This document shows, piece by piece, positions 1 through 64,000 of a DNA stretch of 64,000 nt. The stretch covers positions 5,712 through 69,711 of the forward strand of contig JAZQCE010000010.1 of the NCBI GenBank assembly GCA_045546095.1. The letters are read 5' to 3'. Within the stretch, counting starts at the first letter, position 1; each line of letters starts with the position of its first letter. Below the pieces are notes generated by a model. That model saw only the letters and a program-made list of their open reading frames with translations, made no database searches and had not been told where the DNA came from. Position numbers and translations under genes: made by a program. Origin of the DNA: Candidatus Nanosyncoccus sp. GTDB taxonomy: Bacteria; Patescibacteriota; Saccharimonadia; Saccharimonadales; Saccharimonadaceae.

Positions 1-1044
1 AATACTTTTTTTGTCGTCATTCAGGACAGCGTTCTCAAAAGACAAGTTATCTCCATATCTCAAATAACGAACCCATCCAGCCTGCGGCGTGTGGTCCAGG
101 GGCCCAGCTAGCGCCTGATAAAGTGAAGGCATAACATAGGTTTCACTAGTAGTAGTATCGCTAGTTGTCTGTCCTTGTGCTCTAAAAAATTCTCCATACA
201 TATGCGAAGGCATCAAATTCGTCTCCACGATAGGCAAAATATCAGAAACATGGTTGTTAGCAAAAAAGACTGTATGCAAGTTTTTCAAATTCGCCAAAGG
301 CTCCAAATCAGACACTTCGTTATCATCAATCAAAAGACCAAACAGATTAGCCATGCCGGACAGCGGGCTGAGATCGGTTATCTGATTGTTACTTAGTAAA
401 AGATTCTCCATCTTGGTAGCATTAGCTAGCGGGCTAAGGTCAGTTATCTTATGCCCTTGCAAGTACAACTCCGTGAGCTCTGTCATATTTGCAAGTGGCG
501 AAATGTCCGATATTTGCCCATTTACAGAGGACGAATATCTCGGCGACAATTCTAGATGATACAGCTTTATCAAACCACTCAGTGGCGTAAGATCAGAAAC
601 TTGATGTTCGGATACAGCGAGATAGGTGAGATTAGTCATATTCTGTAACGGAGTAAAATCAGTCACGGCTCCCTTCGTGGCAAAAAATTCGAGATTGGTA
701 AAATTCTCTATACCAGTTAAATCTGTTATTACGCCATCCGTATTACTAAGTCGAACAACGCTAGGTATTTCTGAAACATTCATCGTGGCATAATATGGCA
801 CACTAGAGCAATTATAAGGAGCATAAGATAACCCCTGATTACGGAGCTGGTTATATACTACTTCGCATAGCCTCTTATCATTGAATTCTATTGTTTTTGT
901 GTCCTCAGCAAAGGCCACCGGAGTGAATACTCCACAACTCAGAGCAACAGCAACTGTCGCTACCCCCATCCCAATTATTAATTTTTTTCTAGTTTTTGTC
1001 AGATAACAAAAAACACTACTGCGTGTTTTCATCTTGTTTTCCAT
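1..1044 (-). CDS. Internalin-like leucine-rich-repeat secreted/surface protein, 3' end runs off the window
   Basis: Read manually on the minus strand from ATG at 1044 with no stop to base 1: N-terminal hydrophobic signal (LIIGMGVATVAVALSCG) then 22-aa LRRs such as ISDISPLANMTELTELYLQGHK, ITDLSPLANATKMENLLLSNNQ, ITDLSPLSGMANLFGLLIDDNE. Absent from the ORF track because it is truncated. Confidence 0.9.
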   Translation of the reverse strand, partial: MENKMKTRSSVFCYLTKTRKKLIIGMGVATVAVALSCGVFTPVAFAEDTKTIEFNDKRLCEVVYNQLRNQGLSYAPYNCSSVPYYATMNVSEIPSVVRLSNTDGVITDLTGIENFTNLEFFATKGAVTDFTPLQNMTNLTYLAVSEHQVSDLTPLSGLIKLYHLELSPRYSSSVNGQISDISPLANMTELTELYLQGHKITDLSPLANATKMENLLLSNNQITDLSPLSGMANLFGLLIDDNEVSDLEPLANLKNLHTVFFANNHVSDILPIVETNLMPSHMYGEFFRAQGQTTSDTTTSETYVMPSLYQALAGPLDHTPQAGWVRYLRYGDNLSFENAVLNDDKKSI

Positions 1045-1174
1045 GGTTTGTATGACCTTTCATTTGTTATGTTTATATAGCCGAGAAAACCATGACCAAT
1101 ATCTATATTATATGTCAATCTCAGTATATGTCAACCACCCCAAACCCCTATCCGAAAATATATGGTATAAGACA

Positions 1175-1294
1175 CAATACGCCGTGTTAGTGCAAACCAA
1201 AACCATGGACGTGACTAGGTTATACAAAAGAATAGGCGAATTATCAAAAAGGGACTATAAAGAAATTAGGGACGCTTACCTAAAGCTAATATAA
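1175..1294 (+). pseudogene. C-terminal remnant of a PemK/MazF-family toxin
   Basis: AVLVQTKTMDVTRLYKRIGELSKRDYKEIRDAYLKLI* resembles the PemK C-terminal motif (A-x-L-x-Q-x-R/K-x-x-D-x-x-R-L-x-x-x-I-G-x-L); no PemK N-terminus upstream. Confidence 0.65.
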
Positions 1295-1345
1295 AATATG
1301 CCTCAGTATGACTACTGAGGGTGGGCGGGTAGATCCCGAATATAC
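1292..1345 (-). ncRNA. Putative two-hairpin small RNA convergent on the pemK-like remnant (copy 1)
   Basis: Downstream of a TTGAAA-N17-TATAAT promoter; hairpins CGGG/CCCG (1326-1338) and CCTCAGTA/TACTGAGG (1301-1320); homologous to 6316-6373. Confidence 0.55.
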
Positions 1346-1349
1346 CTTG

Positions 1350-1378
1350 ATTATATCAAACATCACTAGATATTTCAA
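1350..1378 (-). promoter_or_regulatory. sigma70 promoter TTGAAA-N17-TATAAT
   Basis: -35 at 1378-1373, -10 at 1355-1350, spacer exactly 17 nt. Confidence 0.7.
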
Positions 1379-1463
1379 GGCCATTAACTACGAAATCTAT
1401 ATAATACGCACATCTACTGTCAATTTTAGCAAAAAAGAGAGCTTGACATTGTATAATATAACC

Positions 1464-2375
1464 ATGAACGTATTAAAATACGCAAAAGGCGTCGAAAAGC
1501 TTGTCGATCCCATGTTTGTCGGCAAGACTCATTATATGCAAACCAAATTATCCAAAGCACCAGTGTTTTTGCAACGCAAAATCGTCACCGCAGCCTCCAA
1601 AAAAGCCAACAAAATGCCTTTCGTAGTGGAGCCATATTGCACCTTCCTCTTTTACGAAATCCCCGTACCAGAGCGAGTGCAAAAATTCATGCCAGACGGC
1701 TTCACCCCCGCGAGGTCCGCTATATTTGAAGGCGACAAAGCAAAATACTACGGCATAGTCTCGATGTTTCGCATCCATACCAGCGTCTTTTGGGGCGCAC
1801 GCGCCGAATACTACCTTGTCGCCGAAAACACCAAGACCGGCCTACTCAGCTGGATTATGATGGACTACATTTCCGATACCATCAGCTACGACGAAAAACA
1901 CGGCCTCAAATCCCCAGATTGCACTGGCTCCGTCATGACCACTACCTGTGAAGGCGATTTTGTCTGCGAAATGAAAAACGCAGATGGCTCCAAAAAAGTC
2001 GAATGTACCGCCAGCCTTCTTCATTCCAAAATGCGCCCCCTAAACGAACGCCTCTGGATCGAAGGCAACACTTCTATCGCCTACGGTCGTCTCGCCGGCC
2101 AGCCGGATGGCGATCTCTTTTCGCTCACCTTCTACCCCGAGGAAATGAAACAAGCCCTAGATATCCCACTAAAAGACGTTTTCCATTTTCATGCCTCTAC
2201 CTCTACCACAGGCCATTTTGGCGCTGTGCTAGACCGCGTCATCAGTTTTCCTTTTGCCCAGCATATGCTTTCAGACTCGCCAGGCACCCACACCCACTAC
2301 GGCAATGAAGCCGCTCTCCGCAAAGCCGCAGAATCAGTCAAATTCTCTCAGATCAAAACTCTCGGTGGCAAATAA
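1464..2375 (+). CDS. Conserved hypothetical protein (possibly acetoacetate-decarboxylase-like fold)
   Basis: Long ORF; start moved from 1308 to ATG 1464, which lies 6 nt after TGTATAAT. The fold guess is weak. Confidence 0.75.
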   Translation: MNVLKYAKGVEKLVDPMFVGKTHYMQTKLSKAPVFLQRKIVTAASKKANKMPFVVEPYCTFLFYEIPVPERVQKFMPDGFTPARSAIFEGDKAKYYGIVSMFRIHTSVFWGARAEYYLVAENTKTGLLSWIMMDYISDTISYDEKHGLKSPDCTGSVMTTTCEGDFVCEMKNADGSKKVECTASLLHSKMRPLNERLWIEGNTSIAYGRLAGQPDGDLFSLTFYPEEMKQALDIPLKDVFHFHASTSTTGHFGAVLDRVISFPFAQHMLSDSPGTHTHYGNEAALRKAAESVKFSQIKTLGGK

Positions 2376-2428
2376 TCCAACCTACAAATAACCCAGTCCG
2401 CGAAATCAACTCAATCTGCAAAGCTATC

Positions 2429-2923
2429 CTAGTCGCCCAAATATCTTTCCATCCACTCTTTAAATACATCATAATTATTATACGCGTCCGAATCTTCATC
2501 AGCATCCGCTCGAAGCGCCCCTGCCACGTGCCCACGCGAAATTAACGCCACCGACGGGTAATACTTCACCGTATCATGCAGTGAAGATTCCTTTACCTCA
2601 GAAAACATCATCCGGTACGCCAATACGCCCTTTTCTGCCATATATCTAGTCACATACTCGCGCAGCCGATCCGCCGTAGTGCATCCACCCTGATCTACAA
2701 ACACAATAAATGACCTTTCCGCCTGCACTAGCCCCTCATATTCACCAGCATTGATCTCCATAAACTCTGCCCCCTCACCATAATATTCTGCATCTAGAGT
2801 CACCTTTTGTCCTTCAAACCAGCCATTCGTCGCACCAATAAACAACATCACCCCGAGTAGCGCCATTACCAGCACCACAATCAGCCCCAACACCCCCATC
2901 TGTTTCTTTTTCTCTGCGCCCAC
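2429..2923 (-). CDS. Membrane-anchored thioredoxin-fold-like protein
   Basis: N-terminal TM helix; FIVFVDQGGCTTADRL and YYPSVALISRG resemble a thioredoxin fold with a single Cys. Confidence 0.6.
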   Translation of the reverse strand: MGAEKKKQMGVLGLIVVLVMALLGVMLFIGATNGWFEGQKVTLDAEYYGEGAEFMEINAGEYEGLVQAERSFIVFVDQGGCTTADRLREYVTRYMAEKGVLAYRMMFSEVKESSLHDTVKYYPSVALISRGHVAGALRADADEDSDAYNNYDVFKEWMERYLGD

Positions 2924-2924
2924 T

Positions 2925-3626
2925 CTAGTTCTCCGTCAACTCCTCAAAATTAATCTCGTGCATCGGCACCTTATAAAAATCATACACGACCCTACCGTCA
3001 TCGGCGGTTCGTTTAACTTTTATGTTATTATCCCCTTCATAAAACCAATATCCACCCACATCATAAATCTTGGACTCATCCCAGCCAAGCGCCACCAACA
3101 TATTCTTCATCATACCAGAATAACCGCCGCCGCCACACATCAAGAATATGATCTTATCCTTTGGAAACAAGTCTTCTAAAATCTGCATAGACTCTTTATA
3201 GTTTGCCGTATAAGATCCATCCGAATGATGCTGGAAGAGTGTCTTACCAGTATAAGTATCCCCCACCGCTTCTGGGAGCCCTTTCACGTTCACGATATAC
3301 GGAAAAGGCACTACTTCAAATCCATCCACATATCCAGAAAGGTACGAATCTCCACCAATCGCCTCGTAGTTTCCCGGGTCCTTTAGCATTCTAAGGTCTC
3401 GGTATACAGCATCACTCCGATTCAAATATTGATCAATTGTAGATTCATTTACATTCTTATCAATCCCAAGCTCACCTCGCTGCCCCTCGGATAACTCCGG
3501 CGCCGGTAGCTCCGCGAGCCCCTGCTCAGCCGGAAATGCAAATCTGCCCAGCAAAAACGCCCCGACCACCAGTACCACGGCAATAATCGTACTCCACCAA
3601 ACATATTTTTTCATATTTATCTCCAC
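2925..3626 (-). CDS. Membrane-anchored rhodanese-like domain protein
   Basis: N-terminal TM; FLMCGGGGYS active-site-like loop and YDVGGYW motif of rhodanese domains. Confidence 0.7.
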   Translation of the reverse strand: MEINMKKYVWWSTIIAVVLVVGAFLLGRFAFPAEQGLAELPAPELSEGQRGELGIDKNVNESTIDQYLNRSDAVYRDLRMLKDPGNYEAIGGDSYLSGYVDGFEVVPFPYIVNVKGLPEAVGDTYTGKTLFQHHSDGSYTANYKESMQILEDLFPKDKIIFLMCGGGGYSGMMKNMLVALGWDESKIYDVGGYWFYEGDNNIKVKRTADDGRVVYDFYKVPMHEINFEELTEN

Positions 3627-3646
3627 TTAGTTAACCTAATTATAGC

Positions 3647-3713
3647 ATATGACGGGTGGTTGCATGTGTTTTTATGCTGTCAGAAAAACACATGCAACCA
3701 GGACCCGTCATAT
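3647..3713. repeat. Long hairpin / inverted repeat
   Basis: Perfect 16-bp stem GGTTGCATGTGTTTTT (3657-3672) / AAAAACACATGCAACC (3684-3699) plus outer ATATGACGGG/CCCGTCATAT that overlaps the HNH gene stop. Confidence 0.85.
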
Positions 3714-4451
3714 CCCTATAACTCGTTCATTAGGACAATTGGAAAGAATCTGACTGATGGCATCTTTCTCTGCCTCTGTCACCCATAGCGAATATTTGTA
3801 TTTTACCGACACCTGCCTCGCCACATACTGACACCGAAACTTCTTATTCGCCGGCAACCACGTCGCCGCATCACCATCCGATTTTTTCTTGTTTGCCGCC
3901 GCATCCACTGCCAATAAATTCAGCGGGTCCGTAGCTAGTTCATAGCGTTTCTCTGCCGCAAGGTTCTGCGCTCCCTTTTGCCACGCATCAGACAGCGCCA
4001 CCACATGGTCTATCTGTATGCCATTAGAAATCTGCTCTCGCTCTGTATATTTCATATGCTCCCCAGTATACGGCTCGTCATATTCCCCAGCCAGCACATT
4101 GCATCCATCCAGTACCGCCGTCTCACCAAACTCCCGCTTGATGATTTTTTGTCGCAAATTACATCCCTCCACAGTCGGCCACCCATTATAAAATTCTTCA
4201 CGCGAATACCCAGTCTTTGGTGCCCGCCCCTTTACTTCAAGTTTCTCCAAAATCTCTATAGCTAGCGGCTGAGACTCGTCTGCAGGAGCACCACTCGCCT
4301 CGGCCTCCCAATTCTCCGTATCGTATTCCGCCCCCGCGTTTTCCGTAGGTGTAAAAACCGCCTCGTAGCTTTCGGGGTTCACCACCAGCCAAATCAAAGC
4401 CAGAATCAGAGCCGCCCCCACTACCGACAACCTCCGAGCTTTTAGTTTCAT
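3708..4451 (-). CDS. Secreted HNH endonuclease family protein (DUF1524/GmrSD C-terminal-like)
   Basis: N-terminal TM; IQIDHVVALSDAWQKGA, LNLLAVDAAANKKKSD, WLP..CQYVARQ motifs. Confidence 0.85.
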   Translation of the reverse strand: MKLKARRLSVVGAALILALIWLVVNPESYEAVFTPTENAGAEYDTENWEAEASGAPADESQPLAIEILEKLEVKGRAPKTGYSREEFYNGWPTVEGCNLRQKIIKREFGETAVLDGCNVLAGEYDEPYTGEHMKYTEREQISNGIQIDHVVALSDAWQKGAQNLAAEKRYELATDPLNLLAVDAAANKKKSDGDAATWLPANKKFRCQYVARQVSVKYKYSLWVTEAEKDAISQILSNCPNERVIGI

Positions 4452-4469
4452 ACCCTCATTATATCAAAG

Positions 4470-5252
4470 CTAATCTTCTTTTCGCAAAATCTCTGGATTT
4501 AGATGCTCGGTATTAGCTAAATCCTCGCCATCCCCCCGATGCTCCGCCAAAGCTTCCTCATCGGTTGCAGTTTCCGCTACATCATCCTGCACTTTTTCCC
4601 TCTGTGCGGCTAATACCTGAAACAGTTCCGTCAACCCTCGCACACCATATCCGCTCACCGCATATTCAAAATACCCTTTACCGGCCGCCTTCGCGCCCGC
4701 ACGGAGCTCCTCGTATCGCGGGTCAGCCCCCTCTACCTCAGCAATCAATTCTTTCATATCATCGAGAGCCTTAAACGCCCCCTCTACCGACTTTTGCCCA
4801 GACGGCCTATTCACACCTTCACGAAACTCAGCCTCGCTAGCCGCAGCCGCCCCAGCTTCATCCCGCACTTCCCTATATCCTTCTGGCGTATCCACACCCA
4901 AATACTTAAACAAATCTCCAATCGGATCAGCCCTACCACTAGCATCAAACCCTTTTATTTTTTGCACAACAGTCTCCACCCCCATTTCTCGCGCCGCCGC
5001 ATTCAATCCATAATTAATCAATGCTGCCGCGTCAGCAATTCCAGCATTATATTCCGCCCCGGTTTCCTCAGCTCCACCATCTTTTGCCTCTCCATAATAC
5101 TCATTATCCGGATTCGCCACCCCGAGTTTATCACCAGCAAACTCCGGGACACCAGCCTCCATCACTTTCTCAAAATCTTGTTCCGGCGGCACTACTCGCT
5201 CTCTTTCTACTTGTTTGCCAGGGGCTACTTCAAAACTATTATCGTCGTACAT
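4470..5252 (-). CDS. Acidic hypothetical protein
   Basis: 260-aa ORF in operon-like spacing with its neighbours; no recognised motif. Confidence 0.75.
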   Translation of the reverse strand: MYDDNSFEVAPGKQVERERVVPPEQDFEKVMEAGVPEFAGDKLGVANPDNEYYGEAKDGGAEETGAEYNAGIADAAALINYGLNAAAREMGVETVVQKIKGFDASGRADPIGDLFKYLGVDTPEGYREVRDEAGAAAASEAEFREGVNRPSGQKSVEGAFKALDDMKELIAEVEGADPRYEELRAGAKAAGKGYFEYAVSGYGVRGLTELFQVLAAQREKVQDDVAETATDEEALAEHRGDGEDLANTEHLNPEILRKED

Positions 5253-5260
5253 TTTCCTCC

Positions 5261-6241
5261 TTATTCTATGTTTTCTGGTTTTATATTTGAATTAATTAAC
5301 GTATTCAAATGCTCGCTATGCAACACATCTGCATTATAAATCTCCACTTTTGCGTTATATGTTTCAATTAATCCATTTATTTCATTATACAAAGCCTCTA
5401 AAGATTCTTGCCTAGCCACCAGTTCAGCCCTCTGTCCATTAAAATCTTCCTCTGTCTGGAAGCATCCTGCCACATCCGCGCAACTATTAAAACTCACAAT
5501 ATCAGCATTCAGCTGCCCCGCGAGCAGCTCATACTGAGACGTTTTTTGCTCCACCTCATTGCTAATGCTTTCAAGCTCTAGCGCCAAGGCATCCAGCTCA
5601 GCCTGCAACCGATTAAATACTCCAATATATTTATCGTAATAAGCCACCACTTTATCCTGCTCTCTAAAAATCTCCGCATAGTGTCGCTCCAAGGCCTCAG
5701 GCAAATCAGCTATTTCTGTACCCGCCCGCACGTACAACTCTTCCTTTTTCTCATTATCGTCATAAATATCCAACTCTTCACCCAACGCCGTCTGATGTTC
5801 CACCAATACCTCATTTAAAGCCGTCTCCAGCACCTGTCGCGCACCATCATCCATCCGCGCCCACGCTACATGCAACAGCTCATGCGCAGTAGTCAGCTCT
5901 CGTATCCCATCCAGCTCCTCTGAATCTATATTATACACATAGATGCTCTCCCCATCATAGCACCCCAGCACCGCAGTCTCGGTCACACCATCTCTACAAT
6001 TAGCATTAAACTCCTCCCTCTCGCTGAGTACCGGCTGCGATGCGTTAAACAAAAACACACCCTTATCCGTCAAGTTTAGTTCGCCCCTTATCCTCTCCAT
6101 CTCCGCCGACGGCTGATAGGTCACCCCCCGATAATAATCATAAATCCAATCCCTGTTCGCCGCCACCACGGCTCCACCCACAACCAGTACCGCAATTACT
6201 ACCCACCAAATCCATTTTTTACTCGATCTCCTTCTTTCCAT
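5261..6241 (-). CDS. Membrane-anchored protein with HELLH zincin-like motif and C-terminal coiled coil
   Basis: N-terminal TM, AHELLH motif, heptad-rich C-terminus; TATAAT 6 nt before ATG. Confidence 0.75.
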   Translation of the reverse strand: MERRRSSKKWIWWVVIAVLVVGGAVVAANRDWIYDYYRGVTYQPSAEMERIRGELNLTDKGVFLFNASQPVLSEREEFNANCRDGVTETAVLGCYDGESIYVYNIDSEELDGIRELTTAHELLHVAWARMDDGARQVLETALNEVLVEHQTALGEELDIYDDNEKKEELYVRAGTEIADLPEALERHYAEIFREQDKVVAYYDKYIGVFNRLQAELDALALELESISNEVEQKTSQYELLAGQLNADIVSFNSCADVAGCFQTEEDFNGQRAELVARQESLEALYNEINGLIETYNAKVEIYNADVLHSEHLNTLINSNIKPENIE

Positions 6242-6269
6242 ACCTCCATTATACCAAACTCCCCCATCA

Positions 6270-6320
6270 ATTCTAATTATCCAAATAGTTAAAAAGGCAT
6301 TTCATGAATTATATGAGTAA
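6270..6320 (+). pseudogene. Very short C-terminal remnant of a second PemK-like toxin
   Basis: QIVKKAFHELYE* (6282-6320) parallels YKEIRDAYLKLI* at 1294 and is followed by the same convergent RNA/promoter unit. Confidence 0.4.
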
Positions 6321-6373
6321 AAATGTACCCCCGACTTTTCAGAAGGGGGGATTGCGAGTAACCTCGAATATAT
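6316..6373 (-). ncRNA. Putative two-hairpin small RNA (copy 2)
   Basis: Follows a perfect TTGACA-N17-TATAAT; hairpins CGAG/CTCG (6355-6366) and CCCCC/GGGGG (6328-6350); compensatory change relative to copy 1. Confidence 0.55.
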
Positions 6374-6378
6374 TTCAT

Positions 6379-6407
6379 ATTATATCAAGTAGCAAGCATT
6401 TTGTCAA
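6379..6407 (-). promoter_or_regulatory. Consensus sigma70 promoter TTGACA-N17-TATAAT
   Basis: -35 at 6407-6402, -10 at 6384-6379. Confidence 0.8.
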
Positions 6408-6417
6408 TAGAAAGGAT

Positions 6418-6526
6418 AGGTTGGTTATGAATTTAAAGATAAGAATCTTGAATTTCTAAACCAACCTGTTTCCTTAATCCCGTTCACTATTAAAATCTAT
6501 CTCCCGGAACCAAAATAGAAAACATA
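6418..6526 (+). repeat. Cassette boundary repeat R1 (ychF 5' end copy plus element end; palindromic att-like site)
   Basis: AGGTTGGTTATGAATTTAAAGATaaGAATC matches the ychF start (10402-10431); the whole ~110 bp aligns with 8092-8200; inverted arms AGGTTGGTT / AACCAACCT at 6418-6467. Confidence 0.85.
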
Positions 6527-6566
6527 ACGATTTTTATTGCCAAAACAAATGATTTATAATGGTTTC

Positions 6567-6956
6567 ATGTCAAAACCAAGTTATTCAGTTATAGTCCCAA
6601 AAGAGCTTTACCCAAAACCATCAAATCGAGAAATGACTGCTGCCTATATTTTGATTGATTTCTTTAATTCCGATATAAAATTCGTAATCAGAAGCGATAA
6701 TAAAACGCCAGATTTTTTAATTGATAATAAATACTGGGAATTAAAATCTCCTACGGGTAATGGTAAATATAATTTACAGCATGCACTCAGAAATGCTGCT
6801 AAGCAATCAGAAAACGTTATTATTGATGCTAGATTTTCAAAAATTCATATCAATAAAATAAAAAATGAGCTGAATTACCAATTCAAGCACTCTAAAAATA
6901 TAAAGCATCTGCTTTTAATTGATAAGCAGAAAAATGTAGTTGAAATTTCTAGATGA
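6567..6956 (+). CDS. Small PD-(D/E)XK nuclease resembling the tRNA nuclease CdiA C-terminal domain; candidate toxin
   Basis: KTPDFLIDNKYWELKSPTG...LRNAAKQSENVIIDARF motif; ATG 6567 is 6 nt after TATAAT. Family assignment is from recall and needs an HMM check. Confidence 0.75.
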   Translation: MSKPSYSVIVPKELYPKPSNREMTAAYILIDFFNSDIKFVIRSDNKTPDFLIDNKYWELKSPTGNGKYNLQHALRNAAKQSENVIIDARFSKIHINKIKNELNYQFKHSKNIKHLLLIDKQKNVVEISR

Positions 6957-6968
6957 GTACGATATAAT
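6940..6968 (+). promoter_or_regulatory. sigma70 promoter TTGAAA-N17-TATAAT overlapping the nuclease stop codon
   Basis: -35 at 6940-6945 inside the last codons, -10 at 6963-6968. Confidence 0.75.
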
Positions 6969-6974
6969 AAAGAT

Positions 6975-7029
6975 ATCGAAAGTCCGTCAGGCAACGCTGG
7001 ATTGCGTAGGTTCGGGGCTTTCTTTTTTG
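6975..7029 (+). ncRNA. Putative small hairpin RNA (candidate antitoxin)
   Basis: Stem GAAAGTCCG (6978-6986) / CGGGGCTTTC (7013-7022), inner GCAA/TTGC stem, T-run terminator 7023-7028, own promoter. Confidence 0.55.
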
Positions 7030-7044
7030 TGCTATAATGCAACT

Positions 7045-8061
7045 ATGAAGCAGGCTGAAACCACCGATTATTTCAAAATTTTAAGTCCAGATTCTCCAGA
7101 TTGGCTCAAAGATTATATTAATACTAAAGAACTCCAAACCCAAAAATATATCAGTACTACCTGTGGCACACTTTATACCGATTTATTTAGTAGCGATACC
7201 TTTTATTCCAGCTTGGACCACTCCATTGCGGTTGCACTAATTGTCTGGCATTTTACTCACAATAAAAAACAAACTCTTGCTGGGTTGTTTCATGACATTT
7301 CAACTCCTGCCTTCAAACACTGCGTAGATTTTATGAACGGAGATTATCTAAAACAGGAATCTACAGAAGACTTAACTACCGATTTTATTAAAAAATCTCA
7401 GGATGTAATGGATTTACTTAGAGAAGATGATATCAAAATTGCAGAAATCGACAATTATCATATCTATCCAATCGCCGACAACGACACACCAAAATTATCG
7501 GCAGATAGGCTAGAGTATTCATTATCCAATGCGTTATTCACCTATAAAATGTTAGATTTAGAAGAAATTAGAGAGATATACAACGATATAGAAATCGAGC
7601 GAAACGAATCAGGAGAGTCAGAGCTAGGATTCAAAACTAAATCCATCGCTAGAAAGTTTGTCCAAGTTACTAGCAAAATGTCAGTTATCTACCGCGATGA
7701 TAGAACTAGATTCTCCATGCAATTTATTGCAGATATATTAAAAGGGCTAAAAGAAGGCGGTGAAATAACAATAGAAGAATTATACGATAAAAAAGAATCC
7801 GATGTTATTGAGATAATTGAAAAATCAAAATACAAAGATGCCTGGAACATCTGGAAAAAAGCTAAGAAAATCAATATTTCAAAAACTAAACCCGAGGATG
7901 CTTACTATATTCATCAAAAATCCAAAGTACGATATATCGACCCACTTTGTAACGGTGAACGTATGTCTAAAATTTGCAAAATAGCCAAAAATGCCATAGA
8001 CAAAAACCTTTCCTACGATATGAGTAACTATGTCTATCTAGATTTTAAACTCGAAAAATGA
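7045..8061 (+). CDS. HD-domain phosphohydrolase
   Basis: SSLDHSIAVAL...LAGLFHDISTPAFKHCVD...LSADRLEY motifs; start moved to ATG 7045 after TGCTATAAT. Confidence 0.9.
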   Translation: MKQAETTDYFKILSPDSPDWLKDYINTKELQTQKYISTTCGTLYTDLFSSDTFYSSLDHSIAVALIVWHFTHNKKQTLAGLFHDISTPAFKHCVDFMNGDYLKQESTEDLTTDFIKKSQDVMDLLREDDIKIAEIDNYHIYPIADNDTPKLSADRLEYSLSNALFTYKMLDLEEIREIYNDIEIERNESGESELGFKTKSIARKFVQVTSKMSVIYRDDRTRFSMQFIADILKGLKEGGEITIEELYDKKESDVIEIIEKSKYKDAWNIWKKAKKINISKTKPEDAYYIHQKSKVRYIDPLCNGERMSKICKIAKNAIDKNLSYDMSNYVYLDFKLEK

Positions 8062-8076
8062 TATAATCATATCTAT

Positions 8077-8200
8077 AATAACAGATATCACAGGTTGGTT
8101 ATGAATTTAAAGATCGGAATCTTGAATTTTTAAACCAACCCATTTCTTTTATCCCGTTTTCCACAAAAATCCGCCTGCCAAAGCCAAATTGGAAAAACAT
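8077..8200 (+). repeat. Cassette boundary repeat R2
   Basis: 8077-8121 nearly identical to 10388-10431 (1-nt indel); 8092-8200 aligns with R1; palindrome GGTTGGTT...AACCAACC at 8093-8140. Confidence 0.9.
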
Positions 8201-8211
8201 CCATATTAGAA

Positions 8212-8257
8212 CAAAAAGATAGGACTCACCTATTCCGAGGCAAGTCCTATCTTAATA
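8212..8257 (-). ncRNA. Putative small hairpin RNA downstream of the deleted nuclease
   Basis: Perfect 11-bp stem AAGATAGGACT (8216-8226) / AGTCCTATCTT (8243-8253), T-run on the minus strand, own promoter. Confidence 0.55.
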
Positions 8258-8262
8258 ATCTA

Positions 8263-8291
8263 ATTATACCAAAACTACTTCTTAAAATCAA
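8263..8291 (-). promoter_or_regulatory. sigma70 promoter TTGATT-N17-TATAAT overlapping the stop of the deleted nuclease
   Basis: -35 at 8291-8286, -10 at 8268-8263; same register relative to the stop codon as 6940-6968. Confidence 0.7.
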
Positions 8292-8403
8292 CTATTTTCT
8301 TAGTTTTTGTCACAATCTTTAACCTTTCGGTAAATAACAGAATCGTCTTATATTCGTGTTTCTCTAAAATAACACCATTTGGGATAATTTTACCTTTTTT
8401 CAT
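8275..8403 (-). pseudogene. Internally deleted paralog of the CdiA_C-like nuclease (42 aa)
   Basis: MKKGKIIPNGVILEKHEYKTILLFTE|RLKIVTKTKKIVDFKK*: the N- and C-terminal parts align by eye with the two ends of the 6567-6956 protein; the catalytic PD..ELK core is absent. Confidence 0.6.
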
Positions 8404-8590
8404 GCGAGGCATTATAACTAATCCACTCTACTTTTTCAACCCCCCTACCCACAATATGATCTAATGCAAACATCGAAACTTTTGCGGGACACAGTATGTA
8501 GCGAGCGCGAGGACCGAATATTTACATTTTTATTTTTTAATGTATAATAAGTATGAAAAGTATAACCAGTTATACTTTAAGGAAGCGTGC

Positions 8591-8791
8591 ATGAAAAATA
8601 AATTTGTAGGTATAGCCAAAGTTGGTGAAAAAGGACAAATTGTTATTCCAAAAGAAGCAAGAGAAATGTTTGATATTAAATCTGGTGATTCTATCATCGT
8701 TCTTTGTGATAAACAAAAAGGAATTGCTTTATTGAAAGCAGATGCAATTGAAGATTTATCGGATAAAGTATTTCCTAAGGAAGAAAGATAA
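8591..8791 (+). CDS. AbrB/MazE/SpoVT-family DNA-binding protein
   Basis: AKVGEKGQIVIPKEAREMFDIKSGD signature; start moved to ATG 8591. Confidence 0.9.
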   Translation: MKNKFVGIAKVGEKGQIVIPKEAREMFDIKSGDSIIVLCDKQKGIALLKADAIEDLSDKVFPKEER

Positions 8792-9513
8792 TGATAGCAA
8801 TAGAAACAAAAAATTTAACCAAAAAGTTTAAAGACAAAACAGCAGTAAATGGGGTCGATTTGAGCATCAAACAAGGAGAGCTATTTGCACTATTAGGAAC
8901 AAATGGCGCCGGTAAAACTACAATAATAAAAATTTTATCAGGATTGATATTACCAACATCTGGGAATATTAAAATTGAAAACATGGATATGAAAAAAGAT
9001 GTATTTAAGATAAAAGAAATCTTAAATGTATCACCACAAGAAACTGCTATTGCACCAAATTTAACAGTAAAAGAAAATTTAGAATTTATGGCAGGAGTTT
9101 ATCAAATAAAAGATAAAGAAAGAAAGATTAATGAACTTGTTAAGGAGTTTAAGCTTGATGAAGTTTTAAATAAAAGAGCTAAAACTTTGTCAGGCGGATG
9201 GCAAAGAAAAGTATCAATAGCAATTAGTTTAATAAATGATCCTAAAATACTATTTTTAGATGAACCAACATTAGGATTAGATGTTATTGCTAGAAAAAGG
9301 TTATGGAAAGTGATTGAAGGATTAAAAGGTAAAATTACTATTATTTTAACTACTCATTACATGGAAGAAGCAGAAAGCTTATCTGATAGAATTGGTATCA
9401 TGGCAAAGGGCAACATCGTTGAAGTTGGAACCGCTAAAGAATTAATTAAGAAGACTAAAGCAAAAAACTTTGAAGATGCATTTGTAGCAATCGCAACTGA
9501 AGGTGAGCTATAG
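8791..9513 (+). CDS. ABC transporter ATP-binding protein (ABC-2 type)
   Basis: Walker A GTNGAGKTT, LSGG signature, Walker B ILFLDEPT, TTHYMEE. Confidence 0.95.
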   Translation: MIAIETKNLTKKFKDKTAVNGVDLSIKQGELFALLGTNGAGKTTIIKILSGLILPTSGNIKIENMDMKKDVFKIKEILNVSPQETAIAPNLTVKENLEFMAGVYQIKDKERKINELVKEFKLDEVLNKRAKTLSGGWQRKVSIAISLINDPKILFLDEPTLGLDVIARKRLWKVIEGLKGKITIILTTHYMEEAESLSDRIGIMAKGNIVEVGTAKELIKKTKAKNFEDAFVAIATEGEL

Positions 9514-10244
9514 TGAGAATGTTAAATTTCGCCAAGAGAAACTTTAAAGAATTAATAAGAGATCCTTTAAGTTTAATATTTGAAATCGCTTTGCCATTAT
9601 TTTTATTATTTATATTTCAACAATTTGATATACCAGCAGAAAACTACAAATTAGAAAATTTTACTCCAGGAATTATAGTATTTGGTTTTTCATTTATAAC
9701 TTTATTTACTGCTACTTTAATTGCAAAAGACAGAACATCATCATTTTTAATTAGATTAGGTACATCGCCAATGAAGTCGAGCGATTATATTTTAGGATAC
9801 ATAATATCACTAATTCCAATCATAATAATCCAAAATGTATTATTCTTTTCACTAGCAGTTATTTTGGGACTAAACTTTACTATAAACATATTTTTTACAA
9901 TTATCGTATCTATAATAGTTTCAATATTATTTATTTCATTAGGTATATTAATTGGAAGTTTAGTCAGTGAAAAAGGAACTGGTGGGTTAGGAAGTGTAAT
10001 AGTTCAATTAGTATGTTTTACAAGCGGTATGTATTTTCCAAATGATAAAATTGGAGATGTATTTGGTTTTATATGCAGAATCTTACCATTTGAAAGTTGT
10101 TTAAATATAATAAAAAGTGTATTAAACAATAATCTAAATGCAATATCACTGGAAAATATAATAGTATTTTTAATATATACGATTGGAATTTTGATTTTAT
10201 CAATTATTGTATTCAAAAAGAGAATGATAAGTGACAATAAGTGA
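9513..10244 (+). CDS. ABC-2 type transporter permease
   Basis: Six hydrophobic segments, FTSGMYFP motif, translationally coupled to the ATPase. Confidence 0.9.
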   Translation: MRMLNFAKRNFKELIRDPLSLIFEIALPLFLLFIFQQFDIPAENYKLENFTPGIIVFGFSFITLFTATLIAKDRTSSFLIRLGTSPMKSSDYILGYIISLIPIIIIQNVLFFSLAVILGLNFTINIFFTIIVSIIVSILFISLGILIGSLVSEKGTGGLGSVIVQLVCFTSGMYFPNDKIGDVFGFICRILPFESCLNIIKSVLNNNLNAISLENIIVFLIYTIGILILSIIVFKKRMISDNK

Positions 10245-10387
10245 TTGGAAAGTTTTTCAAAGTATTCTCGAATAATCAAACCAACTCCATCATAACAAAC
10301 TGAACAAATACCCCACCCGCAGTTTGCCTTGCACAAACTTTATCATATCTAATGTTATACACCAAAATATGCTATAATTATACCAGC

Positions 10388-10431
10388 AATAACAGATATA
10401 CAGGTTGGTTATGAATTTAAAGATCGGAATC
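10388..10431 (+). repeat. Cassette boundary repeat R3 (the functional ychF start)
   Basis: AATAACAGATATACAGGTTGGTTATGAATTTAAAGATCGGAATC; diverges from R1/R2 right after GAATC. Confidence 0.9.
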
Positions 10432-11526
10432 GTTGGGTTGCCCAATGTCGGCAAATCCACATTGTTTAATGCTCTCACAAACGCTGGCGCCCTCGCTGCC
10501 AACTATCCTTTTGCTACCATCGAGCCAAACGTCGGCATTGTCCCGGTACCAGATGAGCGGCTAGACATCCTCGCCAAAATGTACGAGACCGACAAAATCG
10601 TCCCAGCTACTGTCGAGTTCGTCGACATTGCTGGCCTCGTCGCAGGCGCCTCAAAAGGCGAGGGGCTCGGCAATAAATTCCTTGCCCACATCCGTGAATG
10701 CCAAGCTATCTGCCATGTGGTCCGCGCCTTCAAAAACGACGACATCCTCCGTGCCGACCAAAAACTCGTCGATGATATTGTAGCGCAAGCCAAGGACGAC
10801 ATAGACATCATTAACTTAGAGCTACAGCTCGCCGACGAAGAAACCAAAGCCAAAATCGCCGCCAAACGCAAAAAAGACCCTGGGGACGAATTCATCCCCT
10901 ACCTCACCGACAAGCCCGTCATCTATATGTTCAATGTAGACGAAAAAGGCCTCACCGACAATGACCTACAACAAAAACTAACAGAAGTCGCAAGAAATGC
11001 GCAGTCGAGGGACATAAAGGCAATACTTGCCGAAGGCAATTTTGCCGCCGAAGGGGCGAAGCGAGGTGATAAAATTTCTAATTTATCACCTCGCGAAGCT
11101 CCCGAGACGTGCATTTCTTGCGACTCAAACTGTATTTTTGTTGATGCCAAACTCGAAGAGGAGATGTCCGGCATGGACCGCAATGAGCGCAAAGAGTTCT
11201 TGGAGAGTTACGGGGTAAAAGAAGATGCACTCGGCGAATTAATCAAGGCCGCCTATGACGTCCTCGGTCTCCAATCCTTCCTCACCGCCGGCAAGAAAGA
11301 ATGCCGCGCCTGGACCATCAAAAAAGGCTCTACAGCACCCCAAGCCGCCGGTACTATCCATACCGATTTTGAACGCGGTTTCATCGCTGCAAATGTCTGT
11401 AAATACGCCGACTTAGCAAGACTCGGCTCCGAGAAAGCCGTCCGCGAGGCCGGCCTCCTCCGCACCGAGGGCAAGACTTACGTCATGCAAGACGGCGACG
11501 TTGTCGAATTCCGTTTCAACGTATAA
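10411..11526 (+). CDS. ychF: Redox-regulated ATPase YchF (with in-frame hairpin insertion)
   Basis: GIVGLPNVGKST, NYPFATIEPN, FVDIAGLV, TGS domain IHTDFERGFI, YVMQDGD. Confidence 0.97.
   Translation: MNLKIGIVGLPNVGKSTLFNALTNAGALAANYPFATIEPNVGIVPVPDERLDILAKMYETDKIVPATVEFVDIAGLVAGASKGEGLGNKFLAHIRECQAICHVVRAFKNDDILRADQKLVDDIVAQAKDDIDIINLELQLADEETKAKIAAKRKKDPGDEFIPYLTDKPVIYMFNVDEKGLTDNDLQQKLTEVARNAQSRDIKAILAEGNFAAEGAKRGDKISNLSPREAPETCISCDSNCIFVDAKLEEEMSGMDRNERKEFLESYGVKEDALGELIKAAYDVLGLQSFLTAGKKECRAWTIKKGSTAPQAAGTIHTDFERGFIAANVCKYADLARLGSEKAVREAGLLRTEGKTYVMQDGDVVEFRFNV
10986..11125. repeat. Hairpin element family C, copy in ychF
   Basis: Arms AGTCGCAAGAAATGC / GCATTTCTTGCGACT; core TCGAGGGACATAAAGGCAA...GCCGAAGGGGCGAAGC shared with 36082 and 40266. 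Confidence 0.85.
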
Positions 11527-11558
11527 TATCTTAGCGTCCAACAGGCAAAACAAGTTGC

Positions 11559-12164
11559 CTATTCCGAATCACTCTTTTCTACCGTTACGTATTTTTCGTT
11601 CACCCAGACCACTCCATCCTGATCCGTCTCAAATCCATCCGCATCCTTTATATAAGCCCCCTCTATTAAATCTTCTGCAAATTCTTCCGCATTAAAACCA
11701 TACCAATCTCCGTTTACCCCATTACTATCATACCGATAAACGGCGCCGTCGTACGCAATATTAATTATACTTTCATCACCACCAGTATCGACAATCACAT
11801 TAGGCGCATCATTTTTACTAGTCACGCGTGGGTCTGTTCGAACATTTGGTCCTCCATGCAAAGTCACAGATTCGACGTTCTCAATCGTCTCAATTCTATC
11901 CTGCGTTCTTTCATTTTCCATAACTTCAGACGTAGAGCAATTAGTTGCGAGTACCGCCCCCGTTATCGCTATCGCCGCAAACGCCGCCATAGCCAGAGTC
12001 TTGGCTTTCTTCGTCATGACTAAGTCAGCTTTTTCTGATTTCTTTACTGCCTCATACCGCCTAGTTCTCCGCTTCTCTATTTCATCAAAATCATCGTCCA
12101 TGTGTTCCCAACCAGTCGCCCGTCCACCATCAAAACCACCGTTCCCTTTCTCAAAATTATTCAT
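11559..12164 (-). CDS. Hypothetical membrane-anchored protein
   Basis: 201-aa ORF with a central TM (LAMAAFAAIAITGAVLA). Confidence 0.7.
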   Translation of the reverse strand: MNNFEKGNGGFDGGRATGWEHMDDDFDEIEKRRTRRYEAVKKSEKADLVMTKKAKTLAMAAFAAIAITGAVLATNCSTSEVMENERTQDRIETIENVESVTLHGGPNVRTDPRVTSKNDAPNVIVDTGGDESIINIAYDGAVYRYDSNGVNGDWYGFNAEEFAEDLIEGAYIKDADGFETDQDGVVWVNEKYVTVEKSDSE

Positions 12165-12369
12165 TTTCCTCCTTCAAAACCATTTCGCGTGCTATTTTTT
12201 CTGCATCTATGTTATATTTTTCCAATAATTCCGTTAATCCTTCATCGCTCGGATCTGCTAACCACCTCTGAAAATCGTCCTCCGCCTCTTCTGGCAAAGC
12301 CCCTAATAATTCCTTAGTTATTTTTTTTGTTATCTCTTCAGGTGCCTCCATTTTCCTCCTTTCTTTCAT
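12157..12369 (-). CDS. Small acidic hypothetical protein
   Basis: Coupled to the next gene; the likely start is the downstream MEAPEE after an AGGAGG. Confidence 0.6.
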   Translation of the reverse strand: MKERRKMEAPEEITKKITKELLGALPEEAEDDFQRWLADPSDEGLTELLEKYNIDAEKIAREMVLKEENE

Positions 12370-12396
12370 TATATCATGTTCTTAAAAATACTAGGA

Positions 12397-13383
12397 CTAG
12401 ACTACCGCAAACCAATCCTTCACCGCAAAATCCTCTCCCATTACCTCTGCCACCGCAAGCAAGGGATTCAACTCTCTATATTCTGGTCGCATTTTGAGAA
12501 AACACTCCGCCGCGAATTTCATTTGCCGCAGTTTCTCCCGCGTAATTGCGGCCAACCCCCCTCCAGCAAAATCCGACCGCCGGTACTTCACCTCGGTAAA
12601 ATAAATTTTCTCCTCTCGCACGCTCACAATGTCAATTTCACATAGTTTCGTTTTAAAATTTCTTGCTACGATTCTATGCCCTGCTGCTTCTAGATACCGG
12701 CATACCGCCGCCTCTCCCCTTACACCAATCTGCGTAGTATTTTTATGCACACCTGCATCTCTAGACCACACCCAGTCTAAATCCTCGCCATCTCTTTCTG
12801 CAATTTCATGCACGATTTTGAGAAACCTCCGGTGCTCCGGGCAAACCCCATGTTCTACCAGCATCCTCCGGTGCAGCTCCGTCCCATACCCCATATGTCG
12901 TTCAAACCCATACACAGGATATTTTTCGGACAATTCCACCATATAGTTATCTCGCGCGGTCTTTGCCACTATCGACGCCGCCGAAATTTCCTTGATCAGG
13001 TTATCCCCCTTGATAAGGGTAGTCGTATACTCGCCAAGCCTAGTATCCGCCAAAAAATTAATATTCCCATCGATTATAATCTCAGAGAAGTGCGCGTGCT
13101 GGTCTTTTACCTGCGCCACAGCCCGCCGGGTCGCTAGCCTAAGCCCCGCGATTATCCCCATGGTATCCAGCTCCTCTGCCGCCACCCAGCCGAGCCCTAC
13201 TATAGATACATCACAAATCGCATCCGCCATCGCACTACGCTTCTTTGCCGAAAGCTTTTTTGAGTCTTTCAGCTCATCATACCATTCTAGCTCTCTAGCG
13301 TTCTCTGGCAACACTACCGCGCCCACGACAAGCGGCCCCGCCAGGGGGCCGCGTCCTACTTCATCGATTCCTAGTATCGCCAT
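12397..13383 (-). CDS. rnhB: Ribonuclease HII fused to a YraN-family nuclease
   Basis: GIDEVGRGPLAGP, LKDSKKL, IIDGN, ISAASIVAK; C-terminal GEAAVCRYL..RNF..EIDIV..FTEVKYR is YraN-like. Confidence 0.9.
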   Translation of the reverse strand: MAILGIDEVGRGPLAGPLVVGAVVLPENARELEWYDELKDSKKLSAKKRSAMADAICDVSIVGLGWVAAEELDTMGIIAGLRLATRRAVAQVKDQHAHFSEIIIDGNINFLADTRLGEYTTTLIKGDNLIKEISAASIVAKTARDNYMVELSEKYPVYGFERHMGYGTELHRRMLVEHGVCPEHRRFLKIVHEIAERDGEDLDWVWSRDAGVHKNTTQIGVRGEAAVCRYLEAAGHRIVARNFKTKLCEIDIVSVREEKIYFTEVKYRRSDFAGGGLAAITREKLRQMKFAAECFLKMRPEYRELNPLLAVAEVMGEDFAVKDWFAVV

Positions 13384-13883
13384 TAGGCTTTCTCTGCAGG
13401 CTCAGCCTCTGCCGGCTTTGCCTCTTCAGGTGTCACTTCCTCGGTCTTATCTTCCTTCGTCTCTTCAGCTACTGGGGCTTCCGCTGGAGCCTCTTCTTCT
13501 GCTACCGTCACATCATTTACTGCTGCGCGGTCAAAATCTTTGCTAGCAAGACGCGCCGATTTACCAGAGCGCTGGCGGAGATACGATAGATTATTGCGAC
13601 GAACCTTCGCACGCTTGGTAATCTCAATCTTTTCTACCAACGGAGAATGTACCAGATACGACTTCTCCACACCTACGCCAGAAGTCACCTTGCGCACCAC
13701 AATCCGCTCGGTGTGTGAATTCTTGCGATCTACCCGAATCACTACCCCCTCAAACGTCTGCAAGCGAAACTTACTACCTTCTTTAATCTTCTGGGTGACT
13801 TTCACGGTATCACCCGAGCGCACATCCACTACGGCTTTCTTCTTCTGCGCATCACCAATCTGTTTTAGAATCGAAAAACTCAT
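13383..13883 (-). CDS. rplS: 50S ribosomal protein L19 with acidic C-terminal tail
   Basis: GDTVKV..KIKEG..RLQTFEGVVI, GVGVEK, KVRRNNLSYLR. Confidence 0.97.
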   Translation of the reverse strand: MSFSILKQIGDAQKKKAVVDVRSGDTVKVTQKIKEGSKFRLQTFEGVVIRVDRKNSHTERIVVRKVTSGVGVEKSYLVHSPLVEKIEITKRAKVRRNNLSYLRQRSGKSARLASKDFDRAAVNDVTVAEEEAPAEAPVAEETKEDKTEEVTPEEAKPAEAEPAEKA

Positions 13884-13932
13884 ATTTTTACCTTTTATTT
13901 AATCAATTACACTATATTTTATCATAGTTACT

Positions 13933-14511
13933 CTAGTTTTTCAAGGCTAATCTGATTCTTTCTTCCACTGGGAGCGAAGTATCCACCTTCTCCAATGCTA
14001 GTGTCGCCTCCTTCAACGGGAAACCTAGTGCGATTAAAGCATCTAGAGCTTCGTCTGGCTCGTCATTCTTATGCGCATACTTTGCCTCAGTCGCTCCATA
14101 ATGCGACGGTATGCCCACCTTATCGCTAAGATCCACTATTACCCGCTCTGCCGACTTTTTGCCTACACCCGCCGCCTTAGAGATAAACGCCGCATCAGCA
14201 TTCGCAATCGCATTTCTCACCTCCTCCGCCTCCGCCAATGACAAAATCGCAATCGCCGCCTTTGGCCCTATACCCTGCACACTAATCAGCAGTTCAAAAA
14301 TCTTCTTCGCCGCAAGACTAGAAAATCCATATAGCTCCTCCGAATTCTCTTTCACTGCATGATAAGTAAAAAACTTCCTGTCTTCATTTAGCGCCACCGT
14401 CTCAAAATCCGGCACCGGCACCAGCATCTCATACCCCACCCCACCGACATCGATAATAATACCGTTGTTACCAAATTTTTCCTCAATCTTGCCTCTGAGA
14501 TGCGCTATCAT
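13933..14511 (-). CDS. ruvA: Holliday junction branch migration protein RuvA
   Basis: MIAHLRG, DVGGVGYE, LYGF, LISVQGIGPK, GVGKKSAER; start moved to ATG 14511. Confidence 0.95.
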   Translation of the reverse strand: MIAHLRGKIEEKFGNNGIIIDVGGVGYEMLVPVPDFETVALNEDRKFFTYHAVKENSEELYGFSSLAAKKIFELLISVQGIGPKAAIAILSLAEAEEVRNAIANADAAFISKAAGVGKKSAERVIVDLSDKVGIPSHYGATEAKYAHKNDEPDEALDALIALGFPLKEATLALEKVDTSLPVEERIRLALKN

Positions 14512-14666
14512 ATCTCCTATTTTAACACAAAACCCGTCCCACCTTCTCAAAAAAGCCCCGGGCAACCACAATCTCGTCCTCCGCAGCCTGTAGTGGCCCC
14601 TCAGGAAATTACGGCACTACCTAACCCAGGCTTCCAAGAGCCCTAAAGTTCGCGTTCTAGACCACC

Positions 14667-16634
14667 CTAGGCGCCAGGCGCCACTACACAGCGGACTATC
14701 CACCCGCAATACTTGCCGCTGTAGTCGTTGGTACCAGGGTTAACGTAAGAGCTGCTGAAGTTCAGGCTATAGGCGTAGCTACGACTGTACGCCGTAGACG
14801 ACCAAAAGAACCCGTACGAGCCCCTATTGTAAAGCGAAGCACCGTTAACGTTGCCGGAGTACACAAAGTTATTAGGGAACTGACGCCAGTAGGTACTCAT
14901 GGTAGCGCTAGTGACGCTGTTAGTACTAGAGCTTGCACCGGTACCACCCATCATAGTGTCTAAGTAGGAGAAGCCACCACTTGTCTTACCGCCTTTAGTT
15001 CCGGTGCCATTACCACCATATGGTAAGTGCCAATTAGCTGGGCAGAGGTCGCCTGCAGCCACTACATTTGAGCCTGTGCTATATGTTCCTCTACCGGCCG
15101 TAGCAGAGTACCAGTTGTAGTAGTTTCCGTAGGAGTAGAGGTTGGCGTCAGTGGACATGTTTTGTGTGGTAGAGTAGAAAACACGGTTGGCGGTATTGTC
15201 GGTGCGAAGGCGGGATTGGTCGTCACAAGCGGCGGAGTTATCAGTACACCAGCCGTTAGGAGCAGTGTCAGCATTATAGGCTACGTTTGATGTGGCAGAG
15301 AGGGTATTATGGGTCTCAGCATCTGCATAGTTATGTTTGAGAGTGACAGTGGGGTTAGTAGCATCATTGTCGTTTAGCGGGTTATTGGTATTGGTGGTGG
15401 TGAGAGTAGTGGGGACAGTGTTTGCGTCTTCCTGATGGTTATCTGCTAGCCTGAGGTTCTCTATCATCCAGCAGTTACCATCACTGAGTTTTGCGATAGC
15501 ATAAGTATCACCATCACGGTCGTCTGTGAGGGCAGTGATACTAGAGAGATTAGCAGTAAGGGCACCGGTTTCAATGTTATAGTTTGCAGCTGTAAGTTTG
15601 TTACAGGCAGTTGTGGCGTCTGATTGCATAGAGCCTGTGCTCTTTACCCATACAGCATAGAGAGAGAGGCCGTTAGCGGTGGTACCCGTAGGTACCGTTA
15701 TGTCTTCATTAGGTCCATAGAAGTGGGCGTTCTGGTTAGTGGCATAGTCGTAGGCGTCAGACCAGCCGGCGAAACCATAACCGTCTCTAGAGAAGTTGGA
15801 GGCATAAAGGGCGACACTAGCTCCATCGCTGCTTACTGATTGACAGCCCATGGTGCCTACAGCCGTACTCGCATTGGCAAAGTAATTAATACAGCCCTGG
15901 GTAGGGGTTTGGGGCGAGAGTGGTTCTTCGCTCGCTGGGTGGACTAGGGTGTATTTGACTTTACCTTCATATGTACCAGCAGGCTGAGTCCGGCTCACAT
16001 AGGCAGCATAGGTGGTAGTGACTCTAGACCCTGTAGAGGCTGGACCTACATCAGTACCAGAGTTTTTGTAAGCTACTCTAGTGTATTTGCTAGGGATATT
16101 GGTGTAATTAGAGAAATCTGGATCACCTGTCTCTTTTTCTGTATCTTCCGTAGAGCCTGCTACTATAGGTGTGTATGTGCCAGATACTGCGCCTATCTTC
16201 ATTGCCCAGTTGGAGGTGTCACCTGATGTGGCTGTACCAGTTACTATATTGGTACTGGCATCTAGGTTACTGTCTTTGAGATAAGTATTACCAATTACTT
16301 CCTCACTATACCCTACTGCGTAGATAGAGAATCCTTCTGCATCATTACAGAAAGCTTTGAGGGTAGTCTGTCCTATACCGTCTGGATAGTAATCACTCCC
16401 ACCAGAATATACACCATTAGGAATAGTAGCTGTATGGGCAGTATCTAGCGTAGACTCTAGCGAGCAAGTAGCTGCTACAGTGATAGATGTGGTGGTGACG
16501 GCGGTATCTGTATCTGCGTTAGCCCTAGTACTAGTGAGTATTGCGCCTGATGCTAATACGCTACATATCAGTGCTAAGACTATCGCACTCCACGCACGCT
16601 CAGCCGTTTTCTCTTCTTGGTTGTGCACGCCCAT
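14667..16634 (-). CDS. Secreted FISUMP (Fib_succ_major) domain protein with DGR-like C-terminal region (paralog 1)
   Basis: Signal-like N-terminus, Listeria/Bacteroides-repeat-like GYGFAGW..LYAVW, D.RD...Y.IAKLSDGNCWMIENL, YGNYYNWYSATAG, CPANWHLP, FWSST..VRC. Confidence 0.85.
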   Translation of the reverse strand: MGVHNQEEKTAERAWSAIVLALICSVLASGAILTSTRANADTDTAVTTTSITVAATCSLESTLDTAHTATIPNGVYSGGSDYYPDGIGQTTLKAFCNDAEGFSIYAVGYSEEVIGNTYLKDSNLDASTNIVTGTATSGDTSNWAMKIGAVSGTYTPIVAGSTEDTEKETGDPDFSNYTNIPSKYTRVAYKNSGTDVGPASTGSRVTTTYAAYVSRTQPAGTYEGKVKYTLVHPASEEPLSPQTPTQGCINYFANASTAVGTMGCQSVSSDGASVALYASNFSRDGYGFAGWSDAYDYATNQNAHFYGPNEDITVPTGTTANGLSLYAVWVKSTGSMQSDATTACNKLTAANYNIETGALTANLSSITALTDDRDGDTYAIAKLSDGNCWMIENLRLADNHQEDANTVPTTLTTTNTNNPLNDNDATNPTVTLKHNYADAETHNTLSATSNVAYNADTAPNGWCTDNSAACDDQSRLRTDNTANRVFYSTTQNMSTDANLYSYGNYYNWYSATAGRGTYSTGSNVVAAGDLCPANWHLPYGGNGTGTKGGKTSGGFSYLDTMMGGTGASSSTNSVTSATMSTYWRQFPNNFVYSGNVNGASLYNRGSYGFFWSSTAYSRSYAYSLNFSSSYVNPGTNDYSGKYCGWIVRCVVAPGA

Positions 16635-16738
16635 TTATATTATTTCCTTTATTTATCTATGAATATTATATAATACTTATTCTTTTCTAGTTATATCATA
16701 GCATACTTTTGGCAAAATCCATAACCGTTTTACCCACT

Positions 16739-17263
16739 TCACGACCTTTTCTTCCGCGAATTAGAAAACTTATAATCCCCATTATTCCCCTGCTGGTGGA
16801 GAAAACTACACGTAATCGCGACTGCTAGTGCATCTGCCGCATCATCCGGCTTTGGTTTCTTTTCTAGTCCCAGATGCACCCGCACCATTTCCTCTATCTG
16901 CGGCTTCGTAGCAGCACCATAGCCCGTGAGCGACATCTTTATCTGATTAGGCGAATACTCATACACCGGCACTCCGCGCTGCGCCGCCACCAGCAGCACC
17001 ACGCCTCGCGCTTCTGCCACCGCTATCCCGGTCGTTACGTTTTTTGAAAAAAACAGCTTCTCCACCGCCACCACTTCGGGCTTGCATTCATCAAACACCT
17101 GCACCAGGGAATCGTATAATTCCAACAGCCGCGCCGGCAGCGGCGCATCCACCTCCGTCGTCACCGCCCCAAAATCTAGCGCCCTCGCCCCCGCCCGAGA
17201 AGTCGCCTGTATCAATCCAAAGCCACAAATCCCAATCCCCGGATCAATCCCTAGTATACGCAT
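16739..17263 (-). CDS. ruvC: Crossover junction endodeoxyribonuclease RuvC
   Basis: ILGIDPG, AVEKLFF, EARGV, EYSPNQIK, DDAADALAVA. Confidence 0.97.
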   Translation of the reverse strand: MRILGIDPGIGICGFGLIQATSRAGARALDFGAVTTEVDAPLPARLLELYDSLVQVFDECKPEVVAVEKLFFSKNVTTGIAVAEARGVVLLVAAQRGVPVYEYSPNQIKMSLTGYGAATKPQIEEMVRVHLGLEKKPKPDDAADALAVAITCSFLHQQGNNGDYKFSNSRKKRS

Positions 17264-17276
17264 ATAATATATTATA

Positions 17277-17466
17277 ACGCTTGAAGAGTCTTTTTGTTAG
17301 CATAATGAGATTTAGACCAGATTTCTAAATTGTAAGTTTTGCAACTCGACAACGAAAAAATCTCCCCTAGCGAACTTTAGTTTGCGAATAAGGAGATTTT
17401 TTCTTGACTCGTGTTGCAAGTTTTACAATTTAGAAGTCCGAGCTAACAAAAAGACTCTTCAAGCGT
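17277..17466. repeat. 190-bp nested palindrome filling the radA-ruvC intergenic space
   Basis: Perfect 25-bp inverted repeat 17277-17301 / 17442-17466 enclosing an imperfect long stem 17320-17438. Confidence 0.9.
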
Positions 17467-18818
17467 CACTTTACATACCTTATCAGCGTACTCCTCAGGT
17501 CTTTGGCCGGGATTACGAATTTGTCGCGCACGGTAGCTGGCCCAATCGCATGGAGGAACCCCAGCTTTTTCGCCTCTGCAATTCTCTGGTCTGCCCGAAA
17601 AGCCGAGCGTATCTCGCCACCGAGCCCCACCTCACCAAACACTACGTATTCTTCACCCAGCTTCCTCCCCGCTACCGCCGACGCTATTGCCATACATACC
17701 GCAAGATCCGCTGCCGAATCATTCAGCTTCATCCCCCCTACCACATTCACAAAAATATCTTTATCTGCTAGCTTCAGCTTCGTCCGACGCTCCAGCACCG
17801 CAATTAATAGATTTAGCCGGTTCATATCAAACCCACTCGCCGTCCGCTTGGGATAGCCAAAATTTGTCTTCGTCGCGAGCGCCTGTATCTCTACCAGTAT
17901 CGGCCGATTCCCCTCTAAGGTCGCCAGTATCACCGAGCCATCCGTATTAGTCCGCTCTGCGAGTAATGCCGCCGATGGGTTTTGCACTTCCCGGAGCCCC
18001 GACGATGACATCTCAAATATCGCCACCTCGTTAGTAGAGCCAAATCGGTTTTTTACTGCTCGCACTGTCTTGAACCCACCATATCTATCCCCCTCAAAAT
18101 TCAGCACCACATCTACCAAGTGCTCCAATACTTTCGGCCCAGCCAAGGTGCCCTCTTTCGTCACGTGCCCCACGATAATTACAGCTGTATCCGTAGCTTT
18201 CGCCGCCCGGATAATCAAATTCCCACAATTCGTCACTTGCGACACCGTCCCCGGCGCCGACGATATCTCGTCCATCGCAAGAGTCTGAATAGAATCCACT
18301 ATCACGAGATCAAACTCGCCAGTCTCTATCGTCTTGGCGATATCATTAGCCGAAGTAGACGCCGCAAAGGATAATCGCTCACTCTCTGCCCCAAGTCTCA
18401 CCGCGCGAAGCTTCACCTGCCCCGCTGATTCCTCGCCAGAAACATACAGCACATTATGCGTCTTCGCTACCACTGCACATATTTGCATCAAGATCGTAGA
18501 CTTACCAATCCCTGGCTGCCCAGCGAGTAGCGACACCGACCCCATCAATATCCCACCCCCGATCACCACATCCAAATCAGCAAACTCCGTAGAAAGCCTA
18601 GCCTTGGCATCCGACGGCACTATAGTAGAAATTTTCACAAAATCTAGCTTTTTACCCGAAGCCTTGCCTTTGGCTAGGGCCGACTTACCTCCGACATTCA
18701 CAGCATCTAGCACCTGCTCTACCAGCGAATTCCAAGCTTGACAGTTCGTACACTGCCCCACCCATTTCGCATACACAGCACCGCACTGCTGGCAAACAAA
18801 CTGACTCTTGTTCTTCAT
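17466..18818 (-). CDS. radA: DNA repair protein RadA/Sms
   Basis: C4 zinc finger (CQQCG..CTNC), GQPGIGKST, KNRFG, GEVGLGGE. Confidence 0.97.
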   Translation of the reverse strand: MKNKSQFVCQQCGAVYAKWVGQCTNCQAWNSLVEQVLDAVNVGGKSALAKGKASGKKLDFVKISTIVPSDAKARLSTEFADLDVVIGGGILMGSVSLLAGQPGIGKSTILMQICAVVAKTHNVLYVSGEESAGQVKLRAVRLGAESERLSFAASTSANDIAKTIETGEFDLVIVDSIQTLAMDEISSAPGTVSQVTNCGNLIIRAAKATDTAVIIVGHVTKEGTLAGPKVLEHLVDVVLNFEGDRYGGFKTVRAVKNRFGSTNEVAIFEMSSSGLREVQNPSAALLAERTNTDGSVILATLEGNRPILVEIQALATKTNFGYPKRTASGFDMNRLNLLIAVLERRTKLKLADKDIFVNVVGGMKLNDSAADLAVCMAIASAVAGRKLGEEYVVFGEVGLGGEIRSAFRADQRIAEAKKLGFLHAIGPATVRDKFVIPAKDLRSTLIRYVK

Positions 18819-18831
18819 ATCACCTATTATA

Positions 18832-21800
18832 TCATAGGCGAGGGGCTAGTTCCTTGTGGTACACCATGTCCAAACTATTGTTTTCAGAATTATCGTTGCC
18901 ACTCTCAGGTGCTTTGATATCCTCGCCCCACATATAGAGTGAAGGATCATAATTGATTATTTCAGCCGGAATGACCGAGTTCGCACCTGTAGCCGCACCA
19001 TATGTCCGTTTCGGATCGACCTTACCAGCAATCACTGCACCGTTTATAATTAATTGCCGCGAATTTACCCCAGCATCAACATCATCAGAATCTGCACATG
19101 TTTTGACAGTATCGTCAGCGATCAGTAGCGCATCAATCCTATTCACCCTACAATTAATATTAATATTCTGCTTCGCATAAATCACCAATTTTGGCATCTC
19201 ACTATATTTGGTATATCCGTCGTCATAAATCAAATCACCATCAATTGTGATATCTTCAGTAGAATACACTACCTGTATTGTACTTTTTGCTACGGTATTT
19301 CCGCCCAAAGTCAGACTACTATTGCCACCATTGTAAAAGTAAACATTGTTCTCCTTAATTTTTGCCGCATCGTTTAGCGCCACCGTACCACTCACATTGG
19401 CTTTGTCGTCATATATATACTTAGCAAGAATCACATCCTTATCACCAGTCGCATTACTAGCCGTAGCAGCGCTACCAAGCGAGCCCAGATATGCAGTAGA
19501 TTCGTGGCATAGCCCACTCGCAGGGAGATTGGCAAACGTCAACGGGCTACGCTTGCAAAACGAATCAGCAGCGGTACTACCACCAGGTTGCTCGGCCAAA
19601 GGGTCATTATTATTTTTGCCACCCAGAGGGTTTGGCACAAGCGTTCCATCTTTATTTGCGCCATACCCCATACTCGCCCCACTACCAAACATCTTTATAG
19701 CACCACTAGAAATCACCCCCAGCTCACCCCAAGAGCCAAAGATATAATTCTCATCATAGCTTCCTATTATTCTGTAGTTATTGAATCCGGCCAAATGCCT
19801 CTTGCGCGTGATAGGGGTATCTATACCTCCATTCGAATACACGTTGCCACCCCACACTTGCAAGCTAGGCTTCTTTGCCACTTTATAGCATGCACGAGTA
19901 GAATACGCCCAAGACCCCTCATCCGTCTCATCATAAGCTGTCTGACTCATATTTGTGTCATCTTTGCTATCTATCGGATACACAGCCGACCGTACACATA
20001 TTTCCGTACCAGCTGGTACGTCTGGGATATTCACCATGATGGGCTGCATCGGTAGTGTATCTCCATCCTTTTTATTCAATGGGTTCAGCGTCACCTTTCT
20101 TGCTGGAGTCCATCGACACGTGTCACCAAAGCAGAGCTCTAGCTTATATTTCGCATTGGGCACCCAAGTAGCATACGTGTCTTCAAGTTCACCGTTCGGG
20201 CGCGGTTTTGTAATGAGTTTGATCCTAAAAGAACCAAAACTACCAGCTATAAATGTATCGCCAGACTCATTTGCTATCTCAGTTTCGTTTATAAAATTAT
20301 AGGGTACCTTTGCACTAGCGACCATAGACCTAGAAGTTGTATCCACATTACCCTTATTATTGTCTAATTTTACTAGGCGCCATTTTTGCGCCAAAGTTCC
20401 ATTCGAATCATAAATTTGTACATTAGCACCAGAGTCACTACTACCATTCGCCACATCCATAGCCTTATTATTGGACCCCGAGCAAGACGAGAAAAAGCTA
20501 AAAGTACCATCTCCATTATTAATCACTCGCCATTTCTGCGCACAGGTCCCATTAGAAGTATACATACCGATATTCGTTCCATTATTCAAATTCTGCGCGC
20601 TCAAATCCAACACCAACCCAGTGGCAGGATTCACAATCGTATAAGTACCATCACTATTTTTATCAAAACGCCAAGTTTGCGCCAATGTCCCATTGTTCCA
20701 ATAAATCTGCACGTTGGTGCCATTCCCAGCACTTCCCGTACCGCCAGCAATATCAATAGCGACACTATCAGACAGCGCCGACTGCACAGTATATTCGCCA
20801 TCAAACTCCTTATTGTACTCTTCAAAACTTACTTGCCCAGGCGTTGTTTTGGTAGTAAAATTCAGATTCGTAAGCGCTCTCTGATCTAGGCTGTAGCCTA
20901 CGTCGTCTTTTCCAACCTCCACCCGTATTTTCTCTCTTTCGGATCGCGGCGTCGTAGAACCTGGTTCATAAACATAGTTAGAAAGAAATGTGTACGTGCT
21001 CGTACCCGACCCGTCGTCCTTGCGCTTCTGGACACTAAACGCATTACGCCAATCCCCCATACCGGCATTCTTATACAAATTAAACATGCTTCCCAGCGTC
21101 CCCTCTCTATTTATTTCGTTTTGTGGAAAAACAGTCCCGCCATCTATCTGCATTTTTTGAGGAATCAAACCATACGTATACTGCAATACAGGATTATATG
21201 TAGCCCTATAATAAAGTGTGTCGCCCGGCTTCGCATACACTTCGCGTTGGAAATTCTGATACTTATCTATGCTAGCATTACGCACCTTAATATTAATAAA
21301 AGATGTATCGCTAGACGGCTTTGCTGGATCCTCCGGAATGTCCATATTTGCAGGATCATCAGGCTGAGCGTTGCCTAGCGCCGCTACACATGTAGTGAGT
21401 AATACTTCAGAAACACTTGGCTTCGGATGAAACGTCAGCGTCTCACATACAGTCTGGCCAGGGAATAGCTTGTTTTCCAAAACGTCAGTGTAAACAAGCC
21501 TGGGATTACCCCATGAAAAGTCTTCTGTAGCTCCCGAAACCAAAGTCTCAGATGTGACTGTATCAAGATTAGATGTACGCTCAATGCTATAAGTAGCGCC
21601 CTTCTTTCCCTCATCCCTCTTCAGCTGGTGCCAAAACTTAGCCGTACATCCATTCACTGGATCACAGTCCTTTATAAAATGCGTTACCTTCTTTGTAGAT
21701 TGCGTCCAGCCAGTCTCTTTTTTCTTATCATCTTGTATTGCACCCCACTCTGAATCCACTTCTGCTACTTGAGAGTTGGCGGAGTACTTATCAACTTCTT

Positions 21801-22404
21801 CCATACCATCCCAATAGCAAAAACCCCATACATCTCCAGGAATATAGTTTGGCACTGGTGCCCCCGGATAATCATGCATATATGCCTTCTGATACGCTAC
21901 TAAAGCTTCGTTCTCAAACCCATAACGTTCTATCATATATGGTCCCACCCACTGATTACCCCCCGGAATATTTCTAGTCACGTACGGAGCCCAACCAGGT
22001 TTATTATTAGCATTCAAGGTCATCCAGTGCCCATACATAGCTGTATTAAAATCACCATTACCCAAATTAGCTCCAAACACATTCGCTCCAAAATGCCAAA
22101 AACCTCCACCTTTATCTAAATGCTGTGAACATTCAGCGGGTATACCGACATTAAGAATATTCAACGTATTTGGAAAATACGGAAAATAAGTTGTAGAATC
22201 CACACTATATTGAGCCTTATAAAAGCCCCAGGAGACTCCTGCGCAGTCTATAGTAAAACCATATGAACATCCACCACCGGGCCCACCACTAGAAGCTCCA
22301 CCAGTACCAGTTCCAATCCAAGCCGAAGCATCGCCTACACAAAAGGAACCGCTCAAAAACAGCCCAAATATAAACGCAAAAACAGAACAAACTAGTCGTT
22401 TCAT
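18832..22404 (-). CDS. Giant secreted protein with an inserted RICIN-type beta-trefoil lectin domain
   Basis: Signal peptide; QxW repeats (AQTWRF, AQKWRV, AQKWRL); middle and C-terminal regions paralogous to 23564-26629. Confidence 0.85.
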   Translation of the reverse strand: MKRLVCSVFAFIFGLFLSGSFCVGDASAWIGTGTGGASSGGPGGGCSYGFTIDCAGVSWGFYKAQYSVDSTTYFPYFPNTLNILNVGIPAECSQHLDKGGGFWHFGANVFGANLGNGDFNTAMYGHWMTLNANNKPGWAPYVTRNIPGGNQWVGPYMIERYGFENEALVAYQKAYMHDYPGAPVPNYIPGDVWGFCYWDGMEEVDKYSANSQVAEVDSEWGAIQDDKKKETGWTQSTKKVTHFIKDCDPVNGCTAKFWHQLKRDEGKKGATYSIERTSNLDTVTSETLVSGATEDFSWGNPRLVYTDVLENKLFPGQTVCETLTFHPKPSVSEVLLTTCVAALGNAQPDDPANMDIPEDPAKPSSDTSFINIKVRNASIDKYQNFQREVYAKPGDTLYYRATYNPVLQYTYGLIPQKMQIDGGTVFPQNEINREGTLGSMFNLYKNAGMGDWRNAFSVQKRKDDGSGTSTYTFLSNYVYEPGSTTPRSEREKIRVEVGKDDVGYSLDQRALTNLNFTTKTTPGQVSFEEYNKEFDGEYTVQSALSDSVAIDIAGGTGSAGNGTNVQIYWNNGTLAQTWRFDKNSDGTYTIVNPATGLVLDLSAQNLNNGTNIGMYTSNGTCAQKWRVINNGDGTFSFFSSCSGSNNKAMDVANGSSDSGANVQIYDSNGTLAQKWRLVKLDNNKGNVDTTSRSMVASAKVPYNFINETEIANESGDTFIAGSFGSFRIKLITKPRPNGELEDTYATWVPNAKYKLELCFGDTCRWTPARKVTLNPLNKKDGDTLPMQPIMVNIPDVPAGTEICVRSAVYPIDSKDDTNMSQTAYDETDEGSWAYSTRACYKVAKKPSLQVWGGNVYSNGGIDTPITRKRHLAGFNNYRIIGSYDENYIFGSWGELGVISSGAIKMFGSGASMGYGANKDGTLVPNPLGGKNNNDPLAEQPGGSTAADSFCKRSPLTFANLPASGLCHESTAYLGSLGSAATASNATGDKDVILAKYIYDDKANVSGTVALNDAAKIKENNVYFYNGGNSSLTLGGNTVAKSTIQVVYSTEDITIDGDLIYDDGYTKYSEMPKLVIYAKQNININCRVNRIDALLIADDTVKTCADSDDVDAGVNSRQLIINGAVIAGKVDPKRTYGAATGANSVIPAEIINYDPSLYMWGEDIKAPESGNDNSENNSLDMVYHKELAPRL

Positions 22405-22964
22405 TGCATGTTCTCCTCTAATAACTTTTTATCAACCTTGGACTTTTCGTCAACAAGCTTCTTGTAACGCTCTGCATTAGCGGTATCTCCAAACGAATTA
22501 TACATATCATACAAAACCCCATAATAATACAGCTCGTTATTCTCGTTCACCAAACTAGAAACACTGTCCAAAATCTCCAGTGCCTGCTTTATGTCTTTAT
22601 AATTATCATAAACATAATATGCATACTCGATAGCTAAATATAATTTAAACTCTCCCGATGAAGACTCTACCGCCGATGTATATTCTTTTATGGCTTCATC
22701 TACCCCAAAACCAGGCTCAGTCCCAACTTTTTTCTCAATGGAATCAGCATATATCATTGCCCTTGTAGATTCAGCGATGGGTCCATCCCACCCTTCCATT
22801 TCATTCGCTACGTCTTCGTTGACCTCATTTTCGAAAGAAACCTCTTTCTTCTCAGGCATCGAAACCACGAAAATCGCAACCACCAATCCAACAATCAACA
22901 ACACCAACACAGCCAAGACTCCTACAAGAACCCCATTCCCCTTTTGTGTGCGCCTCTTTTCCAT
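22401..22964 (-). CDS. Membrane-anchored helical (TPR-like) protein
   Basis: N-terminal TM, alpha-helical repeat-like C-terminus; coupled to the giant protein gene. Confidence 0.7.
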   Translation of the reverse strand: MEKRRTQKGNGVLVGVLAVLVLLIVGLVVAIFVVSMPEKKEVSFENEVNEDVANEMEGWDGPIAESTRAMIYADSIEKKVGTEPGFGVDEAIKEYTSAVESSSGEFKLYLAIEYAYYVYDNYKDIKQALEILDSVSSLVNENNELYYYGVLYDMYNSFGDTANAERYKKLVDEKSKVDKKLLEENMQ

Positions 22965-23061
22965 ACTTATTATATTAACACAACCTTTTTGAAAAAACCA
23001 GCAAAATTACAAAAAACATAAAAATTTTGCATTTTATTTTTTCTTATGCTAAAATCGAGTT

Positions 23062-23580
23062 ATGCGGCGGAAGAATTGTTGTGGTGCTACCAACAAAAAG
23101 CTAATCATTATCCTCTGCTTTTTGATACTTGTAATTTCTTGCCTGATTGTATCTATCATCCTAGTAAACTGGCGCTCAAAATCCAGCACCCCGAGCATCA
23201 ACGATTGCACTATCCACGAAGAATCCTATGATATCGCAGATTGTATAAAAACCAACTATGAAATTGACGACAGCCTAGAAAATCTCCTGGCAAGCTATCG
23301 CGTCGCCATCACGCAATCTATTACAGAAGGCAAAACCTACACGGCAGCAAACCTAATAGCTTCTAGAGCCAACTTTTTTATCTCACTGGGCCAATGCGAT
23401 GAAGCCCTGCGACTTCTGGACGGTGAAGACCTGACTAGCTACGACGCCCAAGCCAAAAGTTATATCTACTCCAAAGCCCTAGACGCCAGCACAGAATGCG
23501 GCAATGAGGCCGCACAGTCCAAATGGGATACTCTATTAATAACCAACAATCAGGAGATAAAAAATGCAATCGGCACATAA
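23062..23580 (+). CDS. Membrane-anchored helical (TPR-like) protein
   Basis: N-terminal TM; mirror-image counterpart of 22401-22964; TTGCAT-N17-TAAAAT promoter just upstream. Confidence 0.7.
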   Translation: MRRKNCCGATNKKLIIILCFLILVISCLIVSIILVNWRSKSSTPSINDCTIHEESYDIADCIKTNYEIDDSLENLLASYRVAITQSITEGKTYTAANLIASRANFFISLGQCDEALRLLDGEDLTSYDAQAKSYIYSKALDASTECGNEAAQSKWDTLLITNNQEIKNAIGT

Positions 23581-26500
23581 AATCCTAATCAGTAGCTTAA
23601 TCGTCCTCGGTATCACACTTATCCCCTGTAATACATCCGTCTGGGCCGGTGATTACACCGGCAACGAAACAGGCGGCACAGAAACTGACTGCGGTTTTCC
23701 CCAAGCCTATCTACAAGTTTGTAGTGACGGCGCAGGCGGAGCCAGCTGGCACATCTATAGCACCAGCACCTATAGCGGCCCTACTTATGGCGAATTTGAC
23801 GGAGATATTTTGACTGGCGGTATTACCGTACGCGACATCAAAAGAGCTTGCGCCAAAAGCAACTTCGACTACTACGTCGCCTACGGCTGGGATGGCCGCC
23901 GAGATGGACCTGGCTCAGGGTTTGTACACTGGGGCCCCGCTCAGTGGAATAGAGGAGTCATAGCCGGTGCCCAATACAACAGTAGAGGAGCCCTTGGCAA
24001 AAACGATGCTATCGCAAAAATGGAAGACGGCACTATCACCGACGGTCAGAGGATCACCCAGAGCGCAGCCGAAGCCGTACACAAAGCCCAAATGGGCACC
24101 TCCAGCATCCCCGGCTCTACCGGTTTCTTTTGTTCGCCCTATCGCAAAAACCTAGACAAATTCTCTGGCCGTATCCGAATTGCAGAAGTAAACGGTGGCT
24201 GGAACGATATCGCCAGCAACAAGAAAACCAGCACCAGTTGGCAACAATCCGCAAAAAAGGTCATCCATTTTATCAACAACTGCGACCCCGTAAACGGCTG
24301 CACGGCCAAATTCTGGCATGCGCTAAAAAGAGATTCCGGTACAGGCAGTGTCACCTATACTATTAAAAGAACATCAAACTATAGCTCTGTCAGCTCTGGT
24401 ACTCTAGCCTCCCAAAAAACTGAAAAATTTACAAGCGGAAATTCCAAGACCGTCCTCACGGACGCTCACGACAAAAAACTTTTTCCCGGCCAAGTCGTCT
24501 GCGAGACCCTCACCTTCAAACCAAAACCAAATGCATCTAATGTTACCCTCACCGCCTGTATTGCTGCGCTAGGCAACGCTCAGCCCGGCGACCCCTCTAA
24601 TCCCGACACACCAGAAAACCCAAACACTAACTCGGGTGACACTTCTTTTATCAATATCAAAGTACGCAACGCAGCCGTAGCCAGATACGATAATTACCAA
24701 CGTGAAGTATATGCCAAGCCAGGCGATTTACTAGCCTATCGTGCGACTTACAATCCCAGATTACAATATACATACAGCCTAAAGCCGCAAAAAATGCAAA
24801 TCAATGGCGGCACAATCTACCCCAGATCTGGCATCAACACCTCGGCCACGCTCGGAGCCCTATTCAATCTGCACAAAGCCTCGACGACGCCCAATTGGAA
24901 CAACGCATTTAGCGTTCAAAGAAGTAGAAACAACTCCGCATACACTCTTGTCTCCAACCATCCCAACACAGTCGGCTCCACCGCCAAAGTCACGACAATT
25001 CCAGACTTCGTAATAGTTACAGCCAACGACGTAGGATCCAGCATAAACGAAAAAGCCATCACCAACCTCGTCACAGCCACCAAAACCACCCCTTCCCAAG
25101 TGACCTTCACCAAACACGATAACTCCTCCGAAGACCTAAGAGCCAACGTCTCTACCGCCTCAAAATCACAAACCGCCTCCGCCAAGGTCCCCTTCAATTT
25201 TGAAAACACTACCGAGATAGACGGAACCACTGGGACCACCCTAAATGCAGGCGAGGTCAAGGCTTTAAATGTCAAACTAATCACCAGCCCCCGCCAAAAC
25301 AACACCCTGAACGGTAGATACGCCACCAAAGTACCAGGTGCTTTGTACAAACTAGAAATCTGCCGTGACAATTCCTGTACCTGGACTAGTGCCAAATCGA
25401 CCACACTTAACTCCGCCGGCAACGCCGCTGGTAGCAATATCTCTCAACCCTACAGCATCAACATTCCTGACGCACCAGCCGGCACTAAGCTTTGTTTCCG
25501 CTCAGCAGTTTACCCCAAAAACAGCGGCACCGACACTAATCTCCTTGCCAATTACTATAACTCAAGCGACAATAACTCCTGGGCCTATTCATCACAAGTC
25601 TGCTACGACATAGTGAAAAAACCTAGTCTCCAAGTTTGGGGTGGCAACATCTACACAAATGGAAGCATCACCACCTCCGTCACCATCAAAAACAACCTCA
25701 GTGGCTATACAAACCACAGCCTAGAAGGCTCCAGTAGCGACAATTATGTCTTTGGCTCTTGGGGGGAATTAGGTGTAATCGCTAACGGCATCGTCAGAGG
25801 CTTCGCCAGTGGAGCTAGCACAGGATACAGCGCCCACCGCAGCGGTACACTCGTTCCCAACCCACTTGGTGGCATAAATAACAATAGCCCCCTTGCCAGC
25901 AACCCCGGTGGGACGAGAAAAACCTCGCTTTGCAATCTCAGCCCTCTCACTTTTGCCAATTCCCCATGCACGCCCAATACTGCAGGATCACTCATGAGTT
26001 TCACAATTACCAGTGGCACTAATAGCGACAAGTCAGCCATTATCGACAAATACATTTACAACGAAGTGAACACTCACGGCATCGTTACGCTAAACGACCC
26101 CACCAAACAAAAAACCGATAGCGTGTATTACTACGGCAGCAACTTAGGGCTAACCCTACCAAGTTCCACAATCGCAAAAGCCACTACCCAAGTCGTCCAC
26201 TCCACGAGAGACATTTCTATTACTGGCGACCTGACATACGAGGGGCCATACAACAACTACGACCAAATGCCAAAACTCGTTATCTACGCCGAAAACAACA
26301 TCAATATTGCCTGCAATGTAAACAGAATCGATGCTATCATCATTGCCGAAAAAACCGTCAAGACCTGTAGTGACTCTACCGACTTAAACTCTATAGCAAA
26401 TTCTAGACAACTGCTCATTAATGGTACAATCATTGCCGGCTCCTTAGAGCCCAACCGCACTTATGGTGCAGCCACAGGCGCAAATTCAATCGTCCCAGCG

Positions 26501-26629
26501 GAAATTATCAACTTTGATTCTTCCCTTTATATGTGGGGTTCTAACGAAAGCTCTACCACTAGTAGTGAAACCACAGCTGCCCCCGACCTATACAACACAT
26601 ATAGAAAAGAACTCTCCCCCCGTTACTAA
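23564..26629 (+). CDS. Giant secreted protein, paralog of 18832-22404 without the RICIN domain
   Basis: Shared blocks HFI..CDPVNGCTAKFWH, REVYAKPGD, KKPSLQVWGGN, YGAATGANS.PAEIIN, EL.PR. Confidence 0.85.
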   Translation: MQSAHKILISSLIVLGITLIPCNTSVWAGDYTGNETGGTETDCGFPQAYLQVCSDGAGGASWHIYSTSTYSGPTYGEFDGDILTGGITVRDIKRACAKSNFDYYVAYGWDGRRDGPGSGFVHWGPAQWNRGVIAGAQYNSRGALGKNDAIAKMEDGTITDGQRITQSAAEAVHKAQMGTSSIPGSTGFFCSPYRKNLDKFSGRIRIAEVNGGWNDIASNKKTSTSWQQSAKKVIHFINNCDPVNGCTAKFWHALKRDSGTGSVTYTIKRTSNYSSVSSGTLASQKTEKFTSGNSKTVLTDAHDKKLFPGQVVCETLTFKPKPNASNVTLTACIAALGNAQPGDPSNPDTPENPNTNSGDTSFINIKVRNAAVARYDNYQREVYAKPGDLLAYRATYNPRLQYTYSLKPQKMQINGGTIYPRSGINTSATLGALFNLHKASTTPNWNNAFSVQRSRNNSAYTLVSNHPNTVGSTAKVTTIPDFVIVTANDVGSSINEKAITNLVTATKTTPSQVTFTKHDNSSEDLRANVSTASKSQTASAKVPFNFENTTEIDGTTGTTLNAGEVKALNVKLITSPRQNNTLNGRYATKVPGALYKLEICRDNSCTWTSAKSTTLNSAGNAAGSNISQPYSINIPDAPAGTKLCFRSAVYPKNSGTDTNLLANYYNSSDNNSWAYSSQVCYDIVKKPSLQVWGGNIYTNGSITTSVTIKNNLSGYTNHSLEGSSSDNYVFGSWGELGVIANGIVRGFASGASTGYSAHRSGTLVPNPLGGINNNSPLASNPGGTRKTSLCNLSPLTFANSPCTPNTAGSLMSFTITSGTNSDKSAIIDKYIYNEVNTHGIVTLNDPTKQKTDSVYYYGSNLGLTLPSSTIAKATTQVVHSTRDISITGDLTYEGPYNNYDQMPKLVIYAENNINIACNVNRIDAIIIAEKTVKTCSDSTDLNSIANSRQLLINGTIIAGSLEPNRTYGAATGANSIVPAEIINFDSSLYMWGSNESSTTSSETTAAPDLYNTYRKELSPRY

Positions 26630-26640
26630 ACCACAAGGCC

Positions 26641-27882
26641 TCAGGCAAACGCCTCTCTAAACCACTGGTCCGCCGGACCCGCAGTCATCAGAATTACCAG
26701 ATACTCGTCATCGACATATTGATGCAACTTATTTGCCAAATCATCCCCCAGCTCAGCCGGCTCGGCAATATTTGCATCACCCATCTCTTGAATCAAATCT
26801 TCCGGGGTCAATATCTCTAGGTCTGGGTCCTCCCTAGTCAAATACGTCGGAAGCCAATAAACTTTCTCCGCCCCGAAAAAAGCGTCTTTATATCCACTTT
26901 TCACTTCATGCTGTCTAGAATTTTGGTGTGGCTGATACAATACCACTACACCCTTTTTGCCAAGACGCTTCGCTTCGTCTTTGGCCACATTCAAAGTTGC
27001 AGCGATTTCCTCTGGGTGATGCGCATAATCCGTATATACCCCGTCACAAATTCTTTCAAATCTTCTCCCTACACCAGGAAATTCGTTTACTATCTTTATC
27101 AATTCTTTTTTACGCATACCTAGCCCATCCGGCAACATACTCGCAATAGCCTCTACCGCCAATCCCGCATCTTTTCGCCTAGCCTCACCAGCCAAATCAA
27201 TCTCACCCGCATCAATGCCCCAAATCGACTCATCTCTCCCGTCAATCACTCGCTCACTCTGTGCCATAAACTGCGAAAAAGCCGATTCGTACTCTTGCTT
27301 TGTTTTATAAATATCTGGATGATCGTAGCTAACGCAAGTAATCACGGACACCCACGGATGGAATTTTAGAAAGTTCCGATCATACTCATCCGCCTCATAT
27401 ACAAAATACTTGTCGCCCTCCTGATATCTGCCACTAGGAGCAAAACCTAGAGTCGTCCCCACAATATAAGCCACCGGAAGCCCTAGTTTCAAAGCTACCC
27501 AAACTATCATCGCTGTAGTCGTAGTTTTACCATGAGTCCCAGCCACCGCTATCATTTTTAGATCCAATTTCTCTACCAGATACGCTGTAAAATCATCTCG
27601 TTTTGTGTATTTAATTCCAGCTTTTTTTGCCATTATGAGTTCTGCATGAGTTTCTGGCAAAGCCGAAGTATAGACAAACCAATCTACGCCTTCTTTTAAC
27701 TTTTCATTTAAAAACTCACCATCTTGCTTGCCTATAGAGACTTCAATTCCCGCCTCTACCAATTCATGATAAATCGCCCCTTCAAAAAGATCGGAGCCTA
27801 CCACCTCTAAGCCAGCCTGTTTTGCCATCAAAGCCAACGGCCCCATCCCCGTCCCAGATATTCCAGATATATATACTTTCAT
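26641..27882 (-). CDS. murC: UDP-N-acetylmuramate--L-alanine ligase (Mur ligase)
   Basis: ISGISGTGM, AVAGTHGKTTTT, YEADEYDRNFL, GVGRRFE, DYAHHPEE. Confidence 0.85.
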   Translation of the reverse strand: MKVYISGISGTGMGPLALMAKQAGLEVVGSDLFEGAIYHELVEAGIEVSIGKQDGEFLNEKLKEGVDWFVYTSALPETHAELIMAKKAGIKYTKRDDFTAYLVEKLDLKMIAVAGTHGKTTTTAMIVWVALKLGLPVAYIVGTTLGFAPSGRYQEGDKYFVYEADEYDRNFLKFHPWVSVITCVSYDHPDIYKTKQEYESAFSQFMAQSERVIDGRDESIWGIDAGEIDLAGEARRKDAGLAVEAIASMLPDGLGMRKKELIKIVNEFPGVGRRFERICDGVYTDYAHHPEEIAATLNVAKDEAKRLGKKGVVVLYQPHQNSRQHEVKSGYKDAFFGAEKVYWLPTYLTREDPDLEILTPEDLIQEMGDANIAEPAELGDDLANKLHQYVDDEYLVILMTAGPADQWFREAFA

Positions 27883-27884
27883 GA

Positions 27885-27898
27885 TATAATATATTATA
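27885..27898. promoter_or_regulatory. Palindromic double -10 box TATAATATATTATA serving divergent murC and tsaE
   Basis: Self-complementary 14-mer in an 18-bp intergenic gap; a TATAAT lies 10 nt before each ATG. Confidence 0.6.
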
Positions 27899-27900
27899 CA

Positions 27901-28323
27901 ATGATTATAAGTTCAGAACAAGAGATGCTCGATTTCGGGACCGCCTTCGCCAAATCCTTATGCAAAGGCTCCGCGTCAAAAAAAACAGCTATAGTTATTG
28001 AGCTAGTCGGCGACGTCGGCACCGGCAAAACCACTTTTACCCGTGGCCTAGCCAAAGGCCTCGGCATCAAAGAACCCGTCACCAGCCCCAGTTTTACTAT
28101 TTCCAAAGCCTACGCCATTCCTTCTGGCGGAAGTCTTATCCACTACGATTTTTACCGCCTATCCGACCCAGGCCTCATGGTTGAAGATCTAGAAGAAGCA
28201 CTGAGCACACCCAGCAATATTGTAGTCATCGAATGGGGCGGCTCAATAGCTAGCATTCTCCCGCAAGATCACACCAAGATCACTATCAAATACACTCCAG
28301 AAGGGAGAAAAATCACACTATGA
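27901..28323 (+). CDS. tsaE: tRNA threonylcarbamoyladenosine biosynthesis ATPase TsaE
   Basis: LVGDVGTGKTTF, VTSPSF, HYDFYRL, VIEWG. Confidence 0.95.
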   Translation: MIISSEQEMLDFGTAFAKSLCKGSASKKTAIVIELVGDVGTGKTTFTRGLAKGLGIKEPVTSPSFTISKAYAIPSGGSLIHYDFYRLSDPGLMVEDLEEALSTPSNIVVIEWGGSIASILPQDHTKITIKYTPEGRKITL

Positions 28324-28652
28324 ATCTATACTTAGACACCAGCACACCCGAAACAATCTTACGATTAGACGACAAAGAATATAAATATACTTTCGACAAT
28401 CGTCTTGCCGAAAAACTTCTGGACTTCATCCAGAGCAAACTATCCGAAAACCACAAGACCTGGCAAGATATCTCCAAAATCACTTTTATGTCCGGCCCAG
28501 GCTCTTTCACCGGCCTTAGAATCGGAGCCAGTATAGTAAACACTCTGTCTCACGAATTAGCTATTCCTCTCTACGACCATCACGGCACCAAACACCCAAT
28601 CATCATTCCTGACTACGGCCGCGGAGCCAATATTACCAAACCGCGCAAATAA
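28320..28652 (+). CDS. tsaB: Short TsaB-like protein
   Basis: LYLDTS, GPGSFTGLRIG; only 110 aa. Confidence 0.85.
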   Translation: MNLYLDTSTPETILRLDDKEYKYTFDNRLAEKLLDFIQSKLSENHKTWQDISKITFMSGPGSFTGLRIGASIVNTLSHELAIPLYDHHGTKHPIIIPDYGRGANITKPRK

Positions 28653-29774
28653 TTATTTGCGCTCAGTGTGTCGCTTGATTAAGGAGTGTGACAAAATCAC
28701 TACAAACATTGCCGATACTACCACCACTACACCAAATACAGTAGCCATAATAATATGTCCCTTCGTACCATCAGGGCGAAACACCTTGCTCTCCCCCAGC
28801 GGTGCCACATAATCAGGGTTAGTCGGGTCGTACGCTACCTGCACACCATCCGCCCCAGCCACCTGCGTCGGCATCACATTCAAATTCATATTGCCTAAGC
28901 GTATCTTAAACACCGAGCCATCAGAATCCCTATCTGCGTGAAAAATCCGAATTATCACTCCTTCATCCTTTTTGACCTGAATACCACTATAAGCGTACTC
29001 TTCATTCTGAATTGCAGTATACACCTCGCCCTTCTCGTTTATCATGAATCTACCCGTAGAAGCGCTATGTATCCCACCCATATCGATTGCGAGCTCCGAC
29101 CCCACAAACACAAAGGTATCATCATCAGCAGTTATCTCAAAATTCTCACCCCCACTAGCCGTCACAGTGAAAGGTACCGCAAAATTCATAGTAAATAATC
29201 GGTTGTGCTCATTTGTGTTTGCTTTGTCACCAGCACTAAATTTAATCTCGTCTAATGGATAAAAGCTATCATCGTTGTAAGAAAACTCTGGAGCGCCATT
29301 CGTCTCATAATTTAATTTCAGCGTCCCCGAATATTCCTTGCTTTTACCGTCTATAGTGCCAAACCACCTAGACATATCAAGTCCACGATTAGACAGCAAT
29401 CTCCCCCCCACCGCTACAGGCAAATAGCTCTCGTCAAGATTATATTCTACCAACCCCTGCTCAATTTCATCATATCTGTAGCCGCAATCACTCCATTCAA
29501 ACTGCCGCGAAGCCGCGACCTTATTCGCGTCACTACCATATAGATTAGCGCAATCATCCGATCTTTGATCATAATACACCACTGGCAAGTCTATACTCGT
29601 ACCATCCGTCACACCAGCACTAGCGAGTATCGCCTCTGGCTCACGCGCAATAATTTCTTTATCAATATCCGTGACGGCAGTAGATAATCCATAAAAGGAA
29701 AAAAACATACCTATCCCGAATATAGCCAGCGCCGTTATAGTAAGTATTTGCGTTTTCTTCTGTTGTTTTTTCAT
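28653..29774 (-). CDS. Fibro-slime/PA14-like domain membrane protein
   Basis: N- and C-terminal TMs; FEITADDDTFVFV..LAIDMGGIH matches the fibro-slime motif. Confidence 0.75.
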   Translation of the reverse strand: MKKQQKKTQILTITALAIFGIGMFFSFYGLSTAVTDIDKEIIAREPEAILASAGVTDGTSIDLPVVYYDQRSDDCANLYGSDANKVAASRQFEWSDCGYRYDEIEQGLVEYNLDESYLPVAVGGRLLSNRGLDMSRWFGTIDGKSKEYSGTLKLNYETNGAPEFSYNDDSFYPLDEIKFSAGDKANTNEHNRLFTMNFAVPFTVTASGGENFEITADDDTFVFVGSELAIDMGGIHSASTGRFMINEKGEVYTAIQNEEYAYSGIQVKKDEGVIIRIFHADRDSDGSVFKIRLGNMNLNVMPTQVAGADGVQVAYDPTNPDYVAPLGESKVFRPDGTKGHIIMATVFGVVVVVSAMFVVILSHSLIKRHTERK

Positions 29775-29823
29775 ATTTCGCCTTCTAACTAAAGTATAAC
29801 TTTTTTGCCAAAAATAATCAACA

Positions 29824-30207
29824 TTATTCTTTTGGTATACCCAAATGTTCGTCCGTCAATACTCCCTCCGCAAAAGGTTTTTCATAATTATCGACCGCCT
29901 CCACTTCATAGTTCAAATTCTTCAAATACTCTTCTAGAACTTCCATGCTCATCTTGCCCGTCTTGTCCAATTTATACTCCAGCTCTTTTTCCTCCTCATC
30001 TTCTATCTCTTTTTCGTCCGGCAAATAGCCTGGACGTGAACGGTCTAGATAAATATCGCCAGAATTATGATACACCATCAAAGAAACTCCAGTTGTCACT
30101 ATAGCAATAAACACTGCCACCACCCCCAATATGACTAAATTTAGTCCACCTTTCCTTAGTTTTTTCTTTTCTGGCTGCTTCTCAAGCTCGGATGACATTT
30201 CTTGCAT
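29824..30207 (-). CDS. Hypothetical membrane protein
   Basis: One TM; YLDRSRPG motif; coupled to the upstream gene. Confidence 0.7.
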   Translation of the reverse strand: MQEMSSELEKQPEKKKLRKGGLNLVILGVVAVFIAIVTTGVSLMVYHNSGDIYLDRSRPGYLPDEKEIEDEEEKELEYKLDKTGKMSMEVLEEYLKNLNYEVEAVDNYEKPFAEGVLTDEHLGIPKE

Positions 30208-30710
30208 TACAATTTCCCCTTCAACCGGTTAGCGAGCTTAACGTGCTCTGATAGTAAATTTCGTATCTTTAATGTATCCTGCTCTACTGCCTTTCGTTTT
30301 TGTCGTACTTTCACGAGTTCATTATAAAACTTTTCGGGCTCTGTCTTACAATCCATCAGCACCAGCTCTTCCAAATCCTGCTGATAACTCACAAAATCAT
30401 TCGCAAACAAAATCTTTGCATCGGCAAATTTGTTTTGATTCTCCACTAGCGCAGGCGTAGAGAGATTGTTTTCTACCAACCTTACGTTTAGGGGCGTAAT
30501 ATAATCCGACAGAATCGTCTCGTAATACCCTCCCAGATACACCCTGGCTCTCGAATCAGCTTTCTGTACATTTTTTAGATTATCTCGCATTGATTCGCAG
30601 TGATCCATTATTGCGTTTTTTTGGTTATCCGAAATCGCATTCACAGGCATCGGAGCCAGGCAAAGCAGCATAATCACAACCACACAAGAAATCGACCTCT
30701 TTATTGTCAT
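30207..30710 (-). CDS. Hypothetical secreted coiled-coil protein
   Basis: Signal peptide, helical body. Confidence 0.7.
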   Translation of the reverse strand: MTIKRSISCVVVIMLLCLAPMPVNAISDNQKNAIMDHCESMRDNLKNVQKADSRARVYLGGYYETILSDYITPLNVRLVENNLSTPALVENQNKFADAKILFANDFVSYQQDLEELVLMDCKTEPEKFYNELVKVRQKRKAVEQDTLKIRNLLSEHVKLANRLKGKL

Positions 30711-30781
30711 ATCTTTATTTTATCATAAAAAATATCGGGGGCTGCAATTTAGTTATTTCTCGGCGTTAAAATTACGCCAAG

Positions 30782-30860
30782 ATAAAAATTACAACATCCA
30801 GCCTATTTTTGCTCGGCGTAACAAGTTCGCTCGCAAAAATGGTGGTGTTGTAATTTTTAT
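30782..30860. repeat. Long imperfect hairpin downstream of lepA
   Basis: ATAAAAATTACAACA...ATTTTTGC / GCAAAAAT...TGTTGTAATTTTTAT. Confidence 0.75.
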
Positions 30861-30903
30861 ATGGGTAATTTTATATGCCTCGAAATAATCTAAATTGCAA
30901 CCC

Positions 30904-32769
30904 TCAGTCCCTCTTTAACATAACCGTAAAAGCTTCTGACGGAATGTCGATTTTGCCAAATCGCTTCATTCGTGCTTTACCGCGTTTTTGCTTCGCAAGT
31001 AGCTTGGCCTTGCGATCTCTATCACCTGTGTGGATTTTTACCGTCACATCTTTGCGATACGCACCAATTGTCTCCCGCGCGATAATTCTCGCCCCAATCG
31101 CCGCTTGCAGAGCCACTTCAAAATTCTGACGGGGAATTACGCCTTTCAGCTTCTTCGTCACTTCCCGGCCAATCGCATCTGCCTCACTTCTGTGTGCCAT
31201 CACCGAAAGCGCGTCCATCCGCGTCCCAGCTATTATAAAGTCCACTCTCACTAGGTCTTCAGGCCGATAACCATCTAATTCATAATTAAACGAAGCGTAT
31301 CCACTTGTCGCAGATTTTAGCTGATCATAAAAATCAGTCAACAGATTTGCCATCGGCGCTTCAAAATCAATCACCGCTCGTTCTTCTATATAGCTAAGAT
31401 TCGTCTGATGTCCTCGTTTTTCATTGATTAGATTCAGTACATTACCAATCATCGGCTTCGGTACAATTATCTCTCCCTTTACCCACGGCTCGCGAATTTC
31501 TGCGATTTCCGACACATCCGGCAAATCCGCCGCAGATTTTATCTCACGGACTTCACCGTTCGCCATCACGATTTCATAATTTGTACTCGGATTAGTCACG
31601 ATTAAATCTAATCCAAATTCTCGTTCCAGCCGCTCCTTGATAATATCCATATGGAGTAGCCCCAAAAACCCGATTCTCAGACCAAACCCGAGGATCGGCG
31701 AATTTTCCGGCTCAAATTTTAGTGCTGAATCCGACAAGCTCAATTTTTCCACCGCCTCTTTTAAATCTTTGTATTGATCGTTTGATACAGGGAAAAACCC
31801 TGCATACACAAACGGCAATACATTCTTGTATCCGGGCAGTGGTGTGTCAGCTGGTTTTTTTACCAACGTCACCGTATCACCCACCTTCGCCTCGCTAGTT
31901 GTTTTTAGATTGGTCACAATATAGCCAATCTCTCCCGCAGATAGTCGCTCTCTTGGCGTCATCTTTGGTGTCAAAATCCCGACTTCCAATGCTAACCCCT
32001 TCGTCTCTGCTGCCATCATCCGAATCTCTGCCCCCTTAGGGATCTCTCCGTCAAACACCCTCACATATAGCACCACCCCCCGATAATCGTCAAAATATGA
32101 ATCAAAGATCAACGCTCTAGTGGTCACAGCAGGCCCAACACCATCTTTTCTCGGGCTGCGTTCTCGACCCCTGTCGCCACAGGGGTCGAGCCGCTCATCC
32201 TCGCCTTGCCAGGCTCCGGAGGCCCTTCGAAAAGAGGTGCTTGGGCCTGCCGCCACTACCGCATCTAATATTTGCTCCACATTTTTACCCGTCTTACCGG
32301 AGACTTCTATAATGTCAGATCGTTTGCACCCGAGCAGATTCATAATCTGCGCCGCTACTGATTCGGTATCTGCCGCCGGCAAATCAATTTTGTTTATCAC
32401 CGGAATAATTGTGAGGTCTTGTTCTAATGCCAGATACACATTCGCGAGCGTCTGCGCCTGAATCCCCTGCGTGGCATCCACCACCAGTACCGCCGACTCC
32501 ACCGCCTGCAATGACCGACTCACCTCATAGCTAAAATCCACGTGTCCTGGCGTATCGATTAAATTCAGAGTATACCCTTTCCACTGCATCGTTACCGGAG
32601 CCAGTTTAATCGTAATCCCTTTCTCACGTTCTAGCTCCATTGAATCTAGCAGCTGCGATTGCATCTCACGTTTGCTCACCGTCCCCGTGAGCTCCATCAT
32701 CCGGTCCGCAATCGTACTTTTCCCGTGATCAATGTGTGCAATGATACAAAAATTCCGAATCTTTTCCAT
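30904..32769 (-). CDS. lepA: Translation elongation factor 4 (with in-frame hairpin insertion)
   Basis: IRNFCIIAHIDHGKST, LIDTPGHVDF, GFLGLLHMDI, IPRQNFEVALQA. Confidence 0.97.
   Translation of the reverse strand: MEKIRNFCIIAHIDHGKSTIADRMMELTGTVSKREMQSQLLDSMELEREKGITIKLAPVTMQWKGYTLNLIDTPGHVDFSYEVSRSLQAVESAVLVVDATQGIQAQTLANVYLALEQDLTIIPVINKIDLPAADTESVAAQIMNLLGCKRSDIIEVSGKTGKNVEQILDAVVAAGPSTSFRRASGAWQGEDERLDPCGDRGRERSPRKDGVGPAVTTRALIFDSYFDDYRGVVLYVRVFDGEIPKGAEIRMMAAETKGLALEVGILTPKMTPRERLSAGEIGYIVTNLKTTSEAKVGDTVTLVKKPADTPLPGYKNVLPFVYAGFFPVSNDQYKDLKEAVEKLSLSDSALKFEPENSPILGFGLRIGFLGLLHMDIIKERLEREFGLDLIVTNPSTNYEIVMANGEVREIKSAADLPDVSEIAEIREPWVKGEIIVPKPMIGNVLNLINEKRGHQTNLSYIEERAVIDFEAPMANLLTDFYDQLKSATSGYASFNYELDGYRPEDLVRVDFIIAGTRMDALSVMAHRSEADAIGREVTKKLKGVIPRQNFEVALQAAIGARIIARETIGAYRKDVTVKIHTGDRDRKAKLLAKQKRGKARMKRFGKIDIPSEAFTVMLKRD
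32129..32250. repeat. Hairpin element family B, copy in lepA
   Basis: Arms GCAGGCCCAACACCATCTTTTC / GAAAAGAGGTGCTTGGGCCTGC; core aligns with 57364-57482. Confidence 0.85.
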
Positions 32770-32794
32770 ATTTCTATATTATATAATATTTTCG

Positions 32795-33841
32795 TTATTT
32801 CGTAAAATAATCAATCCCCATCGCTCGCTTAACCTCGCCCAAGGTCTGATCTGCTATTTCGTTGGCTCTTTTTGTACCTTTCTCTAGTATTGCCATTAGT
32901 TCTGCCTCAGGTCTCGCCGCAAACTCTTCTCGCTTTTCACGAATCGGGCCTAGCTCGGCGACAAGTACATCACAAAGAAACTTTTTTACTCTACCATCAC
33001 CTATTCCGCCTTTAGCATAGGCATTTTCTAGCTCATCTAGATTCTGAAATTCTGGATAAAATTCTTTAAACGACTCCTCGGTACAAAAAGCCTCAAGATA
33101 TGTGAATAACACATTCCCCTCCAGCACACCCGGAGCATCAATTTCTCGCGGGAAAGTCACAATACTATTTACCTTTTTCTTGATTGTTGCCGAATCGTCA
33201 GACAAATAAATACAGTTCCCTATGGACTTACTCATTTTCTCGTTGCCATCCGTCCCTGGAAGCCTCAGGCTCGCCTTGTTAGATGGCAAAATCGCCTGGC
33301 ATTCTACTAATACATCTTTTTTGTAAATCCGGTTAAACGCTCGCACAATTTCGCGTGTCTGTTCTAGCATCGGCTCCTGGTCCTCGCCTACTGGCACCTC
33401 GTTCGCCTTAAACGCCGTAATATCGGCAGCTTGGCTAATCGGATAATTGATAAATCCTATCGGCACTGATCGGCCAAAGTCTTTCGTCGCGATTTCATTT
33501 TTCACAGTCGGGTTTCGCACCACCCGGCTATAAGAAACAAAATTCATATAATACGCAGTCAGCTCCGGCAAAGCCCGCACACCAGACTGTACAAAAAACG
33601 TGACTTTCTCTGGGTCTAGCCCCACAGCCAGATAGTCTAGCAACACCTCTCGCACACTATTTCGAATTTTTTCAGGGTTTTCTGCATTGTCCGTGAGCGC
33701 CTGTGCATCCGCAATCATCACATAAAATGCGTCATACCCCCCAGCATTTTGCAAAGCCACTCGCCCTTTTAGGCTACCCACATAATGCCCGATATGTAGC
33801 CGCCCAGTCGGTCTGTCTCCAGTTAATATTATTTTCTTCAT
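32795..33841 (-). CDS. trpS: Tryptophan--tRNA ligase
   Basis: GDRPTGRLHIGH, YPISQAADI, VPVGEDQ, KMSKS. Confidence 0.97.
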   Translation of the reverse strand: MKKIILTGDRPTGRLHIGHYVGSLKGRVALQNAGGYDAFYVMIADAQALTDNAENPEKIRNSVREVLLDYLAVGLDPEKVTFFVQSGVRALPELTAYYMNFVSYSRVVRNPTVKNEIATKDFGRSVPIGFINYPISQAADITAFKANEVPVGEDQEPMLEQTREIVRAFNRIYKKDVLVECQAILPSNKASLRLPGTDGNEKMSKSIGNCIYLSDDSATIKKKVNSIVTFPREIDAPGVLEGNVLFTYLEAFCTEESFKEFYPEFQNLDELENAYAKGGIGDGRVKKFLCDVLVAELGPIREKREEFAARPEAELMAILEKGTKRANEIADQTLGEVKRAMGIDYFTK

Positions 33842-33861
33842 AATCGTTCCTCCGATTATTT

Positions 33862-36033
33862 TTAGTTTACACCTTTCATTGTTAAACTAAGTTTACCATG
33901 ATCGAGCGCAATTAGCTTCACTTTCACCACGTCACCCACGTGTAGTACCTCGTCTACCGACTTTAGCCGCTTATCACTGATCTGCGAAATGTGAAGCATT
34001 CCATCGGTCCCTGGCAATATCTCTACAAACGCTCCAAAATCTTTAATCGACACCACCTTACCTTCATAGACTTTACCTACCTCTGGCTCCTCGGTCAGCG
34101 ACTTCACCCATTCTAGAGCTTTCTTTATCTTTTCTGGGTCCTTGCCCGAAATCGTCACGAGCCCCGTATCCTCAATATCTACCTCAGCACCAGTCTCGGT
34201 AGTAATTTTGTTAATCATTTCACCACCTTTACCAATCACGGCACCAATCTTGTCTGGATTAATCATTAATTTCTCAATCTGGGGTGCATATTTGGAAATT
34301 TCTTTTCTCGGCTCTGCGATTACTTTCTTGATATGATCTAGAATAAACATCCGCCCAGCATGACTTTGCTTCAAAGCTTTTTCCATTATTTCTACTGGCA
34401 GCCCATGCACCTTCATATCCATCTGAAGCGCTGTAATTCCCTGATCTGTACCCGTCACCTTGAAATCCATATCTCCAGCAAAATCCTCTGCATCCATCAA
34501 ATCGGTTAGCACATAAGCCTTATCTATATCATCTACGGTAATGTCAGCACCCTTTGGCACATCCACCATCAGCCCCATAGCAACACCACTCACCGGCCGC
34601 GCCAAAGGCACACCTGCATCCATCAAAGCCATGCACGATGAACAAGTCGCCGCCATCGAGGTGGAGCCGTTCTGCGACATTATCTCAGTCACACTGCGGA
34701 TGGCGTATGGAAAGTCTTCTTCGCTCGGGAGCACCGGAATTAGTGCTCGCTCTGCCAAGTATCCATGCCCGATTTCGCGTCGCCCCGGCGACCCCATTCG
34801 ACCCGGCTCACCTACAGTATATGGCGGTGCATTATAATGATGCATATAGCGCCGTTTACCGTCGGTCACCTCCATTGTATCTACATCCTGCGAATAGGAT
34901 AGTGGTGCCAGCGTCACAATGTTCATCGCCTGCGTCACGCCACGAGTAAACAGCGATGACCCATGTGTCCTCGGCAAAATCCCTACCTGGGAGGATAGCG
35001 GCCTCACTTCGTCTAGCTTCCTACCATCCGGACGTACACCCTCCTCCACGATTCCGCGCCGCACCTCCTTGTGCACCGCCAGCTCAAAAGCCTGATCATA
35101 TACGTCCCGCAAATTCTCGTCATACCATTCTACTTTTTCATTATCAGTCTCACCTTTACCATGAGTCAAAGCAAACTCATCGTGCATTGCGTATTTAATA
35201 TCGTCTAGGATATGCGCTCTTTCCATCACATTGCCACGCACCTTTGAGCCAAACTTCCCAGCCGTCCATTCAGCCACTTCTTTTGTCACTTCTTCATCCG
35301 GCAGTACCAGCTCATATTCTTGCCTTGGCGCAGCTACTTGCTTTGCTAGCTCCCTTTGCAAATCTAGCACCGGCTGCACCTTGTCTACGGCCCAGTGCAT
35401 CGCCTCGATAATCATATCCTCTGGCACTTCATTCGCGCCAGCCTCCACCATTACTACTTTACCATCTTTACAAGCCACTACGAGGTCTAGCGGAGATTTC
35501 TCACGCTCTTCGGGGCCGAGGAATCCCTTAAAATCGCCCCCAATTCTGCCAATTCTAATCCCAGCAATTGGCCCATCAAACGGCACGCCTGCGTTCATCA
35601 GCGCCGCCGAGGCCGCAATCATCGCCACACAATCTGGCCGAAAAGCCGGATCTAGTGACAATACCGTACACACCACTTGCACCTCTTGCCGATATCCCTT
35701 CGGGAAAAGTGGCCGAATCGGCCGATCTATCAACCGCCCCACTAGCACAGCTTCATCAGCCGGCTTGCCTTCCCGCTTTATAAACCTAGAACCACTAATT
35801 TTGCCTGCAGCATAAAATTTCTCCTCATATCCAATAGATAAAGGGAAGAAATCTTGCACCACCGGTTTGGTCCCCACGACCACCGACCCTAGCACCACGG
35901 TATCCCCATAGGTCACTAGCACCGAGGATGTCGCACGAAACCCAACCCTATTCACCTCTAACGTCAGCTCACGTCCTAACCACTCCGTAGAAAGCCTCAC
36001 CGTCTTTTTACCATTAGGGTTAATAATGTCCAT
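33862..36033 (-). CDS. pnp: Polyribonucleotide nucleotidyltransferase
   Basis: RFIKREG, LIDRPIRPLF, GHGYLAERAL, DMDFKV, KH and S1 domains; start moved to ATG 36033. Confidence 0.97.
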   Translation of the reverse strand: MDIINPNGKKTVRLSTEWLGRELTLEVNRVGFRATSSVLVTYGDTVVLGSVVVGTKPVVQDFFPLSIGYEEKFYAAGKISGSRFIKREGKPADEAVLVGRLIDRPIRPLFPKGYRQEVQVVCTVLSLDPAFRPDCVAMIAASAALMNAGVPFDGPIAGIRIGRIGGDFKGFLGPEEREKSPLDLVVACKDGKVVMVEAGANEVPEDMIIEAMHWAVDKVQPVLDLQRELAKQVAAPRQEYELVLPDEEVTKEVAEWTAGKFGSKVRGNVMERAHILDDIKYAMHDEFALTHGKGETDNEKVEWYDENLRDVYDQAFELAVHKEVRRGIVEEGVRPDGRKLDEVRPLSSQVGILPRTHGSSLFTRGVTQAMNIVTLAPLSYSQDVDTMEVTDGKRRYMHHYNAPPYTVGEPGRMGSPGRREIGHGYLAERALIPVLPSEEDFPYAIRSVTEIMSQNGSTSMAATCSSCMALMDAGVPLARPVSGVAMGLMVDVPKGADITVDDIDKAYVLTDLMDAEDFAGDMDFKVTGTDQGITALQMDMKVHGLPVEIMEKALKQSHAGRMFILDHIKKVIAEPRKEISKYAPQIEKLMINPDKIGAVIGKGGEMINKITTETGAEVDIEDTGLVTISGKDPEKIKKALEWVKSLTEEPEVGKVYEGKVVSIKDFGAFVEILPGTDGMLHISQISDKRLKSVDEVLHVGDVVKVKLIALDHGKLSLTMKGVN

Positions 36034-36081
36034 AAAAATTATCCTTTCTGGGAAAACCTCAGATATTGTTAGCCAAACACT

Positions 36082-36213
36082 AGTAATTGCTAAAACATAA
36101 CGTCGAGGGACATAAAGACAAAATCTCTGATTTTGTCGCCGAAGGGGCAAAGCTTTTGTGTAAATTTATTATCACATCGCGGAGCTCCCAAGACGTATGT
36201 TTTAGCAATTACT
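36082..36213. repeat. Hairpin element family C, copy upstream of pnp
   Basis: Arms AGTAATTGCTAAAACATA(A)CGTC / GACGTATGTTTTAGCAATTACT; family C core. Confidence 0.85.
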
Positions 36214-36362
36214 TTTTTAGCAAGCAATATCTGCCGTCTTCCCAATTGTTAATGTCGTATTTATTATACCAAGGCTTGCCAAATTAAGCAAAGTATGCTA
36301 TAATAAGCGTATGCGTTGTTTTGCATGTTTTCGCAACCGTCATACTAGAGAAAAGGAAAAGC

Positions 36363-36932
36363 ATGAGCAATTTTACCACAGTCGCAGAAGCAATGGCCAG
36401 AAAAATCAATTTTGAGGAGGAATGCAAAAATGGCATTGGTCGCCTGACCATCACGGGGCTCTCGTTCCCAGAAAACAAGACGTTCTATCCGCTCGACAAA
36501 ATCTGGAGCAGTATCCGCAAGCGCAACGCCGAGGCCTACGGGGTTTACACCACCGCAGTTTTTTCTTCGCCTAGCGCAGGAGTCATTCATGGGGAATTTT
36601 ACCCCAATCACGCCAACATCGACGAAGATGCTGCCGAGCAATATACCAAGCGTTTCGAGGATACCTTTTCCCTCCAGATTCTACTCTTCGCGGATGCCAT
36701 CATCAGCTTTCTTATGGATTACGAGCTAGGCTACACCGCCTATTGCAAATATCTCGAGAAAGCCGCTGGCAACCCCTCCCCCGAAGAATGCGGCTCCATC
36801 ATCGACGCATTTCTTCGTCGCTATCGTTTCAAGACCGACGAAGACGACGCCGAAAAAAGACGCCGTGAAGAACGCAGCCGGATGATCATGAACGCAAAAC
36901 TCATGGAATTCGCCTCGCTGATAGGATTCTAG
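36363..36932 (+). CDS. Hypothetical protein
   Basis: 190-aa ORF from ATG 36363, followed by a terminator. Confidence 0.7.
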   Translation: MSNFTTVAEAMARKINFEEECKNGIGRLTITGLSFPENKTFYPLDKIWSSIRKRNAEAYGVYTTAVFSSPSAGVIHGEFYPNHANIDEDAAEQYTKRFEDTFSLQILLFADAIISFLMDYELGYTAYCKYLEKAAGNPSPEECGSIIDAFLRRYRFKTDEDDAEKRRREERSRMIMNAKLMEFASLIGF

Positions 36933-36953
36933 CCATTCTGGCCTTCTTCTGCA

Positions 36954-36981
36954 AAAACCCGCCTAACTCTAGGCGGGTTTT
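36954..36981. terminator. Intrinsic terminator
   Basis: AAAAACCCGCCTA-ACTC-TAGGCGGGTTTT stem flanked by A and T runs. Confidence 0.8.
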
Positions 36982-37005
36982 ACTCTAGCTTGCCAAAAAA
37001 ACATT

Positions 37006-37129
37006 TCAGGAAGTAAATTTTGAGCAAGATACGAGGCAGCATTGAGCAACGCAAAGGAGACGTACTTAGCGTACGTCTCCTGCGTAGCGGAAATGCTAAC
37101 AAAGTAGCTTGCCAAAATTTACTTCCTGA
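37006..37129. repeat. Hairpin element family D, overlapping the rpsO stop codon
   Basis: Arms TCAGGAAGTAAATTTTG.GCAAG / CTTGCCAAAATTTACTTCCTGA; inner GGAGACGTAC/GTACGTCTCC stem. Confidence 0.85.
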
Positions 37130-37385
37130 GGCCGAGCTTGCTGATGGTTTTCTTATACAGCTCAAAATCAGTCTTCTCTAGGTATTTTAGCAACTTCTTG
37201 CGTTTTCCTACCATCTGGATTAAACCTCTTTTGGCCATAAAGTCATGTTTGTTCTTCTTCACGTGCTCAGTCACTTCGTGAATGCGCTCCGTGAGAATAG
37301 AAACTTGTACTTCAGGAGAACCAACATCCGCCTTACTCCGGGCGACCTTGGCAATAGCCTTGCTCTTATTCTCTTTTGTTATCAT
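37119..37385 (-). CDS. rpsO: 30S ribosomal protein S15
   Basis: DVGSPEVQVSILT, KHDFMAKRGL, YL....LGLRK. Confidence 0.97.
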   Translation of the reverse strand: MITKENKSKAIAKVARSKADVGSPEVQVSILTERIHEVTEHVKKNKHDFMAKRGLIQMVGKRKKLLKYLEKTDFELYKKTISKLGLRK

Positions 37386-37470
37386 TGCCCCATTATATCA
37401 CACTCTCTCCTATCTGTGAACCCCTTGAAGCATGAAAACCAGATCCGCCGTGTTGAGAAGACGATTCACA

Positions 37471-38988
37471 TTACTCACCCACCAGGCATCTCATGCTGAA
37501 GCCGCCGCTGCGACCGAAGTGGTTGTATGGGCCAACGCTCGAAGAATCTACATTTAAACCATTCATATAGTAGCGATCGTCGTAGGTAGAAGACCACCAG
37601 CCGCCTCTGCTACCCTGATCGTACGCCGAGCTATTATAGTAGCTACCCGACAGAGGGGTAGACAGATTATACTGAAAGCTATTAGAGTTTGTAGCATCGC
37701 TGCTATATTTATCGGCAAGAGCCTTATATTCGCCAAAATAGTAACCTGTAGGCATCCGCCAGTTTGCTGGGCAGATATCTTGAGAGGCATCAATAAGGGT
37801 GTCTGGCACGTCTACACCACTACCACCTGCATAGCAGTAGGTACTGGCAGAAGCAGCACAGAAGTTATAATAAATACCTACCTTAGCTTGACCACTCGTA
37901 GCAGCTGGACCATAGGATGTCACGAGGGTATCTTTGCTGGCGTTATTGATGCGAGGCTGGATATAGCTATCGTTATTATTAAAGTTTGTTGCCACATTAG
38001 CTACTGCGACATTACTCCAACCAGCATTACCACCAGCATTACCACCGTTTAGGAGATTAGTAATGGCAGCAGCCGTGGCATTAGTATTGGTTTCATTCAT
38101 GTTGGCTGCTGTGGTGGAATCAGTAGGATCTAGAGCTAGGTTGTCTAACATCCAGCAATTACCGTCTGCAAGTCTAGCGGCTTTATATGTCTGGCCATCA
38201 CGAGAATCAGTAAGGGTATAGACTTGGTTTTCTGGCAAATCTTGTGAACAATAGGTTACATCCTGAAGAGTGGTAGCGGTATCTAGAGATTTAGGGACAA
38301 TAGGTTTAGCCGCATCCGCTGGATGCACCAATGTATATATCACCTTCCCACTATATGTACCTGCAGGTTGGGTCTGAGAGATATATGCTGCATAGGTAGT
38401 AGTCAGCTCTGCACCAGTAGCAGTAGTATTACTACTAGGTATATCAGTAGCAGAGTCTCTATGCGCTACCTTTACATAGTCACTAGGCACTATGCTGTAA
38501 TTGTTATAGCCATTGTCTAATTCTAGGGCATAGGTAGCAGATGCGTTAGTAGCTAGCTTCATAGCCCAATTGGATGTATTACCAGATTCTGCTATGCCAG
38601 TATCTATGTTTCCTATGGCTGCTGGTGTGCCTACTAGCTTAGTACTATTAGTTCCTCCTACTTCTTCTCCCGTATATCCCGCAGCATAGATGGCAAAGCC
38701 ATTATTATCGTTACAAAAGGCTTTGAGGGTGGTAGTACCAATATTATCTTGATAGGTACCATTAGTGATTTCTGCTGTATGTGAATCCATACTAGTACCA
38801 CTCATGGTGCAGGATACTGGGACGGTGATGGTGATGTCGTCTACGATGTCGTCGGCATGAGTTTTAGCAGAGCCTAGCAAGACACTAGCGCATAATGTAG
38901 CCACTAGCAGCCCACCAGCTATCAGATATCCCACTGGTTTTCCATCGACTCCCGTATATTCTACTGGTTCTTTACTAATCACCACCAA
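37471..38988 (-). CDS. Secreted FISUMP-domain protein with DGR-like C-terminal region (paralog 2)
   Basis: Shares the N-domain IGxTTLKAFCND..GF.IYA with paralog 1; DSRDGQTY..LADGNCWM, CPANWRMP, WWSST..MRC. Confidence 0.85.
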   Translation of the reverse strand: MVVISKEPVEYTGVDGKPVGYLIAGGLLVATLCASVLLGSAKTHADDIVDDITITVPVSCTMSGTSMDSHTAEITNGTYQDNIGTTTLKAFCNDNNGFAIYAAGYTGEEVGGTNSTKLVGTPAAIGNIDTGIAESGNTSNWAMKLATNASATYALELDNGYNNYSIVPSDYVKVAHRDSATDIPSSNTTATGAELTTTYAAYISQTQPAGTYSGKVIYTLVHPADAAKPIVPKSLDTATTLQDVTYCSQDLPENQVYTLTDSRDGQTYKAARLADGNCWMLDNLALDPTDSTTAANMNETNTNATAAAITNLLNGGNAGGNAGWSNVAVANVATNFNNNDSYIQPRINNASKDTLVTSYGPAATSGQAKVGIYYNFCAASASTYCYAGGSGVDVPDTLIDASQDICPANWRMPTGYYFGEYKALADKYSSDATNSNSFQYNLSTPLSGSYYNSSAYDQGSRGGWWSSTYDDRYYMNGLNVDSSSVGPYNHFGRSGGFSMRCLVGE

Positions 38989-39127
38989 GGCAGATTTTTT
39001 GTCACCTTATGTCTTATATCAGATTTTATGCTATATTTCTTTTTGTGTAGCATATATAACCTTTCAACTTAGTTAAGTCCATTATAGCACACATTTTTCA
39101 TAATGCTAATGTTTTTTAAGAATCGTG

Positions 39128-40252
39128 CTACAAAATCTTCTGGAGCTCAGCCTTGTACGCCTCTACCCCCGGCTGGTCAAACGGATTCACGCCAAACAGC
39201 TTAGCGCTCATCGCACAGGAAAGCTCAAAGAAATAAATCAACTCACCAAACCCTATCTCGTCATAGCTTGCCACGCCAAGCGAAAGTACCGGTATCCCAC
39301 CAGCGGCGTGAGCGGTTTTTACCGCCTGCACCACTTTGGCATTCATTTCGTCCGTAGGATAATCGATGATGGTCTCCCATAGGTTTCGCCGCCCGTCCTG
39401 CATAAACTGCCCCAACGAATGCAAATCCGTAGAATAAATCACCGACGCCGGCAGTACACCCTGCCGATTCTTTCCCTCGGACTCGCCAAACAATTGCTTC
39501 AGCCATTCATTAAAATACGCCGTAGACGGTTCAAAACTAGCAAAGACTTCCGTATCGTACCCTTTCTGCCCTAGCTCATATCGCATCCAGGCATACTTCG
39601 TAGCTGGCTCCACCGTAGATTCCACCGCTCCAGCTGCTCCCTCGAGCAGCTTGTCTACATTCACGCCTGCAACCGCCATTGGCAAAAGCCCCACCGCCGA
39701 AAGCACTGAATACCGCCCACCAATATTATCTGGCACCACAAGCATCGTGTATCCTGCCGCTACCGCTTCGTCGTGCAAAGCACCCTGTTTCTTATCTGTG
39801 GTAGCATAAATCCGACTTGCCGCTTCCTCTTCGCCGTATTTTTCGATTAATTTTTTCTTAAATTCACCAAAAGCAATCGCCGGCTCCAGGGTAGTCCCAG
39901 ATTTCGAAATCACATTCACGGAGAAGTCATGATCCCCCACCTTTTCTAGTGCCCGCTCGAGCTCCCGTCTAGAAAGCGAATTCCCTGCATAGATTATTTT
40001 CGTCTCCGATTTGGGATGTAATGCCTCAATGACCGCCCGATGCCCCAAGTACGACCCCCCGATTCCAATACACACCAAATATTCACTCTCTTCCTGTATT
40101 TTCTTCGCAGCCTCCTTAATCCGCACGAACTCACCCATATCAAATTTCTTCGGCAAAGCAAACCACCCGCCCATCTTATCGCGAGCAATTTCCTTTAGTA
40201 TCTCCGCAGTTTTTACTTCATCTATTTGTGGACTAAAATTCACTGTTATCAT
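39128..40252 (-). CDS. pgi: Glucose-6-phosphate isomerase (short form)
   Basis: IGIGGSYLG, SKSGTTLE, IGGRYSVLS, QLFGESEGK, NPFDQPGVEAYK; start taken at ATG 40252 after TATAAT. Confidence 0.95.
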   Translation of the reverse strand: MITVNFSPQIDEVKTAEILKEIARDKMGGWFALPKKFDMGEFVRIKEAAKKIQEESEYLVCIGIGGSYLGHRAVIEALHPKSETKIIYAGNSLSRRELERALEKVGDHDFSVNVISKSGTTLEPAIAFGEFKKKLIEKYGEEEAASRIYATTDKKQGALHDEAVAAGYTMLVVPDNIGGRYSVLSAVGLLPMAVAGVNVDKLLEGAAGAVESTVEPATKYAWMRYELGQKGYDTEVFASFEPSTAYFNEWLKQLFGESEGKNRQGVLPASVIYSTDLHSLGQFMQDGRRNLWETIIDYPTDEMNAKVVQAVKTAHAAGGIPVLSLGVASYDEIGFGELIYFFELSCAMSAKLFGVNPFDQPGVEAYKAELQKIL

Positions 40253-40265
40253 AACGTTATTATAC

Positions 40266-40405
40266 AAGACTTGCGCAAAATCGTAAAATCGAGGAACATA
40301 AAGGCAAAATCTCAGATTTTGCCGCCGAAGGGGCGAAGCTTTTGTGTAAAATTTCTAATTTACACAAAAGCGAAGCTTCCGAGGTTTACGATTTGCGCAA
40401 GTCTT
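40266..40405. repeat. Hairpin element family C, between the pgi and tRNA-Leu promoters
   Basis: Arms AAGACTTGCGCAAA(A)TCGTAAA / TTTACGATTTGCGCAAGTCTT; family C core. Confidence 0.85.
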
Positions 40406-40429
40406 ACAGATATGCTATGATTACACTGT

Positions 40430-40516
40430 GCCCGAGTGGCGGAATTGGTAGACGCGCTAGCTTCAGGTGCTAGTGGTAGCAATACCGTACAGGTTCAAGT
40501 CCTGCCTCGGGCACCA
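40430..40516 (+). tRNA. tRNA-Leu(CAG)
   Basis: Cloverleaf, long variable arm, anticodon loop TTCAGGT, encoded CCA. Confidence 0.95.
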
Positions 40517-40659
40517 AGGAGACGAACAAAAATCCAGAATTTATTCTGGATTTTTTAAGATGACGCAGGTGCCTTAGCCGGCGAAGCCGGCATCGCACCA
40601 TAAAAGTAAATATGCATCTGCATATTTACTTTTATGATATTCGTAGGCAGAAAACTAGA

Positions 40660-43092
40660 TTATTTCAGAGCCTTTATTACCGCATCGCGATCATTTTTTA
40701 TCAACCTGAGCCTCGCGGCGATTTCTTTTTCGCCAATTTCTATCGCTCGAGCCAGAGCTGGCTCATCTTTCATCGGCAAGAAGAAATCCTTCCACGCCTC
40801 AAATTCGCTCTCCGTCCTGATAATATTAGCAGTGTACCGCGGGTACGCATCCAACGACTTATCCCCCATGACTTTCCTCAAGGACTCCCAATTCTTTACC
40901 AGCCACCGCCATGTCATCTCTCGTGACTTTGAATTCCTAAACAACCTTACAAACAGATAAATCTGATCCTGCAACTTCACAATCTCTTTTTTATCGAGCA
41001 ACCCCACTGCCTTTTTTAATACTTTCTCATCCTTCGTTAGCGTCACCGCTATACGCAGGTCTGCCTTAATCTCTGGATCGGCAATCTGCTGATATGCCCG
41101 GATATACTCATCAAACACCGAGCCATCCAAATAAATTTTAGCGTCCAAAATATCGGCTCGTATTTCCGAATCCAAGCTCTCGTAATTTCTGTCGTACATC
41201 TCTGCCAGTTTTTGCAAATTTTCGGTGTCTTCCGCATAGAAATCCAGCCCAAGCAGTATCGCCCGAAGACGCAAGGTATTTTCATCATCACCATCTCGCG
41301 TCGTCAAGCCAATTTCCGAAAGTTTCGGCTGCACCAAGTTCCCCACAAACTCTTTCAGTTTCTTTTCTTCTTCCGACCCAGGCTCCACGAAAATCTTTAG
41401 TTGCCCAATAATTACCGCCACGATTTCCCACACCGACGCACTATCCTCATCCTTAAACTTCTCTACCAAAGGCAATAGCGATGCCGAATCAGCCAGCTTC
41501 GTCCGCGCCGTGAGAGACCTATCAATTAAAAGTCTCAGTTTTTCTTCCAGCCCCAGCTTATCAAAATTCCGAAGCCGCTCTTCAAATTCAGCCTCACTCA
41601 AATTCAATACATAGTGCCCACTCATATCCTCTGTCACTTCCGGCACCATCCATTCCGTCTCCGGCATTTCAGGCGAATCCAGCAAAAACCGCTTCTGTGT
41701 GTATTTCTCAAATTCATCATCACCCGTAATCACCGGATACCCCGGCTTGTCAATAAACCCGTGCATTAGCTCACCCACATCAAACTCCGCATACTCCGAC
41801 AAAGCATTCCACAGGTCATCACCGACCGTATTTTTATATTTATATTTTTCAAAATATTTTCGTAAGCCTTTACAAAATTCATCCCAGCCCATCAAGCGAA
41901 TTAGCATCAGCATCAAATGTGCTCCTTTAGAATACACAATCGCACCATCAAATAATGTCGCTATCTCCGCCGGGTCATGTACCTCCTGATGCACCGACTG
42001 CACATCTGTATAAGCATCCCGCACCAAGGCCGAGAAACAATCACCCGTGAAAAAACCTTCCCAAATCTTAAACTCAGGATATGCATAATCAGACGCAAAA
42101 TATTCCATCACGCTGGCAAACGACTCATTTAACCACAAGTCATCCCACCATTCCATTGTCACGAGATCCCCAAACCACTGATGCGACAACTCATGTGCTA
42201 CCGTAAGCGAAACCGATTTTTTCGTCTCTATTGTCGCACTTTTGCCCACCAACATCATTGATTCCCGATAGGTCACCAGCCCCCAGTTCTCCATCGCTCC
42301 TGCCTCAAAATCCGGCAACGCTATCTGGTCTAATTTCTCCAGAGGATAAGGCACTCCAAAATTATCGTCATAAAACTCTAGCGACTTTGCCGCAATCTCA
42401 TTAGCAAAATCCACCGAATCCACATCCTGCGCCAACGAACAATAAGTTGTAATCTTCGTCCCATGCGCATTAGTCACACTCTTGCCATGAAATTTCCCAA
42501 TCACCCATGCCAGCAGATAAGTGCTCATTCGTGGCGTCGGCTGAAAAGTTTTTGAAAAAGCGCCATCGAGGACCGTAAGCTCGGCCGAACGGCCTCGAGT
42601 GTGTCCGAGATGGTGCTTTTCAAAAACTTCAGGTGTGTTGGCGATAATCAAGTCGTCTTTGTCTGGCGTTGTGATCGATAGCTCAAACACCGCTTTGGCC
42701 GCGGGCTCGTCGATACACGGGAAAGCCTCGCAAGCATAATGGCTTTCAAATTGCGTCGCCACTATCGTCTCCGTATGCCCCTCGTATTCATAAGTAGAAA
42801 GATACGCCCCCTGCATATTTTCATTCAAAGTGCCATTATAATCTATGGTTATTTCTCTTTCCCCAAGTGGTACCTTGCGGATCTCCAAGACCCCCCCGTC
42901 TGTCACGAACTCAGATTCCTTACCATCGACCAACACCCCATCAATCTTTAGACCCACCGCATGGAATTTCACCGTCTCCACCATGGCCTCACCAGTCACA
43001 GTCACCATTCCGCCAATCGTCTTGGTCTCTTTATCAATAAACAAATCAAGCGTATATTTTTCCGGTTTAAAATAATCAAGTAATCTCTCCAT
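40660..43092 (-). CDS. pepN: M1 family aminopeptidase N (with in-frame hairpin insertion)
   Basis: ATQFE, AFPCIDEP, GAMENWG, HELSHQWFG..LWLNESF. Confidence 0.95.
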   Translation of the reverse strand: MERLLDYFKPEKYTLDLFIDKETKTIGGMVTVTGEAMVETVKFHAVGLKIDGVLVDGKESEFVTDGGVLEIRKVPLGEREITIDYNGTLNENMQGAYLSTYEYEGHTETIVATQFESHYACEAFPCIDEPAAKAVFELSITTPDKDDLIIANTPEVFEKHHLGHTRGRSAELTVLDGAFSKTFQPTPRMSTYLLAWVIGKFHGKSVTNAHGTKITTYCSLAQDVDSVDFANEIAAKSLEFYDDNFGVPYPLEKLDQIALPDFEAGAMENWGLVTYRESMMLVGKSATIETKKSVSLTVAHELSHQWFGDLVTMEWWDDLWLNESFASVMEYFASDYAYPEFKIWEGFFTGDCFSALVRDAYTDVQSVHQEVHDPAEIATLFDGAIVYSKGAHLMLMLIRLMGWDEFCKGLRKYFEKYKYKNTVGDDLWNALSEYAEFDVGELMHGFIDKPGYPVITGDDEFEKYTQKRFLLDSPEMPETEWMVPEVTEDMSGHYVLNLSEAEFEERLRNFDKLGLEEKLRLLIDRSLTARTKLADSASLLPLVEKFKDEDSASVWEIVAVIIGQLKIFVEPGSEEEKKLKEFVGNLVQPKLSEIGLTTRDGDDENTLRLRAILLGLDFYAEDTENLQKLAEMYDRNYESLDSEIRADILDAKIYLDGSVFDEYIRAYQQIADPEIKADLRIAVTLTKDEKVLKKAVGLLDKKEIVKLQDQIYLFVRLFRNSKSREMTWRWLVKNWESLRKVMGDKSLDAYPRYTANIIRTESEFEAWKDFFLPMKDEPALARAIEIGEKEIAARLRLIKNDRDAVIKALK
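42541..42632. repeat. Hairpin element family A, copy in pepN
   Basis: Core GGACCGTAAGCTCGGCCGAACGGCCTCGAGTGTGTCC (42570-42606) with copy-specific arms. Confidence 0.85.
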
Positions 43093-43109
43093 GTTCTCCT
43101 TTCAGGGCT

Positions 43110-45035
43110 TTAATGTAGTTTGGCGGTTTCTGGTAAAGTCGTGGATTTCAAAATCGGCTCGAGATCGGCTTCTTCAAGTGTTTCATGCGTCAATAATTCT
43201 TCCGCCAGTTTATCTAGCACAGCTTTATTAGCCCTTAACACTGCTTCTGCCCGCTTTGCTGCCTCGTCAGAAAGTTTCTTGATTTCTGCATCTATGACCT
43301 CAGCAGTCTTTTCCGAATATGGCTTACCAGTAGTAATAGTATAATATCCTGTCGCCTCGGATGGGAACACCAAGTTACGAGTACCATCCCCCATGCCCTC
43401 TTCTATGATCATCGACTTAGCGAGCTCTGCTACATTTTGCAAATCAGAAGATGCCCCAGTAGTAATCGCATCTTTACCAAAAATCAACTTCTCAGCCATA
43501 CGTCCACCCATTGCCCGAGCGAGAATATCTTTTAACTCATAAATATTTTTATAACTCCTATCCTCAGGCGGCAAAAACCATGTCACACCACCTGTCCGAC
43601 CTCGCGGAATAATCGTCACCTTATGCACTGGATCAGAATCCGGCAATACGTGCCCCACAATCGCATGCCCAGCTTCATGATAGGCCGTAATTTTACGCTC
43701 TTTTTCATTCATCATTTTACTCTTTCGCTCCGGCCCAATCGCCACTCTTTCAAAAGCTTCGGTCAAATCACTATTAGAAATCGCCTTGTGCCCTTCACGT
43801 GCTGCTGTAATTGCAGCCTCATTTGCAATATTCGCTAGATCCGCACCAGACGATCCAGCCGTCTTTTTGGCCATCGATTCCAAATCCACATCACCCTCTA
43901 CTGGCTTACCCTTAAAGTGTACTTTCAAAATTTCCAATCTATCTTTTCGCTCCGGCAAAGTCACATTTACGTGTCTATCAAACCGCCCTGGACGAAGTAG
44001 AGCCTTGTCTAGCATATCCACACGGTTCGTCGCCGCCATCACGATTACACCAGAATCATTATCAAACCCATCCATTTCTACCAAAATCTGATTCAGCGTC
44101 TGCTCGTCTTCACGCCCAGCACCACCACGCGCATCACGCTTATGCGCCACCGCATCGATTTCATCGATAAAAATTATAGACGGAGCGTTCTTCTTAGCCT
44201 TAGAGAATAAGTCTCGCACTCGGCTAGCACCCACACCCACAAACATTTCTGCAAATTCCGACCCAGAAATAGAGAAGAATGGGACATTTGCTTCACCTGC
44301 CACGGCTCGCGCCATCAGAGTCTTACCAGTACCCGGCTCTCCCGCAAGCAATACCCCACGCGGGATTTTTGCTCCTAATTTTTCGTATTTTTTTGGCGAC
44401 TTCAAGAAATCCACAATCTCTGTCAAATCTTGTTTCGCGGCCTCATTACCCGCCACATCCTTAAAAGATACTTTTTTCTTGTCTGGCCCATATAGTCTAG
44501 CCTTCGCCTTACCGAATCCCATCGACTGATTATTGGCGGAATTCGCCTGCTTCATCATCCAGACAAAGAACCCTACAATGATAATAATCGGAAATACCGT
44601 CAAAGCCACTTCGAGTACAATCCCCCACGTATTCACCTCTTCCTTATATTCAATTATAGGATATTTCCCTTCACAAGTAGTCAGCTCTTCCCCTTCTAGA
44701 CCTTCACAATGATTTACCAAACCCTGATCATACAGAGTCCCCGCAGAATCCTTTCTTGATGTCTCCGTAGCTTCTTTTTCGCCTTTTAGGGTGACATCTA
44801 CGGTATTACCCGTAACTGTAATTTTCTCAATATTTCCATTCGGATCGTTAGCCCGCTGGACCACTTCCGAAATCGGAACCTCAGTTTTTTCTATACCACC
44901 ACGATTCAAGTTTGCGACAATCAGCGCGGCAAAACAAATCAAAATAAACGTAAACAACAAACTCCGCACCATATTCGATTTTTCGTTTTGTGCCTGCCCG
45001 CCTCGGACTGGCTTTTTTTGTGCACTTTCTGCCAC
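43110..45035 (-). CDS. ftsH: ATP-dependent zinc metalloprotease FtsH
   Basis: Two TMs, [22 protein letters not shown]. Confidence 0.97.
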
Positions 45036-45140
45036 TATTTCCTCCTTATTATAAACATATCAATATTAGCATCTTTCACATACATCTATTTTATCACGAC
45101 TTCCCCTATTTTTTAAAAATGTGCTATAATAATATCACGT

Positions 45141-45216
45141 CTGGGTGTGGCGCAGTTGGTAGCGCGCGACTTTTGGGAAGTCGAGGCCGCTGGTTCAAGT
45201 CCAGTCACCCAGACCA
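45141..45216 (+). tRNA. tRNA-Pro(TGG)
   Basis: Cloverleaf, anticodon loop TTTGGGA, CCA end. Confidence 0.95.
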
Positions 45217-45227
45217 TTTTTATATCC

Positions 45228-45304
45228 CTGGGATTGGCGCAGCCTGGTAGCGCGCGGCATTCGGGATGCCGAGGTCAGGAGTTCAAATCTCCTATCCCAG
45301 ACCA
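45228..45304 (+). tRNA. tRNA-Pro(CGG)
   Basis: Cloverleaf, anticodon loop TTCGGGA, CCA end. Confidence 0.95.
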
Positions 45305-45308
45305 CGCT

Positions 45309-45385
45309 CGGGGCTTGGCGCAGCCTGGTAGCGCGCACGCATGGGGTGCGTGAGGTCAGGAGTTCAAATCTCCTAGCCCCGACCA
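45309..45385 (+). tRNA. tRNA-Pro(GGG)
   Basis: Cloverleaf, anticodon loop ATGGGGT, CCA end. Confidence 0.95.
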
Positions 45386-45603
45386 CTAGTTATTGCTAAT
45401 AATAGATTGCCTCATCGCCTTCCTAAAGTTATATTCAAAGGAAGAGAAACAACTGTTCTTCCCCTGTCTGACATCGCGAGTAGCCGTTTATATGAGCACG
45501 ATACCAACTTCTCGGATTTCAAAGACTTCTCAATCTTTACCCACCCCGGATTCAGGAAAAACAAAGAGTAGAGGCAGGAGCACAGACAGGTAAAAAAACT
45601 CAG

Positions 45604-47958
45604 CTACGAACCCGCGACGCACCTAATACTGTTGCCGCCGTACTTACTGTCGCCACTGGTACCTGGAGAGACAACCGTGCTACTCAGATCCAGTTTGTAG
45701 CTATAGTTGTCATCATACGCAGTAGACGACCAATAGCCTCCGCTGCTGCCCCTAAGGTAGGCAGACGACCTAAAGAAGCGGCCGGAGTAGAGGAAGTTAT
45801 TCGGGAACTGGCGGAGTCTGTTACTCGTTACTGCGCCAGTAGGTGTAGAGGATGAATTCATGTCAGCGTTAGATCCATCCATAGAAGCGCTGAGGTTGGA
45901 GAAGCCTTTGCTAGCGATGCCGTTACCTGTGCTCCTACCATAAGGTAATCTCCAGCCCTTCGGGCAGATAGAAGTGTTTACTGTCTCTGAAGTCTTACTA
46001 TTAGAGTCTGTAGCGGTAGGGCCACTATAGTAGGTAGTATTTGCCATTGCAGCTGCCCAGGTATAATAGTTACCATAGCCATAGGTGTTATTGTCGCCTG
46101 TAGAGCTGGCTACAGTAGATTGGGTATTGAAGTTGTTGTAACGAGGCATCCGGAAGCCGGCATGGCTAGTTTGTGAGATATCTATTGTAGCTGTACCGCT
46201 CTGAGTACCAGCATAGTAAAGTGAGTTTGGCTCGGTAGGATTAGTAGCGGAGCTAGTACTACCCGTAAAGTTCGCCGTCTCTGGCTCGGCTAGACCTTTG
46301 AAATTACCATAAGTCGCATCTGTATGGTATCCTTGGGCGAGATTACCAGTAGAATTATCCGAGTTGGTGTATTCTAATCTTAAATTATCCGTCATCCAAC
46401 AGTTACCGTCTGTGAGTCTGGCTACGGTGTAGATATTAGTATCTCTCGTGTCTTGGAGAGCAATGAAGGAGTCTAGAGTGATGCTGGGATGGTTCTCCGT
46501 AGCGAAGGATACGCCACTGTTTGAGTTTGTGTCTGTCTTATAGGTAATCTTGGTAAGGTTATTAGTACACTCAGTCTCGCCAAAGGTCTGCATGGTGTAG
46601 GTGGTGGATTTAGGTAGCCATACGGCATAGAGCCTGAGGCCCCCGGTGCTATACTGGCCAGCCGTAATAGTAAGTCTTTCATTCGGGCCATAGACTTTGC
46701 CAGCGGCAGTGGCGTTCGCAAAGTTTGTGGTAAAGTTCGCATCGTCTGGGTCTAGCTGCATCGTGCTCCAGCCAAGAAAGCCGTAGTCTGTACGGTAGAA
46801 GTTGGGAGCGTGAAGATAACCAACAGCCGTGGCGGTAGAGTATACGCTCTGGTTGCTCATGGCAGCAATGTTGCCGCTGACTACGGGGCCAGTAGCGCCG
46901 TTGCTACTGTAGCAGATGTAATTACCTGGGCAGTCTGTCCATTGGGCGTAGAGGGTAATGGTGCTGCCTACGGCTGCGAGGTCGGTGACTTGTTGCTCAT
47001 TGGTATAGGAAGTGCCGGTGCCGTCTTGTTTGGTGTTCCAGCCGGCGAAATAGTAGCCAGATGGGGGAGTGAATCCGACAGAGTTGAGATTGGCAGAGAC
47101 CCCCTCATAAAAGACCTGGTCTTGCATAGTACCAGTGCCAGAAAGAGTAGTGCCATTAAAGATGCTGGCAGGATTAAAACTGACTCTATATGAAATACAA
47201 GCGTCAGCCATGGTAGTGTAATAGACGATAGTACCATCCTGATTGCTATTATTGATGTCTGGTATGAGCTTGTAAGTGCCTAGAGGCATAGAGCTATTCA
47301 TAGCTACGCCATAGTAGAGGGAGAATTCATCATTAATGTCTGTGGTACTAGGTGTAGGGAGAGGAGATTTAATAGTAGCGACAGTGCCTCCTAGAGCTGG
47401 GACTGGGGAGAAGGTAGAGCTAGCGATGGGAGCTGTATCATCTGCATTATAGTAATAGCCCCAGGTATTGGCAGAGCTATTTAGGGCAGTACTACCAGAT
47501 ACTGGGGAGAAGTAAGTGCCTACAGTATTATTGCTGCTGTTACCATTTAGGTAGAGATTGTTATCATCTACTGATGCGGATACAGCGAAATTATAGCCTG
47601 AGCGACATGTGGTAGAGACGATGATTTGGTCTTTACTGATAGCAGTGCTGATGCCAGTAGTAGGGTCGCTGCCGGCGGTAGAGATGTTGATGTTCTGGGC
47701 ACCAGAAGAGGTGACGGTGAGAGAATCAGCGGCTGACACTGGAGCGACTAGAAATGTGCTTATCGTAAGCACAAAAACAAGCCCGGTAAAAGCACCAGCA
47801 GCTTTACCTATAATAGGCATACACGAACTGACGTTCGAGAGGTCATGCTCTTTAATTGCCTGATGGCTGTCTCGGACCACTAGGCAGAGCCCACTGCTAG
47901 TGCTTTTACTAGGCTTATTTTTAACTAAACTTGCGAGATGATTAAATAAATAAAACAA
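45604..47958 (-). CDS. Secreted FISUMP-domain protein with Listeria/Bacteroides repeats and DGR-like C-terminus (paralog 3); start uncertain
   Basis: GYYFAGWNT..ITLYAQW repeat, DTRDTNIY..LTDGNCWM, YGNYYTWAAAMA, CPKGWRLP, YWSST..IRC. Confidence 0.85.
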   Translation of the reverse strand: MFYLFNHLASLVKNKPSKSTSSGLCLVVRDSHQAIKEHDLSNVSSCMPIIGKAAGAFTGLVFVLTISTFLVAPVSAADSLTVTSSGAQNINISTAGSDPTTGISTAISKDQIIVSTTCRSGYNFAVSASVDDNNLYLNGNSSNNTVGTYFSPVSGSTALNSSANTWGYYYNADDTAPIASSTFSPVPALGGTVATIKSPLPTPSTTDINDEFSLYYGVAMNSSMPLGTYKLIPDINNSNQDGTIVYYTTMADACISYRVSFNPASIFNGTTLSGTGTMQDQVFYEGVSANLNSVGFTPPSGYYFAGWNTKQDGTGTSYTNEQQVTDLAAVGSTITLYAQWTDCPGNYICYSSNGATGPVVSGNIAAMSNQSVYSTATAVGYLHAPNFYRTDYGFLGWSTMQLDPDDANFTTNFANATAAGKVYGPNERLTITAGQYSTGGLRLYAVWLPKSTTYTMQTFGETECTNNLTKITYKTDTNSNSGVSFATENHPSITLDSFIALQDTRDTNIYTVARLTDGNCWMTDNLRLEYTNSDNSTGNLAQGYHTDATYGNFKGLAEPETANFTGSTSSATNPTEPNSLYYAGTQSGTATIDISQTSHAGFRMPRYNNFNTQSTVASSTGDNNTYGYGNYYTWAAAMANTTYYSGPTATDSNSKTSETVNTSICPKGWRLPYGRSTGNGIASKGFSNLSASMDGSNADMNSSSTPTGAVTSNRLRQFPNNFLYSGRFFRSSAYLRGSSGGYWSSTAYDDNYSYKLDLSSTVVSPGTSGDSKYGGNSIRCVAGS

Positions 47959-48056
47959 CGTACGACCTTTTCATGCCTTTTAACTTTTATTCTTGTAATT
48001 AATTATACACATATACCCCCCTCCCGCAAGTCTTGACTTTTATAAAAAACATAACC

Positions 48057-50246
48057 TCACTCAAACACCGGCAAATCGTCCGGAAACGGGTCAAAATCCG
48101 ACTCCCCAAAATCATCAGCAAAATCCGTAAACCCATCGCCGTCACGATCACGATACCCCGCCGAGCCAGCCCCCATCCCGTACGGATCATACCCGAGCTC
48201 CATCAAAAACCTAGACGGCATATTATAATTCCTATCACCAAACGAAAACCGACTCGCCGCATAAGTCAAAAACAACTTCCGCATCGCCCGCGTCATCCCT
48301 ACATATGCTAGCCTCCGCTCTTCTTCTAGCTCCGCCGGATCATCTATGCACCTTGAACTCGGAAACAGCCCCTCTTCCATCCCTACAATAAACACTACTG
48401 GAAATTCCAACCCCTTTGCAGCATGCAGCGTCATTAAGGTCACAGAATTCGCCTCACTGCTCTCATCCACCGACGACATCAAAGTCGCATCCGCCAAAAA
48501 CTCCTCCAGCGTGTCATATTCAGCCGCATTCGTCGCTAGTACATCCAAGTTCCGCATCCGCTCTTCTGCCGCCGGTGTTCCATCATCCGTCAATGTCTTG
48601 AAGTCAAAATACTCTACAATTCGCCTTACGATTTCGCCCGAGTTTTCTACAGCTTTTAAATCAACCGGATCGGTCCTATTCGGGACCGTAAGCTTGGCCG
48701 AGCGGCCCTTGAGCGTGTCCCGAGTAGGACCATCCGGTTGATTTTGTATCCCCCTGATAAACCCAGTCAACTTCCTCAAAGCATTTTTCGCCTTAGCAGA
48801 ATTCAATACCTCCAGCAGATCCGCATCCAGCAGCGGGTTCTCACCCTTCATCACGTCCATTGCAGACAAAATCTTGTTTAGTGACACCTCACCAATCCCT
48901 GAAAGCACATTAGATACCACACGCGCCAGACTAACCGTATCTCGCTGATTTTGAATCACCTTTAATATCGCCAGCACGTCCTTCACTTCCTTGCGATCAT
49001 AGAATCTCACCCCGCCCACAATTTTATATGGTATATGCATCCCCATAAACGCTTTTTCAAAATTATACGACTGTGCATTCGTCCGATAAAGCACCGCAAA
49101 ATCACTAAAATCCGGATATTTCTTTTGCAAATTCAGGATTGTGAGCGCCACATAATTCGCTTCCTGCGCTTCATCACGCAGATTCTCAATATCCACCGGC
49201 TCACCATCCTCTATCTCCGTAAATAGAGTTTTTTCGGTCCGGGTTTTATTTTGATTAATGATTTTCTGCGAAGCCCGCAAAATATTCCCCGTAGAACGAT
49301 AGTTCTGCTCCAACTTGATTACCTTAGCCCCCGGAAAATCCTTTTCAAAATTCAAAATATTCGTAAAATCCGCTCCCCGCCATGAATAAATAGACTGCCA
49401 ATCGTCCCCCACCACACAAATATTTCGTTTTTCATTTACCAAAAGTTTTACAATATTATATTGCACGACATTAGTATCTTGATATTCATCAATCAGGATA
49501 TGTTTGAATCTTTTCTGCCATTTTTTTCTCACCTCAGAATGTTTTTGCAGCAGTTCTAATTCTTTCAAAAGCAAATCGTCAAAATCCAGCGCCCCTGCCT
49601 TTTCTTTTTCTACTTCATATTTCGCAAAAATTTTGGCAATTTTTTGTTGGTTTGGATAAATCGCTTTCGCCGCGTAGTCATCCGGCCCATTCCCCTGATT
49701 CTTTTCACTCGAGATAATCGACTGAATCGATTTTGGTTTCAAGTTTTTATTATCTGTAAACTTCAAATCTTTAATAATTCGCCGAATTAGCGATACCTGG
49801 TCGTCCATGTCATAAATCACAAAATTCCGATCCAGCCCTGCCGCATCCGCCTCAATTCGGAGTATCCGCACCGCAATACCGTGGAACGTCCCCATATAAG
49901 GCATGAAGCTACGGGGCGGCTCTTGGGGATTTGCGGGCAATTCCAAAAACGCTTCACTCGGGACCGTAAGCTCGGCCGAACGGCCTTGAGTGTGTCCCGA
50001 GTGAAGTGTTTTAGAATTGCCCACCAACCGCCACAGCCTCCCCCGCATCTCTCTCGCCGCCTTATTAGTAAACGTCACTGCGAGGATATCCGACGGCCGC
50101 ACACCATGAGCAATCAGATTAGCAATGCGGTGTGTTAAAGTTTTCGTTTTCCCAGATCCAGCTCCCGCCAATATCAACACTGGCCCCGTTAGGCACTCTA
50201 CCGCCTCCTTTTGCCGCGGATTCAATCCCTCCAAAATTTCATTCAT
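48057..50246 (-). CDS. pcrA: ATP-dependent DNA helicase PcrA/UvrD (two in-frame hairpin insertions)
   Basis: LAGAGSGKT, TFTNKAA, IDEYQD, QNYRST, TLHAAKGLEF, EERRLAYVGMTRA. Confidence 0.97.
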   Translation of the reverse strand: MNEILEGLNPRQKEAVECLTGPVLILAGAGSGKTKTLTHRIANLIAHGVRPSDILAVTFTNKAAREMRGRLWRLVGNSKTLHSGHTQGRSAELTVPSEAFLELPANPQEPPRSFMPYMGTFHGIAVRILRIEADAAGLDRNFVIYDMDDQVSLIRRIIKDLKFTDNKNLKPKSIQSIISSEKNQGNGPDDYAAKAIYPNQQKIAKIFAKYEVEKEKAGALDFDDLLLKELELLQKHSEVRKKWQKRFKHILIDEYQDTNVVQYNIVKLLVNEKRNICVVGDDWQSIYSWRGADFTNILNFEKDFPGAKVIKLEQNYRSTGNILRASQKIINQNKTRTEKTLFTEIEDGEPVDIENLRDEAQEANYVALTILNLQKKYPDFSDFAVLYRTNAQSYNFEKAFMGMHIPYKIVGGVRFYDRKEVKDVLAILKVIQNQRDTVSLARVVSNVLSGIGEVSLNKILSAMDVMKGENPLLDADLLEVLNSAKAKNALRKLTGFIRGIQNQPDGPTRDTLKGRSAKLTVPNRTDPVDLKAVENSGEIVRRIVEYFDFKTLTDDGTPAAEERMRNLDVLATNAAEYDTLEEFLADATLMSSVDESSEANSVTLMTLHAAKGLEFPVVFIVGMEEGLFPSSRCIDDPAELEEERRLAYVGMTRAMRKLFLTYAASRFSFGDRNYNMPSRFLMELGYDPYGMGAGSAGYRDRDGDGFTDFADDFGESDFDPFPDDLPVFE
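48657..48745. repeat. Hairpin element family A, pcrA copy 2
   Basis: Arms AAATCAACCGGAT(C)GGTCCTATTCGGGAC / GTCCCGAGTAGGACCATCCGGTTGATTT. Confidence 0.85.
49935..50022. repeat. Hairpin element family A, pcrA copy 1
   Basis: Arms GGGCAATTCCAAAAACGCTTCACTCGGGAC / GTCCCGAGTGAAGTGTTTTAGAATTGCCC. Confidence 0.85.
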
Positions 50247-50344
50247 TATCCTATTATATCAAACATCCAAAAAACAAACACTCATAATAAAAAGAGGCTC
50301 TTTGGGCCTTGATAGCCCCAAGCCTAACCGCCATAGCAAAAAGC

Positions 50345-50373
50345 TTGACAAGCCCAAACCTAAGCATTATAAT
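50345..50373 (+). promoter_or_regulatory. Consensus sigma70 promoter TTGACA-N17-TATAAT
   Basis: -35 at 50345-50350, -10 at 50368-50373; no ORF downstream. Confidence 0.75.
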
Positions 50374-50378
50374 AAAAC

Positions 50379-50447
50379 TAGGTGGTGTAGCTCCAGAAAC
50401 TACACCAATGGGTTGGGTTAAGCCGTCACTTACGGCTTAACTTTTTT
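50379..50447 (+). ncRNA. Putative orphan two-hairpin small RNA
   Basis: Hairpin GGTGTAG/CTACACC (50384-50406), then an 11-bp terminator stem (50417-50441) and a T-run. Confidence 0.45.
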
Positions 50448-50647
50448 CTTCGGCTACCTCGCCGTAATGAGAGCTTTACGGTTATTTGAATTCGCCATAG
50501 CGAAAACTTTAATCCCATCTGCCTCCTTTCCGAGCTTCTGACATATCTGGAATAGTGGTTTACTGAAGCTCCACATCCGCACGAATATGCTATGGCAAAA
50601 TTCCTACTGAGCCAAGCCAAACCTCACTAAACCCCAAAGCCAACCCG
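50408..50647 (-). ncRNA. Putative structured RNA of about 200-240 nt (6S-like rod or diverged SRP RNA)
   Basis: TTGAAA-N17-TAGAGT promoter; stems 50488-50501/50589-50603 and 50532-50538/50565-50571 separated by a bubble; no credible ORF. Confidence 0.4.
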
Positions 50648-50713
50648 ACGCTACTCTATCGCGCAGCCTCAAAAATTTCAACCCCTAGCCACGTATCTCA
50701 AAGCATGAGTATT

Positions 50714-52264
50714 CTAGATTCCGGTCAGCGGCACTATATCTGCACCCAGATGCCTCAGTCGTGCTGCAAAATCTTGATACCCACGATTAATTGGATAAAC
50801 ATTGCGCAAAATCGATTTCCCTGGTGCCGCAAGCATGCCAATCAGCACCACTACCGCTGGACGCAAAGCCTGCGGCGCGACCAATTCCGTCGGCCTCCAA
50901 TTTGTCGGCCCCTCAATATACACACGATGCGCGTCGAGCAACTCTACCTTGGCATTCAAATTCGCAAGCTCCGTAATATACACCGCCCGATTCTCGAACA
51001 CCCAGTCATGAATCAATGTCCTCCCCTTCGCCACAGCTGCAATTACCGAGAAAAACGGCAAATTATCAATATTTAGCCCCGGGAAAGGCATTGGATGAAT
51101 TTTGTCCACCGGCGCCACCAAATCAGACTTCTTTATTGCGAGGTCCACCAATCTGGTCCGCCCATTAGCCGAAGCATACTCTGGCGACTTTTCAAATTTT
51201 GCATTCATACTTTTTAGCACTTCCAGCTCGACTTCCAAAAACTCTATCGGCGCACGCCTCAAAGTAATCTCCGACTTCGTCACTAGTGCCGCAGCGATGA
51301 AGCTCATCGCCTCAATCGGATCCTCAGAAATATTATAATCCACATCAAGGTCGATTTGCGGACGCCCCCGCACCCTCAGAGTAGTCGTACCAACACCAGA
51401 AATTTTGACCCCCATCTTTTCCAAAAAGAAACAAACATCCTGCACCATATAGTTAGGAGAAGCCCCCACAATCACTGTTTCTCCTGGCGCAAGTGCAGCC
51501 GCCATCAACACATTTTCAGTAACCGTATCGCCACGCTCAGTCAAAACAATATAACGTCCATCACTCTTCTTTAGTGTCTTTTGATCTACAGACACCTCAT
51601 AAAATCCAGGATTTTTTTCTGCATCTACTTTTAGCCCAAACTGCTCCAAGGCCTTGAGATGTGGCTCCACTGTCCTAGTCCCTAGCGAGCATCCACCAGC
51701 ATAAGGTATCTGAAACTGACGATAGCGATGTAGTAGTGGCCCCAAAAACATAATGATTGATCGCGTACGGCGCGCCGCTTCGACATCCATCTCGTCTAAC
51801 TTCAATTCGCGTGGTGATATAATTTCCAGGTCGCGCCTGCGATTTGTCCAACGGCATTTGACTCCGATAGACTCCAAAACTTCTATAATCCTAAAAACCT
51901 CTTCTATTCGTGCGATGCGTCTAAGAGTAGTCTTCCCAGTGTTTAGTAAAGACGCACAAAGCAAAGCTACCGCTGCATTTTTCGATGTATTAATCGTGAT
52001 TTCACCAGAAAGTTCCTTCCCACCAATAATCCGGAAACTCTGCGAGGCAGAGTCATTAATAGAGAGAATTTGCTTACCCAAAGCCTCCGAGAGCTTCTTT
52101 ATCATCTCTAACGATACATTCTGCCCGCCCTTCTCGATGCGGTGTATCGCCGACTGGCTCGACCCCACTGCCTCGGCTAACTCACCCTGAGTCCAGCCTT
52201 TTTCGAGCCGCATATGCTCTACGGTTTCACCAATAACTTGCTGATATGTCTTTGCTTTTGCCAT
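50714..52264 (-). CDS. murA: UDP-N-acetylglucosamine 1-carboxyvinyltransferase with N-terminal XRE HTH
   Basis: WTQGELAEAVGSSQSAIHRIEKG HTH; SKNAAV, GGCSLGTRT, LRPAVVVL EPT motifs. Confidence 0.92.
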   Translation of the reverse strand: MAKAKTYQQVIGETVEHMRLEKGWTQGELAEAVGSSQSAIHRIEKGGQNVSLEMIKKLSEALGKQILSINDSASQSFRIIGGKELSGEITINTSKNAAVALLCASLLNTGKTTLRRIARIEEVFRIIEVLESIGVKCRWTNRRRDLEIISPRELKLDEMDVEAARRTRSIIMFLGPLLHRYRQFQIPYAGGCSLGTRTVEPHLKALEQFGLKVDAEKNPGFYEVSVDQKTLKKSDGRYIVLTERGDTVTENVLMAAALAPGETVIVGASPNYMVQDVCFFLEKMGVKISGVGTTTLRVRGRPQIDLDVDYNISEDPIEAMSFIAAALVTKSEITLRRAPIEFLEVELEVLKSMNAKFEKSPEYASANGRTRLVDLAIKKSDLVAPVDKIHPMPFPGLNIDNLPFFSVIAAVAKGRTLIHDWVFENRAVYITELANLNAKVELLDAHRVYIEGPTNWRPTELVAPQALRPAVVVLIGMLAAPGKSILRNVYPINRGYQDFAARLRHLGADIVPLTGI

Positions 52265-52296
52265 AGATTGATTATATCACAATATGCATATTTGTA

Positions 52297-52453
52297 AACA
52301 CAAATAGCATGTTTTTCGGGACCGTAAGCTTGGCCCGACCGTCGAAGGAGACGAGACTGCAGAAAGTTCACTTTCTGCAGCGAGCCGACGCTCAACGGGC
52401 GACTCAAAGAGTCGAGCGGCCTTGAGCGTGTCCCGAAAAACATCCATTTGTGT
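52297..52453. repeat. Hairpin element family A, long form, between divergent murA and pgk
   Basis: Same termini as the short copies plus an internal segment of about 75 bp; arms AACACAAATAGCATGTTTTTCGGGAC / GTCCCGAAAAACATCCATTTGTGTT. Confidence 0.85.
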
Positions 52454-52467
52454 TATAATACGGCTAT

Positions 52468-53520
52468 ATGAAAACAATCCGAGATTTAGACATCAAAGAC
52501 AAAACCATCCTGGTCCGCGTAGATTACAATGTACCCCTAAAAGACGACCAAGTCGAGAGCGACCTCCGCATTCGCGCTAGTCTCCCTACTATTAGATACC
52601 TTCTAGAGCACGGCGCCAAGCGCATTGTCCTCATCTCTCACCTCGGCCGCCCAGAAGGCAAAGAAAATCCAGCCTTCACTCTTTCTCCAGTCGCCAAAAC
52701 CCTCCGCAAATTACTAAAAGACGTCAAAGTCGGCTTTTACCCTCTACCAAAGCCAGGAAGCAAAATCGCAATCCCCACAGATGTCAAAGTGGCCCTACTC
52801 GAAAACCTACGCTTCGACCCAGGTGAAGAAGCAAATTCCCCCGATTTTATCAAGAATATAGTATATTCCGTAGAGGCCGACGCCTTCGTCCAGGATGGCT
52901 TTGCCGTAATCCATCGCGCACACGCTTCTACCGCTGCCGTCACGGACATTCTCCCCACATATGCCGGCTTGCTCTTAGAAAAAGAAATTACCAATCTAGA
53001 AGCCGCTACCAAAAACCCATCAAAGCCAGTCCTCCTCATTATCGGTGGAGCCAAAGTCGACGACAAGCAGCCCTTAATCGACAAATTCACAAGTTTAGCC
53101 GACCATATCTATGTTGGTGGCAAAATCGCCGCCGATGGGTATAAATCAGACAACCCCAAAATTATCGTAGCCTCCGATTTTGACGAAGACACCGAAAGTC
53201 GCAAGCTAGATATCGGCCCACTCTCCACTGGCGAGCTAGCCGGCCTCATCACCGACGCAAACACCATCATCTGGAATGGTTTGCTAGGTAAAGCTGAAGA
53301 TTCCGCCTATGCCACTGCCTCTACCATTGCCGCAGAATTGATTGGCGAGAAAAAAGGCGCCACTACTATCATTTGCGGTGGCGACACTACCGGTTTCGTC
53401 GAAAACCTCATGCAAAATCATCCATCGCTAGAATATTCACTAGTCTCCACCGGTGGCGGCGCAGCTCTCGAATTCTTGCTTGGCAAAAAACTGCCAGGAT
53501 TGGAATCTATCAAGAAATAG
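52468..53520 (+). CDS. pgk: Phosphoglycerate kinase
   Basis: LVRVDYNVP, SHLGRP, LLENLRF, IGGAKVDDK, STGGGA.LEFL. Confidence 0.97.
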   Translation: MKTIRDLDIKDKTILVRVDYNVPLKDDQVESDLRIRASLPTIRYLLEHGAKRIVLISHLGRPEGKENPAFTLSPVAKTLRKLLKDVKVGFYPLPKPGSKIAIPTDVKVALLENLRFDPGEEANSPDFIKNIVYSVEADAFVQDGFAVIHRAHASTAAVTDILPTYAGLLLEKEITNLEAATKNPSKPVLLIIGGAKVDDKQPLIDKFTSLADHIYVGGKIAADGYKSDNPKIIVASDFDEDTESRKLDIGPLSTGELAGLITDANTIIWNGLLGKAEDSAYATASTIAAELIGEKKGATTIICGGDTTGFVENLMQNHPSLEYSLVSTGGGAALEFLLGKKLPGLESIKK

Positions 53521-53543
53521 TCCTCCACTAAAAGGCGATAATC

Positions 53544-54974
53544 CTATACCTTTCGAACTCTAATGGTATCCGTCCCGACCTTATTCTTGTCACCAGACAC
53601 AATCACCGTCGTCAAATCTTTTTTGCCATCGCGAGTCTGCAAATACCCAGACTTCTTTAGCTCCACAGCTAGAGCATAGCCAAATTCCGGCGAGTATGGT
53701 CGCACAAACGCCGAGTTCGCGTAGATAAGCGCCAACTGGTTTGCCACACGAGGATTAGAAGTAACGGACACAATAGGCAAATTCGGTCTCTGCGCTGCTA
53801 TCGCCATAGCCGTCGCCCCAGACGCAGTCTGGCAAACCATAACATCAGCCTCTATTTTTTCTGCCAATCTCGCTGCAGCATACGATATCGCATCATAAGC
53901 TACCGAATCCCCCTCTGGCAATCGTGACATCGGTGCAATCCTAGAATGATTCTGTGTGTAGAGGATAATTTTCTTCATTTCCTTCACCGTCTCTAATGGG
54001 TATTTGCCATTTGCGGTCTCGTCAGATAGCATCACCACATCTGCCCCCTGGACCACCGCCGTAGCTACATCCGAAGCTTCCGCCCTAGTCGGCTCTGGGT
54101 TCTCCACCATTGATGACAGCATCTGCGTCGCCACAATACAAAGCTTCGCATGAGCTCGGCAAAGCGCAATTAGTTTCCTTTGCACTATTGGCACTACTTC
54201 TGCACCAGCTTCCACAGCCATATCCCCACGCGCCACCATAATTCCATCGGCAGCCTTTACGATTTCTTCCAGATTTTTTTCGGTTTCAGTCGCTTTCTTA
54301 GTTTCAATTTTTGCAATAACTTTTGCCGTCGAGCCAAGAGACAGCAGTATTTGTTTTAATTTCAAAACATCCTGCGCCGTCTGCACAAAACTCAGAGCCA
54401 CATAATCATAGTCTGAGTTAGCTCCGTATTCAATATCAGCTAAATCTTTTTTTGTCAAAATATCACCGCCAAAATCAGTGTCGGGGAGGTTTAATCCTTT
54501 TTTAGACATGATAAAGCCCTCGTTCAAAACCTTAATTTTGATCGCCGTATCAGAGACAATCTCCATAACTTCGGCTTTAATTTTGCCATCAAATAATGAC
54601 ACCGGCTCACCCACTTTGACTTTCGCTACCAAATTATATTGTATAGGTACTGTCATTCCACCATCATGCTCAAATTCTTTCGATTCCAACACCAACTCAT
54701 CGCCCACGTGTAAATCTAAATGATTGCCTTTAAGCATCCCCAAACGAATTTTTGGCCCCTGCAAATCCTGCAATATAGCCACACTGCGTCCTTTCTTTGC
54801 AGCAGCCGCTCGAATCCATTTTATCTGCTGATCGCGCTCCTCGTTCGAGCCATGAGAACAATTCAATCGACAACCGTTTACGCCAGCCATTATTACCTCT
54901 TCAATTTTTTCTGCTGTGTTTGTCGACGGCCCAATTGTAGCCAAAATTTTTGTTCTCTTAAATAGTCTGCTCAT
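53544..54974 (-). CDS. pyk: Pyruvate kinase
   Basis: TKILATIGP, DLQGPKIR, AKIET, MVARGDM, ATQMLSSM. Confidence 0.97.
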   Translation of the reverse strand: MSRLFKRTKILATIGPSTNTAEKIEEVIMAGVNGCRLNCSHGSNEERDQQIKWIRAAAAKKGRSVAILQDLQGPKIRLGMLKGNHLDLHVGDELVLESKEFEHDGGMTVPIQYNLVAKVKVGEPVSLFDGKIKAEVMEIVSDTAIKIKVLNEGFIMSKKGLNLPDTDFGGDILTKKDLADIEYGANSDYDYVALSFVQTAQDVLKLKQILLSLGSTAKVIAKIETKKATETEKNLEEIVKAADGIMVARGDMAVEAGAEVVPIVQRKLIALCRAHAKLCIVATQMLSSMVENPEPTRAEASDVATAVVQGADVVMLSDETANGKYPLETVKEMKKIILYTQNHSRIAPMSRLPEGDSVAYDAISYAAARLAEKIEADVMVCQTASGATAMAIAAQRPNLPIVSVTSNPRVANQLALIYANSAFVRPYSPEFGYALAVELKKSGYLQTRDGKKDLTTVIVSGDKNKVGTDTIRVRKV

Positions 54975-55021
54975 ATATATCTATATTACCATAAGTTTTA
55001 TTTTTATGATAATATAAGCTT

Positions 55022-55513
55022 ATGGCAAGCACAAAAACCAAAACCAAAATCACCCTTCCTAAGTCCAGCCAGCGACGTAGATATCGCGCCCATGCTCAAA
55101 AAGATTATTCTACCAAAGCACGCAAATTCGTCCTCATTCTTATACCGGCTCTAGTCGTCATTATTGTTTTTTCTGTTATCTGTGCCAATATTTTTAATCC
55201 TGAACACCAAATTAAATCCAAACTCGAAGCACTCGCCACCAACCACTACGAAAACATTATCTATGAAAAACTCGTCACCTCTAGCAATTATTCTGGCGAC
55301 CCCGAGACCGCTCTGTCGCGCAACAAAGACAGGGGGCTCCCATCCTACACCCTCCGCCAATTATTGCTCGAAGACCAAGTCAAGACAGCAGACGCCGCCG
55401 AATATCTATTAAAATACTGTGACGAAAACGCCACAACGGTCAAATTCTACCCAGAGCCTCCATACGAGCGAACTTCCTACCGCGTAGAGTACACCTATTC
55501 TTGCAATTTCTAA
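55022..55513 (+). CDS. Hypothetical single-pass membrane protein
   Basis: Basic N-terminus, one TM, C-terminal Cys pair. Confidence 0.7.
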   Translation: MASTKTKTKITLPKSSQRRRYRAHAQKDYSTKARKFVLILIPALVVIIVFSVICANIFNPEHQIKSKLEALATNHYENIIYEKLVTSSNYSGDPETALSRNKDRGLPSYTLRQLLLEDQVKTADAAEYLLKYCDENATTVKFYPEPPYERTSYRVEYTYSCNF

Positions 55514-55549
55514 TATTTTTTGTTATTATATATCATATATAAATAGGCT

Positions 55550-55624
55550 GGCCTCTTAGTATAACGGTTAGTACATCGGGTTTTCATCCCGACAACGCGG
55601 GTTCGACTCCCGCAGAGGTCACCA
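55550..55624 (+). tRNA. tRNA-Glu(TTC)
   Basis: Cloverleaf, anticodon loop TTTTCAT, CCA end. Confidence 0.93.
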
Positions 55625-55774
55625 TAATTTAAAAGAAGACCCAAAGGGTCTTATTTTAAATTATGACGGTCTTTGCGGGAGGCGAAACCGCAAAGCGGGT
55701 TCGCCCTTTCAAGGAAATGAGTGAAAAAGAAAAAATTATTTTTCTTTTTCCGAATGACGCAGAAAGGAAAGAAT

Positions 55775-55862
55775 TTTACGAAGTAAAATTCTTGCTCCCG
55801 CGTGAAACAAACTCCCGCATTTACGAAGTAAAATTCTTGCTCCCGCGTGAAGCAAACTCCCG

Positions 55863-55863
<1 letters not shown>
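55775..55863 (+). repeat. 45-bp-period tandem duplication abutting the ligA stop
   Basis: TTTACGAAGTAAAATTCTTGCTCCCGCGTGAA(A/G)CAAACTCCCGC at 55775-55818 and 55820-55863. Confidence 0.9.
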
Positions 55864-59083
<3,220 letters not shown>

Positions 59084-59103
<20 letters not shown>

Positions 59104-59974
59104 GTTCTAATCTCTCTATCCTCTTCTCAATCGGAGGATGCGAAGAGAAAAGATTATTAAAGAACCCTTTTCGTAAAGGATCATTGATATACATAGCCTC
59201 CGTGGCAATATTCTGACTCTTCATCGGCTGTGAATGCGACTGCAACTTCTTTAATGCAGAAATCATACCTTCTGGATACCGAGTAATATTTACCGCCGAT
59301 GCATCTGCTAAAAATTCTCTCTGCCGCGACACCGCCATCTGCGCAATACTGGCAAACACAGGTGCTAGCACCGCCACGACGATTAATAACACATAAGCCA
59401 CCGGGCTACCCTCATTATCCCGACGCCTATCGCCATAGAACATCATTCTAAAAGCCAGATCAGAAATCAACCCTATCACACACACCAACCCAAAAACAAT
59501 CATCGACACCCTAATATCATAATTTTTCACATGCGACATCTCATGCGCCATCACCGCCGTAAGCTCCTTATCATCCATGATGTTTATGAGGCCAGTAGTA
59601 GCCGCCACCGAAGAGTGCTTAGGGTCGCGCCCCGTAGCAAAAGCATTCGGCGCCTGGTCATCAATAATGTACACCTTCGGCATCGGCAGCCCAGTCGTAA
59701 TCGACAAATTCTCTACAATATTATAAAATCTAGGGTTGTCTTTTTTCGTGATTTCCCTTGCACCGGTCATCGCCATCGCAAGCGACGAAGATGCATAATA
59801 TTGAATCACCGCATAGATTATAGCCGCCACCGTCGTCCACACAGCGATCCACGGATCATTATAAATCCATGCAAAGACTCCCGCAATCGCACCAATCAAA
59901 ATCACAAACCCGATTATAATATATACAGTCCGACGTTTGTTTTCTGCAATTTGTTTATACATTTCTTCCCTCAA
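59084..59974 (-). CDS. htpX: Zinc metalloprotease HtpX (M48)
   Basis: PNAFATG, VMAHEMSHV, SRQREFLAD, LFSSHPPIEKRI. Confidence 0.95.
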
Positions 59975-60005
59975 GCTGGAAGCCTAGCATACGCTAGGCT
60001 TCAAA

Positions 60006-60584
60006 CTAAAATTTAACGTCTGGTGCCTTCTCAATCTTGGCTTTTTCACCTTCAGCCACCTCAAAGTAATCACGAGTCTTAAAATGCCCGACCATGTTAT
60101 TCACGATATTAACTGGGAAAGTCTTAATCCTGGTATTCAAATCCTTAGCTCCAGCATTGTAAAACCTACGTGCGGCCTGAATTTTATCCTCAGTATCCTG
60201 AAGCTGTGTTTGCAAAGTCTGAAAATTCGTATTAGCCTTTAATTCTGGGTAAGCCTCAGCAATTGCAAAAATCCGACTAAGCGCACCCTGCATTGCATTT
60301 TCTGCCTCAGCCGCCTGTTTTACAGTCTTTGCACCCATAGATGCAGTGCGGGCCTCGGTCACCATCTGGAAAGTCTCTTTCTCGTGCTTAGCATAGCCTT
60401 TTACAGTCTCCACCACATTTGGAATCAAATCTGCACGGTATTTCATCTGTACCGTGATATCCGACCACGCCTCATTCACACGCTCGTTTAGTTTGACTAA
60501 TCCGTTGTAGATCCCTGCAAATACTATCACCAATAGTACTACTACCACTACAACAATAATCGCCACAATTCCACCTGTTGACAT
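60006..60584 (-). CDS. lemA: LemA family protein
   Basis: N-terminal TM, AWSDI..Q..YRADLIPN, EAYPELKA, ARRFYN. Confidence 0.95.
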   Translation of the reverse strand: MSTGGIVAIIVVVVVVLLVIVFAGIYNGLVKLNERVNEAWSDITVQMKYRADLIPNVVETVKGYAKHEKETFQMVTEARTASMGAKTVKQAAEAENAMQGALSRIFAIAEAYPELKANTNFQTLQTQLQDTEDKIQAARRFYNAGAKDLNTRIKTFPVNIVNNMVGHFKTRDYFEVAEGEKAKIEKAPDVKF

Positions 60585-60664
60585 ATATATCTCCTTTTAA
60601 TTATGTATCAATTATAACAAATTTACACCAAAACTCAAAATATATGCTATAATTAGTTCATTGT

Positions 60665-60741
60665 GCGAGCGTAGCTCAGTTGTTTAGAGCGCTTCCTTGC
60701 CAAGGAAGAGGTCGAGAGTTAGAGTCTCTTCGCTCGCACCA
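60665..60741 (+). tRNA. tRNA-Gly(GCC) with non-canonical D/T-loop elbow
   Basis: Cloverleaf, anticodon loop TTGCCAA, CCA end; D-loop AGTTGTTTA and T-loop TTAGAGT. Confidence 0.9.
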
Positions 60742-60773
60742 CATCAAAATCGAGACCCAGATGGGTCTATTTT

Positions 60774-61589
60774 TTATCTCATCTTGTTCATCGTGTCAGC
60801 AATGAGCTCCGTCTCGTCCACTTCGTATCTTCGCGGATGATGTTTGCCGTCAATTTTGCCCTCGCGATATTCATTTACTACAGCCACATATTCCGCCGTG
60901 ATCACGCTTGTCGGCAAAGCAAATACGGCAATCCCCGCTATCGCCGAAATCGTCGTAATCATCTTACCAAATTCTGTCTGCGGCACAATATCGCCATACC
61001 CAATCGTCGCAAGCGTCATCACTGCCCAATACAAAGCATCCAGAAAATTCGGGAACAGTTCCGGCTCTTCATTAAACATCACCGCCGCCACCATGAATAT
61101 ATAAATTGCGGCTAGCGACGCCACGAATAACAGTGGTCTCGCCGCACGTTTGAGCACAATCTTAATTAATTGCAAGCTACGCGAATGCTGAAAAACCCTC
61201 ACCACATGGAGCAATCTCGCCACCCTCAGCAATCTAAAACCGCTATTTATACCAGTCGATACAGACAAAATCACCAACAAATCTACAAGCGCCAAAGGCG
61301 AAAATGGATATCTGGCAAAGCTCCAAGGCGAATGGTTTTCGTAATGATAGTCTGCCGTTATGAGCCGCATTAAGTAATCTAATACAAATACGATTGTACA
61401 TATAACATTTATCAGCATCAAAGGCCACGTTCTTTCATCATGGAACATTAGCGGAGCAAAGCTCATCAATGTGACCACCACCATCATACGATCATAATAC
61501 TTGCTCGCTTCATGGTTTTTGGACAAAGGCTCAATAATATCAAAAACCCACTTACGCCAATCATTTCTTTTCTGTATTCGTTCTACCAT
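60774..61589 (-). CDS. Potassium channel / ion transporter
   Basis: S4-like FRLLRVARLL and selectivity filter TLATIGYGD. Confidence 0.92.
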   Translation of the reverse strand: MVERIQKRNDWRKWVFDIIEPLSKNHEASKYYDRMMVVVTLMSFAPLMFHDERTWPLMLINVICTIVFVLDYLMRLITADYHYENHSPWSFARYPFSPLALVDLLVILSVSTGINSGFRLLRVARLLHVVRVFQHSRSLQLIKIVLKRAARPLLFVASLAAIYIFMVAAVMFNEEPELFPNFLDALYWAVMTLATIGYGDIVPQTEFGKMITTISAIAGIAVFALPTSVITAEYVAVVNEYREGKIDGKHHPRRYEVDETELIADTMNKMR

Positions 61590-61638
61590 AATCTTTAAAT
61601 TAATTATACCACATTGTCCTTATGTTATAATCGTTAAT

Positions 61639-62571
61639 ATGAGTTGGCTCATTTTTGTCGCCATAGCAGTATTCTTTGATGCAATTCGCATTTTTACGGA
61701 TAATTATATTTCCGATGTTCATTTTAAAGGTCGCGACGTAGCCGCACAGAAACTTTTTTCCGCCTATGTTAAACCTATTTTAGCCGTCGTGGTTCTTTTT
61801 ATTACTGGTTTCAATATAGCAGATTTTGACACCACCACCATTATTTTACTTATCTCATCTGGTTTTCTCCTTAGCATCGCAGACGTCGCCTACTATTACG
61901 CTCTAGGCATTGAAGACTCCACCAATATTGGTATTTTTATCCAGCTCGCCCCAGTACTTTATTTAGTCCTCGGCTGGATGTTTCTCGGAGACGTCTTCTC
62001 GCCCATACAGCTTCTAGCCATAGCCATCATCCTAATCGCCCCCGTAATGATTGTACTTACGTCTAGAAAGCGCAGCCGCAAAGTCAAACTAAAAGCAGTA
62101 GCTCTCGCTTTTACCTACGTTTTTATCTCTGTCATCGCAAATCTCATCTATGTCAAAGCCAACTCCGAAACTCTAGACCTAAACACAATCATCCAAGAAG
62201 TGTCATTTGTCATCATGGGCACCGGCATTATGGATTTTGTCCTTATGTACACCATGCCAAACTGGCGCAGTCGTTTCCGTCGTGTCCAAAAAACCAGCAA
62301 AAATAAGGTTCTTATCCCCTTAGCCGTTAGCCTAACCGCTGGCACCATCAAAAACTACGCCTACCGCACGGCACTCGTCGTAGCTCCAGCAGTCGCACTT
62401 GCTTCTGCCGCCTCCGACTCTGTCGAACCAATCGTAATATTCTTTATGGGGCTGGTACTTACCCTTATCTGGCCCAAATTCGGTCGCGAAAAACTCGACA
62501 AAAAGACCGTCATAGTCCACCTCGTTGCCACAATCCTTGTAGTGATTGGCATCTTCCTCATGCAGTTGTAA
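61639..62571 (+). CDS. EamA/DMT family transporter
   Basis: About ten TMs in two repeats; start moved to ATG 61639 after TGTTATAAT. Confidence 0.85.
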   Translation: MSWLIFVAIAVFFDAIRIFTDNYISDVHFKGRDVAAQKLFSAYVKPILAVVVLFITGFNIADFDTTTIILLISSGFLLSIADVAYYYALGIEDSTNIGIFIQLAPVLYLVLGWMFLGDVFSPIQLLAIAIILIAPVMIVLTSRKRSRKVKLKAVALAFTYVFISVIANLIYVKANSETLDLNTIIQEVSFVIMGTGIMDFVLMYTMPNWRSRFRRVQKTSKNKVLIPLAVSLTAGTIKNYAYRTALVVAPAVALASAASDSVEPIVIFFMGLVLTLIWPKFGREKLDKKTVIVHLVATILVVIGIFLMQL

Positions 62572-62597
62572 ATGTAATATGATATAATGAAATAGGT

Positions 62598-62671
62598 GGC
62601 GCTTTGGCGGAGTGGTTACGCAGCGGTCTGCAAAACCGCGTACACCGGTTCAATTCCGGTAGGCGCCTCCA
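62598..62671 (+). tRNA. tRNA-Cys(GCA)
   Basis: Cloverleaf, anticodon loop CTGCAAA, U73, CCA end. Confidence 0.95.
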
Positions 62672-62758
62672 ATCCAGTAGGAGCCGATATTAATCCAGAA
62701 TAAATTCTGGATTTTTTGAGGCGACGCCCTGGATTCTTTTTACGCAGTAAAAGGCCTT

Positions 62759-63730
62759 TTATTCCGGTATTTTTAGTAGAGGCTCTTTGACATTTGATAG
62801 TTTCTTGGCTTTTTCAACCAAGGCGTTTATCTGCATTTCGTGCTCCTTGGCGTCATCAGGAGTATACGCTTCTTTCTCGCGCATCAAATCGCCTGTAAAA
62901 CCTGTGCCTCGAGCCGCTTCCCAAAAATACTCCCCACAATTCACATCGTCATGATACCAAGGTTTCTTAGACAAATTGTAATGCAGTAGCTTTGCACCTC
63001 TCGAATTCTCCCCCTCTGGCTGGCAATTCCATTCTTTACCGAGGTGTTTTATTTTACCCTTCAAAATCACATTCAAATAATCCTGGTCTGGCGCCACCAA
63101 GTCAGCATCGAGTTTGATAAGATCCGTCATTTTAGTGATGTAATGTAGCTTTCTCAATTTCTTTAAATCCATTAGTAATACGCCAGAATTGACATACTCT
63201 TTGGCTGGAACCCCTAAGCCATTCTCGACATACTTCACAAATTCCGGTACCATTGCCACTTTCGGGTCTACCCGCGCAGCAATCGCATCATCTCCTAGCT
63301 CAACGTCAAACAATTCACCAATGTCCCCTCGAAGTATAGTGTCACTATCAATATAGATCCCCTTTTCGTATTGCAAAAATATTCTCGCGATAAACGCTCG
63401 ATAATAATATACTGCCCTTGCAAAGAAGTCCCCCGAGCCACTACGCTTTGCGCAGTATCGCACGATTATTTGCATATACAAATTATACTTCATCTTATGG
63501 AATTCAATAGCGCAGTTTCTTGTCACCAAATTCCTTAGCCTCAGCCGATTTCGCCATCCCAGTTTATCATACATCACAATCACCCTATAATTCCGCTCTG
63601 GATTCGTATGTTTCATTAACGAATTGATGCAAGCCGCTGCATACTTAGCGTAATCATCCGTAATCGTGATAAACACAGGTACGACCTTAGTTTTTTTGAA
63701 CGGGTTCATCCCCGTATTGAATATACTCAT
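62759..63730 (-). CDS. Glycosyltransferase family 8 protein
   Basis: YIDSDTIL DxD, YVNSGVLLMDL, DQDYLN, LHY..KPW. Confidence 0.92.
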   Translation of the reverse strand: MSIFNTGMNPFKKTKVVPVFITITDDYAKYAAACINSLMKHTNPERNYRVIVMYDKLGWRNRLRLRNLVTRNCAIEFHKMKYNLYMQIIVRYCAKRSGSGDFFARAVYYYRAFIARIFLQYEKGIYIDSDTILRGDIGELFDVELGDDAIAARVDPKVAMVPEFVKYVENGLGVPAKEYVNSGVLLMDLKKLRKLHYITKMTDLIKLDADLVAPDQDYLNVILKGKIKHLGKEWNCQPEGENSRGAKLLHYNLSKKPWYHDDVNCGEYFWEAARGTGFTGDLMREKEAYTPDDAKEHEMQINALVEKAKKLSNVKEPLLKIPE

Positions 63731-64000
63731 TTAATCTATTTTATCATTCTTTTGCAAATATTCAAAATATGCATAAGTACTATGCCGGCTGTTCTTTTTC
63801 ATACTCTCATATGCTTTTTCTGCCAGCATCGCCCGGTTTTCCGCCTCGCTTTTATCTTTGTCTGGATAAAAAGGTCCGTCCACGTATACTGTCATTCGCG
63901 GCAAATCACGCTTTTTATCTTTTCGCTTTTGATAGGTTGTAGTCATAGTAAAAATTGGCAAATCATTTCGCGCCGCATATTTAAATGATTTATCCCCTGC
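63731..64000 (-). CDS. 3' end of a probable lysophospholipid acyltransferase family protein (partial)
   Basis: Open from the window edge: SFKYAARNDLPIFTMTTTY..TVYVDGPFYP; abuts the GT8 start. Confidence 0.55.
   Translation of the reverse strand, partial: AGDKSFKYAARNDLPIFTMTTTYQKRKDKKRDLPRMTVYVDGPFYPDKDKSEAENRAMLAEKAYESMKKNSRHSTYAYFEYLQKNDKID

Follow-up and report, generated by a model that had tools for sequence, protein, structure and literature searches.

A PemK/MazF-family toxin remnant and a conserved convergent small-RNA gene in Saccharibacteria: relic of a possible RNA-antitoxin module

MazF and PemK are textbook type II toxins. The toxins considered here share the fold, the catalytic Arg and Thr/Ser positions and the Pfam family of the type II MazEF/PemIK systems (B. 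subtilis EndoA/EndoAI, PDB 4ME7), but they carry an N-terminal extension, have no mazE or pemI beside them, and are accompanied by a conserved convergent RNA in the antitoxin gene's place. The type III systems ToxIN, CptIN and TenpIN combine a MazF/Kid-like endoribonuclease with a small structured RNA that neutralises it and have no protein antitoxin, as is proposed here. Their antitoxin is a series of tandem repeats that precedes the toxin on its own strand and is processed by it, whereas the loci described below all have a single-copy RNA gene on the other strand, past the toxin's 3' end; this gene runs convergently from its own promoter and accompanies a different toxin family. The type I pairs txpA/RatA and bsrG/SR4 of B. 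subtilis and par RNA I/RNA II of E. faecalis are arranged convergently, with an RNA that terminates at the toxin 3' end, a strong RNA promoter, a weak toxin promoter and no protein antitoxin, and the same holds here. Their toxins are small hydrophobic membrane peptides, and their RNAs measure 100-220 nt and have long overlaps. Here, in contrast, the toxin is a MazF-fold RNase of ~130 aa and the RNA is ~54 nt. A structured RNA associated with pemK genes lacking pemI is catalogued in Rfam as the pemK motif; the RNA described here likewise accompanies pemK without pemI, but it is a different element that the motif does not match. On plasmid pVir of C. jejuni 81-176, the toxin gene pVir0047 faces CJpv3, a Northern-positive sRNA of 77 nt on the minus strand (31119-31043) (Dugar et al. 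2013, PMC3656092, Table S12). This pair resembles the module described here in its full-length toxin homologue, N-terminal extension included, in its convergent promoter ~85 nt past the stop codon, and in the short structured RNA driven from that promoter, with a GC hairpin by the stop codon. It differs in that its RNA is unrelated in sequence and longer (77 nt vs ~54 nt) and in that it resides on a plasmid of another phylum.

The DNA analysed here (hereafter the window) is a stretch of 64,000 nt of contig JAZQCE010000010.1 from Candidatus Nanosyncoccus sp. The source genome measures 832 kb and is 98% complete, and homologous proteins are labelled Candidatus Saccharibacteria. A PemK-like C-terminus ending at position 1294, as read in the initial annotation, is indeed present. 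The last ~46 codons of a PemK/MazF-family toxin gene and its TAA stop codon (1292-1294) occupy 1154..1294 on the plus strand in frame +2 (ENIWYKTQYAVLVQTKTMDVTRLYKRIGELSKRDYKEIRDAYLKLI). The fragment aligns with positions 65-104 of the 109 positions of Pfam profile PF02452 (E 1e-3), and its score of 19.6 bits lies below the curated cut-off of 23.1 bits, whereas relatives have intact homologues that reach 28-44 bits, above that cut-off. What the window contains is thus the remainder of a PemK family member, not a member itself. An HMM of the Saccharibacteria subfamily, built from intact relatives, matches the remnant at positions 91-130 (E 1e-9), and alignment with the closest intact protein gave 54% identity and revealed a 7-residue internal deletion (alignment A2). 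The N-terminal ~97 codons, all before the GSWY motif, are gone; the remaining sequence begins past the invariant RPV and PLTSQ motifs that hold the MazF catalytic positions. With its N-terminal two thirds and the catalytic positions (Arg and Thr/Ser) within them missing, this toxin copy is the fossil that it had been taken for. The place of the missing part is occupied by the promoter of the neighbouring LRR gene (TTGACA-16-TATAAT, 1107..1134 on the minus strand, read 1134..1107), which matched 12/12 consensus positions in our scan and delimits the replacement by which the toxin was truncated. The flanking genes encode, on the minus strand, this LRR protein (Pfam LRR_4, E 3e-21) and a 303-aa protein without a Pfam family; no MazE/PemI-like gene is adjacent, in agreement with the initial annotation.

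The opposite-strand promoter TTGAAA-N17-TATAAT claimed in that annotation was located at 1378..1350 (1350..1378 on the minus strand). Its -35 box TTGAAA (1378..1373) is followed by a 17-nt spacer and a TG-extended -10 box TATAAT (1355..1350), and in the scan the complete element (TTGAAA-17-TGaTATAAT) matched 11/12 consensus positions in addition to the TG extension. The predicted small RNA of ~54 nt (~1290..1343, minus strand), delineated from R1 score (see below), fold and covariation, would start at 1343, because transcription begins 7 nt past the -10 box at the mapped pVir start site, and would end near 1290. It is composed of a 5' tail (AUAUU), hairpin A, a C-rich linker, a terminator hairpin B and a U-rich tail that reaches the toxin stop codon. 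Both of the hairpins that had been described as ending at the toxin stop were found: hairpin A (4 bp, CGGG-AUCUA-CCCG) at 1338..1326, and hairpin B (8-bp stem, CCUCAGUA-GUCA-UACUGAGG, followed by CAUAUUUUAU) at 1320..1301. Hairpin B is the sole terminator-like site that the scan of 900-1600 returned, and the 57-nt RNA stretch folds at -16.7 kcal/mol (z -3.9). Promoter-like sites are frequent in this AT-rich stretch (7 found vs 3.0 +/- 1.7 expected), so the promoter match is not beyond chance and the evidence from this single sequence is weak. The significance of the predicted RNA element is derived from its conservation in relatives. An Rfam scan of the window (E up to 10) returned just a chance match to RAGATH-9 (E 2.6), and comparison of 18 homologous loci with Rfam (E up to 1) returned none; the pemK motif, to which the initial annotation had pointed, was matched in neither.

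DNA matching positions 1285-1365 of the window is present in several genomes of the same genus, mostly directly behind intact PemK genes. In these loci, the opposite strand reads in the same order: a -35 box, a variable 17-nt spacer, TATAAT, 6 nt, rUAUAUUCG, hairpin A (CGGGnnUACCCG), a C-rich linker, hairpin B and a U-run. Hairpin B varies in sequence among relatives, starting with CCC and ending with GGG, and the toxin stop codon lies within the U-run or, in some loci, inside hairpin B. We built a covariance model (R1) from 19 RNA copies. The window RNA scored 64.4 bits against it (E 3e-11), and searches with R1 recovered 34 copies in 17/37 genomes of the genus and no copy in 24 other families of the order. 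All of the 37 copies in an alignment from genus genomes and metagenome contigs (A4) have the same geometry, lying on the opposite strand and convergent with the toxin end. Standard pairing is found at 95.1% of the pair positions of this alignment, compared with 81.5% in shuffled alignments (0/500 shuffles reach 95.1%) and 36-61% when the partners were slid, and compensatory changes occur in 10 of the 11 pairs. G-U pairs exceed A-C pairs in the proposed sense (12 vs 5) and the U-run behind hairpin B is present on the proposed RNA strand only; these two observations, together with the promoter, fix the strand of the RNA. The promoter keeps a constant distance of 6 nt from the start of the R1 model in ~27/30 copies. 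Among paralogues, the 17-nt promoter spacer is ~42% identical and toxin third codon positions are 40% identical; conservation is much higher in both promoter boxes and in the 5' tail of the RNA. The 5' tail AUAUUCG and the loop of hairpin A (..UAC) are at least 80% conserved in the 37 copies, which come from diverged paralogues. Judged by this comparison with relatives, the predicted RNA element is real. Conservation thus supports the existence of the ~55-nt RNA first proposed, and its length comes closer to 54 nt.

The toxin belongs to a subfamily with an N-terminal extension of ~30 residues (K-DF--W---K--LH). An AlphaFold2 model of the intact toxin, computed with 27 sequences, has a pLDDT of 84.4, with the core above 90 and the extra helix at ~62, and the top 50 PDB matches to it are all MazF. 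The Arg of the RPV motif and the Thr/Ser of the PLTSQ motif align with R25 and T48, the catalytic residues of B. subtilis MazF, and intact homologues have both motifs. On this model, the subfamily is a credible MazF-fold endoribonuclease toxin, for which NCBIfam and PADLOC contain no family or model. Members were detected in only 5/217 genera sampled in the order, and the subfamily is therefore specifically expanded in this genus. Paralogous toxin proteins are ~51% identical, and the toxin's own promoter is weak in the Saccharibacteria loci. Among the members outside the genus, three (L076, L082 and L079) likewise combine a convergent promoter with a short structured RNA, whose sequence differs, and two others read through.

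The initial annotation had asked whether intact homologues in CPR genomes have the same RNA motif downstream. They do: invariably on the strand opposite the toxin, the RNA is found at the stop codon or across it in 17/19 intact toxin genes of the genus, a count that takes in three further loci of one genome (G021) beyond the flank search, and at the toxin 3' end in all three independent metagenome contigs (L083/84, L086 and L087). The two exceptions are a weak 22-bit variant (L024), which possibly lacks the RNA, and a divergent PemK (L026), which does lack it. In two cases (L086 and G021:C8), an extra tandem RNA copy stands beside the toxin-linked one, and the copies are separate promoter-driven genes. 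Conversely, when the flanks of 30 RNA copies were searched with the subfamily HMM, 14 contained intact toxins, 8 contained fragments or frameshifts, and 8 had nothing left; 16-17 RNA copies, about half, face fragments, frameshifts or nothing. Genome G021 has 6 toxin copies and 8 RNA copies, and the genome of the window has three RNA copies and zero intact toxins. Many of the orphan RNA copies retain 11-12/12 promoter matches. A toxin-antitoxin pair is expected to lose its toxin first, and this is the only order of loss that such a pair tolerates. This asymmetry of decay is partly a detection artefact, as one frameshift condemns a toxin and a mutated RNA still scores.

The window contains a second example of this end state. 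A toxin relic comprising the last 8 codons and the stop (KAFHELYE*) can be read at 6294..6320 on the plus strand, and resembles the KKAFHELYK* of an intact gene in a relative (locus L039). It is faced by a toxin-less RNA gene at 6315..6407 on the minus strand, with an R1 match at 6315-6374 (55.7 bits, E 2.4e-9) and a predicted RNA at ~6372..6318. The promoter and terminator scan placed its promoter, TTGACA-17-TGaTATAAT, at 6407..6379 with 12/12 consensus positions. This copy adjoins a 5' stump of ychF and differs by one base from the RNA of an intact module in genome G015. A comparison of substitution rates between this copy and a near-identical relative (1/57 differences in the RNA, 6/17 in the spacer) was dropped and is not relied on, because a third locus shares the spacer but not the RNA and recombination confounds the comparison. 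The third RNA copy, on another contig of the same genome, is decaying, with a broken hairpin A and a -10 box changed to TATAAC. A before-and-after comparison of synteny at the first locus found orthologues of the downstream gene in 16 relatives and nothing homologous upstream of ~1446; it showed no empty site.

The search for a protein antitoxin covered the intact loci as well. We clustered all ORFs of at least 35 aa within 600 nt of 18 intact toxins, and no family was found in more than 2/18 loci. Gene callers combined with Pfam called no MazE-like gene beside the toxin on the metagenome contigs, and the neighbours of the toxin change from locus to locus. The suspicion that intact homologues have no protein antitoxin is thus borne out in these loci, which show no recurrent ORF family and no MazE-like gene. 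An adjacent, co-oriented MazE/PemI, AbrB or RHH gene, the hallmark of type II, was found neither in the window nor in the 18 loci, the metagenome contigs or the plasmids described below. Contig L086 also carries a separate, divergent RelB/YafQ pair.

When plasmids were searched with tblastn, homologues were found in Campylobacterota only: in Nitratiruptor, in Helicobacter suis, and in C. jejuni and C. coli, including pVir. All of them carry the annotation 'type II PemK/MazF family toxin', with no antitoxin annotated for any. The 5.8-kb plasmid of H. suis encodes only RepL, MobC, a relaxase, one large hypothetical gene and the toxin, with no candidate antitoxin ORF. An hhalign comparison with the Saccharibacteria profile aligned the whole pVir protein, N-terminal extension and all (probability 99.3%, E 6.7e-21). 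The loci of pVir, Nitratiruptor and H. suis share one layout, in which a convergent extended -10 promoter precedes a structured RNA that closes with a CCCnG...CnGGG hairpin by the stop codon. The pVir locus has TTGATT-17-TGaTATAAT and a CCCCG...CGGGG hairpin adjoining the stop codon, the Nitratiruptor locus has TGTATAAT and two hairpins, and the H. suis locus has TGcTACAAT and three hairpins. R1 matched none of these plasmid loci, and homology of the RNA sequence is undetectable. On pVir, we predicted an RNA that starts near record position 31119 on the minus strand, has its hairpin at 31045-31062 and ends 5 nt past the stop codon; the predicted start and end coincide with those of CJpv3. The start-site height of CJpv3 is 16164, compared with 28 for the toxin gene (PMC3656092, Table S5). 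CJpv3 being a mapped transcript, the pVir counterpart of the RNA does exist, is abundant and greatly exceeds the toxin in expression. A transcript is thus documented for the distant pVir homologue, and the Saccharibacteria RNA is predicted.

Two toxin-antitoxin pairs have been reported from pVir. According to secondary sources, Shen et al. (2016, Mol Microbiol 101:909) described an antisense sRNA antitoxin, cjrA, with its toxin cjpT, and also a type II pair, virA/virT. In the secondary literature on pVir that we consulted, we found no assignment of cjpT or virT to individual genes. CJpv3/pVir0047 is possibly cjrA/cjpT; the other candidate is CJpv2, which overlaps a small minus-strand ORF. If cjpT is pVir0047, this kind of system is experimentally known, and the Saccharibacteria loci would form a new, distant and expanded branch of it. 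Should virT be pVir0047 instead, the plasmid toxin has a protein antitoxin, and the reading of the RNA as an antitoxin becomes weaker.

Association with the toxin, geometry and order of decay together make an antidote the most likely role of the RNA, which supports the initial annotation in its inference of a fossil MazF-fold toxin controlled by a small RNA. We tentatively favour the view that the locus is the relic of an RNA-antitoxin module of a type I-like kind, with the RNA acting as a cis-antisense on the toxin mRNA. The module would have consisted of two genes, an N-extended MazF/PemK endoribonuclease toxin and a convergent RNA gene, whose strong promoter ~85 nt past the toxin stop would produce an RNA of ~54 nt terminating on the stop codon or a few bases from it. 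As an antitoxin, this RNA would be antisense in cis to the 3' end of the toxin mRNA, and formation of a duplex, or kissing at the shared 3' hairpin, would lead to mRNA decay or to a translational block; convergent transcription may help. The N-terminal two thirds of the toxin would later have been replaced by the promoter region of the LRR gene, with the RNA gene left intact. Every copy of the RNA gene converges on the toxin and terminates at or across its stop codon, and several copies overlap the 3' coding end. This layout, with a single-copy convergent RNA that ends on the stop codon, points to type I with a 3'-overlapping antisense and not to type III, and cis-antisense action is favoured because conservation between Saccharibacteria and Campylobacterota concerns the geometry and not the RNA sequence. 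Pairing of the RNA with the ribosome-binding region of the toxin is unsupported (cognate duplex -17.6 vs -17.3 for control genes, p 0.34).

Some observations fit cis-antisense action less well. A pure cis-antisense needs no conserved sequence, and the sequence conservation seen in the 5' tail and hairpin A suggests that a protein may recognise them. A strictly cis-acting RNA should not persist without its target, and the many orphans that keep their promoters argue against action in cis only. Together with the tandem copies, these features speak for an additional or alternative sequence-specific interaction, such as binding of the toxin. The RNA antitoxin might accordingly act on the protein in a type III-like manner, its 5' tail and hairpin A occupying the groove where the MazF dimer binds RNA and blocking it, either as a pseudo-substrate or as a cleavage product. 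The convergent position would then just ensure co-inheritance, and orphan copies, such as the two in this window, could act in trans to neutralise paralogous toxins that arrive from outside. ToxN and other type III toxins have a MazF/Kid-like structure and are inhibited by RNA, which counts in favour of this mode of action. So does the conservation of AUAUUCG-CGGGnnUACCCG in sequence and not in structure alone, among loci whose proteins are ~51% and whose neutral sites are ~40% identical, as do the orphan RNA genes with often perfect promoters and stems in genomes without an intact toxin, and the extra RNA copies next to the toxin-linked ones in L086 and G021:C8. Nevertheless, Saccharibacteria and Campylobacterota have the geometry in common and not the RNA sequence, R1 being blank in the plasmid loci. 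An RNA that binds in trans need not terminate at the toxin stop, the repeat arrays that precede the toxin in the ToxI, CptI and TenpI systems have no counterpart here, and Pfam classes the toxin as PemK, not ToxN or AbiQ. We consider such direct action on the protein unlikely. A broader formulation appears somewhat less probable still: a MazF-fold subfamily of Saccharibacteria and Campylobacterota plasmids without a protein antitoxin, neutralised directly by a single-copy convergent RNA of ~50-80 nt, would represent a new architecture of RNA-protein toxin-antitoxin pair, neither classical type I nor classical type III, and the orphan RNAs of this reduced genome would serve as anti-addiction 'vaccines' against incoming toxin cassettes.

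The RNA could also be regulatory or insulating and not an antitoxin, if the convergent promoter-terminator unit acted by transcriptional interference or as a shield against read-through. The toxin would in that case be rendered harmless by low expression, by its N-terminal extension or by an unlinked factor. The weak toxin promoter, both in the Saccharibacteria loci and on pVir (start-site height 28), is in line with this, as is the N-terminal helix, which is family-specific and of low confidence in the model; moreover, virT of the type II pair that secondary sources attribute to pVir (Shen et al. 2016) may be the PemK-like gene. However, strict co-occurrence and loss of the toxin first are predictions of an essential antidote, and an insulator would not persist as orphans with consensus promoters. 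As for the pVir gene upstream of the toxin, it is one of a family of repeated paralogues, whose promoter is repeated as well, and has no counterpart in the other lineages. A purely regulatory role seems doubtful to us, to the same degree as direct action on the protein. Finally, the hairpins might be a DNA-level recombination site or the end of a mobile element that moves the toxin cassette, with the promoter boxes being incidental. The module does occur in varied contexts and at synteny breaks, and G021 holds several copies of both parts (6 toxin, 8 RNA). Yet the element is found at one end of the gene only, its boxes stand exactly 17 nt apart and at a constant distance from the structure in ~27/30 copies, its U-run is strand-specific, G-U pairs outnumber A-C pairs, and the homologous pVir element is an abundant transcript of 77 nt. 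All this makes a DNA-level site very improbable.

The locus itself is a dead relic, and its interest lies in the family that it reveals and the order of decay that it records. The window represents an end state, reached two times within 5 kb, in which the RNA gene has outlasted the toxin, and amounts to a natural experiment on the order of loss. Databases label every member of the subfamily 'type II', yet this branch without MazE carries a convergent small RNA. Our literature search found no paper that joins Saccharibacteria, toxin-antitoxin systems and small RNAs. To our knowledge, almost no sRNAs have been described in ultra-small episymbiont genomes. If the RNA is the antidote, the type of antitoxin would not be fixed by the fold of the toxin, 'solitary' MazF annotations may have unannotated RNA partners, and RNA-based control would operate in the ultra-small genomes of these episymbionts.

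When the window was compared with the orthologous loci of same-genus genomes, homology was found only from about position 1446 onward, just ahead of the gene encoding a 303-aa protein. In the segment preceding this point (1-1445), the LRR gene, the toxin remnant (1154-1294, + strand) and the RNA gene facing it (approximately 1343..1290, - strand) are lineage-specific, placing the relic at a synteny break.

The second orphan RNA gene of the window (6315-6374, - strand; promoter 6407..6379) lies in a region (6294-6459) that retains 8 residual PemK codons on one flank and a 5' stump of ychF (MNLKIRILNF*) on the other, the stump being located within a palindrome of approximately 50 bp (AGGTTGGTT...AACCAACCT). 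In two relatives (G015 and G032), an intact module immediately precedes the genuine start of ychF, and its promoter spacer is that of the second RNA copy of the window. The presence of a same-spacer intact module at this position points to the ychF site as a place of cassette exchange. The third copy of the RNA gene is located outside the window, on another contig of the same genome (G000:C5:1891-1949), and scores 41.5 bits with the covariance model of the small RNA (R1). It is unaccompanied by any toxin remnant, the 3' arm of its hairpin A is mutated (GGGAAUAUCCA), and its -10 box reads TATAAC; this copy is in visible decay. In the + strand region 6940-7030 of the window, a separate TTGAAA-17-TATAAT promoter match falls within the 3' end of an ORF of 139 aa (6537-6956), and a putative hairpin with a T-run follows downstream on the same strand.

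On one metagenome contig (L083, 2920-3020), the neighbouring gene on the opposite strand encodes a DHH phosphoesterase and starts at 2985, within the stretch occupied by the promoter and 5' region of the RNA, so that the RNA would also be antisense to the translation start of that gene. In an out-of-genus PemK homologue (L077, G202:C8), no stop codon separates the PemK part from a following region that resembles a GNAT acetyltransferase, and the resulting open frame of approximately 375 aa represents either a fusion or the loss of a stop codon. In the C. jejuni plasmid pVir (L088, 29.1-31.3 kb), the PemK-like gene and CJpv3 lie within an array of paralogous hypothetical genes of approximately 120 aa (pVir0045, 0046, and 0048), each preceded by a near-identical promoter sequence (PMC3656092 Table S5).

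In about 10 of the 19 intact modules, among them L023, L028, L029, L033, L036, L038, L043, L044, and L045, a conserved G-rich box (GGGGTGGGGGGTTGA) precedes the start of PemK by 60-110 nt. The box overlaps the -35 element of the toxin's own weak promoter, and the small RNA carries a sequence complementary to it in its C-rich linker (CCCACCCC). A transcribed box could provide a second pairing site for the small RNA; an untranscribed one may serve as an operator.

Follow-up and report, generated by a model that had tools for sequence, protein, structure and literature searches.

The window, by which we mean the whole 64,000-nucleotide stretch of Candidatus Nanosyncoccus sp. DNA that was analyzed, contains at positions 6270-6407 the C-terminal remnant of a PemK-like gene on the plus strand, a segment that can form two hairpins, and a sigma-70-type promoter on the minus strand (Table 1). 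Read from the promoter to the U-run on the minus strand (6317-6407), this region is a complete predicted small-RNA (sRNA) gene, called copy 2 here, in which the promoter is followed by approximately 6 nt, the sequence AUAUUCG, hairpin 1, the spacer CAAU, hairpin 2, and a terminator U-run that overlaps the pemK stop codon. Hairpin 2 consists of CCCCCC...GGGGG at 6350-6328, and the 3' tail is UACAUUUUU. A sigma-70 promoter and an intrinsic terminator are therefore found on one strand, both of them conserved, which is the combination by which bacterial sRNA genes are recognized. The PemK remnant, the end of which has also been given as ...IIQIVKKAFHELYE, is below the usable length for a Pfam test.

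A preliminary description of this DNA had compared copy 2 to a second segment, copy 1, and both read as it had quoted them (GCGGGTAGATCCCGAATATACCTTGATTATATCAA at 1325-1359 for copy 1 and GCGAGTAACCTCGAATATATTTCATATTATATCAA at 6354-6388 for copy 2). It had pointed out a G-C to A-T swap in the small stem, which is present (CGGG/CCCG, 1326-1329 with 1335-1338, in copy 1 versus CGAG/CTCG, 6355-6358 with 6363-6366, in copy 2), and a second stem that differs in sequence and keeps its pairing, which we also found (CCTCAGTA/TACTGAGG at 1301-1320 of copy 1 versus CCCCC/GGGGG at 6328-6350 of copy 2). The perfect TTGACA-N17-TATAAT promoter that it placed beside copy 2 lies on the minus strand, agrees at 12 of 12 positions, and carries a TG extension, and the PemK remnant that it read as ...QIVKKAFHELYE followed by a stop does adjoin copy 2. 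One assignment had to be changed: the element ATTATATCAA, described as conserved, is conserved, but it is the reverse complement of the extended -10 box, TTGATATAAT, and therefore belongs to the promoter and not to the RNA.

Table 1. Predicted genes and elements in the window and their positions
Feature	Position	Strand	Description
PemK remnant, copy 1	1154-1294	+	ends ...MDVTRLYKRIGELSKRDYKEIRDAYLKLI and stop; Pfam PF02452 19.6 bits, E=0.0011, below the 23.1 cut-off; PemK-profile E=3.6e-9
sRNA gene, copy 1	1289-1378	-	-35 TTGAAA 1373-1378; -10 1350-1355; hairpin 1 1326-1338; terminator 1301-1320 plus U-run
PemK/MazF C-terminal remnant, copy 2	6270-6320	+	last 16 codons, ...ILIIQIVKKAFHELYE, TAA 6318-6320; matches the final codons of intact pemK in relatives
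Predicted sRNA of ~55 nt, copy 2	6319-6373	-	5' end placed from the -10 box, 3' end from the U-run
Hairpin 1, copy 2	6355-6366	-	CGAG-GUUA-CUCG, with conserved AUAUU directly 5'
Hairpin 2 and U-run, copy 2	6319-6350	-	hairpin 6328-6350, U-run 6319-6323; intrinsic terminator (terminator scan)
Promoter, copy 2	6379-6407	-	-35 TTGACA 6402-6407; 17-nt spacer; TG-extended -10 TATAAT 6379-6384; sigma-70-type, 12/12
ychF 5' end, first copy (R1 left arm)	6416-6447	+	contiguous with the sRNA promoter, as in relatives
ychF 5' end, second copy (R2)	8090-8121	+	cassette junction
ychF 5' end, third copy (R3)	10400-11526	+	repeat 10400-10431; continuous with intact ychF 10405-11526

Copy 1 has the same layout as copy 2 (TTGAAA-N17-TATAAT, CGGG-AUCUA-CCCG, CCUCAGUA...UACUGAGG). 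When the entire 832-kb assembly was searched with a loose pattern, a third homologous copy, also matched by the covariance model described below, turned up on another contig (C5:1894-1961). A search with a PemK profile found no intact PemK-family gene in this genome, and all three of its RNA genes are therefore orphans. The third copy (G000 C5:1894-1961, locus L008/L087) lies downstream of a FISUMP-like gene and has no recognizable PemK remnant; its hairpin 1 is degraded (CGGGAAUAUCCA), and its promoter, TTTACA-N17-TATAAC, and terminator are intact. Within the PemK remnant of copy 1 there is a second promoter that agrees at 12 of 12 positions (TTGACA-N16-TATAAT, 1107-1134, minus strand) and faces the gene of an LRR protein (1044 to 1); that gene may have taken its promoter from the decayed toxin region.

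Structure and distribution of the RNA family

A strict pattern search gave matches in 10 further genomes of the genus; 60 genomes drawn from other families in the order had no match, and neither did a reversed control pattern. A covariance model was then built from the 13 sequences thus collected and used with a match threshold of E<=0.01, its E-values being rough because the calibration was shortened; it scored copy 1 and copy 2 at 73.8 bits each (E of about 5e-9 in the genome, with the copy 2 match at 6317-6387) and matched 173 of the 369 genomes of the genus Candidatus Nanosyncoccus (Saccharibacteria), at 1 to 7 copies per genome. The genomes of this genus come from goat, sheep, deer, cattle, mouse, and other gut metagenomes. 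When Rfam 15 was searched, only tRNAs reached the gathering score in the window, and nothing was found over the sRNA at E<=5 in 10 loci. Rfam reportedly holds a PemK RNA motif, from the Weinberg et al. 2017 set, that was named for its association with pemK; this motif, although also pemK associated, is not among the matches to the region, where no Rfam 15 family was found at that E-value.

The structure was evaluated using 80 aligned matches, 79 of them distinct, in an alignment that was fitted to the covariance model. The percentage of helix cells that were paired was 94.8%, compared to 80.3% in shuffled alignments (none of 500 shuffles equaled the observed value) and 36 to 59% in controls with slid partners; the shuffle control ignores kinship among the sequences, whereas the slid-partner control, the de novo fold, and the strand asymmetry are independent of it. 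Hairpin 1 was paired in 99.7% of its cells across the 79 distinct sequences. Its third pair, the site of the swap between the two copies in the window, was GC in 58 and AU in 21 sequences, and its fourth pair was GC in 66 and CG in 12. Hairpin 2 varied freely in sequence while keeping its pairing, with double changes at seven of eight pairs and loops of the GNRA or UUCG type, and thus behaves as an intrinsic terminator. Because the 80-sequence alignment had been fitted to the model, RNAalifold was also given 24 RNA-only sequences that MAFFT had aligned without guidance, and it returned the same two hairpins, with double or compensatory changes at 9 of 11 pairs. The conserved positions of the RNA were AUAUUCG, the closing C-G and G-C pairs of hairpin 1, the UA at the end of its loop, and the CCC...GGG and AUUUUUU of the terminator.

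Two lines of evidence identified the strand. In the minus-strand orientation, there were 32 G·U pairs versus 5 A·C mismatches, an excess that picks out the minus strand as the one that folds. The second line was the -35 hexamer, which lies outside the model yet is conserved at a spacing of exactly 17 nt (T in 68, T in 70, and G in 61 of 79 sequences, with 29 perfect TTGACA hexamers). The proposal of the preliminary description that the structure is conserved and the motif real is thus borne out, both by the covariation of the two hairpins and by the further homologs that the model search recovered. As judged from these alignments, the motif is a real RNA gene family of approximately 55 bases with a predicted transcript. 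At two loci, the sRNA genes stand in same-strand tandem, with three within 300 nt in L142 (622-909) and two that are 193 nt apart in L050 (1546-1806; G021:C8); both groups have decayed PemK fragments next to them and resemble arrays of modules that have eroded.

The convergent PemK gene within and beyond the genus

Translation of the opposite strand beside the sRNA matches revealed, in most of them, a PemK-like C terminus that ends at the terminator. Of the 80 matches, 41 faced an intact convergent pemK gene, 18 faced a remnant, and 21 faced neither. The intact convergent genes mostly encode 127 to 152 aa, with one 215-aa helix-turn-helix (HTH) fusion, and their TAA stop codon lies inside an A-run complementary to the U-run of the terminator, at a nearly invariant offset. 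We also retrieved 80 PemK loci by protein similarity alone, independently of the RNA, and 79 of these carried the RNA tail to tail on the opposite strand at the stop codon, in agreement with the association with PemK that had been suggested from the two copies in the window. The sole exception was L157 (CARBGY010000005.1), in which the toxin frame is intact, the sRNA is absent, and the sequence 3' of the stop codon is unrelated and pyrimidine rich. RNAs at intact toxins and at remnants were equally preserved, with model scores of 72.4 and 71.0 bits, respectively. The toxin is therefore almost never found without the RNA, whereas the RNA is often found without the toxin, which is the pattern expected for a toxin and its antitoxin and points to an antitoxin as the predicted function of the RNA.

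Two further features were noted at these loci. Some PemK proteins carry an N-terminal XRE-type helix-turn-helix domain, for a total of 215 aa (L028:857-1501, P0012, P0020, and P0097), and keep the convergent sRNA. In about a third of the intact loci (L007, L015, L044, L032, L035, L066, L068, L071, L074, and L083), a G-rich element, AACCATAAGC..GGGG(T)GGGGGGTTGAAA, is located approximately 60 to 90 nt upstream of pemK, where it lies just upstream of or overlaps the likely pemK -35 box; part of it is complementary to the C-rich sRNA spacer.

The intact relative L003 scored 33.9 bits with PF02452, above the gathering cut-off of 23.1 bits, which the remnants in the window do not reach. The intact relatives share conserved RP and PLTSQ motifs, which we take to be the catalytic Arg and Thr of E. 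coli MazF. An AlphaFold2 model of PemK (pLDDT, 82.7) had an extra N-terminal helix, and its top Foldseek matches were the MazF proteins of S. aureus, B. subtilis, M. tuberculosis, and E. coli as well as Kid, all with a probability of 1.00 and TM values of 0.6 to 0.75; according to this model, the toxin is a protein with the MazF/Kid SH3-like barrel fold. Sequence searches of NCBIfam, PADLOC, and PDB with PemK gave no matches other than to the HTH part of a fusion protein. The pemK gene is often leaderless or short leadered. No MazE/PemI-like or other conserved protein gene was found nearby among 659 neighboring open reading frames at 75 PemK loci, the largest upstream family being present at 7 of the 75. 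The largest cluster of open reading frames overall, at 18 loci, was discarded as an antisense artifact over the sRNA/ychF region.

Outside the genus, the covariance model had no matches in approximately 397 genomes sampled from 254 other genera of the order. With the PemK profile, close homologs were found in four further genera within the Saccharimonadales, and downstream of these lies a diverged convergent unit of identical architecture, for example, TTGACA-N18-TACTAT, GUACAAU-GCC-UUAG-GGC, and a terminator that abuts the stop codon. A related motif, GUACAAAU-UGCC-ACUA-GGCA, also occurs in other genera. Since these diverged RNAs became visible through protein-guided inspection, the covariance model is too narrow to recover them, and the module is not absent. 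In two other genera, L169 (G533:C8) and L168 (G504:C1) have a PemK frame with no stop codon before the terminator that extends across the sRNA region, translated there as ...PVPSGNLY..., and in L169 it continues into a 380-aa open frame; these cases may be fusions or may have lost a stop codon.

When plasmids were searched using tblastn, PemK homologs were found in Nitratiruptor, Helicobacter, Campylobacter, and Geobacillus. The Nitratiruptor plasmid has a tail-to-tail unit of promoter, hairpin, and terminator that ends 2 nt from the stop codon, and the Geobacillus homolog (32% identity) is followed by hairpins and a terminator with no clear convergent promoter. In Campylobacter, the homolog is CJJ81176_pVir0047 (32.7% identity over 80% of the query), and the supplementary files of a published study place beside it, between pVir0047 and pVir0048 on plasmid pVir of C. 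jejuni 81-176, a 77-nt minus-strand RNA called CJpv3 that runs from 31119 to 31043 (Dugar et al. 2013, PMC3656092, supplementary files 5 and 12). According to that supplement, CJpv3 was detected by Northern blotting, has the -10 box TGATATAAT, and had 16164 transcription start site reads versus 28 for pVir0047, a difference of approximately 500-fold (PMC3656092). By our own arithmetic, its 3' end lies about 5 nt from the pVir0047 stop codon. Both flanking genes are listed there as hypothetical proteins, and the searchable text gives no function to CJpv3 (PMC3656092), which appears in the supplement of Dugar et al. and not in the main text, nor in the other full texts that were searched. The CJpv3/pVir0047 pair resembles the Nanosyncoccus module in layout, in that a PemK homolog is faced by an opposite-strand sRNA ending near the toxin stop codon, and it differs in the phylum of its host and in being plasmid borne. 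No paper on a small RNA linked to PemK in Saccharibacteria was found in the literature searched, and the main text of Weinberg 2017 does not mention PemK.

Possible roles of the RNA

Taken together, the sequence comparisons suggest that copy 2 is an intact, self-contained sRNA gene, that its family lies tail to tail with a solitary MazF/PemK gene in Candidatus Nanosyncoccus, and that the RNA is probably the antitoxin of that toxin. Regarding how such an antitoxin would act, a type I-like antisense geometry is the most likely mode, although we give it somewhat less than an even chance; binding of the RNA to the protein is held more tentatively, as is some other mode of action. The layout of the genes provides an overlap at the stop codon, and the pemK sense strand has an A-run before the shared hairpin and no U-run after it, so the toxin transcript should continue into the sRNA gene. 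The pemK mRNA, at its 3' end and including the stop codon, would then be fully complementary to the entire length of the sRNA. With a promoter near the consensus, the sRNA would be expected to be abundant, and the duplex that it formed with pemK mRNA would either be cut by RNase III, which is encoded in this genome, or block expression, as in type I systems with a 3' overlap. Pairing of the sRNA in trans with the start region of pemK was also considered; the mean energies for cognate and non-cognate partners were -18.3 and -17.8 kcal/mol (p=0.18), and action at translation initiation is unsupported.

Convergent antitoxin RNAs that overlap the 3' end of the toxin mRNA are a feature of the type I systems txpA/RatA and bsrG/SR4 of B. 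subtilis and par of pAD1. The module described here is similar to these in having a toxin gene tail to tail with a small antisense RNA gene that has its own strong promoter and is predicted to overlap the 3' end of the toxin mRNA. Unlike in these systems, the predicted toxin is a soluble, MazF-fold endoribonuclease of 127 to 152 aa and not a small hydrophobic peptide, and the RNA has a conserved sequence and a hairpin that antisense pairing does not require.

The invariant 5' AUAUUCG and hairpin 1 suggest that there may be a second, sequence-specific contact, possibly with PemK itself. Neither the strong sequence conservation of the 5' arm nor the retention of orphan RNAs is required by pure cis-antisense action, and type III-like inhibition therefore stays a serious rival, if a doubtful one. 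In such a system, the sRNA would bind the PemK dimer as a pseudo-substrate in its RNA groove and inhibit it, the convergent arrangement would be incidental or only regulatory, and orphan RNAs would neutralize incoming PemK in trans. It is well established that MazF proteins bind single-stranded RNA, which would favor such binding, and AUAUUCG and the closing pairs of hairpin 1 are nearly invariant while PemK diverges to approximately 45 to 50% identity. The related motif in other genera, the similar scores of linked RNAs and of orphan RNAs at decayed toxins, and the fact that at the ychF locus PemK decayed on at least five separate occasions and the RNA always stayed intact are consistent with the same mechanism. 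In the known type III systems (ToxIN, AbiQ/antiQ, CptIN, and TenpIN), an RNase toxin, which in the case of ToxN has a Kid/MazF-like fold, is neutralized by a structured RNA that is encoded upstream on the same strand as a tandem repeat array and is processed by the toxin. The module shares with these an RNase-family toxin and a structured RNA, RNA-protein inhibition being only a candidate here, but its RNA, which consists of one unit, lies downstream of the toxin on the opposite strand and is always convergent, and its toxin has matches to MazF structures, ToxN being absent from the 50 Foldseek matches listed. In addition, the fixed overlap of the convergent genes at the stop codon suggests that the antisense geometry matters.

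It is improbable that the RNA is not an antitoxin at all. The unit would then be a strong promoter and terminator that yield an sRNA with other targets, or a mere insulator or terminator for adjacent genes, and PemK would be controlled, for example, by its N-terminal helix or by an unlinked factor. Approximately half of the RNA copies lack an intact toxin, the three RNA genes of this genome, all of them orphans, have no toxin of their own to neutralize, and L157 has an intact PemK without the RNA, all of which speak against an antitoxin. However, the association at 79 of 80 loci and the invariant spacing to the stop codon hold across many genomic contexts, and the same architecture is found with an unrelated RNA sequence in other genera and in another phylum.

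MazF/PemK is a textbook toxin of type II, the type that is defined by a protein antitoxin. Although the toxin family, the fold, and the RP and PLTSQ motifs are those of the type II systems MazEF and PemIK, the toxin considered here has no adjacent gene for a MazE/PemI-like or other conserved protein, and it carries the extra N-terminal helix. We tentatively raise the possibility of a distinct class of toxin-antitoxin system, in which MazF/PemK would be held by a single-copy, convergent, structured RNA acting both as an antisense RNA on the 3' end of the toxin mRNA and as a direct, sequence-specific inhibitor of the protein, orphans like the three of this genome would provide immunity in trans against incoming PemK, and the range would span Saccharibacteria and plasmids of Campylobacterota. 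If this is true, a large MazF subfamily with a small convergent RNA in place of a protein antitoxin would blur the boundaries among types I, II, and III, many of the "orphan" MazF genes in genome annotations would be explained, and organisms with minimal genomes would have provided a compact, two-part RNase/RNA switch.

The ychF locus and the origin of copy 2

Three repeats of approximately 32 nt from the 5' end of ychF bound two AT-rich cassettes in the window (about 31% GC, versus about 46% for the genome). When aligned with relatives, the stretch that runs from the PemK remnant through the sRNA gene to the ~32 nt of the ychF start in R1 was colinear base for base, and two genomes without cassettes (G015 and G052) have an intact pemK, followed directly by the sRNA and then by a ychF that is not interrupted. 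After ...AAAGATCGGAATC, R1 in the window turns into cassette sequence (CTTGAATTTCTAAACCAACC), and the same turn is found in five other species (L019, L026, L027, L029, and L043). The junction, ...GGAATC and then CTTGAATTT(C/T)TAAACCAACC, comes after the sRNA promoter in at least five other species, which makes the start of ychF an insertion hot spot shared across the genus.

These results contradict the suggestion in the preliminary description that what remains here is the end of a third, decayed mobile cassette beside R1, which we consider very unlikely. Copy 2 does directly adjoin the first ychF-5' repeat of the cassette array, and PemK-sRNA modules are found in many contexts and are therefore probably mobile. 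However, copy 2 lies to the left of R1, the cassette-free relatives G015 and G052 have a contiguous pemK-sRNA-ychF arrangement with an identical junction sequence, and the repeated cassette unit, the part that is shared by R1 and R2, starts past the ychF fragment, with the sRNA lying outside it. By this colinearity, copy 2 is, on the evidence of the alignments, the resident chromosomal left arm of the ychF insertion hot spot and not a cassette, and the sRNA thereby fixes the architecture of the hot spot in the window by marking the resident arm. The least probable of the alternatives is that the segment works as DNA, as a folded, single-stranded, attC-like recombination site: hairpins in single-stranded DNA sites also covary, and the adjacent cassette array has no integrase, but the -35 and -10 boxes upstream and the U-run downstream are conserved, the 32:5 ratio of G·U to A·C is an RNA signature on the strand of the promoter, and the homologous position on pVir yields an RNA that was detected by Northern blotting (PMC3656092 supplement).

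In this resident arm, pemK was shortened by deletion to 16 codons, and the RNA gene kept its ancestral position between pemK and ychF. The local deletion took approximately 113 codons of pemK and, compared to G052, also a neighboring gene of 147 aa. Some species have an intact pemK at the orthologous ychF locus, others retain 86, 62, 48, 16, or 15 of its codons, and the body of the RNA is almost unchanged in all of them. Compared to L003, the window has 1 difference over the RNA segment (~55 nt) versus 7 in 36 in the adjacent pemK codons. On the plus strand of the first cassette, at 6940-7030, a TTGAAA-N17-TATAAT promoter lies over the last codons of a 139-aa open reading frame and is followed by a hairpin and a T-run, which looks like another arrangement of a nuclease and a small RNA.

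Follow-up and report, generated by a model that had tools for sequence, protein, structure and literature searches.

The window analysed here, a stretch of 64,000 nucleotides from Candidatus Nanosyncoccus sp. (GCA_045546095.1 JAZQCE010000010.1:5712-69711), a gut member of the Saccharibacteria, contains an intact ychF gene preceded by a tandem array of two small cassettes (Table 1). The sequence AGGTTGGTT together with the first 21 nt of ychF is present in three copies, with ATG codons at positions 6427, 8101, and 10411. Searching the window for the 23-mer AGGTTGGTTATGAATTTAAAGAT gave exactly three hits (at 6418, 8092, and 10402), always on the plus strand, versus a chance expectation of zero (none in 100 shuffles), and no further copies were found elsewhere in the 832-kb genome. 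The three copies of the ychF start described in the initial annotation are therefore real. The spacings between the repeats, designated R1, R2, and R3, are 1674 and 2310 bp, and the GC content is 0.24-0.37 across positions 6250-10400 versus about 0.5 in the flanks. R1 and R2 share an end (6406-6522 versus 8080-8196, 78% identity over 117 nt), and R2 and R3 share an upstream flank that includes AATAACAGATAT(C)AC (8035-8088 versus 10346-10399, 70% identity), which bears out the B-P' / P-P' / P-B' order previously proposed for the array.

R1 and R2 are each a 50-bp imperfect palindrome of the form 23-4-23, AGGTTGGTTATGAATTTAAAGAT-NNNN-ATCTTGAATTTCTAAACCAACCT; this palindromic structure was not part of the initial annotation. 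R3 consists of the left arm joined to ychF and is structurally equivalent to an unoccupied attB. Just past the palindrome centre of R1 and R2, after GAATC, the flanks begin to diverge. The centre of R1 is mutated, being the sole AAGA among the 104 junctions collected from this and related genomes (consensus NGGA).

TABLE 1 Features of the ychF array; positions are counted from the first nucleotide of the window
Feature	Position	Strand	Description
Native intergenic region and ychF leader (B-left)	6250..6417	+	Sequence up to the left arm ...AATAGAAAGGAT; leader examined against cassette-free relatives
Promoter of upstream gene, inside B-left	6407 to 6379	-	12/12 consensus
Junction R1 (B-left + P')	6418..6467	+	Left arm 6418-6440, centre AAGA 6441-6444, right arm 6445-6467
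P' extension of cassette 1	6444..6518	+	Recombinase-frame reading NLEFLNQPVSLIPFTIKIYLPEPK*, conserved 'LSR tail exon'
Cassette 1	6448..8121	+	1674 bp, GC 0.33
Stand-alone CdiA-CT-like PD-(D/E)xK nuclease toxin domain	6567..6956	+	129 aa; Pfam PF18451, E 2.9e-18
338-aa protein	7045..8061	+	H...HD motif; no family match
P-left of cassette 1	8062..8091	+	TATAAT at 8062-8067 and 8074-8079, then AACAGATATCAC
Junction R2 (P-left of cassette 1 + P' of cassette 2)	8092..8141	+	Left arm 8092-8114, centre CGGA 8115-8118, right arm 8119-8141
P' extension of cassette 2	8118..8222	+	Recombinase-frame reading NLEFLNQPISFIPFSTKIRLPKPNWKNIHIRTKR*
Cassette 2	8122..10431	+	2310 bp, GC 0.29
Terminator-like hairpin	8216-8253		By the toxin remnant of cassette 2
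Nuclease-toxin family remnant	8275..8412	-	45 aa; internal deletion versus intact 129-aa copies in relatives
AbrB/MazE-type DNA-binding protein	8591..8791	+	66 aa
ABC transporter ATPase, DrrA-like	8791..9513	+	
ABC-2 type permease, DrrB-like	9513..10244	+	
P-left of cassette 2	10373..10401	+	TATAAT at 10373-10378, then ...AATAACAGATATAC
Terminal site R3 (P-left + B')	10402..10431	+	Left arm 10402-10424, centre CGGA, then ychF codons 6-7
ychF	10411..11526	+	371 aa, intact

ORF and domain analysis revealed no recombinase genes in cassette 1 or cassette 2, in line with their earlier description as discrete AT-rich units lacking such an enzyme. Residues E22, D49, E58, and K60 of the nuclease toxin domain encoded by cassette 1 are invariant in its family, and the structural model (pLDDT 90) is most similar in fold to the CdiA-CT 4g6v_A (TM 0.70). 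The gene for the 338-aa protein is preceded by TATAAT-N6-ATG and looks leaderless; an 85% identical copy of the protein is encoded inside a cassette of another species. No gene in the window's genome enters the P' extension of cassette 1. As P-left, this cassette carries its own copy of the promoter and leader of ychF, and P-left of cassette 2 is the promoter and leader now serving ychF. The carried copies of the leader and start agree with the earlier claim that each insertion restores the beginning of ychF.

Analysis of 49 genomes of the same genus showed from zero to eight copies of the site pattern per genome, always clustered and on one strand. Within Candidatus Nanosyncoccus, the ychF site is empty in some species and occupied by 1-7 cassettes in others. 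Cassette number and content thus vary, and the identical fixed content that would have spoken against cassette capture was not what the relatives contained. All arrays terminate in ychF MNLKIGIVGLPNVGKST, and cassette-free species have TGNTATAAT-AACAGAT-ATGAATTTAAAGATNGGNATC-GTCGG, with the palindrome absent. The 98 distinct cassettes catalogued are 108-4015 bp long (median 983 bp) and contain 142 ORFs assigned to 85 protein families, none of them a recombinase; 97 of these ORFs are antisense to ychF. A TATAAT box is located 20-33 nt ahead of the carried ATG in most cassettes. The cargo found across gut Saccharibacteria includes toxins, efflux pumps, NUDIX hydrolases, acetyltransferases, and methyltransferases, the CdiA-CT-like nuclease toxin family being the most frequent (21 of the 98 cassettes). 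Full-length cassettes shared between species were 96.7, 94.4, and 92.8% identical in three pairs, versus 69.9, 70.0, and 78.5% for the adjacent ychF; by this comparison, whole cassettes cross species boundaries as units. The '108-bp empty cassettes' of genomes G023 and G037 turned out to be the 3' coding tail of the large serine recombinase described below. There were no circular cassette contigs among 38 metagenome contigs, and excision products were not seen either. Within-species cassette polymorphism was not seen, near-identical ychF clusters being mostly duplicate contigs, and a second ychF contig of G025, considered as a strain variant, was only 81.5% identical and therefore belongs to another species.

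The arms of the palindrome are conserved in sequence (85-100% per position in the 104 junctions), with one-sided changes only and no compensatory pairs. Position -1 is C in 103 and position -4 is A in 98 of the 104 junctions. At the terminal sites the same positions vary synonymously (C32/T19/A2 and A37/C8/T7/G1, respectively), and one first junction is of the host type up to position -13. On these grounds the exchange maps to AAGATCGG(A) at the centre of the palindrome. An attP of the large serine recombinase (LSR) type would be compatible with the palindrome length of 50 bp, the almost invariant GG in the middle (99/104 and 98/104 junctions), and the central position of the exchange, although the crossover is resolved here to 9 nt rather than 2 nt and the GG doublet also encodes glycine. 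An RNA-structure reading of the site was rejected, given the lack of covariation, of a consensus fold of the P' extension, of an Rfam match, and of a tRNA.

An LSR was indeed found at this position in relatives. The genome G026 encodes a 590-aa protein with Resolvase, Recombinase, and Zn_ribbon_recom domains that ends on the ychF start and is located within an AT-rich element of 7.4 kb whose boundaries are the same junctions as those of the cassettes. LSR remnants occupy the same position in two further species, and homologues with 46-77% identity, forming six protein clusters on about 20 contigs, are all encoded directly upstream of ychF. Elements of this clade are 7-9 kb long and have their left end in common with the cassettes; where the left junction could be located, it consisted of a promoter of the unoccupied type fused to P'. 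Some recombinase-less cassettes have a P' end that is 82-85% identical over 110 nt to that of the LSR elements. Moreover, in the LSR frame the P' extension runs without a stop for a median of 32 codons, versus 4 and 1 in the other frames, and for at least 20 codons at 80 of the 104 junctions. The resulting tail of about 30 residues is a conserved peptide with in-frame indels and an excess of third-position variation, albeit a modest one (entropy 31.0 versus 25.8 and 24.8), and one LSR ORF (P0022) runs through a P-P' junction into the P'-encoded tail. The P-left of the LSR elements differs from that of the cassettes and represents the recombinase's own coding tail. The LSR is rare (3 of 51 species and none of the 38 metagenome array contigs), while arrays are common. 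A search of IMG/VR for a free element gave no match to the site pattern and, for the recombinase, only a 27% identical relative, and no recombinase remnant was found upstream of the odd first site of G047.

The initial annotation had also considered that a full element with its own integrase might explain both cassettes as the decay products of one island. An LSR element does use the same site in relatives, but the cassettes are not such decay products, since each has complete ends and such cassettes move whole between species. The search of the rest of the genome suggested at that time yielded no serine recombinase and no additional sites; the genome encodes three tyrosine recombinases, none of them near the array.

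It is rather likely that the array consists of LSR-dependent satellite cassettes similar to SCC and pseudo-SCC elements, which the LSR would move in trans. The window holds satellites only, because the enzyme with Resolvase, Recombinase, and zinc-ribbon domains is present in relatives and absent from its own genome. The chromosomal attachment site of the LSR would be the first seven codons of ychF, and the attP of elements and cassettes is the 50-bp palindrome, with a left arm copying the ychF leader and start and a right arm equal to the left arm inverted. Crossover would occur at the central GG, corresponding to codon 6 of ychF. Since attP and attB have the left arm in common, every insertion leaves an attB-like site (left arm plus ychF) by the gene, where further cassettes could insert, and an attP-like palindrome at the far side, so that arrays could build up. 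Each cassette carries one to four cargo genes between two ends: a 3' copy of the promoter and leader of ychF, by which ychF stays expressed, and a 5' segment of about 90 nt that encodes the conserved C-terminal tail in the LSR frame. The array in the window is probably immobile at present, because the genome lacks a serine recombinase and the centre of R1 is mutated. Points against the model are that no circles, excision products, or within-species polymorphism were seen, that the LSR is rare relative to the arrays, that the third-position excess in the tail is modest, and that the LSR elements have a different P-left and an extra internal palindrome with a GC centre, which the model leaves unexplained.

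A further point against it is that canonical LSRs recombine only attP with attB and that their excision needs a directionality factor. Sites sharing the left arm would enable stacking and perhaps excision without such a factor, and recombination between attP-like and attB-like sites may also excise cassettes. A bolder version of the LSR model, which we consider possible but doubtful, is that Saccharibacteria possess an integron-like gene capture system based on a serine recombinase with an attachment site that splits the recombinase's own gene. Only with its 3' end fused to a P' end, whether on a free circle or ahead of another cassette, would the enzyme acquire the conserved C-terminal tail, and the integration state would switch it between two forms. 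A cassette would then comprise a tail exon, cargo, and a replacement ychF promoter, and the always-regenerated attB-like site at ychF would permit unlimited stacking and shuffling without a directionality factor.

Cassettes could instead spread now mainly by homologous recombination after DNA uptake, with the junctions (about 140 nt on the left and 80 nt on the right) acting as homology arms and site-specific recombination confined to the ancient origin of the first copies. In favour of this explanation, conservation of the ends between species is 80-97% over about 50 + 90 nt, the LSR is missing from most array-bearing genomes, and some cassettes are fused or partly deleted (the remnant at 8275-8412, the composite cassette L037_c1, and a NUDIX fusion in G025). 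We nevertheless find it unlikely: such arms are short for species whose flanks are about 70% identical, the junctions are base-precise in 104 cases, and 77% of cassettes retain an open LSR-frame tail, suggesting ongoing recombinase-linked selection.

The single housekeeping tyrosine recombinase of the Xer type was also considered, acting on the palindrome as a core site with a central overlap of 6-8 bp, as for IMEX at dif or pdif modules. Xer is encoded in all array-bearing genomes, being the only tyrosine recombinase in many of them (including G002 with its seven cassettes), and a palindrome with central crossover matches the core-site geometry of these enzymes. This is very unlikely to be the route, since partner sites vary at positions -7 and -4 of the centre, which a 6-8 bp overlap tolerates badly, and since neither the ends common to cassettes and LSR elements nor the open LSR frame at the cassette ends would be explained. 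Unlike dif, the site is not at the terminus; it matches the dif consensus at 16 of 28 positions, a weak test given that no canonical dif was found in this genome (best matches 23/28, none unique). Two other tyrosine recombinase candidates were rejected as the cassette enzyme. A divergent 301-aa Xer-like recombinase (contig C5) is a prophage integrase adjoining a terminase. Its 41-46% identical homologues are encoded 2-6 kb from the arrays in G025, G007, and G031; the G031 gene lies between 131-bp inverted repeats that are unlike the cassette site and overlap the starts of two divergent surface-protein clusters, and it is a phase-variation switch.

A true integron analogue, with an unrecognised recombinase acting on palindromes folded as single-stranded hairpins in the manner of attC, is extremely improbable and already largely refuted: cassette sizes, single-gene content, and cargo diversity resemble integron arrays, and the palindromes fold stably as single strands (-16 to -24 kcal/mol), but no IntI-type gene was found, the tyrosine recombinases of the genome scored only 123, 88, and 47 bits with the integron-integrase model (cut-off 265), the arms are conserved in sequence and not by compensatory changes, and the crossover falls at the hairpin tip rather than at an R box near the base. 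The 'integron-like' mechanism of the initial annotation was abandoned, given the absence of IntI, the sites unlike attC, the cassettes' own promoters, and the antisense orientation of most genes relative to ychF.

Few routes of gene gain have been recognised in CPR bacteria, whose genomes are tiny. Here the start of one housekeeping gene is a docking site for small accessory genes that differ among dozens of gut Saccharibacteria species, and no description of this ychF cassette system was found in the searched literature. If the LSR is the driver, this would be a third independent solution for cassette capture, beside integrons and SCC, with an att design that regenerates the target after every insertion and a small, well-defined att pair testable as a genetic tool.

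Phage LSRs (phiC31, Bxb1, TP901-1) consist of Resolvase, Recombinase, and zinc ribbon domains, and the int gene adjoins attP. Their attP (about 50 bp) and attB (about 40 bp) are imperfect palindromes with exchange at a central dinucleotide, which in attP is non-palindromic. The ychF LSR is similar in domain architecture, in the position of its gene by attP, and in its proposed attP, an imperfect palindrome of about 50 bp with a non-palindromic dinucleotide at the centre. Unlike the phage sites, attP and attB at ychF have a whole half-site (at least 23 bp) in common, and integration, which leaves inert attL and attR in phages, would leave an attB-like and an attP-like site. IMEX and pdif modules are likewise recombinase-less, bounded by short palindromes, stacked in tandem, and dependent on an enzyme encoded elsewhere, but the ychF site does not appear to be dif-like and has a dedicated serine recombinase family tied to it. 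Integrons and CALINs (attC site clusters without an integrase) share with the ychF arrays small, mostly single-gene cassettes of diverse function at one fixed chromosomal site, the frequent absence of a nearby recombinase, and the abundance of toxin-type cassettes. In contrast, the ychF arrays have no IntI, and their sites are conserved in sequence with central exchange, unlike attC hairpins, which are defined by structure. The common Pc promoter that, together with attI, serves co-oriented promoterless cassettes in integrons is also missing; ychF cassettes come with promoters of their own, and two thirds of the ORFs in them are antisense to ychF.

LSRs, which in SCC are CcrAB, are the likely integrases in both systems. 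SCC likewise integrates into the end of a conserved housekeeping gene, which the element restores, its cargo is very diverse, and units without a recombinase are thought to be moved in trans. Composite SCC/SCCmec islands at rlmH include ccr-less pseudo-SCC elements (10.1101/336396; PMC13739063). The ychF arrays have the same organization of tandem units, some without a recombinase, separated by housekeeping-gene-end repeats that each unit restores. The target differs, being the 3' end of rlmH in SCC and the 5' end of ychF (promoter and seven codons) here, and each ychF unit must therefore bring a promoter. SCC units are 10-60 kb in size versus 0.1-4 kb for ychF units. Unlike in SCC, the LSR ORF crosses attP, the tail being supplied by the opposite end of the element or by the next cassette, and the host is a CPR bacterium. 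The resemblance to SCC is a functional one only. With a large serine recombinase of other genomes as its probable driver, the ychF array is closer to staphylococcal SCC islands than to an integron.

The site AGGTTGGTTATGAATTTAAAGAT occurs three times in the window, with zero copies expected by chance, and no further copy was found in the rest of the genome (832 kb, 27 contigs). The three copies agree with the ychF-like start codons that the initial annotation had placed at 6427, 8101, and 10411. R1 and R2 are each an imperfect 23-4-23 palindrome, and R3 consists of the left arm alone, continuing into ychF. About 100 nt 3' of the site are common to R1 and R2 (6406–6522 and 8080–8196 are 78% identical), and about 55 nt 5' of it are common to R2 and R3. 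The palindrome centre of R1, AAGA, is unique, the consensus being NGGA.

Coordinates of the described features (window positions unless a contig or locus is named)
Feature	Location	Description
R1	6418	left junction of cassette 1 (1674 bp)
R2	8092	left junction of cassette 2 (2310 bp)
R3	10402	terminal site at ychF
GC drop	6250–10400	from ~0.5 to 0.24–0.37
CdiA-CT-like nuclease, 129 aa	cassette 1	stand-alone; PF18451, E 2.9e-18
HD-like motif protein, 338 aa	cassette 1	no family match
Toxin remnant	cassette 2, minus strand	family of the cassette 1 toxin; internal deletion
AbrB-type regulator	cassette 2	
DrrAB-like ABC-2 exporter	cassette 2	
LSR tail exons	6444–6518; 8118–8222	retained; entered by no gene there
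Hairpin and T run	6978–7029; L036, cassette 7	3' of nuclease-toxin gene
TATAAT near ATG	7033–7047; L125–L129	HD-like gene; ychF at unoccupied sites
ychF insert	10986–11125	in frame, ~140 nt
Insert core, other window copies	near 36100; near 40290	
131-nt inverted repeats	L069, G031:C35, 3367–3497 and 4472–4602	92% complementary
Related Xer-like gene regions	G025:C4:1–1016; G007:C1 near 66124	
Prophage-like region	G000:C5:84800–90800 (L068)	own genome
Second integrative element	G000:C22 (L006)	own genome
GC-centre palindrome	L198–L211; L192:14297–14344	in LSR genes
NUDIX fusion	L038, G025:C4, 1762–3147	

The relatives are members of Candidatus Nanosyncoccus (Saccharibacteria), and they come from the gut of sheep, goat, and buffalo. 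The copy number of the site pattern ranges from 0 to 8 in 49 genomes of the genus, with the copies always clustered on one strand, and ychF forms the end of every array in a comparison set of 20 loci, 50 genome contigs, and 38 metagenome contigs. Pattern-free species carry the unoccupied site TGNTATAAT-AACAGAT-ATGAATTTAAAGATNGGNATC-GTCGG or a leadered variant, and the palindrome was absent from the unoccupied ychF sites of all those examined. The 98 distinct cassettes catalogued range from 108 to 4015 bp (median 983 bp) and contain 142 ORFs. These fall into 85 families, of which 64 are singletons, and two thirds of the ORFs are antisense to ychF. Pfam matches include NUDIX, GNAT, MFS, NYN, serine hydrolase, metallophosphatase, methyltransferases, amylase, MBL, HAD, and ABC transporters, and no recombinase was detected by Pfam among the ORFs of the 98 cassettes. 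Between species, full cassettes share 96.7, 94.4, and 92.8% identity, versus only 69.9, 70.0, and 78.5% for the neighbouring ychF; therefore, cassettes travel between species as units. No cassette circles or excision products were seen, the 38 metagenome contigs having been checked for circular ones.

The AlphaFold model of the cassette 1 nuclease (pLDDT 90) had a sole significant fold match, the Burkholderia CdiA-CT toxin 4g6v_A (TM 0.70). In several cassettes, the nuclease-toxin gene has on its 3' side a conserved GC-rich hairpin with a T run after it (GAAAGTCCGTCAGG...GGGGCTTTCTTTTTT), which probably terminates a portable toxin module; this module adjoins the P' (5') end of the cassette in either orientation. 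The HD-like gene and ychF of cassette-free species have TATAAT 6–7 nt 5' of the ATG and lack a Shine-Dalgarno sequence, which suggests that leaderless mRNAs are common in Candidatus Nanosyncoccus. In one relative, a NUDIX domain of cassette type is fused to the N-terminus of a conserved membrane protein normally located upstream of the array; it looks like a cassette gene captured via deletion of its left junction.

The ychF gene of the window's genome itself encodes 371 aa, versus about 331 aa in relatives, which lack the insert. The insert has perfect 15-nt inverted ends and a folding energy of -76.5 kcal/mol, and its 67-nt core (GCCGAAGGGGCGAAGCGAGGTGATAAA...TTTATCACCTCGCGAAGCTCCC) occurs in at least 25 copies genome-wide. 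It resembles a MITE or REP-like hairpin repeat that the coding region tolerates.

Each cassette begins with the right palindrome arm and about 90 conserved nt and ends with a copy of the ychF promoter/leader (TATAAT 20–21 or 32–33 nt 5' of the ATG, then ...AACAGATATCACA), followed by the left arm with ychF codons 1–7. Thus, ychF expression would be maintained by each cassette. Position -1, the third base of codon 7, is C in 103 of 104 junctions versus C32/T19/A2 at terminal sites, and position -4, the third base of codon 6, is A in 98 of 104 versus A37/C8/T7/G1; at terminal sites both vary like host synonymous sites. Together with one first junction retaining host-type codons up to -13, this variation places the exchange within AAGATCGG(A), and judging from these sequence comparisons the exchange region is the centre of the palindrome, with its nearly invariant GG. 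Arm changes are one-sided only, and neither compensatory arm changes nor a consensus RNA structure was found. This fits a symmetric double-stranded protein-binding site rather than an attC-like hairpin. Homologous recombination via the conserved cassette ends may also spread cassettes, perhaps adding to the site-specific route.

As to the enzyme of site-specific exchange, the window's genome encodes no serine recombinase and three tyrosine recombinases, namely the housekeeping Xer, a prophage integrase, and a phage-type integrase on another contig, none of which reached an integron-integrase score. The prophage-like region contains a large terminase and a 301-aa integrase next to a tRNA-like repeat; the second integrative element has a tyrosine integrase of 364 aa, together with an HTH excisionase-like gene and an ATPase of AAA_25 type. 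Prophage-integrase homologues near arrays in three species were rejected as candidates, belonging to a phase-variation switch that has 131-bp inverted repeats on either side. There, the repeats enclose an Xer-like gene (about 280 aa) and extend over the starts of two divergent, paralogous clusters encoding secreted/membrane proteins, an arrangement that looks like an invertible surface-protein switch in Nanosyncoccus. Xer itself is the only tyrosine recombinase of array-rich genomes such as G002, which has seven cassettes, and a role for it in moving cassettes has no positive support.

Large serine recombinases (LSRs) were found in 32 of 51 genomes of the genus. In the relative G026, the gene of one LSR terminates precisely at the start of ychF. 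Its 590-aa product combines Resolvase, Recombinase, and zinc-ribbon domains, and the gene forms the right-hand end of an AT-rich element of 7.4 kb in which an AAA_25 ATPase is encoded as well. On the left this element is bordered by the host promoter and P', on the right by the left arm and ychF. This LSR has 13 database clusters at 65–77% identity and more at 45–51%. Six clusters, covering about 20 contigs of diverse sample origin, were looked up; in all of them the LSR gene immediately precedes ychF and adjoins an AAA_25 gene, and two of the contigs show a left junction made of an unoccupied-type promoter plus P'. From this position and these junctions it follows that this LSR clade has its attachment site at the start of ychF. 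The ychF-linked LSR is rare relative to arrays. C-terminal remnants of it occur at the ychF start in two further species, where supposed 108-bp "empty cassettes" proved to be the LSR coding tail. In every ychF-linked LSR gene, another complete palindrome precedes the real junction by about 105 nt and has GC rather than GG at its centre. The peptide encoded there, VGFxxKDSNLQNxNQH, nearly duplicates the one that spans attP, and our model offers no account of this palindrome.

The recombinase-less cassettes are linked to this LSR by their P' ends. The P' end of the LSR elements is recognisably homologous to that of all cassettes and 82–85% identical to that of some over 110 nt. Read in the LSR frame, the P' extension has a median open length of 32 codons (at least 20 in 80 of 104 junctions), versus 4 and 1 in the other two frames. 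It encodes the conserved peptide NLEFLNQP...IPF.K..LPKPKW with one-codon indels, and variation is highest at third positions (entropy 31.0 versus 25.8 and 24.8). The ORF of a 661-aa LSR (P0022) runs across a P-P' junction, where a 3' end meets a 5' end, into such a tail.

We infer that attB would be left arm-GG-ychF and attP left arm-GG-inverted left arm. Integration would renew an attB-like site beside ychF and leave a palindrome of attP type at the end distal to ychF, and the renewed site would permit repeated insertion next to ychF. A reaction between attP-like and attB-like sites could in principle also excise cassettes. The window array is probably frozen at present because its genome lacks an LSR and the R1 centre, AAGA, is unique.

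The integron-like reading proposed in the initial annotation fails, since the defining features of integrons are absent. In the literature searched, no published description of ychF cassette arrays was found. The likeness to integrons is in outcome only, and the closest known system is the composite island of the staphylococcal cassette chromosome (SCC) with its ccr-less pseudo-SCC partners.

What the first reader, a model, noticed from the sequence alone, without database searches (positions are those of the whole stretch)
6418..6467. The cassette end is an antisense mirror of the ychF translation start (about 50-bp imperfect palindrome)
Seen: AGGTTGGTTATGAATTTAAAGAT-aaga-ATCTTGAATTTCTAAACCAACCT; the same fold occurs at 8093-8140 with loop CGGA. 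The R1 right arm (AACCAACCTGT) pairs better with the R2 left side (ACAGGTTGGTT, 11 of 11) than with its own, as expected if the true site is the junction of the circularised cassette. Established: large serine recombinase attP sites are ~50-bp imperfect inverted repeats, and integron attC sites act as folded ssDNA. Inference: attP-like or attC-analogous site; as RNA it would also bury the orphan ychF start codon.
Basis: partly seen in the sequence, partly recalled or inferred. Interest (0 to 1): 0.62.

Follow-up and report, generated by a model that had tools for sequence, protein, structure and literature searches.

The report
Serine-integrase attachment site at ychF
The 50-base palindrome is the docking site (attP type) of a family of mobile elements that a large serine recombinase inserts into the first codons of ychF in tiny gut Saccharibacteria. 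In this genome it marks the seams between two recombinase-less gene cassettes stacked there.

Summary
The palindrome is real. It occurs at 6419-6466 and 8093-8140, and a third half copy at 10403 is the true ychF start.

**How common it is.** I found 259 distinct junctions of this design in about 75 ruminant-gut Saccharibacteria genomes and 60 metagenome contigs. The order is always the same:
- native ychF start plus right arm (attL type) first;
- full palindromes inside the array;
- left arm plus ychF last.

**What acts on it.** Related 7-12 kb elements with the same two arms at the same place end in a large serine recombinase (LSR) gene. That gene's 3' end overlaps the ychF start.
- 12 of 13 homologues found in 401 family genomes abut ychF.
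- All public homologues I inspected do too; one abuts only a ychF 5' stub.

**Evidence that this is an LSR site.**
- The outer 9 bp of the two arms covary across LSR lineages.
- Element sequence ends at the central GG.
- The cassette left ends in the window still encode the detached LSR tail.

So the LSR-attP reading is supported. The attC/ssDNA reading and the "own ends pair better" argument are not.

This genome has no serine recombinase, and R1 has AG at its centre. The array here is probably frozen and now reshuffled only by homologous recombination. The recombinase-less cassettes resemble SCC composite islands.

The parts
6419..6440 (+). R1 left arm (P arm): copy of the ychF leader, start codon (ATG 6427) and codons 1-5
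6441..6444 (+). R1 spacer AAGA. The central dinucleotide (6442-6443) is AG, not the usual GG, so this is probably a dead site.
   Evidence: GG at the centre in 93 of 98 oriented junctions; AAGA seen once
6445..6466 (+). R1 right arm (P' arm) = left end of cassette 1. Inverted imperfect copy of the P arm; supplies an in-frame TAA for the orphan start (MNLKIRILNF*).
6444..6518 (+). Relic of the detached C-terminal tail of the recombinase gene (NLEFLNQPVSLIPFTIKIYLPEPK*), read in the frame that an LSR ORF would use across attP
6444..8117 (+). Cassette 1 (1674 bp, counted between centres): CdiA_C-like small protein 6567-6956 and a 338-aa protein 7045-8061; promoter-like right end 8051-8079
8093..8114 (+). 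R2 left arm (P arm) = right end of cassette 1, preceded by a copy of the ychF promoter region (TATAAT..ATAACAGATATCACA)
8115..8118 (+). R2 spacer CGGA; central GG at 8116-8117 is the inferred crossover dinucleotide
8119..8140 (+). R2 right arm (P' arm) = left end of cassette 2
8118..8222 (+). Relic of the recombinase tail (NLEFLNQPISFIPFSTKIRLPKPNWKNIHIRTKR*)
8118..10427 (+). Cassette 2 (2310 bp): AbrB/MazE-type protein 8591-8791, ABC ATPase 8791-9513, ABC-2 permease 9513-10244; right end carries a promoter copy plus the P arm
10403..10431 (+). R3: P arm + CGGA + ATC, running on into ychF (attR type, P-B'). The working ychF start (ATG 10411) is supplied by cassette 2.
10411..11526 (+). ychF, the target gene

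Best explanation
The palindrome is a P-GG-P' attachment site of attP type. It belongs to a lineage of large serine recombinases (LSRs) that integrate 7-12 kb elements into codons 5-6 of ychF in Saccharimonadaceae.

**How the site works (inferred).**
- Each arm is a half-site for one recombinase subunit. It has an inner block next to the centre and an outer block (GGTTGGTT / AACCAACC) 16-24 bp from the centre.
- Exchange takes place at the central GG, the first two bases of the Gly6 codon.
- The element's P arm carries a replacement leader, a start codon and five codons, so ychF stays intact.
- Its attP lies inside the recombinase gene, so integration detaches the last ~55 codons of that gene to the far end of the element.

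**What the window holds.** The two full palindromes are seams of two cassettes that have both arms and a relic of the detached tail, but no recombinase. They are non-autonomous relatives of the LSR elements, stacked one after the other at the ychF-proximal site.

**Shown.**
- The anatomy and its conservation.
- The order of junction types.
- LSR elements with the same arms at the same site.
- Covariation of the arms.
- The position of the breakpoint.
- The tail relics.
- Transfer of cassettes between species.

**Inferred.**
- The LSR binds and cuts these sequences.
- The cassettes were, or can be, moved in trans.
- The array in this genome is now frozen, because there is no serine recombinase and R1's centre is mutated. 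It then changes only by homologous recombination.
For: 1. **Anatomy.** 259 distinct junctions: P-P' 157, P-B' (ychF) 74, B-P' 22. Arrays always end in P-B'. The junction with a native-type left half (TATAATAACAGAT-ATG..., no GGTTGGTT) is leftmost in 21 of 22 cases.
2. **An autonomous relative (L211, genome G251).** A B-P' junction is followed by one 7.1-kb element: C5 methylase, LlaMI-type nuclease, AAA_25 protein and a 567-aa LSR with Resolvase, Recombinase and Zn_ribbon_recom domains. The LSR's 3' end overlaps the P arm and the ychF start.
3. **LSR homologues sit at the ychF start.**
   - Homologues at 45-96% identity (P0001, P0002, P0004, P0005, P0009, P0017, P0033) all do, in different hosts. 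P0014 is next to a ychF 5' stub.
   - In an unselected sample of 401 family genomes, 13 in 9 genera carry the LSR, and 12 of the 13 abut ychF.
4. **The rebuilt attP matches R2.** The in-silico attP of L214 is ACA GGTTGGTTTTGAACTTAAAGAT AGGA ATCTTGAAATTTTAAACCAACA, nearly the same as R2.
5. **Crossover position.**
   - In four LSR elements, position 23 follows the left half and position 26 the right half.
   - The same element (LSR 91-96% identical) in two hosts is identical through ...CAGATAGG and host-specific from the next base.
   - In linkage analysis, positions up to 14 link leftwards and position 26 links rightwards.
   - GG is at the centre in 93 of 98 junctions.
6. **Arm covariation across 11 elements.** In the outer 9 bp, own pairs match at 87 of 99 positions against 74.5 for shuffled partners. 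0 of 20000 shuffles reached this. Position 2 agrees 11/11 and position 7 agrees 10/11.
7. **Position of the outer block.** It lies at bp 15-24 of the half-site. In the LI integrase-attP structure the zinc-ribbon motif lies at bp 16-24 (PMC3783163).
8. **Tail relics.**
   - The left ends of LSR elements encode, in the LSR frame across attP, NLE(I/F)LNQHTTTYIPFS.K.KLPKPDHGKRG...
   - R2 and R1 of the window encode NLEFLNQPISFIPFSTKIRLPKP... and NLEFLNQPVSLIPFTIKIYLPEP.
9. **Cassettes move between species.** Cassette bodies are 91-99% identical between genomes whose adjacent ychF is 71-81% identical.
Against: - The window's genome (98% complete) has no Resolvase-domain gene.
- None of 58 other array-bearing genomes has a close homologue of the ychF-type LSR. 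None of about 20 genomes of the window's genus in the family sample has one either. Cassette arrays and LSR elements were therefore hardly ever seen together.
- Cassette right ends carry a copy of the ychF promoter, not the LSR 3' end. The cassettes are thus not simple internal deletions of LSR elements.
- Classical serine integrases recombine only attP with attB. Stacking requires the P-B' site to keep acting as attB, and this is not shown.
- I could not find a zinc-ribbon motif shifted by 5 bp in the ychF half-site.
- Breakpoints of recent exchanges lie in the ~75-bp promoter/P module or inside cassettes, which is the mark of homologous recombination.
- No circular form was seen.
Confidence: 0.82

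Rival explanations
1. The junction is only a homology module plus a regulatory hairpin. Cassettes are exchanged by natural transformation and RecA recombination through the conserved ~100-bp junctions. The right arm is kept because, paired with the left arm in RNA, it silences the orphan ychF start and promoter read-through. No site-specific enzyme acts on it any more.
For: - L033 and L100 are 99.9% identical over 7267 nt. 6 of their 8 mismatches lie in the last 75 nt before they diverge.
- The 99% tract shared by L035 and L093 starts and ends inside the cassette.
- Most array genomes lack the LSR.
- The right arm gives an in-frame stop in 97 of 107 junctions.
- The hairpin is predicted to be stable.
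Against: - It does not explain why LSR elements have the same arms at the same phase.
- It does not explain why the arms covary with the LSR lineage.
- It does not explain why element sequence stops exactly at GG.
- There is no compensatory change to keep the pairing.

It is best seen as the present-day mode of reshuffling, layered on a site-specific origin.
Confidence: 0.1
2. An integron-like system run by a tyrosine recombinase. A ~280-aa tyrosine recombinase encoded 2-10 kb upstream of many arrays recombines the palindromes as core sites.
For: - The gene lies at the end of the conserved cluster nb326-GmrSD_C-w2925-w2429, next to the array, in 11 loci.
- 8 of the 12 genomes that have the family have it there.
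- The family is rare elsewhere: 7 of 201 genomes.
Against: - It is absent from about 75% of array genomes, including the largest arrays and this one.
- Homologues in other genera are not near ychF.
- No arm-like motif lies next to the gene.
- A polymorphic base (position 23) would lie in any 6-8 bp overlap region.
- Conservation extends to +/-24 bp, beyond a usual tyrosine-recombinase core.
- The LSR link is direct and physical.
Confidence: 0.05
3. A Xer/dif-type hitch-hiker, like IMEX elements or pdif modules. The host's single Xer recombinase acts on the palindrome.
For: A Xer-like gene is the only recombinase present in nearly all array genomes.
Against: - The site does not have the 11-6-11 dif layout.
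- It does not resemble dif consensus sequences.
- The only dif-like hit in the genome lies inside an ORF with no skew switch.
- The host dif could not be located.
Confidence: 0.02

Closest known systems
Serine-integrase attP/attB sites (A118/LI, Bxb1, phiC31 integrases; Rutherford et al. 2013, PMC3783163)
   Same: - A roughly 50-bp imperfect inverted repeat around a non-palindromic central dinucleotide.
- Bipartite half-sites, with the outer block at bp 16-24.
- The integrase gene lies next to attP.
- Only the centre needs to match between partner sites.
   Different: - attP lies inside the integrase ORF, so integration removes about 55 C-terminal codons.
- The P arm doubles as the leader, start codon and first codons of the target gene.
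- Many recombinase-less units share the site.
- The hybrid ychF-proximal site seems to be reused as a target, which classical directionality rules forbid.
SCC / SCCmec composite islands at rlmH (orfX) of staphylococci, with ccr-less partners (pseudo-SCC, ACME); from my own knowledge
   Same: - Large serine recombinases insert elements at the end of a conserved housekeeping gene and keep that gene intact.
- Recombinase-less elements with the same ends pile up in tandem next to it.
   Different: - The target is the 5' end, not the 3' end, so each unit must bring a promoter and a start codon.
- The units are very small (0.26-2.3 kb, up to 6 kb).
- The host is an ultra-small CPR bacterium.
- Whether the LSR belongs to the Ccr clade was not tested.
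Integron cassettes and attC sites; CALIN arrays without an integrase (from my own knowledge)
   Same: - Arrays of small, diverse, exchangeable cassettes, each bounded by an imperfect palindrome, at one fixed chromosomal site.
- Many arrays have no recombinase.
   Different: - The enzyme is a serine, not a tyrosine, recombinase.
- The arms are conserved in sequence rather than only in fold.
- Cassettes carry their own promoters and lie in both orientations.
- The palindrome is split between neighbouring cassettes.
CIMEs (cis-mobilisable elements) and site-specific accretion in Streptococcus thermophilus (from my own knowledge)
   Same: Integrase-less units flanked by att sites that sit in tandem with, and depend on, a related autonomous element.
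   Different: Those use tyrosine integrases at the 3' end of fda, and tandems are short rather than arrays of five or more.

Membership tests
Large-serine-recombinase attachment site (attP type) | About 50-bp imperfect inverted repeat centred on the crossover | tested here: met
   22+4+22 nt arms, 18/22 symmetric; conserved in 157 full junctions
Large-serine-recombinase attachment site (attP type) | Non-palindromic central dinucleotide shared by partner sites, with exchange there | tested here: met
   GG at the centre in 93 of 98 junctions. Position 23 follows the left half and position 26 the right. Element identity ends at GG in two hosts. This is inferred from sequence, not biochemistry.
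Large-serine-recombinase attachment site (attP type) | An LSR (Resolvase + Recombinase + zinc ribbon) encoded beside the site | tested here: met
   Met in related elements. Not met in the window or its genome, which has no Resolvase domain.
Large-serine-recombinase attachment site (attP type) | Both half-sites recognised by the same protein: outer motif at bp 16-24, matching in the two arms | tested here: met
   Outer 9 bp covary across 11 elements; 0 of 20000 shuffles reach the observed match. Conservation of the right arm is bipartite. Motif position as in PMC3783163. Caveat: some of the elements are close relatives.
Large-serine-recombinase attachment site (attP type) | attB about 10 bp shorter, with the outer motif shifted about 5 bp inward | tested here: inconclusive
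   By eye, only CCAA of the Pro-Asn codons resembles the outer block, and it is shifted 3-4 bp. The native left half shows no clear motif (sequences).
Large-serine-recombinase attachment site (attP type) | Recombination by the cognate enzyme | not testable with these tools
   Needs a bench assay.
Integron attC site | IntI-type tyrosine recombinase next to the array | tested here: not met
   No recombinase domain among 78 cassette protein clusters or in the gap regions. The nearby 280-aa tyrosine recombinase is 2-10 kb away and occurs in a minority of genomes.
Integron attC site | Fold conserved while sequence varies; recombined as folded single strand | tested here: not met
   Both arms are sequence-conserved. 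There are 0 compensatory double changes within the arms and four fixed mismatch positions.
SCC-like composite island (works like) | Recombinase-less units with the same ends stacked beside a housekeeping gene that stays intact | tested here: met
   Arrays of 1 to 5 or more junctions, always ending in an intact ychF. 86 distinct cassettes, none with a recombinase.
SCC-like composite island (works like) | Recombinase of the Ccr clade | not tested
   No phylogeny with Ccr proteins was made.
Xer/dif-dependent element (IMEX, pdif module) | 28-bp dif-like site (11-6-11) resembling the host dif | tested here: inconclusive
   No resemblance to dif consensus sequences. The host dif was not found.

The most novel reading that the evidence does not exclude
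The 5' end of ychF in ruminant Saccharibacteria is a working cassette-capture platform built on a serine integrase, a counterpart of the integron.
- Rare LSR 'driver' elements would mobilise, in trans, a large shared pool of tiny self-promoted cassettes: toxins, transporters, NUDIX, GNAT and others.
- The ychF-proximal hybrid site (P-B') would keep serving as attB, against the classical rule that serine integrases only pair attP with attB.
- Integration would clip the integrase's own tail, which could act as a built-in switch between the free and the integrated state.
Probability: 0.3. Interest if true: 0.85.

Novelty: new variant of a known kind. Interest (0 to 1): 0.7.

Why it matters
- **A possible genetic tool.** It defines, at base resolution, a natural landing site, with candidate integrases, in Saccharibacteria. 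This CPR group has very few genetic tools. The sequences give attP, attB and an enzyme family to test.
- **How these genomes vary.** It shows how genomes of about 0.8 Mb still exchange accessory genes between species. Cassettes 99% identical sit beside ychF genes only 77% identical.
- **A question about serine integrases.** Stacks of recombinase-less units at a hybrid site, and an attP inside the integrase gene, challenge the textbook picture of strict attP x attB directionality.
- **Prior description.** I found no paper on this in the held library. Other agents of this scan have met the same element family in other genomes.

Tried and rejected
- **Rfam and tRNA scans.** Nothing at the site.
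- **Terminator reading.** The scan does not flag the palindromes.
- **Recombinase inside the cassettes or in gaps upstream of arrays.** None.
- **Other LSRs.** They are common in array genomes (41 of 55) but are not near arrays and have no arm-like motifs.
- **The genome's own 301-aa tyrosine recombinase (contig C5).** It belongs to a clade that is not array-linked and is 97% identical to a copy in another genome.
- **Array-linked 280-aa tyrosine recombinase.** Real synteny, but a minority trait with no site beside it.
- **dif candidate on contig C22.** It lies inside an ORF with no skew switch, and no contig contains a switch.
- **Viral contigs.**
  - No junction found.
  - Only a 27% LSR relative found.
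- **Circular contigs in metagenomes.** None.
- **Own-circle flank pairing.** No better than chance.
- **Empty ychF sites.** In the window's clade, the four apparent 'B-B' sites are degenerate P arms. True empty sites were seen only in other genera.
- Later checks were done by reading sequence and by translation.

Full report
**Observation**

The window holds three copies of GGTTGGTTATGAATTTAAAGAT, at 6419 (R1), 8093 (R2) and 10403 (R3). No other copy exists in the 832-kb, 27-contig genome.
- R3 is the true start of ychF (ATG 10411-11526; Pfam YchF-GTPase_C and MMR_HSR1).
- After a 4-nt spacer, R1 and R2 continue with ATCTTGAATTTYTAAACCAACC. This is an imperfect inverted copy of the first arm (18 of 22).
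- R3 continues into ychF.
- The sequences upstream of R2 and R3 are alike (TATAAT..ATAACAGATAT(C)ACA). The sequence upstream of R1 differs.
- The two stretches between the copies are therefore cassettes of 1674 and 2310 bp:
  - Cassette 1 holds a CdiA_C-like protein and a 338-aa protein.
  - Cassette 2 holds an AbrB/MazE-type protein and an ABC-2 transporter pair.
  - Neither encodes a recombinase.

**Conservation**

- The right-arm motif occurs in 4 of 5 other sampled genomes of the same genus. It occurs five times in tandem in a genome of another genus.
- An exact 24-nt junction pattern found 81 loci in 73 species-level genomes. All are Candidatus Saccharibacteria from ruminant guts, including Ca. 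Nanosyncoccus alces.
- The same pattern found 60 metagenome contigs and no viral contig.
- Altogether I collected 259 distinct junctions.
- They fall into three classes:
  - full palindromes (P-P', 157);
  - left arm followed by ychF (P-B', 74);
  - a native-type ychF promoter and start without GGTTGGTT, followed by the right arm (B-P', 22).
- Within arrays, P-B' is always last. B-P' is first in 21 of 22 cases. This is the attL ... attP-like ... attR order expected from successive site-specific insertions at the ychF start.
- True empty sites were seen only in other genera. There, TATAAT is followed after 7 nt by ATGAGTTTA.AGATTGG.

**The cassettes**

- There are 86 distinct complete cassettes of 264-2337 bp, and some of 5-6 kb elsewhere.
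- They carry 124 ORFs in 78 clusters, on both strands.
  - The commonest is the CdiA_C-like small protein.
  - Others include NUDIX, HTH, GNAT, hydrolases, SDR, MFS, ABC, Fic and amylase.
  - None has a recombinase domain.
- Related cassettes sit at different array positions in different genomes.
- Cassette bodies are 91-99% identical between genomes whose adjacent ychF is only 71-81% identical. Cassettes therefore move between species.

**The enzyme**

- The window's genome has three tyrosine recombinases and no serine recombinase.
- A ~280-aa tyrosine recombinase lies 2-10 kb upstream of the array in 11 loci, at the end of a conserved gene cluster. Four things argue against it as the array's enzyme:
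  - most array genomes lack it, including this one;
  - it has no arm-like site beside it;
  - its homologues in other genera are not near ychF;
  - the largest arrays occur without it.
- The decisive lead came from locus L055/L211 (genome G251).
  - There, a B-P' junction is followed by a single 7.1-kb element.
  - The element carries a C5 methylase, an LlaMI-type nuclease, an AAA_25 protein and, last, a 567-aa large serine recombinase (Resolvase + Recombinase + Zn_ribbon_recom).
  - The LSR's 3' end overlaps the P arm and the ychF start.
- This LSR has no close relative in 58 other array genomes. It does have a subfamily in public assemblies.
- Every member I looked up, at 45-96% identity, ends on the ychF start in a different host context. 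One ends on a ychF 5' stub.
- In an unselected sample of 401 genomes of the family, 13 genomes in 9 genera carry the LSR. In 12 of them its ORF runs into ychF.

**The site is theirs**

- For ten LSR elements I found the far junction (attL). It consists of the native ychF start, NGG, and then a P' arm.
- Joining right and left ends in silico gives the same ~50-bp imperfect palindrome as R2.
- Across 11 elements, the outer 9 bp of the two arms change together:
  - GGTTGGTT with AACCAACC;
  - GGTTGTGTT with AACACAAC;
  - GATTGGGTT with AACCCAAT;
  - GATTGGTTT with AAACCAATC;
  - TGTTGG with CCAACA.
- Own pairs match at 87 of 99 positions, against 74.5 for shuffled partners. None of 20000 shuffles reached this. 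Some of these elements are close relatives, so this count overstates independence.
- Within the window's clade, the right arm shows two conserved blocks, ATCTT next to the centre and TAAACCAACC at bp 15-24, separated by a variable stretch.
- In the LI integrase-attP structure, the zinc-ribbon motif lies at bp 16-24 (PMC3783163).

**Crossover**

- In four LSR elements, position 23 differs between attL and attR and follows the left half. Position 26 follows the right half.
- The same element (LSR 91-96% identical) in two hosts is identical through ...TTACAGATAGG and host-specific from the next base.
- In the linkage analysis, positions -3, -1, 9 and 14 are linked to each other, and position 26 is linked to the right-hand class.
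- All of this points to the central GG, which is non-palindromic as serine integrases require.
- R1 of the window has AG at its centre. It is one of five exceptions among 98 junctions. By the central-dinucleotide rule it is probably dead.

**attP lies inside the integrase gene**

- Read in the LSR frame, the left ends of LSR elements continue the ORF across attP for about 55 codons: NLE(I/F)LNQHTTTYIPFS.K.KLPKPDHGKRG.SD.YINK....
- The window's cassette left ends still read:
  - NLEFLNQPISFIPFSTKIRLPKPNWKN... at R2;
  - NLEFLNQPVSLIPFTIKIYLPEPK* at R1.
- At DNA level they align with the LSR elements for about 70 nt beyond the arm.
- The cassettes therefore descend from, or were built on, LSR-element ends.
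- I looked at this after reading earlier notes of this scan, and tested it here.

**What does not fit, or is open**

- Cassette arrays and ychF-type LSRs were almost never seen in one genome.
  - Two genomes of other genera do have a second P' arm upstream of the LSR element.
- Cassette right ends carry a ychF-promoter copy with a 13-nt insert that completes the P arm, rather than the LSR 3' end. How cassettes originate is unknown.
- Stacking needs P-B' to act as attB.
- Recent exchanges have breakpoints in the ~75-bp promoter/P module or inside cassettes. Homologous recombination now does much of the reshuffling.
- The left arm varies mostly at synonymous ychF positions (AAT/AAC, TTA/TTG, AAG/AAA, ATC/ATA/ATT, never ATG). 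This suggests each copy has served as the working ychF start.
- Some cassettes have delivered TTG or ATT start codons to ychF.
- The RNA-hairpin idea could not be tested.

**Verdict**

The LSR-attP reading is supported, and the attC/ssDNA reading is not. It is a new variant of a known kind: a serine-integrase att site whose recombinase-less cassettes pile up in the manner of an SCC island, in a CPR bacterium.

Noticed in passing
L049:156-998, L081:135-977, L183:2499-3347, L018:10269-11210 and others; missing left of window 2429: A ~280-aa tyrosine recombinase ends the conserved cluster nb326-(w260)-GmrSD_C-w2925-w2429 that borders the array. It is present in about a fifth of array genomes and absent from this window. 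Copies on small contigs in G220 suggest a mobile form.
   Followed up: partly
L214:11599-11646, L219:2769-2816, and L215 about 90 nt before its P arm: There is a second full palindrome of the same design, but with centre AGCA/AGCG, inside the 3' part of the LSR gene, about 90 nt upstream of the real P arm. It is unexplained: an old junction, a decoy, or a regulatory binding site.
   Followed up: no
L213 about 6140, 8395, 9163; L053 about 3269; L040 2758/4051/4315: Junction variants exist. One has GAATTGGGAGT-AGGA in place of GAATTTAAAGAT-NGGA. A family in L040 has a 25-nt instead of a 26-nt arm offset. My junction counts are therefore lower bounds.
   Followed up: no
L212:2309-8385 (G211): A 6.1-kb last cassette carries two class II aminoacyl-tRNA-synthetase-like genes (one ProRS-like) and a radical SAM gene.
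   Followed up: no
L016:10300, L018:7360, L017:7230, L091 and others: In several genomes the working ychF start codon is TTG or ATT, supplied by the last cassette's P arm.
   Followed up: partly
window 6242-6418: R1 has a P-type left arm with a non-cassette upstream sequence, so it is not the original attL. The stretch between the neighbour gene (5261-6241) and R1 looks like the stump of an older cassette. Earlier notes place an orphan small RNA there.
   Followed up: no
G000:C5:89926-90750 (own genome, outside the window): The genome's 301-aa tyrosine recombinase is 97% identical to a copy on a 9.9-kb contig of another species (G248), which suggests recent transfer.
   Followed up: partly
array-bearing genomes G201-G256: Large serine recombinases of other subfamilies are strikingly common in these 0.7-0.9 Mb genomes. 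41 of 55 genomes have them, up to five per genome, sometimes as tandem pairs.
   Followed up: partly
whole contig C10 (the window lies in it): The + strand has a strong negative GC skew (mean -0.22), so ychF is probably transcribed against replication. No contig of the assembly contains a skew switch.
   Followed up: no
L224:8819-9004: An HTH_17 (excisionase-type) gene sits directly upstream of the ychF-type LSR in one lineage. It is a candidate directionality factor.
   Followed up: no
L241 about 6382 and 8297; L242 about 4272 and 6786: In two genomes of another genus, two P' arms lie upstream of one LSR element. This looks like a small recombinase-less unit stacked next to an autonomous element.
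   Followed up: no
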